The notes below the pieces were generated by a model. That model did no database searches. It was given only the letters and a program-made list of their open reading frames with translations, and had not been told where the DNA came from. Source: Hypanus sabinus (taxonomy: Eukaryota). From it: a stretch of 64,000 nucleotides of DNA. Of the stretch, positions 1 through 64,000 are shown piece by piece (within the stretch, counting starts at the first letter, position 1; every line of letters starts with the position of its first letter). The position numbers and the translations under genes are program-made. The DNA lies in assembly GCF_030144855.1 (NCBI RefSeq), contig NC_082716.1, positions 39,680,001 to 39,744,000 of the forward strand, written 5' to 3'.

Positions 1-1125
1 AGCAACAGCAAAAGCCTGCTAAGAGAACTTGATTTACAGTCCATCAAAAACTACAATCCATAACCCAGCACTTCAGTATCTCAGACAAGCTTTCTCTCTC
101 TCCGTTGAGGGACAGAGAAGTTGCCCTCCTGCAACAGTGAGAGTGGAGACTACCAGCTTGCTGTTCTGATGTTACAATCTTCCAATTCGCTGTTCCAAGC
201 CCAAGTCAAGGACCAACAGGCTGAGAGAGAGAGAGCAAGAGTGCTCCAGTACAGCACATACCACCTACTATCTCAATGTTTCAGTCTCCAAAGCCAAAAT
301 GCAGTCACCTTCATTTTAATTTCACTTATGAAACCTAAAGTGTTCTGTAATCAACAATGGTTTCAGTTCTAAATGTCCCTGTGTTACGTTCAAGGTATCA
401 GCAAAGCTCATTTCGGCTAGTTGGTTGGAGCAGGTAAACTTCTAAGCAAACTGTATCCTTTCCAGTTATTGCAGTTATTGCACTCAGCAACACTGGCGCA
501 CATCTTATTATGCATTCCATTTGCTTTAAAATACTGCTCAATTCCTTCAGTATGCATCATCCAATTATCTGTTGTGCAGTCGAACAATAGAGCCAGCCAT
601 TTCTGCTTTTTTAAAAAAAATGTATCATCATCACCCGGTGCTCACTGTTTATGAACCCTTGGCTGTACACGTTGTTTGTTAATTTTGTCCATTTTCTGCT
701 CTCCCCTTCTAAAGAAACACTTGCTGCACTTCAATGGGTAAGCAGTCATCTCAGGTTCTTCCACAACAACACTGTTATGTTTCATAACTCCAGAAACTAA
801 TTCAGACAAAGGTATAAGATCCAGATATGCTTTGTCTGCCTAGTTTTACTTTCCTTTTCTTTAGCGAGGTGCTAGCTATATATAGCCAGGATGGCCAAGA
901 CATTTTGCACAGTACTGTATTTGTCAATGTGGAGCAGATAGCGAGTTTGTAAATCTGGTGGGAGCAAAGGATGTTGGGAATGGTGAGGGTAGAGCAGTGA
1001 GAAGGGTTTGGGACAGGTGACAGTGGAGTACCAGGGGTAGGGCTTGGCGCAGATGCACACACACCCAGCCCTGAGACTCCAGGCAAGGTCATTTGATTCC
1101 AAACAATTCGTTTATTGAACATCAC

Positions 1126-1660
1126 AGAAATTCAATCAGGCTTGTAAGGCTGTAAAGCCATGCTGACTATTCACAGCCATATTATGCCTCTCCAAGTGTT
1201 CATAAATTCTGCTTCTCAGAATCTTTTTCATCAACTTACCAACCACTGAAGTAAGACTCACTAGTCTATAATCTCCTGGACTATCTCTATTCCCTTTCTT
1301 GAATAAGGGAACAACCCTTCAATCCTCCAGAACCTCTCCATTCTCCATTAATGATGCAAAGATCATTGCCAGGAGGCTCTGCAATCTCATCCTTTACCTC
1401 TCACAGTAGCCTGGGGTACATCTCGTCTGGTCCTGGTGACTTATCCAACTTGATACTTTCAAAAGCTCTAGCACATCCCCTTTCTTGTATCTTTCTGCTC
1501 AAACTTTTCAGTCCGCTGTAAGTCATCCCTACTATTGCCAAGATCCTTTTCCTTAGTGAATACTGAAGCAAAGTATTCATTAAGTACCTCTGCTATCTCC
1601 TCTGGTTTCATACACACTTTTCCACTGTCACACTTGATTGGTCATATTCTCTCATGTCTA
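1126..1660 (-). mobile_element. CR1 LINE ORF2 fragment (degenerate)
   Basis: Reverse complement matches the CR1 ORF2 segment seen on + at 4300-4800 (YFASVFT / DKSPGPD region); boundaries approximate. Confidence 0.75.
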
Positions 1661-1789
1661 ATATGTGCCTATAAGTTTTATATACATGTGCCTAAACCCT
1701 TTACATAATACTGTATGCATGGTGACATAATGAAGTCTACCACTCACCAACATTTTAGGTACATATCACCCTATATTCCAAGTAAGCAG

Positions 1790-3108
1790 GGCATGTCTGC
1801 CCCATCAGAAGTGCTACTACTCCGATAGCCCATACACTCCATCCACCATTGGTCCTGACTAGGCACTCACACTTGTGGCTCCAGACAGAGTATGGCTTCC
1901 GCTAGCAACAGAAGCCATACTGTTAAACCACCTTGACGAATGGGCTAAACCAGGTGAAGGTAACTGATGGCTCTTAAACCCTTGGTGAATTTGGGCTTGC
2001 CTATCCAAGCTAGCAAAGACTGCACAGAGGTAACCACTAGTTAGGCTCAAAGGGCAGGAAGGCAGACCCAGCAAGATGCTGTGAAGCAATTAGAGCATGA
2101 GGCACTAAGCATGTCATGGGCATCAGTGTGTGGAATGTCTGCACAGTTAGAGTCAATGCTGACAAAACTCAAGAGGATAACTACTCTAATAAGGAGAGCC
2201 AGCCTGATACAACATCGATATCGCAGCCCTGAGTGAGACTTGGCTTTCAGGAGAGGGCAAACTTTGTGAAAGGGGTACAGGATGAACATTCTTTTGGAGT
2301 GGAAGAGGAAATTAAGACTGGTGTGAGGCTAGGTTCAGATTTGCAGTGAAGACAGAGATTGCTGACGTGCTTGCTGGACTCTCCAAGAAGTGTGAATGAC
2401 CAGCTCATGACCATAAAACTCCCTCTATCACTATTGTCAACACTTATGTCCATGATCAACCCAGATGATGTCATGGAAAAATTTTATGAAGAACTGCAAT
2501 CAATTATTGCCACTATTTCCAAAACGGATAAGCTTATTATCCCTGGTGACTTCAATGCAAGAGTTGGCTCTGCAAACACCTCCTGGGATGGGGTCATTGG
2601 GAAATATGGCATTGGTTGCTGCAACAGCAACAGAAACAGTCATCTACTACACCAGACATGTGCCAAACATGAATTGTTGATCACTAACACAGTCTTTTGC
2701 TTTCTGACCTATAAAAGAACTGCATGGATACATCCCCACTCTAAGCATTGGCATGTAAGTGACTACGTCATCATCAGGAAGAGAGACAGGCAGGATGCAA
2801 GTAACAAAATCTATGTGCGATGCTGAATGCTGGACAGATCACCATCTCATCATTTCTAAACTGAATATCCATATTCAGCCCAAGAGACACCCACAAGAAA
2901 AGACAGACCCAAAACAGCTGAACCTCTCCAAGATGAAAAGTAGCAACATAAAGCAGTTTTTTTGGTTGAAACTTAAGAAGACCATTTAAACTCCACCAGT
3001 CTGGACAATCGGAATGTGGAAACTGCTTGGTCAACTTTTCGAGAGCTGATCTACAACACAGCTGCACAAATTATGAGGCCTGTAACAGAAAGCACAAGGA
3101 CTGGTTCA
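1790..3108 (+). mobile_element. RTE (BovB-like) LINE, 5' part: 5'UTR and AP-endonuclease domain, degenerate
   Basis: ORFs 2359-2826/2759-2989 carry RTE endonuclease motifs (EKFYEEL, GDFNARVG, LLITNTVF, WIHPHSKHWH, CWTDHHLI); reading continues at 11189. Confidence 0.85.
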
Positions 3109-3378
3109 AAAAAACAAGGTAACAAAGAAAATGTCTTTTGTATTATCTGTTTGTTAAACTTCTCCTCTGATTTGTATATTCTTTACTGGAAGATAGAAAA
3201 ATGAAATGAAAAAATCAAGGTTTTTAACAAAAGGTTCAAAAAACTAGGTAATGATAGAGATCTAGAAGATTATAAAGCTAGCAGGAAGGAGCTTAAGAAC
3301 GAAATTAGGAGAGCCAGAAGGGGCCATAAGAAGGCTTCGGTGAGCAGGATTAAAGAAAACTGCAAGGCATTCCACAAG

Positions 3379-4290
3379 CTGTTTCCAAGATGGCGGCGTA
3401 ATGCAGCTTGCAGCAGCCACTCCGGAGCTGATTATCTGTTATTTGTGAAGTGGGGTGTGGTGCGCAATCATAATCGATTGAAAATGGATGTGGGAGCACG
3501 GAGGAACGTAGGGAAATCTCCAGGAAGACCTTCTGCGTTGCTGCTGCTGCTGTGAGGTCTGGGACTCTGCTGGTAAGAACAGGCCCCCAGTCCTCGGGGT
3601 CGCGTTGCCGATGGCCGTTGGCGGGGCCGTCTTAACACACTCAGCAGGGGATGGTGCTCGGAGAAGCTGTGCCGGAGGGGATGGTCATCGGGTCAGAGGT
3701 TCGACGGACTACGGAGTCCGCTGTGGTCAGGTCGCTTTCAGTGTGTGCTGTGTCTGTGAGGCTGGGTTTGACTGAGCTTTCGTTGTGTGCTGCGTCTGCA
3801 AGGCTGAGTCAGACGGCGCCGTGGAAGTCCATAGCGGGGGTATTCCCTTCTGCTACAAGCGTGGGATGGCAAGTCTGTCGGGACCATGGAGACTTGTGGA
3901 AACTGTGTGGTGATTTCTTTTGAACTTATAGTCTTTTAACATCTTTGGACTATTTTTACTGTGCCCATAGTCTGTTTTTTTTTATCAATTATGCTATTGT
4001 TTGCACTGTTGTAATTATGTGGTTTTGTGCAGGTCTTGTAGCTTTAGTTTTTGGTCTTGTTTGTCTGGTGGATTTGGAGCTCTTTTTCGGGGAACGCGTT
4101 AAGACTGTAGCGCGATATTAATACGCAGCAGCCTCTCCGGACTCTGGATTGGGGATTGCCAAACGTTATGTGGATTTTCTAGTGTAATCTGTTTTGTCAT
4201 ATGCTTTTGTGATATCATTCTGGAGGAACATTGTCTCATTTTTTAATTGCATTGCATTTGTGGTTTCTAAATGACAATAAACTGAATCTG
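3379..4290 (+). mobile_element. Non-autonomous non-LTR retroelement (~910 bp), probably Rex1/Babar-dependent
   Basis: Cleanly interrupts CR1 (…cacAAG|insert|AAGtatgtgaagagc); begins tttcCAAGATGGCGGC, ends AATAAActgaatctg like the Rex/Babar tail near 40850; no long ORF. Confidence 0.65.
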
Positions 4291-4805
4291 AAGTATGTGA
4301 AGAGCAAGAGGGTAAGACGTGAGAGAATAGGACCAATCAAGTGTGACAGTGGAAAAGTATGTATGGAACCAGAAGAAATGGTGAAGGTACTAAATGGATA
4401 CTTTGCTTCAGTATTCACTACGTAAAAGGATCCTGGCTATTGTAGGGATGACTTACAGCTGATTGAAAAGCTTGAGCATATGGACATTAAGAAAGATGTG
4501 CTGGAGTTTTTGGAAAGCATCAAGTTGGATAAGTCTCCAGGACTGAATGAGATGTGCGCTAGGCTACTGTGGGAGGCCAGGGAGGAGATTGCTGAGCCTC
4601 TGACAATCATCTTTACATCATTAATAGGAAAAGGGAAGTTCTGGAGGATTGGAGGACTGCAGATGTTGTTCCCTTATTCAAGGAAGGGAGTAGAGATAGC
4701 TCATGAAATTATAGATCAGTGAGTCTTACTGCAGTAGTTGGTAACTTCACGGAAAAGATCCTGAGAGGCAGGATTTACGAACATTTGGAGAGGCATAATA
4801 TGATC

Positions 4806-7800
4806 GGTAAAAAAACCGTTTGATTATGGAGGCACGCTGCAGAGGTACTTTTGCTTTTCAAAATACAGTCATTCGTTTTGTGGAGGATTTTGCCCCCCAG
4901 GTTCTGAAGATGTGTGCTGAGTTTAAAGGTGTAATGAAAGTGCTTTTTGATCGCGGATTCAGACCCTCCCTTCGAAACCCAGCCGATCTTCGAATTACGC
5001 TTACTACTGGAGAATATAAGTGGCTCAAATCAGTGAAGGAGGCTGAGGCATTTGTTGGAAGTCTTCCGGCCATCCCGTCTCCTTCGGAACTGGTCTGACC
5101 TTCTAAAATGGTGGATAAGTACCTCTCGAAGTAAAACTCTTTTTTCCGGACTCAAACTTTACTTGAATAATTCAGACATTATCTATTGAAACTCTAAGGG
5201 CTGTAGACAATCTCTCCCTGGACTTGGTGCATTTTTTCTAAATAGATAATCTGAGTTTAATGTTTCCCTGCGGATGTTTAGATTGTACTTGTGTAATCTA
5301 TTTTATTCTTGTATAACTTTATCTATAGCGATCTACAATTGACTCTAACTTGTTTTGGAGGTTTGGAGTCTTTATTGAAGGCCTCCCTGTTGGTTAATTC
5401 ATAGTTTAAGTTTTGCTTTTTTTTTCTGTAAATGGTTGATAAGTACTCTCTTCAAATCTATAATTTCCCCCTTTTCTCCCTCGCTTTTTTCTTTCTTTTA
5501 ATCTTCTATAATTTTTCATGGGTAAGTTAGTTTTGGTTTTCTTCTGATTTTTTTTGTATTAAGTTTTATACTTCTGTTGAAGTTGTTCCTATTTGTAATT
5601 ATGTTTCCTAGTGCATAAACTAGTTACCATTTACTATAGTATTTATACGGAACTGTTGTTAACGACACAGAACTGGAAGTCATACTTGGGTTAATTTTTT
5701 TGGTAGAGCTAGCTGCTTTTTTAGGTAGCCGTCTAGTTTTGGGTTGCGAGGATGGGGGGGGTTCTCCAGTTCCAACACTACTCACTGTTTCTTTTGCTTT
5801 CCTTTGTTACTCAGGACATGTTTCTGTTTTGATTCTACGAATCTATGTTTACATTTTTGCTCCCAGACTGCTATTGTACTGCTTGACTTTTTATATGCCT
5901 GCTGCCTTCTGTGCACTACCAATTGATAATGGTTAATACACTTAAATTTGTGAGCTGGAATGTAAAGGGATTGAATCACCCTGTTAAAAGAAGGAAGGTC
6001 TTCTCACATATTAAACAACTCAAAGCTGACATTGCTTTCCTTCAAGAAACTCATATTCGTCGTTTTGATAACTCCTGGCTTTTGTCAAAGTGGGCGGGTC
6101 AGCATTTTCATTCATCCTTTGCCGCCAAAGCTTGGGGGGGGGGGGGTCTCCATCCTTATTAACTCAAATATTCCTTTTGAACTCCATAATAAGATATCTG
6201 ATACAAATGGCCATTTTATTATTGTTTCTGGTAAATTATATAATACTAAAGTTGTACTAGCAAACCTGTATACCCCCAATTTTGATGATGTTAATTTTTT
6301 TGAACATTTTTTCTCCTCACTACCAGACTTAAACTCATACTCTCTTATACTGGGTGGTGATTTCAATTGTTGGTTAGATCCTAATTTGGATCAATCGTCC
6401 TCTGTTACTAAATCGACTAAATCTGCCTTAGCTATTCAATCGTTTCTCTCTAATTATGGTATCTCTGATATATGGTGTTTCCTTCATCCTACTGAGAGAG
6501 ATTATTCTTTTTTTTCCACATGTTCACCATACCTTTACTAGAATTGACTACTTCTTACTCGATAATCAACTCATTCCATTTGTCTATTCTTGTGATTATC
6601 AGAGTATACTGATTTCTGACCATGCCCCATTACTCTGTCTTTCTTAAATTTTCCTGGTCTCCCTCAGAGGAATAAACACTGGCGGTTTGATTCGACTTTA
6701 TTATCGGCTGATGATTTTCTAAAATTTATTAAGGATCAGATAACCTTTTATTTTAACACCAATACATCACGTGAAGTGTCATCCCAGATTGTCTGGGATG
6801 CCATGAAAGCATATTTGAGGGGGTCAAATAATCTCCTATACAGCAAATCTTAATAGAAAGTCCTGTGCAGATCGATTAGACCTCATTAATCAGATTAAAG
6901 AATTGGATCAACTGTATGCTCAAACTAAGAATCCTGAACTATATGAGAAGCGTGTAGAACTTCAAACTAAATTTAATCTTCTGTCTACTCAACCTGTCGA
7001 ACGCCTACTTCTTGAAAGTAAGAGTCGCTTTTATATTCATGGTGACAAATCTGGTAAATTTCTAGCCAATCAGCTGAGGCGTTCCAAAGCCAAACAACAT
7101 ATTACAAAGATCCGGAAGGAGAATGGAGACTTTACATCGGATCACTTAGAAATCAATGACGCATTTAAAAATTTCTATTCTCGACTTTATTCCTCTGAAT
7201 CTTTGAATGACAATATCTCTGTTGATCATTTTTTAAATAATCTGAATATTCCTTCGCTTTCATCTGATTTTAAAGCCAAACTTAATGCGCCTATATCATC
7301 AGTAGAAATATCTTTTGCAATTTCTGCATTGACTTCAGGGAAATCTCCTGGACCTGGTGGGTTCCCCGTAGAATTTTATAAATCATTCTCTTCATTTCTT
7401 TCTCCTCAGTTATTCTCAGTATTATCTGATTCGTTTAATTATGGCAAATTGCCACCCTCTTTTAATGAGGCATCTATTATTCTTTTATTAAAAAAAGGTA
7501 AAGACCCAACAGAGTGTTCCTTGTATAGGCAGATTTCTTTGCTCAATGTTGATGTTAAAATCCTGGCCAAAGTTTTGGCTTATAGATTAGAAACTGTTAT
7601 TCCCTCTATTATTTCTGATGATCAAACTGGTTTTATTAAAAACTGTCTTCCTTTTTTTAACATTCAGTGTTTATTTAACATTTTATATTCACCTCCAACT
7701 GGGATTCCTAAATGTGTTATTTCCCTCGATGCGGAGAAAACATTTGATCGTATAGAGTGGAACTACCTTTTTGCAGTTTTAGAAAAATTTGACTTCGGTC

Positions 7801-10070
7801 AAAGTTTTATCTCTTGGATCAAATTGCCGTATTTGTGTCCTCTGCCTCTGTTTTAATTAATTTTCAGAAATCCCAGTTATTTAACCTCAAACGTGGCACC
7901 CGTCAGGGATGCCCTTTAAGTCCCTTTCTCTTTGATTTGGCTATAGAACCTTTGGCGTTAGCATTGCGAAATTGTCCTGAATTGACCGGGATTTGGAGAG
8001 GGGGTGTTGAGCATAAAGTTTCTCTTTATGCTGATGACTTATTACTTTTTCTTTCAAATCTGTCTACATCCTTACCTCCAATGTTTTCACTTTTTGATCA
8101 GTTTCTCTGGCTATAAACTTAATTTACATAAGAGCGAACTTTTCCCAATTAATAAAGAAGCACAAGAATTAACATTTCGTGATCTCCCTTTTAAAGTAGT
8201 TCATAATCAATTTACCTATCTTGGGATTACAGTCACAAGGAAGTTTAAAGACCTCTTTCGTGAAAATTTTGCCAATCTTTCATATACTATAAACAGAGTC
8301 TGTTACAATGGTCACTTCTATCTATGTCTTTGGTAGATTGTATTAATGTTGTTAAAATGTATGTTCTCCCTAAACTTTTATATTTATTTCAATCAATCCC
8401 AATTTTTATTCCTAAATCTTTTTTTGATTCCTTAGACTATTATTCTGTCATATCTGTGGAAGAATAAGCGCTCTAGAATTAATAAAGTTTATCTCCAAAA
8501 ACCTAAAAAAGAGGGTGGCATGGCTTTACCTAACTTTCGTTTATATTATTGGGCAGCCAATATACATTGTGCTACCTTTTGGTCTTTTTTCCATAGTCAA
8601 CCCGAGTGCCCTAATTGGGTGGCAATGGAGTTGAGCTCCACTAAAGAATTATCTGTCTCTGCACTTCTTGGCTCTGTACTCCCTAGTAGTTTGTCCAGAT
8701 TAATAGTTAATCCTCTTGTTAGACACACTTTGCGTATATGGGCTCAGTTTAGGAAATGTTATGGTTTCCATGGTTTTTCCTTTTCTAGCCCTATCTTACA
8801 TAATCACCTTTTTTTACCTACTACGTATGACTCAGCATTCCATGATTGGTATAGGAAGGGCATTAGACATTTTGAAGATCTTTTTATTGATAATCGCTTC
8901 GCTTCTTTTCAACAGCTCTCTGCTAAGTTCAATCTGCCCAATGCTAATTTTTTTTAGATATCTCCAAATTAGACACTTTATTAATCCTTTAATTCCTAAC
9001 TTCCCTGAAATGCCTGAGAAAAATGTAATGAACTTATTTCTTTCTACTAATCCACTAGGTAAAGGTTTAATATCATTTATTCATGATAAATTAGCAGCCT
9101 TATGACGCGCCCCTGTGGATAAAATTAAAATGGCATGGGAGCAGGATTTAAATACCTCCTTATCTGATGAGACTTGGGACTCGATTCTCAAATCGGTTAA
9201 TTCAACCTCTCTTTGTGCTCGCCATTGCCTTTTACAGTTTAAGATTGTTCATAGAGCCCATATGTCTAAATCTAAATTATCTCGATTTTACCCTAATATT
9301 AGTCCACTTTGTGATAAAAGCAAAAGGGGCGAGGCCTCTCTCATTCGTATGTACTGGTTTTGTCCTAGCTTGGAGAAATTTTGGAAAGATGTCTTCATAA
9401 CATTATCATATATTCTGAATCACCACCTAGAACCTAACCCTTTAATTGCTTTGTTCGGTTTCTGGGGTGAGACAGATTTACGTCTGAGTTCGACTAAGTG
9501 TCGAATATTATCTTTTGCCTCTCTCCTGGCTAGATGTTTAATCCTCCTTAGATGGAGAGATGTTGCCCCGCCCACACATGCTCAATGGCTTAACCATATT
9601 ATGGCCTGCTTAGACCTTGAAAAAATTCATTAATCAGTTCTTAATTCGGATTTAAAGTTCCATAAGGTCTGGGGACCTTTTATTGAGTACTTTCATAACC
9701 TTCCTCTTAACTAAGGTTTTTTTTTCCGGTCCCTTGCTTTCAGCTCCTTTTTTTTTGGTAGTAGGCATTAATATCTTCTGTTGCTAAGTGTATTTCCAGT
9801 TTTGGGGGTTTGATTGTCCTGATTTATATTCTCTATATTGTGTTGTGGTTGGTCTGGAGCTTTTTTTTGTTGCGGAGCTTGGGGAGGATACTAATTTTAC
9901 ATGTCTTCAATTTGGGTGCTTTCTCAATTATCTTTCTTTGTATCATATTATTATTGTATGTTTATTTTTGCACTGTATCAATGTTCTTCATTTTTTTATC
10001 TGTAGCTATGTAGAAAATTTATTTTAAAAACTAATAAAAAAAGTTTTCTTTTCTTAAATTTAAAAAAAAG
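4806..10070 (+). mobile_element. L1-clade LINE, 5'-truncated: ORF1 C-terminus, ~830-bp spacer, full-length but disrupted ORF2 (5929-9714), 3'UTR and A-rich tail
   Basis: ORF1-like peptide 4820-5098; ORF2 starts MVNTLKFVSWNVKGLN…LQETH, then GGDFN, SDH, KSPGPGG, DAEKTFD, RGTRQGCPLSP, YADD and a C-terminal Cys-rich motif; AATAAA ~10033 and A tract. Confidence 0.92.
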
Positions 10071-11188
10071 TAAGGAGGCACGGGATCCAAGGGGACCTTG
10101 CTTTGTGTATCCAGAATTGGTTTGCCCATAGAAAGCAAAAAGTAGTTGTAAACGGGTCATATTCTGCATGGAGGTTGGTGGCCAGTGGTGTGCCTTAGGG
10201 ATCTGTTCTGGGACCCCTTCTCTTCATGATTTTTATAAATGACCTGGATGAGGAAGTGCAGGGATAGGTTAGTAAATTTTCTGATGACACAAATGTTGGG
10301 AGTGTCGTGGATAGGGTGGAGGGCTGTCAGAGGTTACAGTGGGACATTGATAGGATGCAAAACTGGGCTGAGAAGTGGCAGATGGAGTTCAACCCAGATA
10401 AGTGTGAGGTACTTCATTTGGGTAGGTCAATTATGATGGCAGAATACAGTATTAATGGTAAAACTGTTGGCAGTATGGAGGATCAGCAGGGTCTTGGAGG
10501 TCCGAGTCCATAGGACACTCAAAGCTGCTGCGCAGGTTGACTCTATGGTTAAGAAGGCGTATGGTGCACTGGCCTTCATCAGCTGTGGGATTAAGTTTAA
10601 GAGCTGAGGGGTAATGTTACAGCAATATAGGACTCTGGTCAGACCCCACATGGAAGTACTGTGCTCAGATCTGGTCATCTCACTACGGGAAGGATGTGGA
10701 AACTATATCAAAGGTGCAGAGGAGATTTACAAAGATGTTGCCTGGATTGGGGAGCATGTCTTATGAGAATAGGATGAGTGAACTTGGCCTTTTCTCCTTG
10801 GAGCGACAGAGGATGAAATGTGACCTGATAGAGATGTATAAGATGATGAGAGGCATTGATCGTGTAGATAGTCAGAGGCTTTTTCCCAAGGCTGAAATGG
10901 CTAACACGAGAGGGCAGAGTTTTAAAGTACTTGGAAGTAGGTACAGAGGAGATGTCAGAGGTAAGTTTTTTTTTGCAAAGCATGGTGAGTGCATGGAATA
11001 GGCTGCTAGCGACAGTGGTGGAGGCGGATACAATAGGGTCTTCTAAGAGACTCCTGGATAAGTATATGGACCTTAGAAAAGTATTGGGCTATGGGTAACC
11101 CTAGGTAATTTCTAAAGTAAGTACATGTTCAGCACAGCTTTGTGGGCTGAAGGGCCTGTGTTGTTTTTGTAGTTTTTCTAGGTTCTGT

Positions 11189-13320
11189 GGACTGATATGA
11201 TGAAAACTGTGTTGACATCAAACAACTGCTAGATGAGAAACATCGTCTTCACAAAGCTTTCCTCACTGACCCCAAGTTCATCTCATAGAAGGAAGCTTTC
11301 AATAACAGACTAAGTACAGTACAACACAAACTGTGCCAGGTGCAAGATTTCCGATTGATTAATAAAGCTGATGTGATCCAGTCATATGGAGATAGGTATG
11401 ATTTAAAGAAATTCTATGCTGCACTTAAAGAAGTCTATGGCCCCACATCATCAGGATCATCCCCTCTCCTTGGTGCTAATGAGAACATGCTGATCATGGA
11501 GCAAGAAAATTCTTCATGGAATTAATGTGCTGAGCACTTTAACAGTGTTCTGAATCATCCTTCAACAACAAATGACAAAGCCATTGATCACCTGCCCCAA
11601 GTACCTATCAATGAAGCACTGGATATTCCACTGACATTAGCAGAGGCCTGGAAGGTAATACCTCAGCTTTCTAGTGGCAAATTGCCTGGATCAGATGTAA
11701 TACTAGCTGAGGCCTAAAAGGAAGGCAGAGCAATGCTAGAGAAAAGCTCTTCCAACTTATGTGGCAGTAACAGAAAATTCCACAAGAATTTAAAGATATA
11801 TCTATAAGTAAACCAACAATCCGATGCCAACTATTGGGGAATATCCTTGCTGTCTATCACAGGCAAAAACTTAACCAGACTTCTTCTCAACTGTCTCACT
11901 TCATACTGTGACTGGGGACTCCTATCAGAGTGCCAATATGGATTCTGGAAAGAACGTGGAACAATCAACATGGTGCTTGCTGCAAGGCAACTGCAAGGGA
12001 TGTCAGGAGCAAGACACTGACCTATCTAAGGCCTTCGATATTATTAGCAGCAAGGGTCTGTGGGAGATCACAGCGAAGTATGGATGCCCATGGTGTAGTA
12101 TTTCCATGATGGCATGCAAGCTAGGTTTCAGGACAATGGTGAGACATCCAAGCCCTTCCCTGTCTTAGAATGGGTTCAAGCAGGGCTGTGTCTTGGTGCT
12201 AATGCTATTCAGTCTGATGTTTTCCATTAGGTTAACTGATGTTTTCTGAGGCAAAAATGTGGACATCGGCATCAGATTCTGCACTGATGGGAAACTGTTC
12301 AATCTCAGGTGGCTCCAAGCAAAAACTAAGATTATGACAGAATCTGGGCTCCTTTTGCTGATGACTGCGCCCTCAAGGCTGGTTAAAAATTAATATGCAA
12401 CACTGTGTCAACAAGTTTACTGATGCATGTACCAACTTCGGGCTTACCATCAACACCAAGACTGAAGTAATGCATCAAGTCAGTTTTAGGGAAATCATAC
12501 ATTTAGGCAAACAGTCAAAGACTCAACCCAATGAAGAGATTCACATGTCTTGGCAGCACACCATCCCAGAACATTGTCATTGGTGATGAAGTGCCAGGAT
12601 TGCCAAGGCAAGTGTAGCCTTCAGCAGACTTTATACAAATGTCTGAATCAGAAGAGGCACAAGTCTACAGATGAAGTTGAAGGTGTATAGGGCCATAATA
12701 CTTCCCATTCTGCTTTAAGCCTACAAAATATGGACAGTGTGCCAATGGCACCCAAAGAAACTGAACCATTTGCACACATGCCGCATCAGAAATCTCCTCA
12801 ACATTAAGTGGCAAGGCAAGATCCCTGACACTGATGTACTTACCAAAGCTGGCCTTCCCAGTACCTACACTATCCAGATCCAGTCCCAGTCACATTGAGC
12901 AGGCCACGTATCTTTACGCCAGACCATTGGCTGCTTTATGGGAAAACTACAGAAAGGAAATTGTTGCCAAGGAGGCCAAAGGAAATGCTATGAAGACACC
13001 TTGAAAGCTTTACTAAAAGCCTTTAGCATCAATCCGGACATATGGGGACATACTGCTCAGGATTGGGTTGAGTGGCACTCTACCCTTCATAAGGGTGCAG
13101 TGACACAAGGCAATAAGGACAACTGCAACAAAGACATAGGCTGGCCAGGAAAGCCCAAGTCAGCAACCCCCAACCCAAGGAGGCTGATATCTTTTGTCCA
13201 CACTGCCAAAGAACATTTCAAGCATGGATTGCCTCTACCCTCAGACCAGTTCAGCCCCCACAAATTGCAGATGACTAGAGTGGCTCTCATCTTTGCACGA
13301 TGGACAAACAAACAAGTAAC
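11189..13320 (+). mobile_element. RTE (BovB-like) LINE, 3' part with degenerate RT
   Basis: Resumes the KHxDW(F/Y)DEN motif broken at 3103; ALKEVYGPTS, DLSKAFD, QGCVL, FADD, GLTIN, GGQRKCYED motifs. Confidence 0.85.
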
Positions 13321-13772
13321 TCTCCTGTATACAGATCTGATGTCTAAAACAGTGACTGTGGGTACAGCTACTAATGTACCAATTTGATAATGATTATCAA
13401 AAACGTTAAAAGGTAGTTTTTAATCATGAGGTAAAGCATTGACCTTTTGTTACTTTAAAGCAGAAGCCTTTTATCATCTGGGAAACTGAACCAATGGAAG
13501 AGTACTTCAATACCCATAACTCAGTTTCATAGTTGCACAATGCTATGAAGCTGCAAAGAAATAATATGCACTAATGAGATAATCAAGGCACGATTCTTAA
13601 ACAGCAGAGTAGAACACTATTCTTAAAGAACAAAAGGATAAACAGGTATGCATTACCTACAGTGCTTATTTTGTAGTTTACAGTGCATTAGCTTTTGATT
13701 TCTATTCTATATCTTACTCCATATTCAATTTTACTCTACATTTGTTCATCTATTCCCTTCCCAGCAACTGAC

Positions 13773-13895
13773 CGGAAAGCAATGCCTTCATCCTCTTTCA
13801 AGATACCATAATCTAAGGAGATTGTGTGACGAAGATCTGACACTAAGGGGATTTTTGTTGCACCAAGTCCTCCTTGCTTTCTTGGGGTGTTGATC
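13773..13895 (-). CDS. PRDX1: Peroxiredoxin-1 exon 4 (123 bp)
   Basis: AG/GT-bounded; (W)[41 protein letters not shown] with the GGLG motif; phase joins exon 3. Confidence 0.95.
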
Positions 13896-14516
13896 CTATC
13901 AAATACAAAAACAGTTTTAATTGTATTTAAGTGAGATGAGTAAAATAAATCTTGCAAATACATATACAATTAAGGGAAGCTCATTTGGTAACTATATATA
14001 AATTCTATTTGACCACCATTTTAATGACCATCTTATGTAAGGATGTCGAAGAAATTTACCAAAGTCATCCCAGGGACGAGAGATTTTGGTTAAGAGAACA
14101 TATGGGAGAAACGAGGATCATTCTCTTTTATTTGAATATGGTGATGTGTGATCCAGAAGCTTCTTCAGAAGTCAAGCACAAGGGACTAATCAAGGATACA
14201 GATCAGGCAGCGAGGAATAGCAATGTACGGCATGGTCTGGCAAGGTACAGCATGTAACAATGGACTTGTTCTCATGCTCTTTCTTTATACCATAAACCAG
14301 TCTGAACCACTGAGATAAGGGGACTCGCCATTGATAATAGAACACAGTAGAAAAGTACTGAGTTACAGTGCCATAACACTTCAGGCTTTACAAAGCAAAA
14401 TGTAGAAATATAGAACTAAATAGATCGAAGTTACAAATGTTTACAAACATAAGCAAATGTAAAAACTGAAACTACAAGAAAAACAATTTTCAATTCCAAA
14501 GTGCAGGATAAAAAAG

Positions 14517-15241
14517 TGTAACCCCCTGGGTCACCTCAGGCTCACTCAGCTCGTTCTCGTCTGGGGGAGCTGCCTTCGGCCCCGCCAAACTGGGTAATCA
14601 GCTGGTGTGGATGCTGTGTGATGTCCCCGCCTCGCCCAAAAACAGACAGTACACCATATGCGATTAAATGAGTACAATTTATAAAGGTTACTATAACCAA
14701 GTGATTAATAACGATACAGTATATATGAAGAGAAAATTAAAGAAAAGGCGCCAAACTTATCAAAGTCCAAACCTCTTCGTGCACAACCGTTGGAGCTCAA
14801 TTACTGAAGTCTTCTGGCCACCATTCGATCCCCTCCGAACTCCTCGACTCGCAGCTCAGGACCCTCTGAACTCCTCGACTCGCAGCTCAGGACCCTCCGA
14901 ACTCCTCGACTCTCCAAACAGCTCAGGACCCTCCGAGTGGTCAACCAAGCACATCCAGCTTCATCCCCCCCCCCCGGAGAATCTCCCGGCCTTGGACCCC
15001 CCTTTGGGGTCCGATCCTCGCCCAGCTTAGAGCATTGCGTCCTCTCTCTCGACCCCCTCGCGCCGATCTGCCCAAAAGCCCGTCAACAAAAGCTTACAGA
15101 CTCAGAAGAAAGAACATTAATCCCCATTTGGTTTACAAAGGAATACCATTCTCGTTATCAGTAAATTAGCATTCCTGCTAGTTAACAAAAAGAAACCCTT
15201 TCCCAACAATAACAAAGAAAATAAAGAAACCCCCCTTTACA
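14517..15241 (-). repeat. 3' LTR (725 bp) with 3 copies of a 31-36-bp internal tandem unit
   Basis: Direct repeat of 17860-18551; termini TGTAA…TTACA. Confidence 0.95.
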
Positions 15242-15254
15242 CACTTCCTCCACC
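15242..15254 (-). promoter_or_regulatory. Polypurine tract
   Basis: Minus strand GGTGGAGGAAGTG abutting the 3' LTR. Confidence 0.8.
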
Positions 15255-15513
15255 AAATAAAAGTCATGTCCTCATGACTACTAAATAACTCGCCACCTTT
15301 CCTGCCAACACACCGTAACCCAAGCACAAACAGTGACATCTCCTCCCCACACAGTAACCCTCACGCCCTGTTCCTCAGGCGCTACTTAGGCCAACTATCT
15401 GGGAGTTCCCTAACCCTTCTGAGGCCTCCGTACCCCCTCACCTAAACCCTTCAGGCTCGGACACAACTGGGGATACCTTGGGCCCACTACCAACTCCTCT
15501 CTCAACCTCTCAC

Positions 15514-16524
15514 TCATGCCCCACACTGCACACAGCTAACCCTCCCCGCTACACCTGACTCAATGGGAGAAGGGCCAAAGGTCTCTTCCTCAATCGAGGG
15601 AAAGTCAGCAAAAGGCAGCATGTACCACACATCCAGCACATCATCCATCGAATCTGTATTCTTCCTCATTCCTGTGATCGGTAGCTGCTGTTTGATCTTC
15701 TCCAAATGGAAACACGTGGCCTGCACTGCTCCCGCAGTCTCTTCAGCCTCCTGTTCAGTATTCACTGCACTTCTCTCCAGCTTTTTCTTCCTCATGACTT
15801 CTTCCAGATCAACTTTCAGGTTTTGCACTTCATTTGAACTGTCGATGGTCATCTTCAGGTTCCCTTCAAGCTTCCGCTTCTCTCTTCTGAGATTCATCTG
15901 TAATTTCTTCACCTCTGCAAACTCCCCTCTCCGGGTTCTCAGTTTGCTATTACCCTCAGTCAGACAACTTTCTTCATTCTCTCCAACTTGTAAGTCTTCC
16001 GAATGGTTCCAGATCACTTTCTCCAGTCTCTCCGTCTTCATTTCAAACTTGATTCCGTAGAGACAGTCTCTCACGAGCTGCGTCCTTCGCCAGCCCTGGC
16101 ACGTGTCCCGAAAACACTTTAACTCGGTAGTTCTCAGCTGCTCCTGCAACGACCTCACTTCATATTCTCCTGAGGCAAATCCAAATACCAAGAGATCATC
16201 CACATACACCAAAACTCCAAACGCCTCCACATCCCCTATGGTCTTCCACCTGCCCAGCAGGAAGGTTGCAAGGGCTCCAGATATGCCCTGTGGCATCTTT
16301 TCGGACCCGAAGACTCCTAGGGAATTTATAACGGCCGTCTTCTCCTTGTTGGCCCCACTCATCGGGATCTGGCAATATCCACTCCTCAGATCCAGCACCT
16401 TAAACCACTTCACACCACTCAGACAGGCCATCGCCTCTCTGGCCCTCAGGGCCATATTCTGGTCACTGACAGTGCGCCTCTTCAACGCAATATAATCCAT
16501 ACACACGCTGCCTACATCTTCCAT
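15514..16524 (-). CDS. Chimeric ORF: degenerate Gypsy RT, short RNase H remnant, myosin-heavy-chain-like coiled coil, Gypsy-type acidic tail (336 aa)
   Basis: aa1-145 RT motifs incl. YVDD (16195-16206); aa150-164 [12 protein letters not shown] resembles RNase H DYLYGxxFxVxTD; aa~166-268 myosin-rod-like ([17 protein letters not shown]…[11 protein letters not shown]). Confidence 0.7.
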
Positions 16525-16630
16525 GGCTGTAGGGGCCAGTCACCGCAACCTCTCTCTCTCCGAGGTGTCTTCAGCAGTCAACTCCCCTCCCTTGTGGTAT
16601 TTCACAGCGTCCACGAAGAGGGTCTCACCC

Positions 16631-17779
16631 TCAGATACTTCCCCCAGGCCAAACCACCACTGGCTCTTTGTTTGAATTCGGTATCAGCCCAATGCTGCTA
16701 CACACGTCCGCACAAGCAGCTCGAAACCCTGGGTGCATCGACAATGCCTCCAAACAGCGCTCACCCGCCTCCTCCGGGCAGACTCCCAAGCGCACCAGCA
16801 GGATTTTGGTTCTCTCTAGAACCGAAACGCTGCCCGTCTCAACAGGGTCCGGACACATCAGCATTAACGATTCATGAACCTCAGTCTCCTCCACATTTGC
16901 CTCTAAGAACTCCATTTTCACTGACCAACAACCGTTGTCTGGATAATCACCGGCACTGGTACCCCGAATCTCCAGTGTCCTCAATGTCATCAAGGGTAAA
17001 TGCTTCCAATAACGGTTATGAAACAAACTGTACAGCAACTTCACCGGCACCCCGGTGCCGAGGATGGCTTTAACTTGACTTCCATCCATCCGTAACAACA
17101 CCTGTGCACGTGGCCCCTCTAAGCCTTCAGGAATAGGGTCTGTTCCTTTCGGGAGTTCCTTGGTACATTGCTGGGAACGTGCTCCCCCAGAGACCCCAAG
17201 CTGTTCCCCCACTGGGCCTCCTCTAAGTTTCCCGACACCTCTCGAATCAACGGAACAACTGATCCCCTTGACAGATCCCCTTGGCACCACAAGCAATTTA
17301 TCTGCCCCCCTAGGCAAAAAGGGATACCCTAAAAACTTCCCACCAATCTCCTGCCACAGATATAATAAGCCCCCCAGCTGCGGCATTTGACTTCCAGTCG
17401 AACCACACGCATTTTCCCACACTTTCCCAGAACTGGCAGCGGTCACTTCGAGGTAATTGCGCCCGACAGTTCTAACAAAGTCACCAGCCCGCCTACTCAA
17501 ACTTTCAACCCGTCCCTGTCGCTTTTCCTCAGCCAAGCACTGCCACTCACCCAACAACTGAGAGGTCCGCTCCGCCCACGCTTCCGCCCCTTTAGGGCTG
17601 GACATTATTCCAACAACCGGGCGGAGCTCACCACTGCTGAAACATCCCAACCCGTCACTCCTCAATCTCCAAACAGTACGGACAACCCATGGTCCCACCA
17701 CCATTTCGTCAGCCAACAGCAACCACCCCATCCAACACACACACAGCGATAACCAGCAATCGCACACCCACAAAGGCAC
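16631..17779 (-). CDS. Degenerate PNMA-like Gag fused to an inactive aspartic protease (382-aa ORF)
   Basis: [19 protein letters not shown] is PNMA/Gypsy-Gag-like; [10 protein letters not shown]…KAILGTG shows the protease DTG motif changed to GTG. Confidence 0.7.
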
Positions 17780-17838
17780 ACCAGCTCCGCCGCAGACACA
17801 ATTTAAAGAGGGTGATCACACAGCTTCCACAGAAATCA

Positions 17839-17856
17839 ATCCCGGACGAGCCCCCA
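17839..17856 (-). promoter_or_regulatory. Primer-binding site, tRNA-Pro
   Basis: Minus strand TGGGGGCTCGTCCGGGAT, 3 nt from the 5' LTR; the 18-nt complement of the tRNA-Pro 3' end. Confidence 0.92.
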
Positions 17857-17859
17857 CAA

Positions 17860-18551
17860 TGTAACCCCCTGGGTCACCTCAGGCTCACTCAGCTCGTTCT
17901 CGTCTGGGGGAGCTGCCTTCGGCCCCGCCAAACTGGGTAATCAGCTGGTGTGGATGCTGTGTGATGTCCCCGCCTCGCCCAAAAACAGACAGTACACCAT
18001 ATGCGATTAAATGAGTACAATTTATAAAGGTTACTATAACCAAGTGATTAATAACGATACAGTATATATGAAGAGAAAATTAAAGAAAAGGCGCCAAACT
18101 TATCAAAGTCCAAACCTCTTCGTGCACAACCGTTGGAGCTCAATTACTGAAGTCTTCTGGCCACCATTCGATCCCCTCCGAACTCCTCGACTCGCAGCTC
18201 AGGACCCTCCGAACTCCTCGACTCGCAGCTCAGGACCCTCCGAGTGGTCAACCAAGCACATCCAGCTTCATCCCCCCCCCCCCCCGGAGAATCTCCCGGC
18301 CTTGGACCCCCCTTTGGGGTCCGATCCTCGCCCAGCTTAGAGCATTGCGTCCTCTCTCTCGACCCCCTCGCGTCGATCTGCCCAAAAGCCCGTCAACAAA
18401 AGCTTACAGACTCAGAAGAAAGAACATTAATCCCCATTTGGTTTACAAAGGAATACCATTCTCGTTATCAGTAAATTAGCATTCCTGCTAGTTAACAAAA
18501 AGAAACCCTTTCCCAACAATAACAAAGAAAATAAAGAAACCCCCCTTTACA
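17860..18551 (-). repeat. 5' LTR (692 bp) with 2 copies of the 31-bp unit
   Basis: Direct repeat of 14517-15241; adjacent to the PBS. Confidence 0.95.
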
Positions 18552-18637
18552 AAAGCATTCTAAATGGACAATGAGGCAATGAGAGCTGATAAGCGAAGTC
18601 AAAGACAGAATAAAAGCAAAAGAGAGGGCATACAATA

Positions 18638-19585
18638 CAGGCAGAACCCGAGTTATGAACGTCCAACTTATGGACAACTCGTACTTATGAACCGAGGAAG
18701 GAAAACAGATCGCGACGCTGTCCGCCATTTTAAGTCATTGCCGTTGACACTGTGTTGAGTGTTTTAACTTTGTATTTGGCTTAAATTTTTCATAGTAAGA
18801 TTCACCCTGACCCCACGCTCCCCACCCGCCGTTCCAGTTGGCTGGTGGCACAGTGAGATCAGTGCCGGGCTTGAGAACAGAGGTTCCTGAGTTCGATACA
18901 GTGACAGACTGCACCAATGCAGGGATGATGTCGATCAAGTGATTCCCGTACAATCCGTGTTGGGTTGATGTCGAGCTTGCAACTCGACCTCGTAAACAAA
19001 AACACTGCCATCTCCAGTTTAAATTTCCATGCAGAATGTTGTTGAGGATCAAAAACCCAAACCCAGCACAGCCCCCACTTGTCCCATTTAACCTGTCTTA
19101 GTGCAGTGGACTTTAGGACCCGGGGAATTCAGTGCGGTGGTCCTTAGGACCCAGAGGACCTCGGGAGCCAGCGCCCAGTGTTTCTGTTCCATTGACAGGA
19201 AGCGATCGCAACTGAAAATAAAGTGGAAATAATAAAGCGTTTGGAAAGACGTGAAACGTCATCGGTCATGGGAAAAGCATTAGGCTACAGTCAACGATCG
19301 GAACAATTTTAAAGGGTAAAAGATAAAGTGAGAATAATGGAGCATGTGAAAGGCCCTGCCCCGATGAAAGCTGCATTACTAAGCAACGCAGTAGTTTAAT
19401 TATTGGAATACATACATTTCTTAAGTGTTTATATGCATAGAAAGGTAAAATATATATACTATATATTAAGACAAACGTTTGACTGACGCTAAATAATACC
19501 AGATGTACTTGTTCCAACTTACGTACAAATCTGACTTAAAGATAGACTCAGAAACGGAACTCGTACTTAACCCGGGGACTGCCTG
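18638..19585 (+). mobile_element. TcMar-Tigger non-autonomous DNA transposon
   Basis: TA|CAGGCAGAACCCGAGTTA…TAACCCGGGGACTGCCTG|TA; residual CENP-B-type HTH coding (ENKVEIIKRLER) ~19210-19320. Confidence 0.85.
18840..19010 (+). mobile_element. tRNA-derived SINE-like segment nested in the Tigger element
   Basis: A-box-like TGGCACAGTGA and B-box-like GAGTTCGA at tRNA spacing; boundaries approximate. Confidence 0.45.
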
Positions 19586-21949
19586 TATAGCAATAATTAA
19601 TAGGAAACTAGAGAATTAGGCAGCTTTTAAAAACCACCAGAAGGCAACTGAGAAAGCAATAAGGAGAGGAAAAATTGAAAAAATGAAGGTAAGCTAGCCA
19701 ATAATATAAAAGAGAGGATATTGGACAACTAGAAAAAGACCATGGAGCGGTAGCAATGGCAAACACAGAAATGGCTGACAAACTCAGTCAGTATTTTGCA
19801 TCAGCTTTCACTGTGGAAGATACCACAAGCATATGCCAGAAATTCAAGACTGTCAAGAGGCAGAAGTGAGTATAGTTGCTATCACTAAGGACAAGGTGCT
19901 TGGGAAGCTGAAAGGTCCAAAGATAGATAGGTCACACCTTAAGAAGGGAGTGAGGCAGAAGAAAGGAAATTATTGGCCAGTTAGCCTGACTTTAGTTGGT
20001 AAGATTTTGGAGCACATTATTAAGGATTAGAGTTTGGTGTACTTGGAGGCACCTGACAAAAAAAGCCGATGTCAGCATGGTTTTCTTAAGGGGAAATCTT
20101 GCCGAACAAATCTGTTGGAATTCTTTTGAGGAAATAACAGGCATGATAGACCAAGAAGCATTGGCTGATGTTGTGTACTTGGATTTTAAGAAGGCCTTTG
20201 ACAATGTGCAACACGAGGCTGTTAAATAAGTGCCTATGGTATCACAGGAAGATACTAGCATGGATAGATTAGCTGACTGGCAGAAAGCAAAGAGTGGAAA
20301 TAAAGAGACCTTTTAGCTGCCAGTTCAAGTGATGTCCTGCAGGAGTTGGTGTTGGGACCACTTCTTTTCACAGTATACCTTTTGTCAACAATTTGGATGA
20401 TGGAATCGATAGTTTTGTGGCCAAGATTGCAGATGGTATGAAGGTACACGGAGGGACAGGTAATGTTGAGGATACAGTAGGACATGGTCAGATTATGAGA
20501 ATGGGCAAAGAATTGGCAAATGGAATACAGTCTAGAAAAATGTACAGTCATGCATTTAGGTAGAAGGAATAAAGGTGGAGACTTCTTCTAAATGGGAAGA
20601 AAATTCAGAAATCAGGGGTGCAAAGGTGTTCGGGAGTCTGCATGCAAGATTTCCTAAATGTTAACTTGCAGGTCGAGTCAGTGGCAAGGAAAGGAAATGC
20701 AATGTCAGCATTAATTTCAAGAGGACTAGAATACAAAAGCAAGGATATAATGCTGAGGTTTTTTAAGACATTGTTCAGACTGCACTTAGCAGGATTGTGA
20801 GTAGTTTTCAGGCTCCTTATCTAAGAAAGGAAGTGTTTGCATTGGAGAGGTTCATGAGAATGATCCCGGGAAGGAAAAGGTATGAGGAGCACAATGCCTC
20901 TGGGCCTGTTCACGCTGGAGTTCAGAATGAGTGGCGTCTCATAGAAACTTATTGAATATTGAATGCCCTAGGTCAGGGGTCAGCAACCTTTACCACTGAA
21001 AGAGCCACTTGGACCCGTTTCCCACAGAAAAGAAAACACTGGGAGCCGCAAAACCCGTTTGACATTTAAAATGAAATAACACTGCATACAACGTTTTGTT
21101 TTGCCTTTATGCTATGTATAAACAAACTATAATGTGTTGCATTTATGAAATCGATGAACTCCTGCAGAGAAAACGAAATTACATTTCTGCATGCAACAAA
21201 AACATTTTGAACTCCGAAAAAAAGACGTTGGGTTGAAGGTTACTTTTAAGTAAAATACTCAACGTCTATATGAGTCCTTCATGTATTTATGAAAAACGCC
21301 AAACTTAAATTTGCCGCCAGCAGCAAACCAAAAATAACGTCAGCCAGCTGTCAACCTGAAAAATAAAAGGACTATTTCACTGAACAATGAAAACATATAA
21401 ATATACGTAAAATAATAGGCAATTAAAATATTTATCATACTTGTTCAGGTTGACTCACACCTGACAATGCAGTCGTATTCAGTAGGGATGGATCGATGCT
21501 TAGGGGAGTGACCGGGAAGGATAATGTGTTTTTTTCCTCTCTGAACTCACAGAAGCGTTTCCCAAACGATGTTTGCTTTGCGATGATTGCAGAATGTAAA
21601 TACTCCGAATTTATCATGTCGTGACCTTGTTTGAACTCTCTCAAATTGGGGAAGTGAGACAATGTGCCTTTCTGTAAATCTCTGGCAAGCAACGTCAACT
21701 TGCGCTCGAATGCCAAAACATCCTCCAACATGTGCAGGGCTGTACGTCCTTACCCCGTTGAAGAGCTGTGTTCAGCGTGTTCAGGTGCGCTATCATGTCT
21801 ACCATGAAGTGTAGCTTTTCCAGCCACTCTGACTGTTCCAGCTCAGGAAAGTTGAGCCCTTTGCTGCCCAGGAATGTTTTCACTTCTTCCAGACACGCGA
21901 CAAAGCGTTTCAGCACCTCCCCTCTGGACAGCCAGCAATAAAAACACGT

Positions 21950-22164
21950 TGTAGCGGTGTGCTACACGCAGTCAGTAAACTGCAGTCAAAGATAGCTTTA
22001 TTCGAACTAAACAGCCTTGCTTTTAAGCCTCCCTCAACCCGCCCCCCATGGGCGCGGATGCTGCAAAAGACACGTACTCACAAACCCCCGTAGGCTATCT
22101 CCCTTAGCCTGAACGCTGGCTAATTGTGAGCCGGTTCGGATGTGTCAGGAAATGGGTCGCCACA
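21950..22164. mobile_element. Solo LTR A (215 bp) inside the hAT element
   Basis: TGTAGCG…CGCCACA termini; ACGT TSD (21946-21949, 22165-22168). Confidence 0.85.
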
Positions 22165-22269
22165 ACGTCTTATTTAGATTGTACAAGATCACCATAATCT
22201 TCAAATTTAGATTTACATTTCAAAAACTAACAAACTAACATAAAATACATTTTAATTAAATACTGACCA

Positions 22270-22484
22270 TGTAGCGGTGTGCTACACGCAGCGCTAAAAT
22301 TACGACACGGAGTCGGTAACTGCAGTCGAAGGAAAAAACTTTATTCAAAATCTTCAGCCTCACTTTTAAGCCTCCCTCAACCTGCCCCCCATGGCGCAGA
22401 GGCTCCAAAGCTCTGTGCTCGCAAACCCCCGTAGGCTATCTAATTGTGAGCAGGTTCGGATGTGCCAGGAAAAGGGTCGCCACA
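22270..22484. mobile_element. Solo LTR B (215 bp), related to A, inside the hAT element
   Basis: TGTAGCG…CGCCACA termini; ACCA TSD (22266-22269, 22485-22488). Confidence 0.85.
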
Positions 22485-23652
22485 ACCAATTATTTCCCAA
22501 GGCAACAGGGAGCCGCAGCACAGACGTAAAAGAGCCACATGTGGCTCCGGAGCCGCGGGTTGCCGACCCCCGCCCTAGGTAGAGTGGACATGAAGAGGAT
22601 GTTTCCTATAGAGGGAGGAATCTAGGACTAGAGGCCACAGGCTCTTAATTAGAAACATGTCCCTTTGAAACAGAGATGAGGAGTAATTTTGTTAGTGAAA
22701 GGGTGGTGAATCTGTGAAATTCATTGCCACAGACAGCTGTGGCGGTCAAGTCATTGGGTATATTTATATTGGAGTTTGATAGGTTTAAGTAAGGGTGCAA
22801 GGGCGTCAAAGGTTACAGGGAGAATGCAGGAGAATGGGGTATAACAATAAAGGATGATAGATCAGCTACAATATAACGGCAGAGCAGACTCGAAGGCCGA
22901 AAGCCTAATTCTGTTCCTAAGTCTTATGAAAAACAATGATCTAGATCCTAATCCAACACTTTGGAACAAAAAGAAATTGCAAAGGATGTATTAGATGTAA
23001 TAGATGTATTAAAAATTATGAAAGGTGCTGGAGTGGATAGAGATAACTGTTCCCACCAGAATGAACCAAGAAGTGGGGAATATAGCATTACTAGGACTGG
23101 CAAAGAAACAAAAGAGACACAAGAAAAATTCTGTGATTAGATTAAGGGGCACACTGCCAGGAGTAGTAGTGAAGGCAGATCCAATTGCAAAATTCAAAAG
23201 GGAACTGGATAAATACCTGAATGGAAAAAATTCACAGGACTTTCAAAAGGAAGGAGAGTAGAAGTATATGGATTGTTGTTGCATTGATCTGGCACTAAGT
23301 GGATTATGAACTTTTCTTTGGAATGTGTCTTTAAATTATCATGGTTTCTTGGGAATTATAATTGATACTCTGGCTGCAACTAAACCCCCTGTAAATAAAT
23401 TAACCAGCCAACTGCGATATTTGTCGCTTCATATTGGTTTCAGTGGGCTTGCAGCTATATTTTTCACAGGACTTCTGTTTTAAGAGATGTGTAGGCCTCT
23501 GCCAAAAAAGCTGAACACACCACACCAGCACCAGTCAGACTCCTAAGATACTTCTACACCTTTGATTTCAGTACTGCTTAATCCTGGTTTGACTATGAAG
23601 CTCTGATGTCAGCAATGAAGTTACCTATTACCAGAGGTTATATGACTACTGA

Positions 23653-24479
23653 TGTTACAAACCCCATAACTGGGTCACTTACCAGCAAAGATAGAGAGGT
23701 CCGTTGAAGTCTGATGGTACTATTTTTAACAGTATTTATTAGTAAAAATACACAAAAATAGTATCAATGCAGACATACAGATAATATACATCGTCAATAC
23801 TAAATCTAAAAGTGCGGGTATAATAATAATAAGAAGAAATAAGCTCTATCGTTGTCTAGGGAATAAATGTATTGTCCGATGGAAATATAAAGGTCACTCA
23901 GTTCATTCAGGCTGCAGCCTTTGGTTGGAGTCGAGAGAGAGAGATTTTTAGAAACTTGTCAGCTTTTCCTTTTATGATTTCAATCCTTCACAGTCTCGTT
24001 GTCATGACCGTTCACTTGTGGCCTCTCCTTTAGCTAAGCCGTTCTTCCGTGTTAAGCCCACTACCCTGGCAAGGGAGGACGCACACGGGCGCCACCGGCT
24101 TTGGCTATCGAATGCTGTCACTGGATTTCCAGCGTTTCTCCTGGTGCGCCTGAAGGGGTTGTTCCCCAGACCCTCTTTTATCCTTACTCACGGGGTCTCA
24201 GATGTCAATCAGGTTGGGATGATGTAATCCCTCAACCAGCCCACTCTGGTCATCCCCTGAGGGCTTCAATGAATAGTACAGTACTCAATACACAATTCCA
24301 TCTCCAAGAGACAATGGCCGTTATCCGTGGCTTTGTCTTGCTGAGGCCAGGACACATTCCAAAACCTTGAGGATTCTCTCTCATTTCCTGGGTCCCAGAC
24401 CTGAATTAATAGCGATCTTGCGATTCTCAAAAAGGAGGGGGCAACTTTGTACCCTCAGAGTTGTGGCACATTCGTAACA
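23653..24479. mobile_element. Solo LTR (827 bp)
   Basis: TGTTAC…GTAACA termini; CTGA TSD (23649-23652, 24480-24483); minus-strand GGATAAAAG and AATAAA suggest minus orientation. Confidence 0.9.
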
Positions 24480-26437
24480 CTGAATACTCATTTCTACTTT
24501 TCAAGCACATTGGTAAGAAATGTCACAAATCCAATGTGCAATTGGTTTCTCCAACATAAGATAGAACTGTAATGAACATTGTTTGCAATACAGTAAATCT
24601 GAAGAAATGCAAGGAACTGGAGTTAAAAGTCTTATCACCCGAACAGATGAAATGCTGAGAAAAACTGGAAGAACAGAACAAAGTCCTTAGAAGATGCAGG
24701 ATTGGAGGTGTGGGAATTGGTTAGTTTATAATGGGTATCGGTAGATAAGCTACAGCATGAGTTGGAGATAGATGTCAGAAAAGGGAAGAAAAGAGAAAAT
24801 TAGGAATGAATACAATCAGAGTGTGGAAACTGGTGACGGAGGTAGGACTATTTGAATTCTGTATAATTTTTTTTCTTATTCAAGGGACTTGCTTTCCAAG
24901 GGACATCACGGGCTTTCCAATTTTCCCTTAAAAGGTGGTGGTGAGCTGCCTTCTTGAACTACCACAGTCTTTAATCTGTGGGTACACACACAATCTAGAT
25001 AGGGAGAGTGAGTTCCAGGCTTTTGACTCAATGATGGTAAAAGTAAGCCAATGTATTTCCACTTCAGGAAAGTGACTGGTTTGGAGGGCAACTTCTAAGT
25101 GGAGGTATTCTCTTGCTTTAAGTTCCTTTGTCCTTCTAGCTGGTAGCGGTCATGCATTTAGAAAGTGCTGTTTGTGGAGAGTTGGTGCACTGATGCAGTG
25201 TATCCCATAGATGGTACAAATGTGCGTTGGGAATGGAGTGAATAATCTGCTCTCATAGCCAAACTGTAGATATGACTACCTCAGTTCAATTTCTGGCACA
25301 GAAAACAACACTAATTCAGTTGTTAACATAATAGAAAAAGAGTTCCAAATCTATGAGTAGTGAATCATCCTTCTTGTGAAAGAGAAAGAAGCAGGCTGTG
25401 TGAAGTTGGGGCCATGAAGTTTCAAGCATGTGGAAAAGCTCTCCTGAGGAAATAAGGTCAGTAACTGTCCAGAAGATGATGATCTGGTCATGGGGTTATG
25501 GTCCAGAGTGACATGAAGCTTCTGAGAGCTGCTGTTAACCCTTTGCAAGATGGAAGTTAGTTTGCAAAAACCAGGATAAGTGCTGCTTACAATAAGGGCA
25601 GAAGAAAATTTTTGATTTTCAATGTTAGACTTGCAATAAGCTATGAACAGACAGCTTTAGCTTTATTTCTCACATGTACATTGAGACATTGAAACATACA
25701 GTGAAATATGTCATTCATATCTGTGACCAATATAGGATGTGCTGGGGGAAACCCACAAGTACCATCATGCTTACATCAGCAACATGGCGTACCTATAACT
25801 TACTAACACTAACCCATACATGTTTGAAATATGCAAGGAAACCAAAGCACCGGGAGGAATCCCACACAGTCAAGGGGGAGAATGTACTAACTCCTTACAG
25901 ATAGTGGCAGAAATTGAAACCCAATCACTAGCACAGTAAAGTGTTACGCACAGTAAAGGGTTTCCCTCTTCTGAGATACAAAATCTAAGAGGAGTGCCAT
26001 CTATGCACATGAAGTGAGCGACCAAGAATGGGCGAATCCAGTATCTCAAATTGCTCACTTCTAGAATTGAACCATGATACAATGCTACTGCTTCCTTGCA
26101 CAGTCATCTGGGCCAATATTATATGTTGTAGACCTTGCATGACTATGTATACTAATAAGTAAAGAAGATTGTTCCTTTATAATCTGGTAAACACACTATT
26201 TTGTAGCCAAATGAGTAATCTGTATTGCAAAAGTCAATATTTTGTGCCACTGACACAACTCTATTTTTCAGAAAAATAAAGGCATGCTGTTCCATGAGAA
26301 TGTTCACACTACACTTTATTGATGAGAAAAACCAGAAGCTAAAATAAAAACACTCAACTCTACATCTCTAGATGTCTTTGAAAACCTCAATTTAAACATT
26401 GGATAAATTGATCAGGAAACAAAGTAGTGCTACGTAC

Positions 26438-26591
26438 CAAGCTAAATGAGCAAAATGGGAATCCGTAGAAGCAGCAATTACTTCACAATTAACCTTGTTG
26501 AAATCTTCTATACGATCACTAAAAGCAATAATCTCAGTTGGACACACGTAGGAGAAATCAAGTGGGTAGAAAAAGAAGACTACATATTTTC
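26438..26591 (-). CDS. PRDX1: Peroxiredoxin-1 exon 3 (154 bp) with the peroxidatic Cys
   Basis: AG/GT-bounded; [52 protein letters not shown]. Confidence 0.97.
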
Positions 26592-26754
26592 CTGTGAAGA
26601 AAATGAACAAGTTAATTTATAAATACCACACTGTGCCGTCAAAGCCATTAGACAGTCTTTGAACATATTCCAGCATTTTTCTCATGCTTTGGTTTATCTT
26701 CCAAAGGTTAAAAGATTCTAAGATTTATTATAATCATGGTATATGTATATTACA

Positions 26755-27085
26755 CCAAAGACCTCCAAGAGGACCACAACCTTGTCATGGTTTGGAGGCT
26801 TGCGTGCTTCAAACACCTGAAGAATTATGATGGCTGGAGTCAGGGCCTTATGCTTTGGCTTTGAGTAGGGTCACCCATGCCAGTAAGGTGAAAGGGTAGT
26901 GGCCAGACTAAGAATGGTCCATCGGTCCTCCAGTTCTGGGAATTCACCTTAGGGCTAACAACCCTAATCAGTCAAAGAAAGCTTTTGCAGAAACAGCAAT
27001 GAAAAATCCTTCAACATTTGGATGGCCACGGAAGACCTTCATCACTATCCTAAACATCAGTGGTGTATTGGGTAGGAATTAAGTA
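26755..27085 (+). mobile_element. Short RTE-derived non-autonomous element (5'UTR joined to 3' end)
   Basis: ACCTTGTCATGGTTTGGAGGCTTGCGTG…GTAGGGTCACCCATG resembles Rex3/RTE 5' ends; ends with an RTE-like tail; recalled similarity only. Confidence 0.55.
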
Positions 27086-27305
27086 CAACATAGATTGAAT
27101 AGAAGAGCAAGCACAAGGAGCCAAATGCCATACAACTGCTTCTACAGTATTCTATCACCATGTTTTATGAAGTTAGTTTTCCTCTCCCATAGCCTGTTCC
27201 GAGCTTTGACATTCTTTATTCAATTCTAATGTGCTAGAGAAGTTCAAAGGGGGAGAGGGCTCATTAATAGGGTGCCAAACTAAGTACAACTGTCATTATG
27301 TTTAC

Positions 27306-27411
27306 CTCTGTATTTAGATAGTTGGAGTTGTTCAAACTGTCCATTAGGCATCACAGCTGTAGCTTCAAAATCAGGAGCTAACTTCCCAATTACAGCTCTT
27401 CCAGAAGTCAT
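27306..27411 (-). CDS. PRDX1: Peroxiredoxin-1 exon 2, coding part (exon 27306-27422)
   Basis: ATG at 27411; [36 protein letters not shown]; 106 coding bp; AG acceptor 11 nt before ATG, GT donor. Confidence 0.97.
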
Positions 27412-28654
27412 TCTGAATCTACCTGAAAAATAACTATTGAATAAACAGGTTGTCTTGTTAAATTTTGCTTTGACATCTTCCTTACCTCATGTATGGTAGC
27501 TTACAACTTTGAAACCTTGACGCATAAGTTAAAATACTTGACTGCTGCAAGACAATGAGAAGCTGATATTCTAAAGCACTCATCATCCAAGCAAATATAC
27601 AACTGAATCTGAAACACTGGGTCTTCTGGCCTTAACATATAGAAATTCCGGACCCATCTTCCTGGTTCAGACCCATTATCTCCAATCACCATTTGCACTC
27701 AGCTTTCACCTCATTTTTAGCTGATCCTAATCCAGAAGGTTTTATTTACTGGTTCAGTAAGTGTTGGTTTCTATCCTGACATAAATAACCACAAGATCTC
27801 TAAGGAAGATGCCCCATTAACAAAGACCTCAAAGTTCTGACAACCAAGAAGTACCTACACCTTCTTTTGCTAGATGTCAAAGATGTTTTTGGTATTAAAA
27901 AGACTATTGTACTGAACAGCACAGAAAAATGTTCCATTACAATGTTGTGTCTTCATCTGTCATTAACATTAAGCTTAAGGTCTAATCCTAATTCTTGCAG
28001 CACCCCATTAATAATCAATCATATATCACATTTAATTATAGCTTTTCAGTCTTTTATATAATTCTCTGTTAATTAAGCAGACCATTAAAAGAATGCACAT
28101 GTGAGCAACTTTCTGTGGCGTGCTTTGCCCAAGGTAATGACAGCTTCACAGCACTCAATACAAGTCAAATGGTGAGCTTTGATGCAACATAAAACTGCAT
28201 ATTTTGGGGTATGACATTTCATTGCCCCTCTTCCCTTAAAATGCTGTACTACTTTTAAGTAAATACATTGACACTCAAATGGCAAAATTCTGGTCTGACA
28301 AATTAATCTTAGTTACATTTCTGTGACCTTGCTGAATGCACATGTATTTAGCAAAATAGGTTACAGAAAAAAATATCAGGGAAATGGGACAAACGCAGAT
28401 GGCCTGAGAGCCAGTAAAAACTTACAGGCTGAGTGGCCTTGTGTCATGTGAAATTTGAAAATATGACTACATATCTAAGGAATTGATTACTCAGTGCATA
28501 TGAAAATTAAAATACAAATGCAAACACTGAGCGAAACCAAATAACAGCAAAAATTAATGACTTTCAAATATCATTTACTAAAGAGATCAAAACGTGAATG
28601 CTAACACAATTCAAAGTACTTGGGATTACATGGAAATGTATAGTAGATGCTGTA

Positions 28655-29235
28655 ATATAGAACAAAACAAATTGCTGGAGGCAGAGATTCACAAGCACCT
28701 TTTACCTGTCAATTGCATTTAGTGCTCTCAACATGGTCTCCTCTATATTGGCAAAACCAAATATAGACTAGGTGATTATTTTGCTGAGCACCTTCAGTCT
28801 GTCCACAATAGCCATCTTGAGGTTCCAGACACATTTAATTATAACTCGCTTTTGCACTCACACACTCAACTCCACTGCCATGGTGAGACCAAACACAAGC
28901 TCCGAGAACTCCTCAAATTCCATGTAAGTAGCCTTCAAACCAATGGTATGAGCATTGAATTTTAGTGTTAGGACATCCACATCCTGTGTTCATTTCTCAC
29001 TCCTTGTGGTCCTCTGCTTTCCTTCACATCTCCATTTCTCCTCCACCCCACAGAATTATCCAGTTCACTTTCTTCTCCATGGCCTCTCCTTCCCATCCCC
29101 TCCCCCCTCTGGTCTTATCTGCTTATTCTTCCCTTCCTTATCCAGTCCCAGCATCCATTACTACATTTTCCTCTCTCCTACTATGGATAATTCTGCCCAT
29201 TTTTCCTATTTCTGTTTCCACCTACCACGTGTCAG
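28655..29235 (+). mobile_element. Penelope-like element 3' fragment (GIY-YIG endonuclease remnant)
   Basis: CSQHGLLYIGKTK.RLGDYFAEHL coding at 28720-28800, followed by a pyrimidine-rich pLTR-like segment. Confidence 0.7.
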
Positions 29236-30558
29236 GGATTCTCCTGGATTAGTAGATACATTACACTTTTCAAATGTAGCACTTCTAACAAAGCATTTCT
29301 TGGATTCAACACTGTCAGTGTAGTTTTATAGTCTGATGTCTGGAATTCATAAATGTTTGCAGGTCAAAGGTTAGCAGAAAATTCCAGTCATTTGCTCTGA
29401 TTTTGCATTTGCTATATTGTACACATCACAGTGCTGTTTTGCCACATATATAAGCACTTTAAAAATGAAACCATGAGACGTTGTGTGAAATTTTTAAGGG
29501 ATAAAGAAAAAATAAGACACAGCTAAAGTACAAATTCTGTTTTTAAAAAATGAATTAATATTCAAAGTAAACTTATGTCACCATATACAACCCTGAGAAT
29601 CGTTTCCGTGCAAGGACACACAGTAAATCCAAGAAATGCAATAGAATCAATTAAAGACAGCTTCTAACAGGACAAACAACCAATGTACAAAAGACAGCAA
29701 ACTGCACAAATACAAGAGAAATAAATAATAAACAAGCAAACAATAAAGATCAAGAACACAAGAGGAAGAGTCCTTGGATGCTTTCCTGTGAGAGTGCTCC
29801 ATGTAGAGGTGTTCACCGTTGGGCTTTACCCATGATGGACTGGGCTGTATCTACTACTTCTTGTAGAGTACACAGTTTTAAGTGTAAAGCGAGTAGAGTA
29901 GGGGACTACGCACACAGCTTTGTAGTGTACCTGTGCTGTTGAAGATGGCAGAGGAGCTGTTGCTATCAATATGAACTGAATGTGGTCTTCAAGTGAGGAA
30001 ATTGAGGAAGCAATTGTACAGGAGGTTATAAGCCCCTAAAAAAAGGTCCAAGGCATGGGAATATTTGCTGACAAAAAGACTACTATGGTGTCAGATGTAT
30101 AGCAGAGTCAGAAGCAATATTGATTCAAAGTAAATAACTTGACTAATAATGGCAAGACAGAAATCTTTGGGAACTATTCATTGCTCTAGTTTCAGAACAG
30201 TCAGAATGTCAGCTGAATTTAACTATGGACATTATCAACAGTAATGCCAAACTCAGTCCTGAAGTTTTGAATAGGAATTATTTCACTCCATTTTTCTGTC
30301 CAGTAAGGAAATTGGGCTTATGAAGGAATAGTATTCCTCATTAAACAAATCTACATTAATATACTTCAAGTCCTGGATAACCCACAAGCCCTAAACAATT
30401 CTAAGCAGTAGCCACAGCCCACACATTGTTTTTATGGCCTCACTTAACTATCAAACTTGGACAGAATTTCAACTCTCTTGCAAGGAAAGTTCAAGGTTCA
30501 CCCATCATATTGCATATTCAATCAATGGGCCTGTTCACATGCAGCAAGCCTAAACTTA

Positions 30559-31385
30559 CCATATATTCTGAAGTATAAGCTGACCCGGAGTATAAGCCAA
30601 CCCCCGAGTTTCAAGGTTAAAAAAGTGACTTTTTCATGTTACCTTTGTATAAGCCAACCCCTTTTGTAGAGGTTTTTGATTTAACCAGAAAAGATCACAA
30701 GATCTCACATGCTGGTACTCAGCTTTGCCGGATCCGGACCTTGAACCCTTCTAAGAAAACAGGCCTACACATTGTAGAGCGTTATAGGCAAATTCTTAAT
30801 AAATAAATCAGGGAGAGAAATTTTGGATTAGGTTTCCAATGGAAAAGAATCCTCTGAAATGTAACCCCCGTGAAACCATTTAGCGCCCATCGTAATCTCG
30901 TTAAAGCTTAAAACGGGGTGGCAGTATCAGTACATGTACTCAGTGTTGAGTTTGCCACCACCACGTACAATAGATTAAAACAAATGCGATATGATGCTGG
31001 CTTCAAGCTGAAGGTTGTTGATTTTGCTAAAGGAACGAATAACTCTACAACTGCTAAGAAGTTAAGTGTAAACGAGAGAGAGTAAGGGAGTGGAGAAAGG
31101 CAGAGGACATGCTGAGGGAAATGCCAAAGACGAAATGTGCAAACCGCAGGAAAACATGCCAGTGGCCAGAACCGGAAGTTTTAAAGTGGGTGAATCACCA
31201 ACGATCATCTGGATACATTGTTACCAGAGAAATGATTCAAGTTCAAACGTTGAAATGGGACGAAAAACACCGTGAGGTCAGTGAAAATTTCAAAGCAACA
31301 CGAAGTTGGTGCACCCGATTTATGAATAGACGCGATCTTGTGTTGAGACAAAAAAACAAAGATTGCTCAGAAATTTCCCACAAGG
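30559..31385 (+). mobile_element. Pogo/Tc2-type DNA transposon, 5' fragment
   Basis: TA|CCATATATTCTGAAGTATAAGC terminus with repeated GTATAAGCC; YDAGFKLKVV… and FKATRSWCTRFMNR (Brinker and CENP-B HTH, POGK-like). Confidence 0.8.
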
Positions 31386-31986
31386 TGTTGTTTATGTTCA
31401 AGAAAGCTGCTGGAAAATGGGATTGAGGAGGGAAAAAAAAAGGAACAGCCATGATTGAATAGCAGAGCAGACGTGATGGGCCAGATGGCCTAATTCTGCT
31501 CCTATGTCTTATGGTCATCTTATACACATGTATACTGCCAAATGAGACAATCCAAGCTCACACAGCAACATCTAGGAAATAAGTACAACACATACAGACC
31601 AACGGAGGAACTCAGCAGGCCTCCTCAGCTTTTTTTTTACTCCAGTCCTGCCGAAGTGTTTTGAAACTTCGACTGTACTCTTTTCCTAAAAGCTACCTGG
31701 CCTGCTGAGTTCCTTCAGCAGTTTGTGTATGTTGACCTCTCAGCAAATCTTTGAAGGAGTTTGCGGTCAGATACCTTGTAATTGCCGTACCAGTCGGTGA
31801 TGCAACTGGACGGTACTGCTGTAATGTAGCAGTTAGCTTAAAAATGATAAAATACAGAATTTTTCTCTCTCTGAAAATATCCACTACCACACACTTCCAA
31901 GAACAATATTTGTCTCGCTTTTAACCGTCCCTTTTCCTTTAAAAAGTGCGTTTCCTCACAGATTGACCGGAGAAACCCGCCCTCAC

Positions 31987-32060
31987 CAACCTGTTCGGCG
32001 CCTTCACTAAAACCGTTAGGCGCGTGCGAAGCGCCCGTCGACACCTCCCGCACGTGCTCC
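31987..32060 (-). other. PRDX1: Probable non-coding exon 1 of PRDX1
   Basis: In the CpG island; minus-strand donor TTG|GTGAGG at 31986; exon 2 has an upstream acceptor so a 5' exon is required; TSS not determinable. Confidence 0.6.
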
Positions 32061-32080
32061 TCCGCGCGGCGAGCACTGGC

Positions 32081-32222
32081 CGCGCCCCCGCCCCTCCGCG
32101 CGCCCCCGCCCCTGCCCCTCCCCCTGCCCCTCCGCGCGCCCCCGCCCCGCCCCGCCCCCTGCCCCTCCGCGCGCCCCCGCCCCTGCCCCTCCCCCTCCCC
32201 CTCCGCGCGCCCCCGCCCCGCC
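32081..32222. repeat. C-rich minisatellite (CCCCTCCGCGCGCCCCCGCCCC-like units)
   Basis: 4-5 imperfect units; G-rich on the minus strand. Confidence 0.9.
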
Positions 32223-32384
32223 GGGCGCTCCACCCAGCGTCCGTCTTCCCTCCTAAAAACGAGTGTGACTCGCTATCGACAAGTTGAGTTGGGAAAAGGC
32301 TTTATTTCCTTAAAATGTACACGGGAAACCTTTGAAACCAGCGTGACGGCGACGTAAGGCTGGCGGCAGCATCTAATTGGTCGG

Positions 32385-32478
32385 GTGAAGGCCCCGCAGA
32401 GCGAGCGCGTTGCCGTCGTCGTTGACGCTGGAGGCGAAAGGGTGAGGAGCTGGAAGATCATAACGTTGATCGATGTTG
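32385..32478 (+). other. AKR1A1: Probable non-coding exon 1 of AKR1A1
   Basis: Consensus donor TTG|GTAAGT at 32479 at the CpG island edge; start approximate. Confidence 0.7.
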
Positions 32479-34162
32479 GTAAGTCGCTTCTGAGCGGATT
32501 GATTTAATGATTAGCCTTTCTGTTCAATACACTCTGTGTACGATTGAGGTGCATCATTATTACAGACGCTCTTCTGGGCTGCACCTCGGAAAATCCAGGC
32601 GGACCCAAAGGAGTATTTCAGGTTTCCTTGGAAAACTGCTGCCTGCATCCCTTTTGACTCCTGAGAATCAATGGCGCGGGACTGAACGTAGCGAGGAGCT
32701 TTTGGTTTGTTTTAAGAAATTGTTATTTAGAGAGGACGATTCTGCCGCCAGACAGTCTACCCTGTCAGCTGTGAAAGGGAACACGAGTGAATGTGCAGAT
32801 GCTGGAAATAAATAAAAACACAAAATGCTGGCAGAACTCAGCAGGCCAGACAGCGTCTATGGGAGGAGGTTGTAACTACGTTTCGGGCCGAAACCCTTGG
32901 GACTGGTTTCCTCATTGGTCTCGGGCATCTTAAGTCCTTGAAAGTCGTCATAATTCCTGAGGGCCTGACAAAGAACATTACATTTTTAGCTGCTGATGCT
33001 GCAAATCCAGAACTAAATCAGAAAATGCAGAGGTACTCAGCAAGTTAAACAGTGTTAATGGACATTAAAACAGTCAATGGTTCAAGATCCTTCATCACAA
33101 CCCACAGATATTACTTGATTTTTGAGCACTTCTATTTTTTGCATTCTTTAATTTGATTTAAAAAAAATTAGTATTAGATCCCATGTAAAAGTGCTTCAGC
33201 GAAATTAAGATGTGTCCTGATGTGATAATACTTGAGAAATTGATTTATGCTTCAGAGAAGTCTCTTTGGCCAAAATGAATTGCAGTCACATCTTGACTGC
33301 CCCAAATCTAATTTTAATGTTGAGCACTTTTACACTTAGTATATCCAAATGTGATCAAAAATGAAATGTATTTTCTGTTTCCATTTTGCAGTGTGCCATT
33401 ATATTAATCCTAGGAATACACTTAGATAATTTATGACAATAGCAGCATGCTTCTGAGTATTTTCAAAAACACTGATCGTGTTCTTTTTAAAGGATTTCAG
33501 TTATTTGAAGCTGTGCAGGAATTGGTTTGATAATCTGCAACAGAATAAAAGTCTAGTAAGAAATGAATGTAGCAAAATAATTTTAAATCTGCATATCTAT
33601 GAAATCTATCCTGAATATTATTTGTCCTAGAGCAGCGAAATTGGAAAGTTGGAGATGTCGTTCATTCACAAGTATTTTGTTTCAATTTTGAAGGGGCAAC
33701 ATGCAAAGGATTTTAACCCAAATTTTAAGGCCAAAGCAAATCTGCAGAAACTACTGTAAGGTAACACATAGGAATTTATTGCAAGTTTTTGGTACAAAAG
33801 AATTTGTATGAATAGTTTACTTGTTCTGGCTTTAAGCCCATCCTGTACAGTTTGTGGCAAAATTTTTAAAAAAACACGAAGGTTCTTATGGCCAAGACCA
33901 TTCCTTTCAGTAATACATTCAGATTTTTACTGGGACACCCTGGACCAATACTTTTTTTTTTGAAAAGCAACTTCCTTCATGGAAAAATCGTTTTATTTTC
34001 TGTTACACAAATAATAACTTCTTTCCTCAATATAATGAAGCTAAATAGCACCACGTAGTACAGAGAAACTCTTGCTGAAATGTGATCTCATTGACACATC
34101 CAATTTGCAGTAATTTTGCTGCACAGTAATCAGGAGAAGCCGTAAAATTTATGGGGCTGGAT

Positions 34163-34244
34163 AAGGGGTTACCAACCTTTTTTTTATGCCATGGATCCCT
34201 ACCATTAACTGAGGGGTCTGTGGATCCCAGGTCAGAAACCCCTG
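34163..34244. mobile_element. Small hAT-type MITE
   Basis: AGGGGTTACCAACC…GGTCAGAAACCCCTG imperfect TIRs. Confidence 0.55.
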
Positions 34245-34463
34245 AAACTAGATCATGTTCAAACACAGGCTGTAACCACAAGGAATTTCTGCTCAATTTC
34301 CATTTGAATTACACTTCTGTGCTTTGCAGCAAGGAATTATGATACACATTGGACATCAGTTGCCACCACATCTGACCAGCTGTTCTGCTGCTGGACTCAG
34401 CATTGGCATTTAAACCCAAAGACTGAGAAAATTGTAGAAACACTCAACAGGTGTGGCAGCATA

Positions 34464-36016
34464 CAGCGGTGCTAGAAAGTTTGTGAACCCTATAGAATTT
34501 TCCCTTTCTGCATAAATATGACTTAAAATGTGATCAGATCTTCACTTTTCCTGAAACTAGATAAAGGGAACCCAATTAAATAAACAACACCAAAAGCATA
34601 ATACTTATTTATTGAGAAAAATGGTTCACTATTACATTTATTTTTTGTGAAATTATGTGAACCTCTAGGATTATCAATTTATTTAAAGGGGAAATTAGAT
34701 TCAGGGGTTTCAATCAACGGATGACAATCAGGAGTACATGTGGGAGGCCTTGCCCTATTTAAAGAACATAAACCTAGGTCTGCACTGTCAAAGTCTGATC
34801 TTCACCACACAAGGTTTTGGTAGTGTGCTATGCCTCAATCAAATGAGATTTCTGAGGACCTGTTGTTGCTCACCAGGCTAGAAAAGGATACAAAACCATT
34901 TCTAAAGAGTTTGAGCTCCACCAGTCCACAGTCAGGCAAGTGGTGCACAAATGGAAGAAATTCATTACTCTCCCCAGGTGTGGTCGACCAACAAATATCA
35001 CTGCAAGAACAATGTGTGTAATATTCCAGGAGGTCACAAAGAATCCCAGGATAACATCTAAGGAGCTACAGGCCTCTCTTGCATTGGCTAATGTCGACAT
35101 TCATGAGTCTACCATCAGACAAACACTGAACAACAATGGTGTACATGGTAGGATTGCAAGGAGAAAACCACTACTCTCCAAGAAGAACATAGTTGCCCAT
35201 CTAAAGTTTGCTAAGGACCACGTGGATAAGCCAGACAGCTATTGGAAGAATTTTCTATGGACGGATGAGTCCAAAATAGAACTCTTTGGCTTAAATGAGA
35301 AGTGTTAAGTTTGGCGAAAAGCGAACACTGCATTCCAGCTTAAGAACCTCATCCTGTTTGCGAAACCTGGTGGTGGCAGCATTATGGTTTTAACCAGCTT
35401 TGCAGCCTCTGGCCCAGGAGGTCATGCCATCTTTGATGGAACTATGAATTCTGAACTATACCAGCAAATTTGACAGGAAAGTGTCAGGGTATCCAACTGT
35501 GAACTGAGGCTCAAGAGAAAATGGAGCATGCAGCAATACAATGACTCTAAACACAAAGCAGACAAAATTTCACGTTTTGGGATGGCTGAGTCAACATCCT
35601 GACCTTGACCCTATTGAAATGTTGTGGAAGGACCTGAAGCAAGCAGTTCATGCAAGGAAGCCCATCAACATCCAGAGTTGAAGCAGTTTTGTAAGAAGGA
35701 ATGGCCTTAAATTCCTCCAAGCTGATGTGTGGAGCTGAACAGATGCCTGAAATCTTTTAAGTTTTTGCTATACAAAGGGGTCACACCAGTTACTGAAAGC
35801 AAAGGTTCACATACTTTTTTCAACAAACACATGTAATATTGGATCATTTTCTCAATAAATAAATAAATAAATAAATAAACAGACGGACGAACAAGTGTAA
35901 TTGTGATTTATTTAATTGGGTTCTCTCTGTCTAGTTTTAGGATTTGCATTTAGAGCTGATCACATTTTGGGTCATATTTATGCAGAAATAGAGGAAACTA
36001 AAGGGTTCACAAACTG
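34464..36016 (+). mobile_element. Tc1 transposon with long TIRs and decayed transposase, in AKR1A1 intron 1
   Basis: TA|CAGCGGTGCTAGAAAGTTTGTGAACCC…GGGTTCACAAACTG|TA; long inverted arms; GRPT, ARRKPLL, WTDESK, WxSQxPDLxPIE motifs. Confidence 0.92.
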
Positions 36017-36336
36017 TAGACATGGAACCTGAGTTCTCATGAAAGGTATTTCACCTGCAACCTTAATTCTGTTTCTCTTCACGGATTCTGCCTAGCCTGC
36101 TGAGTCTTTCTAGTATTTTCTCTTTTAGTTTCAGATTTCCAGCATCTGCAGTTTTCTTTCATTTACAGAGTATATGGTGTATGTGTCTCCAAAATGATTT
36201 GTGTGGTTTTCTTTACCAACTAATGTTTGTATTAGGAGTACATTTTATTAATACATTGACTTAAATGGTTTCTGTAATAATTGTCATTTAAGTTTCTCCA
36301 GAATTTTTGGATCATTCTCTCTTGTTTTAGGTTAAG

Positions 36337-36423
36337 ATGTCTACTTCTGATTATGTTGTGCTCAATACTGGACAAAAGATGCCTCTCATTGGGCTGGGGA
36401 CATGGAAAAGTGGACCTGGTGAG
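36337..36423 (+). CDS. AKR1A1: Aldehyde reductase AKR1A1 exon 2 (first coding exon)
   Basis: Acceptor at 36330, ATG 36337; [29 protein letters not shown]; GT donor. Confidence 0.95.
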
Positions 36424-37754
36424 GTAATGTGTCTAATTATATTGACAACATTTAATTAACCTTACCTTGAGTCGCCTCAGCTGAATTTGAAAATAATGAC
36501 AAGTAATCTTGTGTACCTGGTTTATTGTGGTGTCATATTTTCCCCTCTTCTCCACGTTTCCCCACTTTATTGAATGCAATCACATATATCAAGTTAGCCT
36601 TAAAGGAAATATGTTGGTTAGCTAATCAGTTGTAGTGCGTAACTGGAAAACGATCTTATTCCTGAACTGAGATGTGCAGAAGCATACTTTCAGCTAATCA
36701 CAATTACTAATAAGTGGAAACATTAATTTAACGAACTCTGCCATAAGTTTTGAGTGCCTAAAGGTGTTGCTTTTATGTTTGTTTTGTTATATTGTCCTTC
36801 AGTAGGCTCCTTATTTTATGTATGACTTCATCCAGAGACTAGTAGCTTGAGGATTTGGAATTGGCATGGATCACTTGAGTCCAAGCTTAAATCCAAACCA
36901 TTTGGGAAGACAGAAATAGAACATTGACAGTACAGCATAGTGCCTACATTTCAGGAAACAATATTGGGCCAACCTTTTAATACAAGCATCTAACCTTTCC
37001 CTTCCACATAGGCCTTCATCTTGTTCATCCAATTTAGAGTCTTAAATGTCCCTAATGAATCTGCCTCTGCCATCACACCCGACAGTGCACTTTTCAATCC
37101 CCTGGCAGTGCATTACATGCACTTGCCACGCTGTAGAAATAAAACAAAGCCTTCCTCTTAAATTCCCCCCCCCCCCCCCCAATTTTCCCCTCCAAAATCA
37201 CCCTTTTTAAAAAAAAGTCCTCTTGTCTTAGCCATTGCCATCCTGGAAAAAGGCACTGGCTGTTAATTCTATCTATGCCTCTTGGACATCTCTATCAACT
37301 CTCTTAACTTAATTCACTCCAAGGAGAAAAGACCTAGGTATTCAACCTTTCCCCATAAGGCAAACTGGCTAACATCTGGGTAAAACTCCTCGAAAGACAT
37401 GTTAACATGTACACAATAGAACAAAGCTGAATTTTGATTTGAGGAGTACACATATAGCACATCTCCCTTCCAGGGATGACTAAGTATTATCTCTCTTCAT
37501 AACTTTTCTCAACCAAGGTCTTTCACATTGTTACTTAAGCATGTGTACCTCAAATTCTTAAGGATGCAAGGGATTATCAACTTCCATTTTTCAGCAGTAG
37601 CGGCTGACTTGGGTGTGGGTGGCAGCTTGGAAATGCAGATACCTTTTTAAAGGTGTGATCTGACATTAAAGAAGTGAACTAGGTAAACGTCTAAGCACAT
37701 TGTCATGTGAACTGTCTCAACTGGTTACTCAACCTCTCTTGTCATAGAGAGATC

Positions 37755-37912
37755 AGGCCCCGCTGCAACGCCCCAGACGTGTGCTTTCAAGCCTGGTGGT
37801 AAGCGAGCGCAATTGATCATTCAAGCGACCCTCAGACAGGCGTAGCCCTGGGAAGAACCCAGGGCCGCAAAGTGTTGATGATCAATGTGTCCTGCAATTC
37901 ACATTGATTCTC
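37755..37912 (-). pseudogene. Dispersed rDNA fragment: 3' ~90 nt of 5.8S rRNA (37823-37912) plus the start of ITS2
   Basis: Minus strand GAGAATCAATGTGAATTGCAGGACACATTGATCATC…GGGCTACGCCTGTCTGAGGGTCGCTT, then GATCAATTGC…CTGGGGCGTTGCAG; internal ~9-nt deletion. Confidence 0.92.
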
Positions 37913-40094
37913 ACTGATGAGAATCCATCAGTATTTGGAATGTTTCACTTAAAGTCCTGGCTAATGCTCCCTTCTGAGCATACCCTACTTCTGCCGTCAA
38001 TGTAATGGGACTGGCACTAAACCAAGCTGCAATTACCTTTGGCAAATTATCCTTGGAACTAACCAGATAATTACTCAAATACTATTTTGCATCCACACAC
38101 AGCATTTACTATTAACTAAAAGGCAGTGAGTACGTGGAGGTTTTCACTGTTTTTGTATCATACAAAAATTAACATTCTATATGCTTCTATTTTTACAATG
38201 CATCCTTGTATCTTTTCAGTTAGTCTTTGCAGCTAAGTTACAGGAAGGATTAACTTTATAAACATTCATTTCATGGTATATCAATGTGTTCTGATGCGCT
38301 TCAAACAATTATTTATGAATCTTTAATAATAAAATAATTACATACACAAAATGCTGGTGGAACACAGTTCATTTGGTATATTAAACTGGCAATTCTTATT
38401 TACCAGGTATAAAATGGGATGCTTAATACTATAATAAATCTCCCTACATCAGTGTTATTGTTTGTTTCCTCACAAGCTAGTGCCAAAACTAAACTTTTTT
38501 GTCATTATCTCTTCCTATTCTCTTACATTTATTAAAAAATAATCACTAAAATGTGTTAAGAATACTCTTCTGTAACCTTGTTTTTACTAATAACAGACTG
38601 TTGGAAAGATCAGAAATCGTACCGGCTGGCAAAGTACCAGTAAAGCTAACTGGCAAAATAACATACTGTTGAAAACAGGAAACTGTCTAGCTTCTGTTTC
38701 TTGCTTCTGCATTTTTTTTCTAGTATTTGCAATTTTCGTATGGAAATTTCTTCCAAAAAAAAAAGAACTTGCCAGCATTTTGGTATAATTGAGTGCAAAA
38801 GATCACTTTCAAGAAAAAATCTGCAGATGCTGAAAATCCAAGGAACGTGCACAAAAGCTGTGGGAACTCAGCAAGCCAGGTAGCATTTGTGTAAGATAAA
38901 CAGTTAATGTTTTGAGCCGAGACCCTTCAACAGAACTCCTGTCCCCTCTCCTGCCATATTGACATCTTCCCTTTTAGGAATTCTTGCAGATCAGATATGC
39001 AGAGTAAATATCAGTCAACTGTGCATCAAAGTCCTTTAGCTCCATCCTTGGCAAAGCACCACCTAGTTAGAATTTTCCACTTTCCACTCCAGAACATACT
39101 TGAAAATTTATTCATCTTAATTGAAGTTGCCGAAACTTGGCTGCAAACACTAACTTAATTGTCAATGCCAGCTGAATTTAAACTTTCTTATAAAGGTGGC
39201 AATTCATTGTCTAATGATCTAAGAATTTTTGCATTGGTTTTGTTTTTTAACAAAAGAGAATATCTACTTGAGTGCTGAAATTAGCATCGATTAGTAGTGT
39301 GGGTATTTATCCCTGGTATAGAGTTTTGAATTCCTGTTCCTTTGACGCCTGCCATAAACTGCATGAAACTTATTTGACATTAATTTTGTATTACAGTTGT
39401 GCATTTTTCAGAGTAATGGAACCCTTAAGGATTTAAGTATTTCTATATACAACCAAACCCACAAATCTGTCAGCCCAAAAGAAAGCTTTGCTGCAGTCGA
39501 TAGAGCAATTGTTCTCCTTTGCAGAGTAGCCAAAATAATATGTTCCTAATCAACAATATAGACAGGCCTCTTAATGTCCTGTAAGTTCCATCCTGACAAA
39601 CAGCTAGATGATCTTGCATTAGAAAACGGAGATGGCGCGATTTATTTTAAAAATTGCTTAGAGATAAATATTCTAAATAAGAAAAATTTACAAAGATGTC
39701 CTTTTTTTAGAGCTCATTTATAAATATATTAGCAACTTGTGCTAATCATCCTGGAAAGTTTTTCTTCAGCTTCAGATGCTAGAAATGCAAATTTTTTTTT
39801 AAAAACAGAAAATACTGAAAATAACTTGATCAGGCAGCCTTGGAGAGACCCGATCAGATTTCAATAGATGATTTTTCATAAAGGTTAAAGTTCATTGATC
39901 TGAAGCCTCAAATCTCTTATCCCTTGCCGATAGATGCCTGGCTTGTTGAATATTTCCAGCAGTTGTTGTGTTTTTTTTTCCACTACCTGTTTATTGGAGT
40001 GACCGTCAAAGTGTTCAGTAAACTAAGGAAACTTTATTAAAAAATTATGCAAACTTTAATTCAACTATTAATGCATTATTAATACCGGCACTCA

Positions 40095-40866
40095 ACGTCC
40101 GTAAGATGAAAGAGTTTGCGGACTTCAGGCAGGGTAAGACAAACACATACCAATCCTCAAAGAGGGATCAGAAGTGGAGAGAGTGAGCAGCTTCAAGTTC
40201 CTGGGTGTCAAGATCTCTGAGGATCTAACCTGGTTCCAACATATTGATGTAGTTATAAAAAAGGCAAGACAGCGACTAGGAGTTTAAAGAGATTTGTTAT
40301 GTCAAAAAATCACTCAAAAACTTCTATAGATGTACCATGGAGAGCATTCTGACAGGCTGCATCACTGTCTAATATGGGGGGGTAGGGATGGTCTACTGCA
40401 GAGGACCGAAAGAAGCTGTAGAAGGTTGTAAATTTATTCAGCTCCATCTTGGGCACTAGCCTACAAAGTACGCAGGACATCTTCAAGGAGCGGTGTCTCA
40501 GAAAGGCAGCATTCATTATAAAGGACCTCTGGCACCCAGAGCATGCCCTTTTCTCATTGTTACCATCAGGTTGGAGGTACAGAAGTCTGAAGGCACACAC
40601 TCAGTGATTCAGGAACAGTTTCTTCCCTTCTGCCATCCAATTCCTAAATAGACATTGAATCTTTGGACACTACCTCACTTTTTTAATATATAGTATTTCT
40701 GTTTTTTGCACAATTTTTAATTTATTCAATATATGTATTCTGTAATTGGTTCAGGTATTTATGATTATTTTTTTTCTTCTATATTATGTATTGCATTGAA
40801 CTGCTGCTAAGTTAACAAATTTCATGTCGCATGCCAGTGAAAAGTCACCTGATTCTGGATTCTGAT
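40095..40866 (+). mobile_element. Rex1/Babar LINE 3' fragment
   Basis: VSSFKFLGV.ISEDLTW, ESILTGCITV, LPSG.RYRSL motifs; GATTCT-type tail. Confidence 0.8.
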
Positions 40867-42856
40867 ATGAGCAGAGCTCACTAAAATCATAATGTGGAGT
40901 ACTTTAGTAATGCAAACTGTCAGCGTTAATCAGTTTAGATTAACTGAAGCACAGCAAGATACATCATCACAAGAAAAGATGCTGGAAAGCCAAAGCAACG
41001 CACACCCGATGCTGGAGGAGCTCAGCAGGTCAGGGAGCATCAGACTAAGTCCTGATGAAGGGTCGCTGCCTGAACTATTTACTCTTTCCCATAGATGTTT
41101 CCTAGCCAGTTTAGTTCATCTGGCATTTTGTGTGTTGTAAGATATAATCTCTGTCTGCTCTAAGCAACAAGCAAATTTCAGACAAATATTCCTACAGCAG
41201 CCAAAGCTTTTTGTTCTCTGTACCAACTTTTCAAGGTGTACTTGAATAATTTTTAACTGCCCAAAATATTAAGATGACACATTTATTTCACTGACTTGTA
41301 GTTGAATGAACTTGAATAAAACTTGATCAAGAATGAAGTGATGGTATGCTAACCAGATAAAAGGCCTACTTTCTCTGAGGAAGGTAGAAGGGAAAGAGTA
41401 TTTAGTTTTATTAATAGACTAAGACAACTGCGCTGCTCCAGAGTGCTACAGGAGGTCATTCTTGCCCTCAGCCATTAGGCTCTATAATGAGTCAACCTAT
41501 TGCCAGGGAGGTGATCACCTCCTCCTGTTGGACTGTTTGAAGGACTTATGTTTTATTTTTTCTTACTTCTAATATTTGTATATCTATGTATTTGTAATGC
41601 TACTGTGACACTGTAATTTCCTTCAGGATCAACAAAGAATCTGTTTATTTCTCAAGGAACTTAATAACCTAGTCATGCTCTTCCCTTCCAGCACTTTCTA
41701 AGAATCTACATCCATTGTCTCCTCATTACCTATTCTCACCTGTTCCAGATAAAGAAACCCCTACCCTACCATCATAGTATTTTGACAGGGCTTAAAGGAG
41801 TACATTAAGGTAGCCAATTCCTGAAATGCACCCGAAAGCTTTTTTTTGTTTAATCATTCTTAATGGTCTCCGACTTTCAGATACATTTTAAACTAAAATT
41901 GAAAAAAAAATTTTAATGATTGGTTGAAACACTAAAATAATCTCCCTTGAAATTAATGTTGTTTTGGATCCTTTACTCCAACTTGGTGGAGGATCTAAAA
42001 AGCATATAGTGTTTTTCTTTTCCTGACACTTCAGTCCAGCAAAAGAGGCCTGGTCAGGTGTAGGACCGCTTCTCAATTATATTCAAAAATATGTGTACAG
42101 AAATACTAGACTGGCTATCACTTAAAAGGCAGCTATCATTTATTATGAATATCTACCTCATTCTAGTGGACTTATTGTGAACAGTCTGAGAAAAATGTTG
42201 AGCCTAAAAACAGTACTGAAACACTTATGGTATAAGTTGTTTATGTTGTGTATGAATGACAAAACCCAGCACCATTGCTCTGTAATGTTTGTGTGTACAT
42301 TAGTAAATTTGTTTTACGTGGATGTTCCTATTTTTACAATACATTGTTTATGCTTTGAATAATCGAGATCCAGTCATCCAGCTTTCCTTTGATTTAAAAC
42401 CTGTGGACCCCCAAGGGATTTTTATTCTTGAATTTTCTAGAATGGTAAATTCTTTTTGTGAAGAATACTACATTAGTATTCCATTATGGGGATGTGTTTC
42501 AGCGAGGTTATGTTCAGCAGCCATCAATTAAAGCAATGAGCAATACCATTGGAGAAGAAATCCGAAACTTCAGTATTTTGTTCTGCCACTTCTCCTTGAG
42601 ACAATAATTCAATTATCTCCTGACCAGTGTTACCTTCTATTGAATTTAGTCAATAAAAGATGTGAAAATGGCTGCAAATGACTGTTACAGCCTCTGTATC
42701 ATCTTTGCTCTGCATATAATATCACTGTCAAGAAATGTTTTGCTTCTTGTCTTGCTTGTGGAGAGAACAAATTTTTGAAATGACAATTGATCCTCAATAT
42801 TCATGCTGAAAAAGAACTTTGATCATAGGCAGTGATTATGTTTACTCTTTGCTAAG

Positions 42857-42976
42857 GTAAAAACAGCTATCCTGAATGCATTGAAGAGTGGTTATCGTCA
42901 TGTGGACTGTGCTGCAGTGTACAATAATGAAGCTGAAATTGGAGACCTCTTTAAAGAAGTAGTTGGTGCCGATAAG
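42857..42976 (+). CDS. AKR1A1: AKR1A1 exon 3 (120 bp; catalytic Asp and Tyr)
   Basis: [40 protein letters not shown]; AG/GT. Confidence 0.96.
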
Positions 42977-43244
42977 GTATGATTTGAGAAATTAAATGTT
43001 GCATGGATAGGAATCACATTGCACAAATTTGTGTTTGGAAGTATCCTTCAAAAAAATGACATGCAAGAATCCATCTTCTAGAATAAATGCAATGAGCCAT
43101 GTACCATGTCTTTCCCCACCAAGGTATATAGATAGAATTCTGCAATTGAATGTATTACTGGCAATTATTTCATTGCAAGTTGTGGGTCCAGGTTAAAAAC
43201 CAGGTATTATTTAACTTGAGGATTTTCATATTATTAAGAATCCT

Positions 43245-45185
43245 TTTTGGAATTGGTTTATTATGGTCAAATGTACTGAAATAGAATGAGAAGTTTGTCT
43301 TGCATTTTGTTCATACAGATCCAATCATGATACAGTGCATGGAAGTAGTACAGGGGAAAATAATAATGCAGAATAAAGAATAGCAGCTATAGTGAAAGTG
43401 CTGGTGAACAATAAGGTGCAATATCATAATGAGGTAGGGTTCATCTTCCTGAACCAGTGGACAATTTAATTGTCTTTTAACAGTGGGGTAGAAACTATAT
43501 TTGAGTTGGTCTTGGATCTTCTGCCTGGATGGAGTCCTTGATTATCCTGGCTACTCTACTGAGATAGCAAGAAATGTATAGAAGGTCCATGGAGAAGAAG
43601 TTGGTACCTGTAATTTTCTTGAGCTGTGTTCATAACTGTCTGCAGTTTCATGCAGTTGCAATTACAGGCAGAACAGTTGCCATTCCATGCTGTTATACAT
43701 CCAGATAAAATGTTTTTTCTAGTGCATTGGTTAAAAATTGGTAATAGTTAATAGGGACATGCCGAATTTCCCTATTTCTACTAAGGAAGTAGAGGCATTG
43801 ATGAGTTTTCCTGGTTGTGACATCAACATGGTTGGACCAGGACAGGCTATTGGTGATGTTCACTCCTAGGAAGTTGAAATTTCAACCTCAACACTGTTGA
43901 TATAGACAGGAGCATGTGCACACCCCCTTTCTGAAGTCACTGACCAGCTCTTTTGTTCTCCTGACCTTAAGGGAATGGTTGTTGTCATGACACCATATTA
44001 TTAAGCTCTCTATATCCTTCCTGTACACTGTCTTGTCATTATTTCAGCTATGGCCCACTATGGCAGTATCATCTGCAAATTAATAGATAGAATTAAAGCA
44101 CAATCTGCCTATACAGTCACAAGCGTACAGGGAGCAGAATCGGGGCTGAGAGGTTTTAACATTGTGAAGCACCGGTGTTTAAAATAGTTGTGCTGTGGGA
44201 GTTGCTACGTCATCTTACTGATGGTCAGGAAGTCAAGGATACAGTTGCAGTTGTTCATTCTCAGGGTCAAAGTATGTATGCAGAATACAAGTAGTTGAAA
44301 GAAAAGATGTCAATTCCTCCCACACATGAAAAGAAAAAGAAACAAAAACTCATAAAACCCAAACCACTCCAACCCCCTCCCTCACACAAAAACTAACATC
44401 TCTCACGCAGAGAAACGGCAATAAGAACATCAAACCCCAAACCCTCACCCACTAATTGGCAGCAAGAAAGAATGGGCGAGAACATAAAAAAAAGCATAGA
44501 AGAGGCCATTGTGAACTATAGTTGGGTTGAGCTACAGTCCAATCCATAAATCTCAGAATTTTCATAACATTTCCAGAAGCCTTGGGGAGAGCCTCAACGG
44601 AATCCAGTGGCCCCTCCAAGGGGAGCACGCTCTCCTCCACATTTTCCTCAATTTTTTCATTCTTCCTCGACACTTTAATCAGCGAGAAATGTAGTCGATC
44701 ATGGTCCCTCACCTCATCTCTGAGCTTCTTGTGGTAGCTTGTGTTCATGCTTCTCTCCTGGAGTTTTCTCAGGGACAGCAAAGCGATAGCTTACTCGATT
44801 GAACTACACATTAAGTCACAGGCTCCAAGGGTTTCAAAAACAAAATTAAGATAAAAGTAGAAGATGTAGAAAAACTGAAGTGATTGAAGATGATGCCCGA
44901 GGAATTGTTGTTCGCTGGCGCCATCTTGACAGGTCTGGAGTTGGTCATGAATTTGCTTGGAATTATTATATTGAAGGCAGAGCAGTGATTAATAAACAAT
45001 GGTCTGATGCATTGATCTTTAATCTCCAGATGCTCCAGAGATGAGTGTAGAGCCAGGGAAGCAAACAGAAGTGAGTCAAGGTTGTCTGGAAGGCTGGAGA
45101 TGATGCATACCATGATGAGCCTCTCAAAGCACTTCATGTGGTAGATGTCAATGCCACTGGGCAGTAGTCATTATGGCACATTGTC
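43245..45185 (-). mobile_element. Rex1/Babar LINE fragment, interrupted by a short element at ~44250-44935
   Basis: MKCFERL…LFIN.SAFN.IIPSK RT motifs (ORF 44811-45137); FADDT near 44070; the nested insert starts CAAGATGGCG on the minus strand. Confidence 0.75.
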
Positions 45186-45904
45186 TTGTTTTAAAAGATA
45201 GCATTTACAATCAACCAGTTTAAATGTGATCTCTTAAACGATTTTGCTAGTAAAAATGTGCTGTTTTTGTTTGTCTGAACTTAACTGCTTCATCAAAACT
45301 TGCCATGTAAACTTGAATTTTCTGTACACCAGCCAACACCCTGATTTAAACTTTTCTATGAACTACACAGCATACTGCTGATTGATTTTCTGCTTAGTAC
45401 TTGTGATTAGTTTGTACTGATGGATTACCCTCATTTGCAGATCCACATAGTAATTGACTAAATGGTGTCTCTTGTTTTCTACTTTTCAATTCATCTTTTG
45501 GTCTTTCCTGTAATAATAATTTTCCTTTAAAATAATTGTTTCAATTCTACTATAAAGAATAACATCCAACTGAAGTCAGCAACATACTTCTATACGTTTC
45601 AGTGATATACTTTCAGATACTTTGGATTTTTGCATAGCCATTTTTCTTCAGCCAATGCCCAGATTTGTTTGAAATATTTCTTTCCATTTCCTGAGTTAAG
45701 GGTCAAGCAATTTGTGAATTGTATTGAATTATACAAATGTATTTGCATAATTTTCTAATTGACTAAGTGAATTTAGTTCATCAGTCACTGTCTCTTAAAA
45801 ATTAAATTATGCTTTCTAGGCCAACTTGCCTTCTGATGAAAGATAATTAACCTGAAAAATTAACCATGTTAACATATTTCGAACATCACTTTTTGATTTG
45901 CAGT

Positions 45905-46500
45905 GACAAACAAGAAAATCTGCAGATACTGGAAGTCTGAGCAATGCACACAAAATGCTAGAGGAACTCAACAGGCCAGGCAGCATCAATGGAAAAGAGT
46001 ACAGTCATCATTTCAGCCTGAAACCTTTTGGCAGGACTGGAGGAAGAAAGGCTGAGGAGTAGATTTTAAAGGTAGGGGGAGGGGAGAGAGGAAAAACACA
46101 AGGTGATGGGTAAAACCTGAAGAGAGAAGGATGAAGTAAAGAACTGGGAAGTCGATTGGTGAAAAAGATATAAGGCCATGGAAGAAAGAAAGTGGGGGGA
46201 GGGGAGGAGCGCCAGAGAGAAGTGATGGGTGGGCAAGGAGATAGGGTGAGAGAGGGAAAAGGGGATGGGCAATGCTGAAGCAGGGGGAGCATTACTGGAA
46301 GTTAGAGAAATCAATGTTCATGCCATCAGGTTGGAGGCTACCTAAATGGAATAGAAGATGGTGTTCCTCCAACTTAAGTGTGGCCTCATCATGACAGTGG
46401 ATGTCCATCCACTGGCCTCCTTCAGGCCAAAATGTCAACTGTACTCTTCCATAGATACTGCCAGGCCTGCTGAGTTCCTCCAACATTTTATGTTGTGTTG
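45905..46500 (-). mobile_element. Penelope-like remnant with inverted pseudo-LTR ends
   Basis: LEEHHLLFHLGSLQPDGMNIDFSNF (Penelope C-terminus); GGAACTCA.CAGGC / GCCTGCTGAGTTCC inverted ends. Confidence 0.8.
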
Positions 46501-46801
46501 ATTTGTAGTGGTTTATTTTAGCTGGAAAAATAACTTGACTGAAAGCTTGTTCCTGGTATTGTACAAAAAAAAGAGAAAGGCTGTTCTATTCCACAACAAA
46601 TGTTTTATGTTATTTTATTAGTGAAAATGACATGACACTATTAAATATTTTGGTTGTATTACATCTTTTAAAAGTAAAATATTCAAAATGATGAGACTTT
46701 TTGATTCTTAGCATTCAGATATTTGACACTATGAAATTGATTGGATATCCAAGCTAACCAAGGGATTTAGCTTGTTTTATCACATACATTTACTTTTGCA
46801 G

Positions 46802-46953
46802 ATTGTGAAACGTGAAGAACTTTTTGTAACCTCCAAGCTGTGGAATACTAAGCATCATCCTGAAGATGTGGAAACTGCTTGTCGCAAATCTTTGGAAGAT
46901 CTGAAGCTCACTTACCTGGATTTATACCTGATCCACTGGCCTTTTGCCTTTCA
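46802..46953 (+). CDS. AKR1A1: AKR1A1 exon 4 (152 bp; catalytic Lys and His)
   Basis: [23 protein letters not shown]…[13 protein letters not shown]; AG/GT. Confidence 0.97.
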
Positions 46954-47249
46954 GTAAAGTATAGTTTATATCTTAATTTTTTGTGCAGTTTGGAGGATTT
47001 TGTTTTTGGATTTTAATTTTGTAAATTACATATGGATGAAAATTTTATTTTTTTCCAAATTGTAGCATGCTCCTTGCCTTTTTAAAATTTTCATAGGATT
47101 TTAACACAATGGTTTGTATTCAGTGTATCTCCAGCAATGAGTTTTTGAATGTTTTAAGTAAATATAATTTTAATAAGATGCAAGTTTTCTATTCGTTGAT
47201 GTCTAAATTGTGTGTTCTTCATGTTTTGAACAATAAATTTTATTTGCAG

Positions 47250-47445
47250 AAAAGGTGACAACCCCTTCCCAGTGAATCCTGATGGGGCAATACAGTATGA
47301 TTATATCGATTATAAGGAAACTTGGAAAGCTATGGAGAAATTAGTAGAAAAGGGCTTGGTGAAAGCTATTGGCCTCTCAAACTTCAGCAGTCGACAGATA
47401 GATGATGTTATTGCTGAAGCTACTATCAAACCAGCAGTGCTGCAG
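47250..47445 (+). CDS. AKR1A1: AKR1A1 exon 5 (196 bp)
   Basis: [12 protein letters not shown]…[22 protein letters not shown]…KPAVLQ; AG/GT. Confidence 0.97.
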
Positions 47446-47877
47446 GTTAGAAATTTTTCTTTAATTGAAGTGCTTGCCAGTGAATTAGTTGTATATATCT
47501 GTATCACTTCTGCAAAATCATAGATATCTCCATATTTTAACTCATTAACAGACAAATCATTACTATCCTACATCTGAATAATGTATTATGAAATCAATAG
47601 AACAAAGAAACTGCTTGAACTAAATATGCAGGTACACATTGCTATTAATTATTTTTCATACAAAGTGCCTATGACCAATAATTTCCATAATGAACTAATT
47701 TTGATGATTTGTTGACATTTGAACAAAAAGTCCAGTAAATGAACTTCATTTTCTTGTAAGGACATTTGACAAACAATCTTGTATTTAAATCAAAATGTCT
47801 TTAGATCTAACATCACAGGTCCTGATTACATTATCCATAGCATTTCTTCCTAAGGCATTTTATTCTGTCTTACACAG

Positions 47878-48077
47878 GTAGAGTGTCATCCATACTTGGC
47901 TCAGAATGAACTGATTGAGCATTGCCAGAAACTTGGATTGAAAGTGACTGCCTATAGTCCACTTGGTTCCCCTTACCGGCCAAAGAAAGACACAGATGAA
48001 CCATTGTTAATTGAAGATTCTGATATTAAAGCAATAGCCAATAAGCATGGAAAATCACCTGCTCAAGTGCTGCTCAG
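47878..48077 (+). CDS. AKR1A1: AKR1A1 exon 6 (200 bp)
   Basis: [16 protein letters not shown]…[13 protein letters not shown]…KSPAQVLLR; AG/GT. Confidence 0.97.
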
Positions 48078-49894
48078 GTGCAAGATCTTAAAATCATGTT
48101 ATCAGTAAACATGAGGCTTTAAATAACTTAAATCAATAAGCACAACACAAAATAACACTAATTTGTTTATTATAAGAAACAAGAATGACAGGAAGAATTG
48201 GTATATTTTTGGTGATTCCAGAAGTTCTGAATAGTTATCAGGCATCAAAGAGAAAGTGACAACTACATCGATTCACGCTGACATGGATCTGTAGCTGTGG
48301 AGTCTGCCTATGCGAGAAATTTCTCCCCCTCCAACTGCAATTTTTTAAATTGCTAATGCTATTTGTTTTTGTAGTTATTTTCTCCCCACTCTTTTTGCAG
48401 AAGTGCATCCATCTTTGTGGTGAGAATATTTTTGATACGTAAAAGCCAGGTTACCATCTGAAAGCTTGGAACTGTGAAAACACTAAAAACTTTGCCCAGA
48501 GAGCCCTGCTGCTTGACTTTCATGCCATCAATGATTCTCTTCTGCAGCATGAAAGTCTCAAAAGATTCTATAATTACAGTCACATTGATTCCAAAAGAAT
48601 CCTGTCAGCTCTTAAAATGTTTCTGTCCTGATCAAAGCTAATTATTTTAGATGTACACTAACTGTTTGAATAAAATGTGCCCATGCTGGGGAGCGGTGGG
48701 AAAGGTAACATGAGAATCACCATTTAATACTGTAATTCCAGTCCTGCATCCAGAGATTTGAATTCCCATCTCAGTAGGGAATGGGGTTTTAAATAAAATG
48801 TTTCTATGTTTTTAACATAAAAACATAGAAATTTGGAGTAGGACTTTGGCCTTTGAGCCTGTTCCATTTTTCAGTCAGAAGCTGACTGCTGTAGAGAATC
48901 CATAGGGTCACCACTATCTGGATGAATAAATTTTTCCTTGTGAGTCCAAAATAATCAGTCCTGTATCCTTAGACTCGGCACCTTAGTTTTAAGCTTTCCT
49001 GCTTTTTGAAAACATCCTCTTTGCATCTTGTCTGTTCAGTCCAGTCAGAATTGTATAAGTTTCAATGTTCTCATTTTTCTAAACTCCTGACACTTGGCCT
49101 AATCACCCCAGTCTCTCTTCACTAGTCAGTCATGCTATCCTAGAATAATCTTATGAATGTTTGCTATTCAGCTTCCATGCTAAGCGCATCCTTCCTTGGT
49201 TAAGGAAATCCGAACTTCTAAAAACCCATAACACAAAATGCTGCCGGACCTACTGAGTTCCTCCATCATTTTGTGTGCTGCTCAGTTTTCTAGCATCTGC
49301 AGATTTTCTCTTGTTTCTGAAAACTCATTCCTGGTGCAAAGTGAAGTACCATTAAAAGTATCTCTTGATAACAATATTATATTCTCACTGCTATATGAAA
49401 TCCTTCATAACTTTAATAGTACTAGATATCCTCAGCCACCTCTATACATATAACTAGGGTCCCTCAAAGTTAGAATCATAATATAATTAGAAATTTCATG
49501 TGTCCTCCAACTCTTCACATCCTTCCAAGTGCTCACATTTATACCAGTTGTGACCAAAACAGTGTTTTGTAAAGGTTCATCATGGCCTCTTGCTGTCATA
49601 TTTTCTCTATTAATAAAGCCTAGGATCCCACCTGTTTTTTTTAATTTTAATCATTTCCTCAACCTACTGTATTAAGAACTACAAATACTTCTAAATTTCT
49701 TTTTTTCCTGCACTTGCTTAGAAATATGTCCTCTAAATTGTATAGCCTCGTTCTCCAACCAAAATGTATCATAATATTTGTCAGCATTCTGTTTTCACTT
49801 TCCATCAATTCTTCCTTGATGTCTGTGGTTATCCACCTCAATTCACTTGGCATCCATAACAGCGGGTAACACAAAATTTGCAAGTTTCCTTTAT

Positions 49895-50428
49895 TCGCTC
49901 ACCTTAATGGATACACCTGCACGTTATTGCAAATATCCAATCAGTCAATCAAGTGGCAGCAGCTCAATGCATAAAAGCATGCAGATATGATTAAGAGGTC
50001 CAGTTGTTCAGACCAAACATCGGAATGGGGAAGAAATGTGATTTTGATCAAGGAATGATTGGTGCCAAATGGAGTGGTTTGAGTATACCAAAAACTGCTG
50101 ATTTCTTGAGATTTTCGTGCACAACAATCTCCAGAGTTTACAGAGAATGGTGTGAAAAACAAAAAAAATCCAGTGAGTGGCAGTTCTGTGGACAAAAACA
50201 CCTTGTTAACGAGAGGTCAGAGAATGGCCAGACTGATTCAAACAGGCAAGTAGGTGACAGTAGCTCAAATAACCACGCATTATAGCAGTGGTTGTGCAGA
50301 AGAGCATCTCTAAGTGCACAGCACTTCAAACCTTGAAGGGGATGTGCTACAGCAGCAGAAGACCATATACATGCAGTCAATAGCTATTTTATTAGGATAA
50401 ATAGATACCTAATAAAGTAAGACTGTGT
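49895..50428 (+). mobile_element. Tc1-derived non-autonomous element
   Basis: Residual HTH coding (GLSIPKTADFLRFSCTTISRVYREW); boundaries approximate. Confidence 0.7.
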
Positions 50429-51283
50429 ACATACTAATTCTACTCATTAATGTATCGGATCTGCAGTAGGTCCAGCACTAATACCTCTATAGCTCCATTG
50501 TATGTTTTCCTTTATTTCAAAAACAACCTTTCATCACTGTTTCCTGTTACAGTTTGCTGAATGTGCTGCTAGAGCCCCATTTATTTCCTGTCCTTGTAAT
50601 GTCTTTTTCTTATTTGCCATGTCAGCTTTTATCATAATCTAAAACATTGAAGTTAGTTAGACATAAATTGCCTTATTCAAACCTATATCCTTCCAAGTAA
50701 CTGGTAGTTTTGCCCTAATTTATGCTTCTAAATTTTTCCCCACCATCTAATGTGTCACCAACTTGTCTCACATCACTGAATATCTCCCTACATCCTGTTT
50801 TGGAAGATCTGCAAGTTTCCATTCTTCAGGCACCAAGATTATGACTAGGGCCTCTGCAAGTTCCTCCCTTTTCTCCTCCAAAAGGCGAGATTACATATCG
50901 TTATGGACAAAGTAATTTATCCATCTAAATATAAAGAGGCTTCTAATATGGCTCTCAATATTCAGCTTAACAGAAATCTCTCTTGCATCATTAGAGATTC
51001 AGCTGCAGCAACTTTATCACACTTTTACCACTTACTGGGGATGAGCAGGCTTTCATAAGTTCTTGGCACAGAATATTATTCTACATATCTTGGTGTCTAT
51101 AAAGGATTACATTTTGAATTTGGAATTTTTACAAAAAGAATACTTTTTATCCAAAAAGCCTCTGTGCAACCTTTGCAATCTTTTTCAAATGTAGATGTCT
51201 GCTGTCTTCCTTTATGGTTGACTAATGAATTTTAGGTAATGAATAAGTATTTTTTGTATCCATTAAAATATTTCTTTCTACAG

Positions 51284-51356
51284 GTGGCAGGTACAGCGTG
51301 GGGTAGTAGTCATTCCCAAGAGTGTCAATGCAGAGCGAATTGCACAGAACATGCAG
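51284..51356 (+). CDS. AKR1A1: AKR1A1 exon 7 (73 bp; IPKS NADPH-binding motif)
   Basis: WQVQRGVVVIPKSVNAERIAQNMQ; AG/GT. Confidence 0.96.
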
Positions 51357-52265
51357 GTAACTTGATATTTAGCCGGTGTTAATACTGGGTGTCACTCATT
51401 ATTCCATGAGTAGTAAATATTAGGATTGAAAATCCAATGGTTTTAGAAAGTTTTTTTTTGTTTTTGACACCGTAATTCCCACTATCTTCTGAAAGTTGAT
51501 TAACAGTGAAAAGATCTATTCAGTTCTTGTTAATTGATTCATGCAGTGGAAATTTTAAAATCTTTATCTTTTGTAGCAACCAATTGTTTCCTCAATGATT
51601 TTGCTTTTTTCCAGAGTTCAATGAAGTATATCCAGTCTTTGCTCATGTGCCTATTAGTATATTAGTATCATAGCTTTACCTTTCACCTGTTTGAGCAAAT
51701 CTCTCTGGAAAACAAAATGATTTCTACTTATATATCACTTTTATCATTGTAATTCAATGCTCGCATTTGTTTCCTACTAACCAACCCCATTTTCCATCTG
51801 ACAAATGGTTACAACTGAAGCAGAACACATATTAAATAATCACTCTTAAATGCAATGGCTTGTTCTAGGTGTGTTTCTACTGTTCTATGTACCAAAGCTT
51901 CTGGCTACTTTCCTTGCACCTCAAGAGTGCTCTGGACTTAATCTGAGATGTCTCTAACCCTGGCACCTGGAAGGCAACATGCTACCTTGGAGTATCTTTG
52001 TCATCCACAGAAATGCCTGTCTGTTCCCCTAACTATTGCATTCTATATAACCACCATTCTCCTCTTCTCCTTTTTTCGCTTCTGAGCCACAGAGCCAGAT
52101 TCAGTGCCAGAGAGCTGGTTGCTCCAGTTTTTCCCTGGTCGGTCCTTTAAAAGTGGAGTTCCAATTTCATGAAAAGTTTTATTTATTTAGGAATCATTTT
52201 ATTCACTATTAACTGAGAAATCTTTGGTATGTTATTCTGATATGCTTTTCTCTGTCCTCACCCAG

Positions 52266-52352
52266 GTGTTTGATTTCACACTGACTGAAGATGAAATGAA
52301 AACAATTGGAAGTCTCAATAGAAACTACCGGTATATTGTTCCAAAGGTGAAG
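52266..52352 (+). CDS. AKR1A1: AKR1A1 exon 8 (87 bp)
   Basis: [29 protein letters not shown]; AG/GT. Confidence 0.96.
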
Positions 52353-52454
52353 GTAGGTGCTCATGGCCTTCACTCCACATTGACCCCAACAATTTCATTA
52401 TTCAAAATAGTCAAAGTCATCCTTAAATAATTCTTACTTTTTTGTTGTTAACAG

Positions 52455-52520
52455 GTTGGTGACAAATTTGTGGTGAGAGATGCACTGCATCCATATTACC
52501 CTTTCCATGATCCATATTAG
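52455..52520 (+). CDS. AKR1A1: AKR1A1 exon 9 (last coding exon, TAG stop)
   Basis: VGDKFVVRDALHPYYPFHDPY*; AKR1A-type extended C-terminal loop; total CDS 981 bp in frame. Confidence 0.96.
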   Translation, partial: VGDKFVVRDALHPYYPFHDPY

Positions 52521-52686
52521 TGATGGTGGGATGAGCCATTGCTGCCTCAGTTATTTGTTGTACCGTTTGGTAAACCAATTTTGCTTATAAAAAATTGAAT
52601 GTGTTTGCATCATATAGAAGAAACATGTAGTCACTCTTTAAGAGATTTGACTGCAAACAATTCATTCAAAAATGTAAATGTTTGGA

Positions 52687-52692
52687 AATAAA
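52687..52692 (+). terminator. Probable AKR1A1 polyadenylation signal
   Basis: First AATAAA after the stop, followed by a GT/T-rich stretch. Confidence 0.65.
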
Positions 52693-52989
52693 ATCAACTT
52701 TTGTACAAGTCAAGTCATGTGTTTATTGTCATGTGCACCATTACAAGGAACAGTACAATGAAAAACGTGAATGCTGTCAAGTCATAGGCACGTGTACAGA
52801 CTGTACAGCATATAAATTGTACCTTACTATGGTGGGAAACAAAACTGTGCAAAAGCAAGATTATGGAATATTTAAAAAATACCAGGACTCAATGGATTAC
52901 TTATACTTGAACTAATGCTTAAATTTGTCAGAGGAAGTGGTTCTATAGATAGGCACTTCCATTGGTCTAAAGCAGGTAACCTCAGAAGA

Positions 52990-53855
52990 CCATAAGATAT
53001 AGAAACATAGGAAACCTACAGCACCATACAGGCCCTTCGGCCCACGAAGTTGTGCCAATCTTGTACTTCCCTTAGAAATTACCTAGGGTTACCAATAGCC
53101 CTCTGTTTTTCTAAGCTCCATGTACCTATCCGGGACTCTTTTAAAAGACCCTATCGTATCCGCCTCCACCACTGCCACTGGCAGCCTGTTCCACGCACAT
53201 ACCACTGCATTTTTTTAAAAAACTTAGCTCTGGCATCTCCTCTGTACCTTCTTCCAAGAACGTTAAAACTGTGCTCTCTCGTGCTAGCCATTTCAGCCCT
53301 AAGGAACAGAAGTAGGCCATAGTGTCTTTTCCACCATTCAATCATGAGTTGATCCAATTCTTCCAGTCATCCCCACTCCCCTGCTTTCACCCCATACCCT
53401 TTGATGCCCTGGATAATCAAGAACCTATCTCTGCCTTAAATACATCCACTGATTTGGCCTCCACAGCCACTCGTGGCAACAAATTCCACAGATTTACCAC
53501 CCACAAAGTAATTTCTCCGCATCTCAGTTCTAAAAGGACATCCTTCAATCCTGAAGTCGTGCTTTCTTATCCTAGAATCCCCTACCATGGGAAATAACTT
53601 TGCCATATCTAATCTGTGTAGGCCTTTTAACATTCTGAATGTTTCTATGAGATTCCCCCCCACCCCCCCCCCATTCTCCTGAACTCCAAGGAATACAGCC
53701 CAAGACCTGCCAAATGTTCCTCATACGGTAACCCAATCATTCTTGTGAATCTTTTCTGGACCCTCTCTAATGTCGGTATATCCTTTCTAAAATAAAGAGC
53801 CCAAAGCTGCACATGCTGCTCCAAGTGTGGTCTCAAGTGCCTTATAGAACCTCAT
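52990..53855 (-). mobile_element. Two nested CR1 3' fragments
   Basis: VQKRFTRMI, LYSLEFRRM, LIETFRMLKG motifs and CR1 3' tails on the minus strand. Confidence 0.8.
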
Positions 53856-53864
53856 GGCATAATA

Positions 53865-54490
53865 ACTAAAAATGCCAGAAGCACTTAACAGATCAGGCAA
53901 CACCTAGCAGATCTGTGAAAAGATAAATTGTTAAGTTTTCATTTACAGGACCCTTCATCTAGGAAAGCAAATAAAACAAGTTTTCAGTATCAAAGAAGGT
54001 GAAGGAGGAATTGCGAGAAGAACATGTTATAATAAGGATAGAGCGAGTCCAGCAGGTGAGGTTACAAACACATCATGCTTTTTTTTTGTGTATTATTAAC
54101 AATGAGGCTATAGGACATGCTCAGAAAAAGCTTTATTCTATATGAATAGAATAAGAAAAACAGCCAATATGATGATGGACAGAAATGACCAATTTTAATA
54201 CACAAAAAAGTTGTAGAATTCAATATTAAATCATGAAGGTTGAAGTGTGCAGAAATGGAAGGTTAGATGGTGTTCCTAAAGCTAGCACAGGGCCTCATTT
54301 TAACAATGCAGGAGTCTAAAGACATAAAGGTCAGAGCTTAAATGGTACAGAGAAGTAAAGTGGCATGCAACTAGAGTTCAGAGTCACTTCTGAGGACTGA
54401 ATGCTAGAGGGCCGCAAAGTGATCACCCAGTCTAATTTGATTACTCAGCCCTAGGGGAGACCATATTCTGAACACCCTATGGAGTCCACT
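53865..54490 (-). mobile_element. Degenerate Penelope-like remnant
   Basis: Similar to the 28655-29235 and 45905-46500 copies in reverse orientation. Confidence 0.55.
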
Positions 54491-54837
54491 AGATCAGAAA
54501 TGGACTGCAAAGTAAACTACGAAAATTGGTTTTCGTAGTTTACGTAGTTTTCGTAGAAAACTGGAAAATGATAGCAATCATGACTGGCAAGGAATACAGC
54601 AGGATATAGATCAGTTGCAGATATAGGCAGAGAAATGGCAGATTGAGCTTAACTGAGCCAAATGTTAAGTGATGCACCCTGGTAAATCAAATGTAAAGGG
54701 ACAGTACATTGTTAAGGACGAGACTCTTGACAAAGTTAGTGAGCAGAAAGATCACGGGGTCCAAGTTCATAACTCCCTGAAAGTGGCTTCGCAGGTTGAT
54801 AGGATAGTTATGATGGCATTTGGTATGTTTGCCTTTA

Positions 54838-55598
54838 CAAACATCCCACCCTGCAAAAACTCATTTCAGGGAGGTAGCACCCCTGCCCACACAACCCCAT
54901 ATCCCCCCACCCCCCCAGTCGACCTCCAAGGTGTATGTAATACTTTGTTTAGTGATTTTGTCTAATCTAACACAAGTTGGGTATATGCAGAAAATGTGAC
55001 ATTAAAATATGTACTTATATTATCATGGAGTCGTTTTTTTTATTCTATTACAACTTTAAGCAAGTCTACAGGGAGTTTGGCCTCATCACATAGGACATCA
55101 ATAGAGTAGCTCCTTAGCAGCTAGCCAACTAGTTTAAATAATGTTAGCTATGCTAATGAACATATTGCACCTGTTCAACTCACCTCAACATGTCTTTTCC
55201 AGTCATTTAACCCACCATGGGCAATAGAAAAGTCACTGTTGCAAACAGTGCAGCAAACAACACTGTCATTATTTTTGACCCTATAGGCAGGAGTATACTT
55301 TAGTGTAGTCTGGGGTGAAGTATGTTTTATATTTTTTTTAACACTATGCCATGGCGCAGCAGGACACTAAACTGAATTTATAGACAATGAAAGAGAGAGG
55401 TCGACCATAAAGCCCACCCACAGAGAAAACTGATAGGTCTACTTAGCACGAAGAGAGACCAATCAGGATGCTCCCTCTCGCTCTAGCTCTTCCTCTCAAA
55501 AAAATCGATTTCTGGGATATTCTATATAATTTGCAGGTGACAGGGAGCCGCTATCAATATAAAGACTCCTAGAACTTCCGGGAGAGGTGGGATGTCTG
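54838..55598. mobile_element. hAT-like MITE
   Basis: TIRs CAAACATCCCACC…GGTGGGATGTCTG; imperfect duplicated target (ccttta/cctcta). Confidence 0.7.
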
Positions 55599-56260
55599 CC
55601 TCTATTAGTCAAGGAATTCAGTTCAAAAATGATGTTGTAGCTTTATAAACATTAGGCCACATCTGAAGTATTGTATACAGTTCCAGTCACCCCATTATAG
55701 GAAAGATGTCGAGGCTTTGAAGAGGATGTAGAAGAAGTTTATCTGGATGTTGCCTAGATTAGAGGGCATGTGGTATAACAAGAGGTTGGACAAACTTAAG
55801 TTTGCTTTCTCTGGAGCAGCACAGGCTGAGGGGAGATCTAGTAGATAGTTATAAGATTATCAGAGGAATAGATAGAGTAGTCAAACAGTATCTTTTTCCC
55901 TGGGTTGAAATGTCTAATGCTTTGAAGGTGAGAAGGAGTAATTTCAAAGGAGCTATGAGCAATGTTCCCTCCAAATTGGAATGACTAACGTGTGCAAAAA
56001 TCTTGCACTGTGCAATTTTTTGCCCAGTGACGGCACCATGTGCACACTGAATAATTTCTTCAATAAAAACTGTAGAAATAAGCCAGTTCTAAAATATGCA
56101 GACAAATGATTGCAAATTCCACATCGTCAACACTCTGTACCAGAAACCAGAAAAGGAAATGTGACTGTATGATCGTGAAATATACTGAACGTGCTAATGA
56201 GGTAGAGGGTGACAACTTTTTGTGCACAGTTTAAATTCCTTTGTGCTCCGGTAGCAAAAG

Positions 56261-56286
56261 GTGTGTGTGTGTGTGTGTGTGTGTGT
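56261..56286. repeat. (GT)n microsatellite
   Basis: Direct inspection. Confidence 0.95.
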
Positions 56287-57781
56287 ATACACCTGAGACA
56301 GCTTTGGGTATGAGGAGTAAGTTTTTTGCACAGTGGTAGGTGCCTGGAATGTGCTGCCTCTGGTGTTGGTAGAGGCAAAAACATTGAGGATTTTAAAGAA
56401 ATGTCCAGATAGGCACACAAATGTGAGGAAAATGGACATTGTGTCGGAACAAGGGATTCATTGTTTTGGCCATTTCATTAGTAATTTATTTGGTTCTGCA
56501 CAACTTTGTGGGCTGAAGGCTCTGTTCCTGTGTTGTACTGTTCTATATTTGAAGTGCTATGTCACTGGAAGGGCTGCTTGGGTCCCTGGATGGTTGGAAA
56601 GTCTTTATTTTAGATTTCCATTATCTACAGTATTTTGGTTTTCATTTTCAGTCAAAATTAATTTTCAGTCCATGCAGGATCAAATAATCCTTGGGCTGGA
56701 GAGAAACAGCATACATAGCATCCTTTACATATTTTTCGAGCAATTTTGTTCTGAAGTCTTCTGTCTTGTTCTGCAGTTATCGTACATTGGCCAAAAGGAT
56801 GCTGGGGAGGGGTGGGGTCGTGGTCTTCACCCCTATGGTTCAGCTGGAACAAGCTGAAGAAGATGGTGGGGAGACAGACAATGTTTAAAAGCATTTGGAC
56901 AAATTCTTGTATAGGAAAGAAGTAGAGGGATACAAGGCCTGACACGGCCAAGGGGGTCTAATGTAAACAAGCATTAAGGTTGGCATGGGCAAAGTGGGCC
57001 GTAAGGGCCTGTTTCTGTTGTTTTTTGGCCATTTCTGTGAACACACCATGCCGTAGGATTTTGCAGTCATTCAACATCAAACTCCCTTTAAAGTAATTGA
57101 AGTCCCATCTTCATGTATTATTGGATTTTCAAATTATTGGGTTTGTTGGAAAATTTATACTACAATGTAAATGCTAATTAAAAACCCGAATTTAAAGTGT
57201 GTTGGAATACTAATTAAAATAATATGGAAAATCAGCCAGTCCGACATTACCAACATCCTGAGCATGCACATTAAGCCGTAATAAATTCAGCAGTCCCAGT
57301 ATGCTACTTTTTTCAAAATTAGTCAATCTCTAACCTTCCTTCTTTCAAGTGTTTACCACATCCAATATCTTACATTCTACCCCTACAACTAATGTTCACA
57401 ATCTACTTAATGAAAAAATTCTCACGGAATTCATTCCACCATGGTCATTATAAGATCTTCAGTGCTACTTCCTAAAAAGACAGTAAACTGGCACCAGGTT
57501 GATGTAATAAAAGTCAGACCATCTGGTAGCAAAGGAACACCAATATTCATGCCCATTATACCCAACTTCATGTACAGAAATATACAACAAAACACTGCAA
57601 GTACAGGAACCTGAAATAAAATGCAAAACTCAGTAGGTCGGACAGATCAGAGGAAAAAACATTTAGAAGTTTTCAAGAACCCAAGTTCTTCTTTCAATAG
57701 AGGCAGCTCACAATTCTAAGTACTTTCAACATTTTCCTTTCATAAATTACATTTGGGATCCCGGGGCTTTACATTCTATAC

Positions 57782-59960
57782 CAGTGGTTTCCAAAGTTAG
57801 TGGTATCACTTCCTGAAGGTGGTGGGAGTTTCTAAATCAGCGATAATGATAAGAGGGGGTGAGGTTGGGGACTCTCAGTAGCAAGGTGTGTAGCTAAGGG
57901 ATTATTGGTTTAAGAAGTGAATTACTTATTATAAGCATTGATCTTCAATGATCAGTAATCACCTCATCTCTTGCTAACCCATTATTCTCTTAGACTTTGC
58001 TTAAAGTGCATTATAGTTGTTGAAAAGCAATATGACACTTCTGTAATTGGCATATCATGAAAAATCTGGACTGAAGAAATTGAATTGTTTCTGGGCCCAG
58101 CACACTCATTTTTGTAGCCCACTACTGTAGTACAATGTTAGCAATATGATCCCTGTACTCTAATCATGCAGTGGCACAATTTCTGTGAAATAGGGTATGG
58201 TGTTTAATGGGGTAAAGTTCACAATCTGCCCTTTTGAATGGCCTTCACAGTATTTCTCTAGCCCACAGCCCAATTGAGATATTGCTGTCCACTTTTATGT
58301 AGCTTCAGGCAGAAAGTAAGGTTTTGCCTGAGTGATGATGACATCATAAATAGTCCGACTTGTTGATCGCAGCACTTGAGATTGGACTTTAACAATAGGT
58401 GGTTGATTGTGGTCATTAATCCATAACAAAAATTGCAGCAGCAGACCAAATTAAAAAGAAGAGTAGACAGCATCATGTGGAGTACCTGAAATATGGATTT
58501 ACAGCAACACCAAGCAACCAAAGGCAGCAAATGTATCTGTTGTGTGAAAAAGTGATTTCAAATGAGGCAGTGCAACCATCCATGCTCCACAAACACTTGA
58601 AAATAATCCACTCTGATAAAACAAACAAAAACAAAAAGTACTTTGCTGATTGTCAGTCACTGTTTGAAACCTTCCGTAAAACACAAAAGACCTCAAAATA
58701 TATTTGCCAGCACTTCATGACATAGTGATGCTTTGCATACTTCATACAGCATTTCATTGCTCATATCTGAATCTGGAAAACACCGTACAATTGGAGAATA
58801 ATTGATTCTGCCAGCAGTAAGGGAGGTTCTGAGTATGGTTTTCCATAGGTCACCAAACCAAATAATTAAAGAGATAGCATAAAATAACAACTCTGTTCAA
58901 AGGTGAATAGGTGAAATATCAGAGAATGGGGAAGGCATATTGTGCAACATAATTGGGAATTTACTCTGGAGTTGGAGGAGTCCACTTTGTTTCTTGGTTA
59001 TGCTTGCTTCATCCCAGACAAAATCTTGTCGCAAAAAATCTAAGTGATCAGCTGCACCAATCATTAAAAACAGGTTTCCCCCGCTATCCGAAAGTAGAGC
59101 ATTCCTATGAAACCTTTCATAAGCCAAAATGGTGTAAAGCAAAGAAGCAGTTATCATTAATTTATATGGGAGAAATTTTTGAGCGTTCCCTGACCCAAAA
59201 AATAACCTACCAAATCAAACCAAATAGCACATAAAACCTAAAATAACACTAACATATAGTAAAAGCAGGAATGATATGATAAATATATAACCTATATAAA
59301 GTAGAAATAATCTATGTACAGTGTAGTTTAATTTACCAGAATTGGGAAGATTCGGCCAAAAACCGATTTGTAGAAAAAAAAATCAGCACGTTCATATTCC
59401 TGAACACTTGTAATGAGGAATTAGCAGGGAGGATGAAGGAAGAACTGATCTCGCTACAAAATGACTTTGAACTGAAGCTGAGGTTGAAAAACTCCTACCA
59501 AGACTTTTGGTTGCAGAAAGAAATGATCTTGCACTGTGGAAGAATATCAAGATGTTCTTTATTGCCTGTCTAACGTGATATTTAGTGGAATATAATTTTA
59601 AATTCAGTTGCACAACTCCTTTCAAAGCAATAAAAGAGACTGCAAGTTACAGTACTGGATTTGGGGGATCTAAGGCCAAGCCCATCCTTCTCATTGAAAG
59701 GTGAGAAAGCAATGAAGTAGCGAATAGCTAAATTGCTGATGAAAATTGTTTTTACTGTAATTAAATGTTATTTGCAGCTTTAAATAAATGTAAATAATTC
59801 TTGTAAGTATTTGTCACCACTTTTGGGTTTGCAGTTCCTAGTTTGTTTCACTGTTAATCAATTCTGCTTAGTTTTTATGTAATGGCCAGATTGCGGGGGG
59901 GCGCTGTGTATATGGTCTAGGAGTCAAGAGGGTAACTCAAAAAGGTTTTGGAATCTATAC
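57782..59960 (+). mobile_element. Decayed hAT Charlie/Buster-type transposon with a nested Tigger fragment (~59071-59395)
   Basis: YLKYGF…LLCEKVISNEA.QPS.L.KHL and SGK..TIGE.LILPA (SCAND3/ZBED5-like); CAGTGGTTTCCAAA 5' end; CAGGTTTCCCCCGCTATCCG Tigger-type end at 59071. Confidence 0.7.
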
Positions 59961-60379
59961 CGATGCTCTTTACCTAGGATGCTGTTAAAAGGAAGTTTTC
60001 ATTTGCACCAGTGTGTACTGTACACGTACTTACGCATGTGACAATAAATTCGACTTTGTCTTTTTTATTATTTATTTCCAGCATCTTTAGCTCCACTCTC
60101 TTAAGATTCTTTTTGCTTATTTATTTATAGAATATTTCTTGGTTTTATATCTTGACTTTACTAACCAATCATTGTTAATAATTTTATCATCCTATTTTTT
60201 TTTCTCTTTGCATCTACGTCTCTCATTTTCGTTTTTACTTCCACAAGTAACTTTGGCATCATTGCCGCAGCCCTATTTAACAAAAGCAATATCCTATTCT
60301 GAAGACAATGAAGAGATTATTCCTAGTTTTGCTGCCATGTTATAACAGCGAAGGTTTCAGAGTCTGAATAAATGAACCT

Positions 60380-60626
60380 CGAGGGTTAATTTTCCCGCCA
60401 GTCGCGCCGAGGTGAAAGGTAACCGGAAGTGACGTTGTGGGGTAAATAAAAAGCGGGAACAAGAGCCCTTTTTTTCGCTGCCATATTTTAAACTGAAGCG
60501 GTTAGAAATCCAGTGAAATATTCGGAGTAGTTTGTTGGCTCGGTACATATTCTTCCTGTTCGGCTCCTGCGAGTCCGTTTTAATTTATAGGCGGCAAGCG
60601 AACAGGATCCTGAGGGAGCGTTTGAA
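60380..60626 (+). promoter_or_regulatory. CpG-island promoter with E2F, ETS-CRE and CHR-like motifs
   Basis: TTTTCCCGCC 60390-60399; CCGGAAGTGACG 60423-60434; GCGGGAA 60453-60459; TTTGAA 60621-60626. Confidence 0.75.
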
Positions 60627-60682
60627 ATGGCGGATCAGGAACCGAGCGCCTCCACGTCCAGCATCGCAGGCAGTGCCGAGGG
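60627..60682 (+). CDS. NASP: First coding exon of the next gene, probably histone chaperone NASP
   Basis: AAATGG start, MADQEPSASTSSIAGSAEG, phase-2 donor GG|GTGAGT; identity inferred from PRDX1-AKR1A1-NASP synteny and the S-phase-type promoter, not from strong sequence similarity. Confidence 0.6.
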
Positions 60683-61465
60683 GTGAGTGAAGGGGGAGCA
60701 CCCGCAGCCCTGCCTCGCTTTATCGGTGCCGGCGCCACGGTCACCGTTCGGACAGCAGTCCGCTAAATGCAACGCTTCTGCTGGGCTGCCGCATTGTACA
60801 AGTCCCCGTTTATTATCCGTGCCCTCCCACTTTCATTCCGGATGACCGACACTTTCTTCTTTTGCCTGGAAAACGCATCCTGGTTATCGTTTCACTAGCC
60901 GCGGTGTAATCTCGTAAACTTAAAAAAAATGGGTTCGCGGAAGTTGGCGTGATACTGTTTCGGGCGACTGGTAACGATTATTCCGAACATTCAAATCGTG
61001 AGCAAAGGAATTGTTAGCATTTGCGCTTGAAAGTTTTTTTCCCCTCGTGAAACTGGCAGTTGAATCCGCTCTAAGTTTGATTGGTTGCATCTGTGAGTGA
61101 TCCAATATGGATATTGTAGTTTCTGACCAAGGCGAAGCAATACCATCGTGCAATTCAGATTAATTTTGAACACTGCCTTCGGTATGCCTCTACAGGTTCT
61201 GATATGTGGCTTTGCAGTCTTTAAAAAAAACAGCGAGACTTAAAATTCCAATTCCCCAATATCCTTAATACCGAAGTCTGAATTGGTGACTGGTTCTGAT
61301 GTAAGGTCTTATCTCAAAGCATCGGTGGTACTTTCCTTCCCACGTCTGTCGAATCATTTTCTCCAGCTGTTTGTTTTGCTGTCGATTCCAACATCTGCAT
61401 TTTCCAAAGTTACTGTAGCAATATTTAGTGGTTGAGGTTTCACAAAGATAATACATTTTCTTTTA

Positions 61466-62684
61466 CAGTTGCAAGAAAAAGTTTGAACACTTTTGCAACT
61501 TCCTGGTTTTCTGCATTAATTGCTCATAAAATGTAGTCTGTTCTTTATCTAAGTCACAATAATACACACAATCTGCCTGCTAATGATATGCAAACATTAG
61601 AAATTCAGTACTGTTGCTACCCTGCAAAAATCACATCAAGAGCACAATGAAGGAGTTCAAAACAACCCAAGGGTAACAACAAAAGACCTGCAGAAATCTC
61701 TAGAACTTGATAGTCTCTGTTCATGTGTCCACTATAAGAAAAACATTGAACAAGAATGGTGTTCATGGAATGACACCATGGAAAAAACCACTGCCCTCCC
61801 TTTTTAAAAAAAACACACACATTGCTGTGCATCTGAAGTTTGCAAAAGACTACCTGGATGTTCCATAATGCTTCTGGAACAATGTTCTCTGGACAGGTGA
61901 AGTAAAAGTTGCACTTTTTGGCAGAAATGTACACTGCTATGCTTGGAGGAATAAGGGCGCTGCAGACCAACACCAAAAGCTCATCCCTACTGTGAAGCAT
62001 AGTGGAAGGAGCATCATGGTTTGGGGCTGCATTGCTGCCTCGGGGCCTGGGCTGCTTGCAGTTGTTGAGGAAACAATGAATTCAATTTTATATCGACAGG
62101 AGAGTGTCAGGGTAGTGGTCTGTCGTCTGAAGCTTAATAGAAGTTGAGTGATATAACAAGACAAAGATGCAAAACACACGAGTAAATCAACAACGGAATA
62201 ATTTTTTTTTAAAATTTGGAATGGTTTGGACCTTAACCCAATTGAGATGCTTTGGCATGGGCTGAAGAGGGCGGTTTATGCAAGGTATCCCAGAAATATT
62301 GATGAATTGAAACAGGAGGAATGCAGGAAGAAAATTTCTTCCTTGCCATTGTGAAAGTCTGATCAGCAGCTACACAAAATGTTTGGAGGTTATTGCTGCT
62401 AACAAAAGAATCTCAGGGTTGTAGGTTGTATGTGGTGCCATGCATGTATTCCGATAATAAATTTTACTTTAGAGGAGGTTCTGCCAGTTATTAAATACAA
62501 GCGTTAATTCTACTTCTAGCCTGGACTGAATGAATAAATATGTTCAATAAAGACGTGAAAAGTACAGTTATTTTTGTGTTTGTTTAGGCAGATTGTGTTT
62601 GTCTATTAGTCAGACCACATTTTGAGTAATTAATGCAGAAAACCAGGTAATTGCAAATGGTTCACAAACTTTTTCTTGCAACTA
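61466..62684 (+). mobile_element. Tc1 transposon, internally deleted and decayed
   Basis: TA|CAGTTGCAAGAAAAAGTTTG…CAAACTTTTTCTTGCAACTA|TA; KHSGRSIMVWGC and DLNPIEMLW motifs. Confidence 0.88.
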
Positions 62685-64000
62685 TATACAAAATGGTTAT
62701 TCTTTTTGGGTATTACTTTGCCTTAAGGACTAGATGAATTTTAAAACGGGGTATTCTGATATGATCATTCTGCTCCACCACCAATAAAATTGAATAAATG
62801 ACTGTGTAATGGGGGCAACCAAATGGGCTTTGTAGAATATAGCTTAGGCATGTCAATGTTCATTTGGTCTAGCCAGACAGTTGTCTGGAGTAGTGTATTT
62901 ATTGTTCAGATGTTACCTGCATATTTCTATGGTCTGGATAGAATTTCCATGGTTCTAGATGGTCATTAAAAGTTATAGTAGAAGATTATAGCATGAAAAG
63001 AAAGTCAAATGCCTCTTAAACCAGTCCAAAAAACAACCTAGCTCATTGTCCTTTGAGGTTTTTTAAGCAGTATTTAGTTTCAGACTTGATGAGCTTGGTC
63101 CAAAGATGGACAAAAAAACAAAGTGCAGCCGACACCTTGACAGCAAGGTGACCTGTAATATATAGTAGTAAAGAGGTTTTAGTGAAAATGCAGTCCTGTA
63201 TATTGCAAAAGATGGTGAAGTTAATTTATTCCTGCAGTCTAGGCTTAACCATTTTGGAACATTATAGCTCAGTGCAGGTCCTTTGGCCCTTGATGTTGTG
63301 CTGAACTTTTATACTACTCCAAGATCAATCTCAGTTGGTCCTCATTTTTGCTGTGAATATTGTGGAAACTCTTTGGGATGTCACTAGGTAAGTCTCATCT
63401 CGCTCAATGACTGAAATTCTATAATGTCTGAAGTCGTGATAAAGATTCAGTACCTAATTTTTATGTTTTCAGTAACAAGCATTCAGTGTCTCCTTGAAGC
63501 AAGACCTTGACATTGATCAACCAAAGTAACTTGGGGAAGTAGAAGCAGTACGGCAGCCTTTATGCCAGCACTCCACTCAAAAAGAAAATGGCTTTTTTTT
63601 TGTTTTACTCTAGCAACACTTCACATCAATCTCCAAATCTCTTCAAATTCTTAATATTTAAAGGGAAAAAAATTATCTGCATTGTGTTTTCTTCTAGGGT
63701 GGTCTTGGATAGAGCTGCAGTAATTCATTGTCTTGAGATGAAGAACAATCATTAACAACTGAACACCTTGCTTTGAGATTGACCCTGATTGTAGATGCCT
63801 CAGCCATGGGAAACACTGTCCCCAAGGAACTGTATTAATTTTGTACTTTCAAAAAAATTGACATTAAATAAGTATCCCATGAACATCACTGACAGTAACT
63901 TAACATGGATAACTTGATAGAAAAGCTGCATCTGTAAGGCACAAATTGTATGTAGAACATAGAATGTTACAGCACAGTACAGGTCTTTTGGCCCAAGGTG

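Follow-up and report, generated by a model that had tools for sequence, protein, structure and literature searches.

Acutely transforming retroviruses carry a host mRNA in place of pol and fused to gag, are helper-dependent, and have a cargo that is selected for function. Among retrotransposons, LTR-mediated retrocopies consist of a partial spliced mRNA that lies in sense orientation between discontinuous halves of an LTR element and is able to move again non-autonomously (Tan et al. 2016, PMC5131818). The sections of that study on which we draw describe the architecture in fly, mosquito, zebrafish, chicken and mammals in few copies: two fly retrocopies were found at more than one site, five of seven zebrafish retrocopies were LTR-mediated, and 96 old fly retrogenes had no LTR remnants (PMC5131818). 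Maize Bs1 is described as an old LTR element with transduced host exons in one hybrid ORF and copies with common switch points; one to five copies and three donor genes are given for it, and it has been reported to be transcribed and translated (PMC5131818, PMC13317346).

We analysed a stretch of 64,000 nucleotides from the genome of the stingray Hypanus sabinus (the window), in which a Gypsy LTR element of 4,035 nt (4.0 kb) occupies positions 14517-18551 on the minus strand. With a probability of roughly 0.88, we read it as a recent copy of a Gypsy family that lacks integrase together with most of its RNase H, the gap being filled in frame by a piece of a host MYH16-family gene without introns; this piece was probably acquired in a single event, when RT switched templates to a host mRNA packaged in the same particle, and since then it has likely travelled as passive cargo, moved in trans by a related autonomous Gypsy. 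The parts established by direct observation are the anatomy, the donor, the exon-exon junctions, the copy number, the chimera in three ray genera and the neutral amino-acid change. The features are as follows, with the host exons lettered Z and A to K.

14513..14516, plus strand: left target-site duplication, AAAG, with its second copy at 18552-18555
14517..15241, minus strand: 3' LTR, 725 nt, TG..CA, holding a 31-nt tandem repeat of variable copy number
15242..15254, minus strand: polypurine tract adjoining the 3' LTR
15514..15675, minus strand: remnant of the Gypsy Pol C-terminal acidic tail plus stop, 44% amino acid identity over 45 residues (E 1e-5) to the tail of the autonomous relative's ORF (query, family protein P0004)
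15676..15754, minus strand: captured myosin piece 3, host exon K (LMM), 77% DNA identity over 79 nt; a 912-nt in-frame deletion joins exon D to exon K
15755..15915, minus strand: captured myosin piece 2, host exons C and D, 84% over 161 nt; junction C/D at 15787 (host intron 2.7 kb)
15916..16033, minus strand: captured myosin piece 1, host exons A, B and the start of C, 79% over 118 nt; junctions A/B at 16008 and B/C at 15921 (host introns 17.6 and 28.0 kb), followed by a 12-nt deletion
16042..16068, minus strand: 9-codon remnant of RNase H that shares its frame with RT and myosin and matches an RNase H stretch of the autonomous relative
16120..16524, minus strand: decayed reverse transcriptase (RT), YVDD retained, fingers and thumb partly deleted
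16631..17815, minus strand: decayed gag (PNMA-type capsid part; PF14893 E 1.2e-4, 22 bits against a cut-off of 25) and protease region (46% amino acid identity to the autonomous protease region), with an altered protease catalytic motif
17839..17856, minus strand: primer-binding site, its surroundings identical in 29/30 nt in the autonomous copy L149
17860..18551, minus strand: 5' LTR, 692 nt, TG..CA
18552..18555, plus strand: right target-site duplication, AAAG

The hallmarks of Ty3/Gypsy elements are thus all present, namely paired TG..CA LTRs, a target-site duplication, a primer-binding site and a polypurine tract, the last three read from the sequence and the 5' LTR from alignment of the LTR pair. 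The domain order is gag-protease-RT-RNase H with a Gypsy-type RT, at PNMA and RVT_1 scores just below the Pfam cut-offs. Neither Pfam nor the comparison with the autonomous relative gave an integrase match in the element, and RNase H is confined to the 9-codon remnant. The primer-binding site is presumably of the tRNA-Pro type; no tRNA gene was found within the window. The two LTRs, which an earlier note on this DNA had called near-identical, differ by 2 substitutions, a 36-nt indel in the internal tandem repeat and a 3-nt indel in a C run (99.7% in the LTR-pair comparison), and the window element is a young, recently inserted copy. Around it, ORF translations judged by eye contain decayed LINE-like RT fragments (8700-13300 and 19700-22600) and a DNA-transposase-like remnant (21435-22093). 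Further away, a GC-rich low-complexity repeat at 32049-32244 lies in a kilobase of 57% GC and is promoter-like.

The earlier note had drawn attention to an ORF at 15514-16524 in which a Gypsy RT continues into myosin without a stop. This frame is present with the peptide as quoted, and it extends to 16539 (16539-15514, minus strand, ATG at 16524); 5' of it the frame of the window copy is interrupted, relative to P0004, by a frameshift near 16650 and a stop at 16540-16542. Pfam placed the RT (PF00078) at residues 31-120 of the ORF with E 1e-6 and 29.0 bits against a cut-off of 29.6, and a structure-database search matched Ty3 RT with E 4e-12. Two boundaries had to be revised. The RNase H remnant exists but measures about 9 codons (16068-16042) rather than 15 residues and is preceded by about 8 codons of RT thumb. 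Similarly, the myosin segment is where it had been seen (15721..16029), but its limits are about 16033-15676, 45 nt beyond the noted end, because another myosin piece, host exon K, precedes the Gypsy tail. The acidic tail after the myosin had been correctly recognised as Gypsy-type.

A rod segment of this kind could in principle resemble myosin by chance, as a generic coiled coil, or be a normal part of Pol in this clade. Pfam indeed assigned no myosin family to the 103-residue myosin piece and returned only Rab5-bind at E 0.022. However, the myosin match is specific: residues 172-271 of the ORF matched residues 998-1101 of myosin-7 in the PDB with E 7e-7, compared with E 0.5-0.8 for keratin and other coiled coils. 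At the DNA level, the insert matched host exons with E 3e-34 across their junctions, and its alignment score of 365 compares with a maximum of 40.5 in 200 codon shuffles. Since the related autonomous ORF contains no such segment either, both versions of this explanation are refuted, and the match goes beyond coiled-coil composition.

We next consider the structure of the insert relative to the host gene. Aligned in the three blocks listed above, the window copy crosses three exon-exon junctions (A/B, B/C and C/D) with the introns absent. Only 6 nt of exon C follow junction B/C before the deletion begins; the older copy L096 spans this junction without a gap. Thirteen older copies, 82-89% identical to the host exons, jointly cross seven junctions, Z/A, A/B, B/C, C/D, E/F, F/G and J/K, which span 171 kb of genomic DNA (E/F is crossed in L096 only, beside a 6-nt gap). 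The captured mRNA therefore covered at least exons Z to K, and the proposal of a spliced, intron-free host mRNA inside a Gypsy element is borne out by the alignment to the host gene.

The insert is flanked by discontinuous halves of the element. At the 5' joint, the window element and L096 pass from the RNase H remnant to the end of exon Z, and L090, L093 and L095 from the RT thumb to the middle of exon Z; the RNase H remnant is longer in L096 and in the protein record P0035 than in the window element. Because this joint varies among subfamilies, the present joints are secondary and the capture points have been lost. The subfamilies also retain different, partly non-overlapping myosin exons. 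With the original junctions gone, one could propose that a processed myosin pseudogene made by a LINE entered a Gypsy copy at the DNA level, or was fused to it by recombination, and was trimmed afterwards. Such an event would likewise yield an intron-free insert, LINE remnants are abundant in the window, and intron-free myosin-tail matches exist elsewhere in the genome. Yet the insert has neither poly(A) nor a target-site duplication around it and lacks the myosin 3' end. It derives from the interior of the gene, lies in the sense direction, keeps the frame on both sides and replaces pol rather than interrupting it, which fits the features described for LTR-mediated retrocopies in the sections consulted of Tan et al. 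2016 (PMC5131818). We consider the pseudogene route improbable and retain capture by template switching.

The search with host myosin exons brought up the donor, a gene at G000:C42:45,270,000-45,503,718 on the minus strand (45.27-45.50 Mb; loci read, L083-L088, L103-L115, L151 and L152), 0.6 Mb from the fast-myosin cluster and on another contig than MYH16 (C27). Twelve exons were mapped (Z and A-K), with AG/GT ends in 11/11 tested and the boundary of exon J shifted by 1 nt; the rod-coding frame is open over 540 codons, and introns reach 38 kb. All of the element proteins compared (8/8) are closest to this C42 paralog (59-75% identity, where all other host myosins reach 27-53%), and the tree joins them to it at UFBoot 100. 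For the window insert, the identity is 59% over 147 columns versus 36% to the C27 gene. In a tree of only 13 host and reference rows, projected on the donor as reference (which shortens the donor's branch) and omitting a partial row from C42:44.41 Mb, the donor rod groups with ray MYH16 and lamprey myosin-16-like proteins at UFBoot 100; its sisterhood with ray MYH16 has a value of 68. Donor and ray MYH16 are 58% identical over 535 rod residues.

Other host myosins were tried as donors. We take the gene at C27:39.5 Mb to be MYH16 from its MYH16-type N-terminus; besides the lower identity to the window insert, it gave 42% over 45 residues and a DNA match of E 0.056 only, and was rejected. The fast-cluster, MYH7-like and C27:168 Mb myosins were ruled out by protein identities and the tree. 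The MYH16-like donor named in the earlier note is thus right as to family, but MYH16 itself is not the source. As side observations, a solo LTR of the myosin-bearing family (84%) lies at G000:C27:39,581,168-39,581,831, some 10 kb downstream of the final exon found for MYH16; given the copy number, this is likely chance. At G000:C42:44,405,349-44,414,867 (plus strand), an N-terminal myosin exon that contains a stop lies 9 kb from a diverged rod exon; no motor exon matched there, and the two are possibly a decayed member of the fast cluster. Finally, myosin-tail matches with stops at G000:C18:144.80 Mb, C17:50.04 Mb, C30:69.22 Mb and C29:79.71 Mb (L077-L079 and L082), three of which exceed single-exon length, are likely processed pseudogenes of non-muscle myosin.

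Four head and neck queries located no motor, converter or IQ exon near the donor; they matched MYH16, MYH7-like, fast-cluster and non-muscle genes, and the first two rod exons of the donor were found. The first rod exon contains an ATG in frame and is preceded by an AG acceptor, which implies that an upstream exon exists; the sequence read extends 7.3 kb upstream. Judged by its exons, the donor may be a motor-less myosin rod gene. Vertebrate MYH16 is described as a single gene in the account consulted (PMC6402096); the donor resembles it as a member of the MYH16 clade and differs in being a second gene, with long introns and no motor exon found. In literature outside subscription journals, we found no description of a second ray MYH16 gene or of a myosin-bearing Gypsy element. 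The donor hints at a second, possibly motor-less MYH16-family gene in rays.

What the myosin replaced can be read from an autonomous relative. A fish Gypsy RNase H query gave 22,904 first-look candidates in the ray genome, of which 150 were scored and five copies read whole (L146-L150). Their LTR pairs are 99.8-100% identical, and four of the five have ORFs of 1988-2008 codons, the fifth having a broken frame. This family (e.g. G000:C24:178,951,666-178,958,824) is young and very abundant, its gag is of the PNMA type, and its coding sequence forms one ORF of about 1988 codons. Translated from one copy, the ORF reads gag-protease-RT-RNase H-integrase-tail without myosin. The 729-aa chimera P0004 aligns to it on both sides of the insert (gag 30%, protease region 46%, RT 47%, tail 44%), which puts the myosin in the place once taken by the whole of integrase and most of RNase H. 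This agrees with the position assigned to it earlier and answers whether myosin is a normal part of the autonomous partner's Pol. Autonomous and myosin-bearing families have the first 4 and last 6 LTR bases and the type of primer-binding site in common, and their tails are similar; their DNA is only 64-69% identical, and the LTRs share 132 nt at 73%. Given this low identity, the autonomous family is a relative and a possible helper rather than the proven parent. A protein search for a helper with the element's own RT returned only family members and one tilapia Gypsy Pol (47% RT identity).

The myosin-bearing family is large. One 28-mer from the insert has 676 exact matches across the genome (reversed control, 0), which makes at least 676 copies, and a DNA search of the ray's own genome with the insert gave 1169 first-look candidates, of which the 40 scored were all 99-100% identical. 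Among copies selected by their myosin match, which are not random samples, all 29 of the other young loci fetched carry RT, myosin and LTR together at 94-97.5% identity to the window element. The 14 older copies fetched via the host exon search are 71-91% identical to it in the longest blocks, with LTR pairs at about 80-97.5% (8 of 9 alignable). Many dispersed copies of one deleted structure with young LTR pairs are hence present in Hypanus sabinus. The idea of a non-autonomous family that kept moving long after capture is supported by the 676 exact matches and by LTR pairs ranging from about 80% (old copies) to 99.7% (window). Two copies, L022 and L023 (G000:C18:145,236,235-145,242,861), are arranged in tandem with one LTR in common.

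The family also extends beyond this species. The closest protein record to the insert is 100% identical (Hypanus sabinus), followed by Hemitrygon akajei at 84% and Mobula at 51-53%, and the chimera with common internal deletions is found in protein records of Hemitrygon and Mobula, which with Hypanus makes three ray genera. Deletions B to F and G to J are alike in the Mobula records P0040 and P0034 and the old Hypanus copies L090, L093 and L095, and an internal deletion of exon A is common to Mobula P0035 and L096. Deletions common to both imply that the family diversified before the lineages parted, or moved between them.

We then asked how the captured sequence has evolved. Between the host gene and the young copy L024 (118 codons), 21.5 synonymous and 44.5 nonsynonymous changes compare with 20.9 and 42.8 expected from the observed spectrum, a dN/dS of about 1.0. 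For three old copies the myosin value is 0.72-0.93, including change on the host branch, and the whole ORF gives 1.1-1.3. Comparison of six old with 12 young copies column by column (503 codons, 128 changes) gave an omega of about 1.3, and variants among 30 young copies are neutral as well (omega 1.24 for private and 1.12 for shared variants). The spectrum is led by C>T and G>A and thus gives no support to a bias from A-to-G editing along the element lineage. The myosin protein of the element is thus unconstrained and drifts neutrally; the dN/dS comparison across copies that had been suggested shows no purifying selection acting on the protein of the cargo. The parallel with oncogene-capturing retroviruses drawn in the earlier note accordingly fails on function.

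These values bear on whether the Gag-RT-myosin fusion works as a protein, with its coiled coil oligomerising it or docking it on the helper particle or cytoskeleton and thereby explaining the success of the family. The fusion is in frame, 729-aa single-ORF chimera proteins are annotated at three loci, no stop is fixed, the myosin piece is retained in 44/44 copies examined, and the shared deletions in the insert are all multiples of 3 (8/8). Retention is in part a matter of choice, since the copies were found through myosin. The deletions are weak proof of selection, since 67-77% of 7-10-mer repeat pairs in host coding sequence are in frame anyway and microhomology would be expected to produce in-frame deletions. 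Heptads were not preserved either; of seven distinct deletion lengths, just one (126 nt) divides into complete heptads. Together with neutral dN/dS and with subfamilies that keep different myosin exons, this makes a functional fusion very improbable, and we continue to regard the myosin as passive cargo.

The reading frame is a separate matter. Among 126-128 majority-level substitutions, we counted 0 stops versus 4.7-4.9 expected (with 6 or 11 old copies), with P about 0.008-0.01; this is a rough estimate that ignores CpG context, and the 12 young copies had been picked for long frames. With all 30 young copies, there was still no majority stop in 671 codons. Conversely, 6 frameshifts and 5 stop variants are each common to 2-5 of the 30 young copies (3 of the stop variants at CpG codons), and only 5/30 are open over the stretch available. 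In 6/11 old copies, gag and pol are offset by one base relative to the young copies, which read through in one frame. A GGGAAAC heptamer, which we take to resemble a frameshift signal, occurs at the gag-protease border (window about 17222-17228, minus strand; also L090, L097 and L100), near this offset.

On this mixed evidence, the element may have conserved its reading frame and not its protein. The frame could be accidental, the RNA being packaged regardless of its coding state and fixed stops lacking by chance. The frameshifts and stops common to several young copies, the gag/pol offset and the sequence repeats that account for in-frame deletions speak for this, the stop count speaks against it, and so do Mobula records that read from RT into myosin, though gene predictors favour open frames. 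We give an accidental frame close to an even chance. That the persisting lineages are those whose RNA is translated to the end, with the frame kept and the protein not, we hold to be plausible at somewhat less than even odds. A more elaborate version, which we offer tentatively and think rather unlikely, is that of a selfish RNA: a Gypsy parasite that swapped integrase for a motor-less ray MYH16-family mRNA and whose gag, pol remnant, myosin and tail have stayed readable to the end over tens of millions of years (a 729-codon fusion in the youngest subfamily) because translation protects or packages the RNA, its domains decaying neutrally. The figure of tens of millions of years is the age of the stingray-manta split and not a dating from sequence. 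Whether non-autonomous LTR RNAs require an open frame is a question for which the ray family provides a test case in nature.

For the origin of the family, we propose that in the germline a Gypsy particle took up the donor mRNA along with its own RNA and that RT switched onto the mRNA and back, following the model in the consulted part of Tan et al. 2016 (PMC5131818). Capture would have happened once, before the stingray and manta lineages split, and would have taken in about 1.5 kb of mRNA, with exons Z-K as the minimum. The product would have retained both LTR ends, the primer-binding site and the polypurine tract, which would permit trans-mobilisation, possibly with the autonomous Gypsy family described above as helper. 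Repeated deletions, which are observed and were probably mediated by microhomology, then trimmed the insert into subfamilies. Sequencing contigs of four runs, whose RNA origin is a guess, cover all 30 bins of the element, and one X1 contig bridges the RT-myosin joint.

The family also affects annotation. In Hypanus and Mobula records, copies of the element go under the names 'MYH16', 'myosin-16-like' or 'myosin heavy chain', and predicted isoforms of TMEM192, SDHAF3 and GSTT2 have element copies fused into them. The records involved (P0004, P0039, P0026, P0023, P0035, P0040, P0076 and P0097) reflect either mis-annotation or exonisation, and annotated copies can fake a myosin gene expansion in rays. 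The main texts of two ray genome papers contain neither 'myosin' nor 'Gypsy'; the repeat libraries there may list the family.

Compared with known systems, the element resembles the PNMA-gag Gypsy elements of fishes, presumably the V-clade, in its PNMA-type gag, its RT (47% to tilapia Gypsy Pol), its TG..CA LTRs and its 4-bp target-site duplication; it differs in having no integrase, almost no RNase H, a decayed protease and RT, and a host cargo. Its layout is that of acutely transforming retroviruses, but the dN/dS of its cargo is about 1, it has no env, and it is a germline retrotransposon. The retrocopies described in the parts consulted of Tan et al. 2016 are young and few (PMC5131818), whereas the ray family numbers at least 676 copies within a single genome, is divided by its deletions into several subfamilies, occurs in three genera and has gone on inserting. 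It represents a vertebrate host-gene capture by an LTR element that founded a large, old and still inserting family rather than a rare retrocopy. It is an animal counterpart of Bs1 at more than 100 times the copy number, unlike Bs1 in having one donor, hundreds of copies and no amino-acid constraint. The mechanism, LTR-mediated retroposition, is thus a known one, as the consulted text of Tan et al. 2016 (PMC5131818) and maize Bs1 attest; the scale, the age and the donor are unusual.
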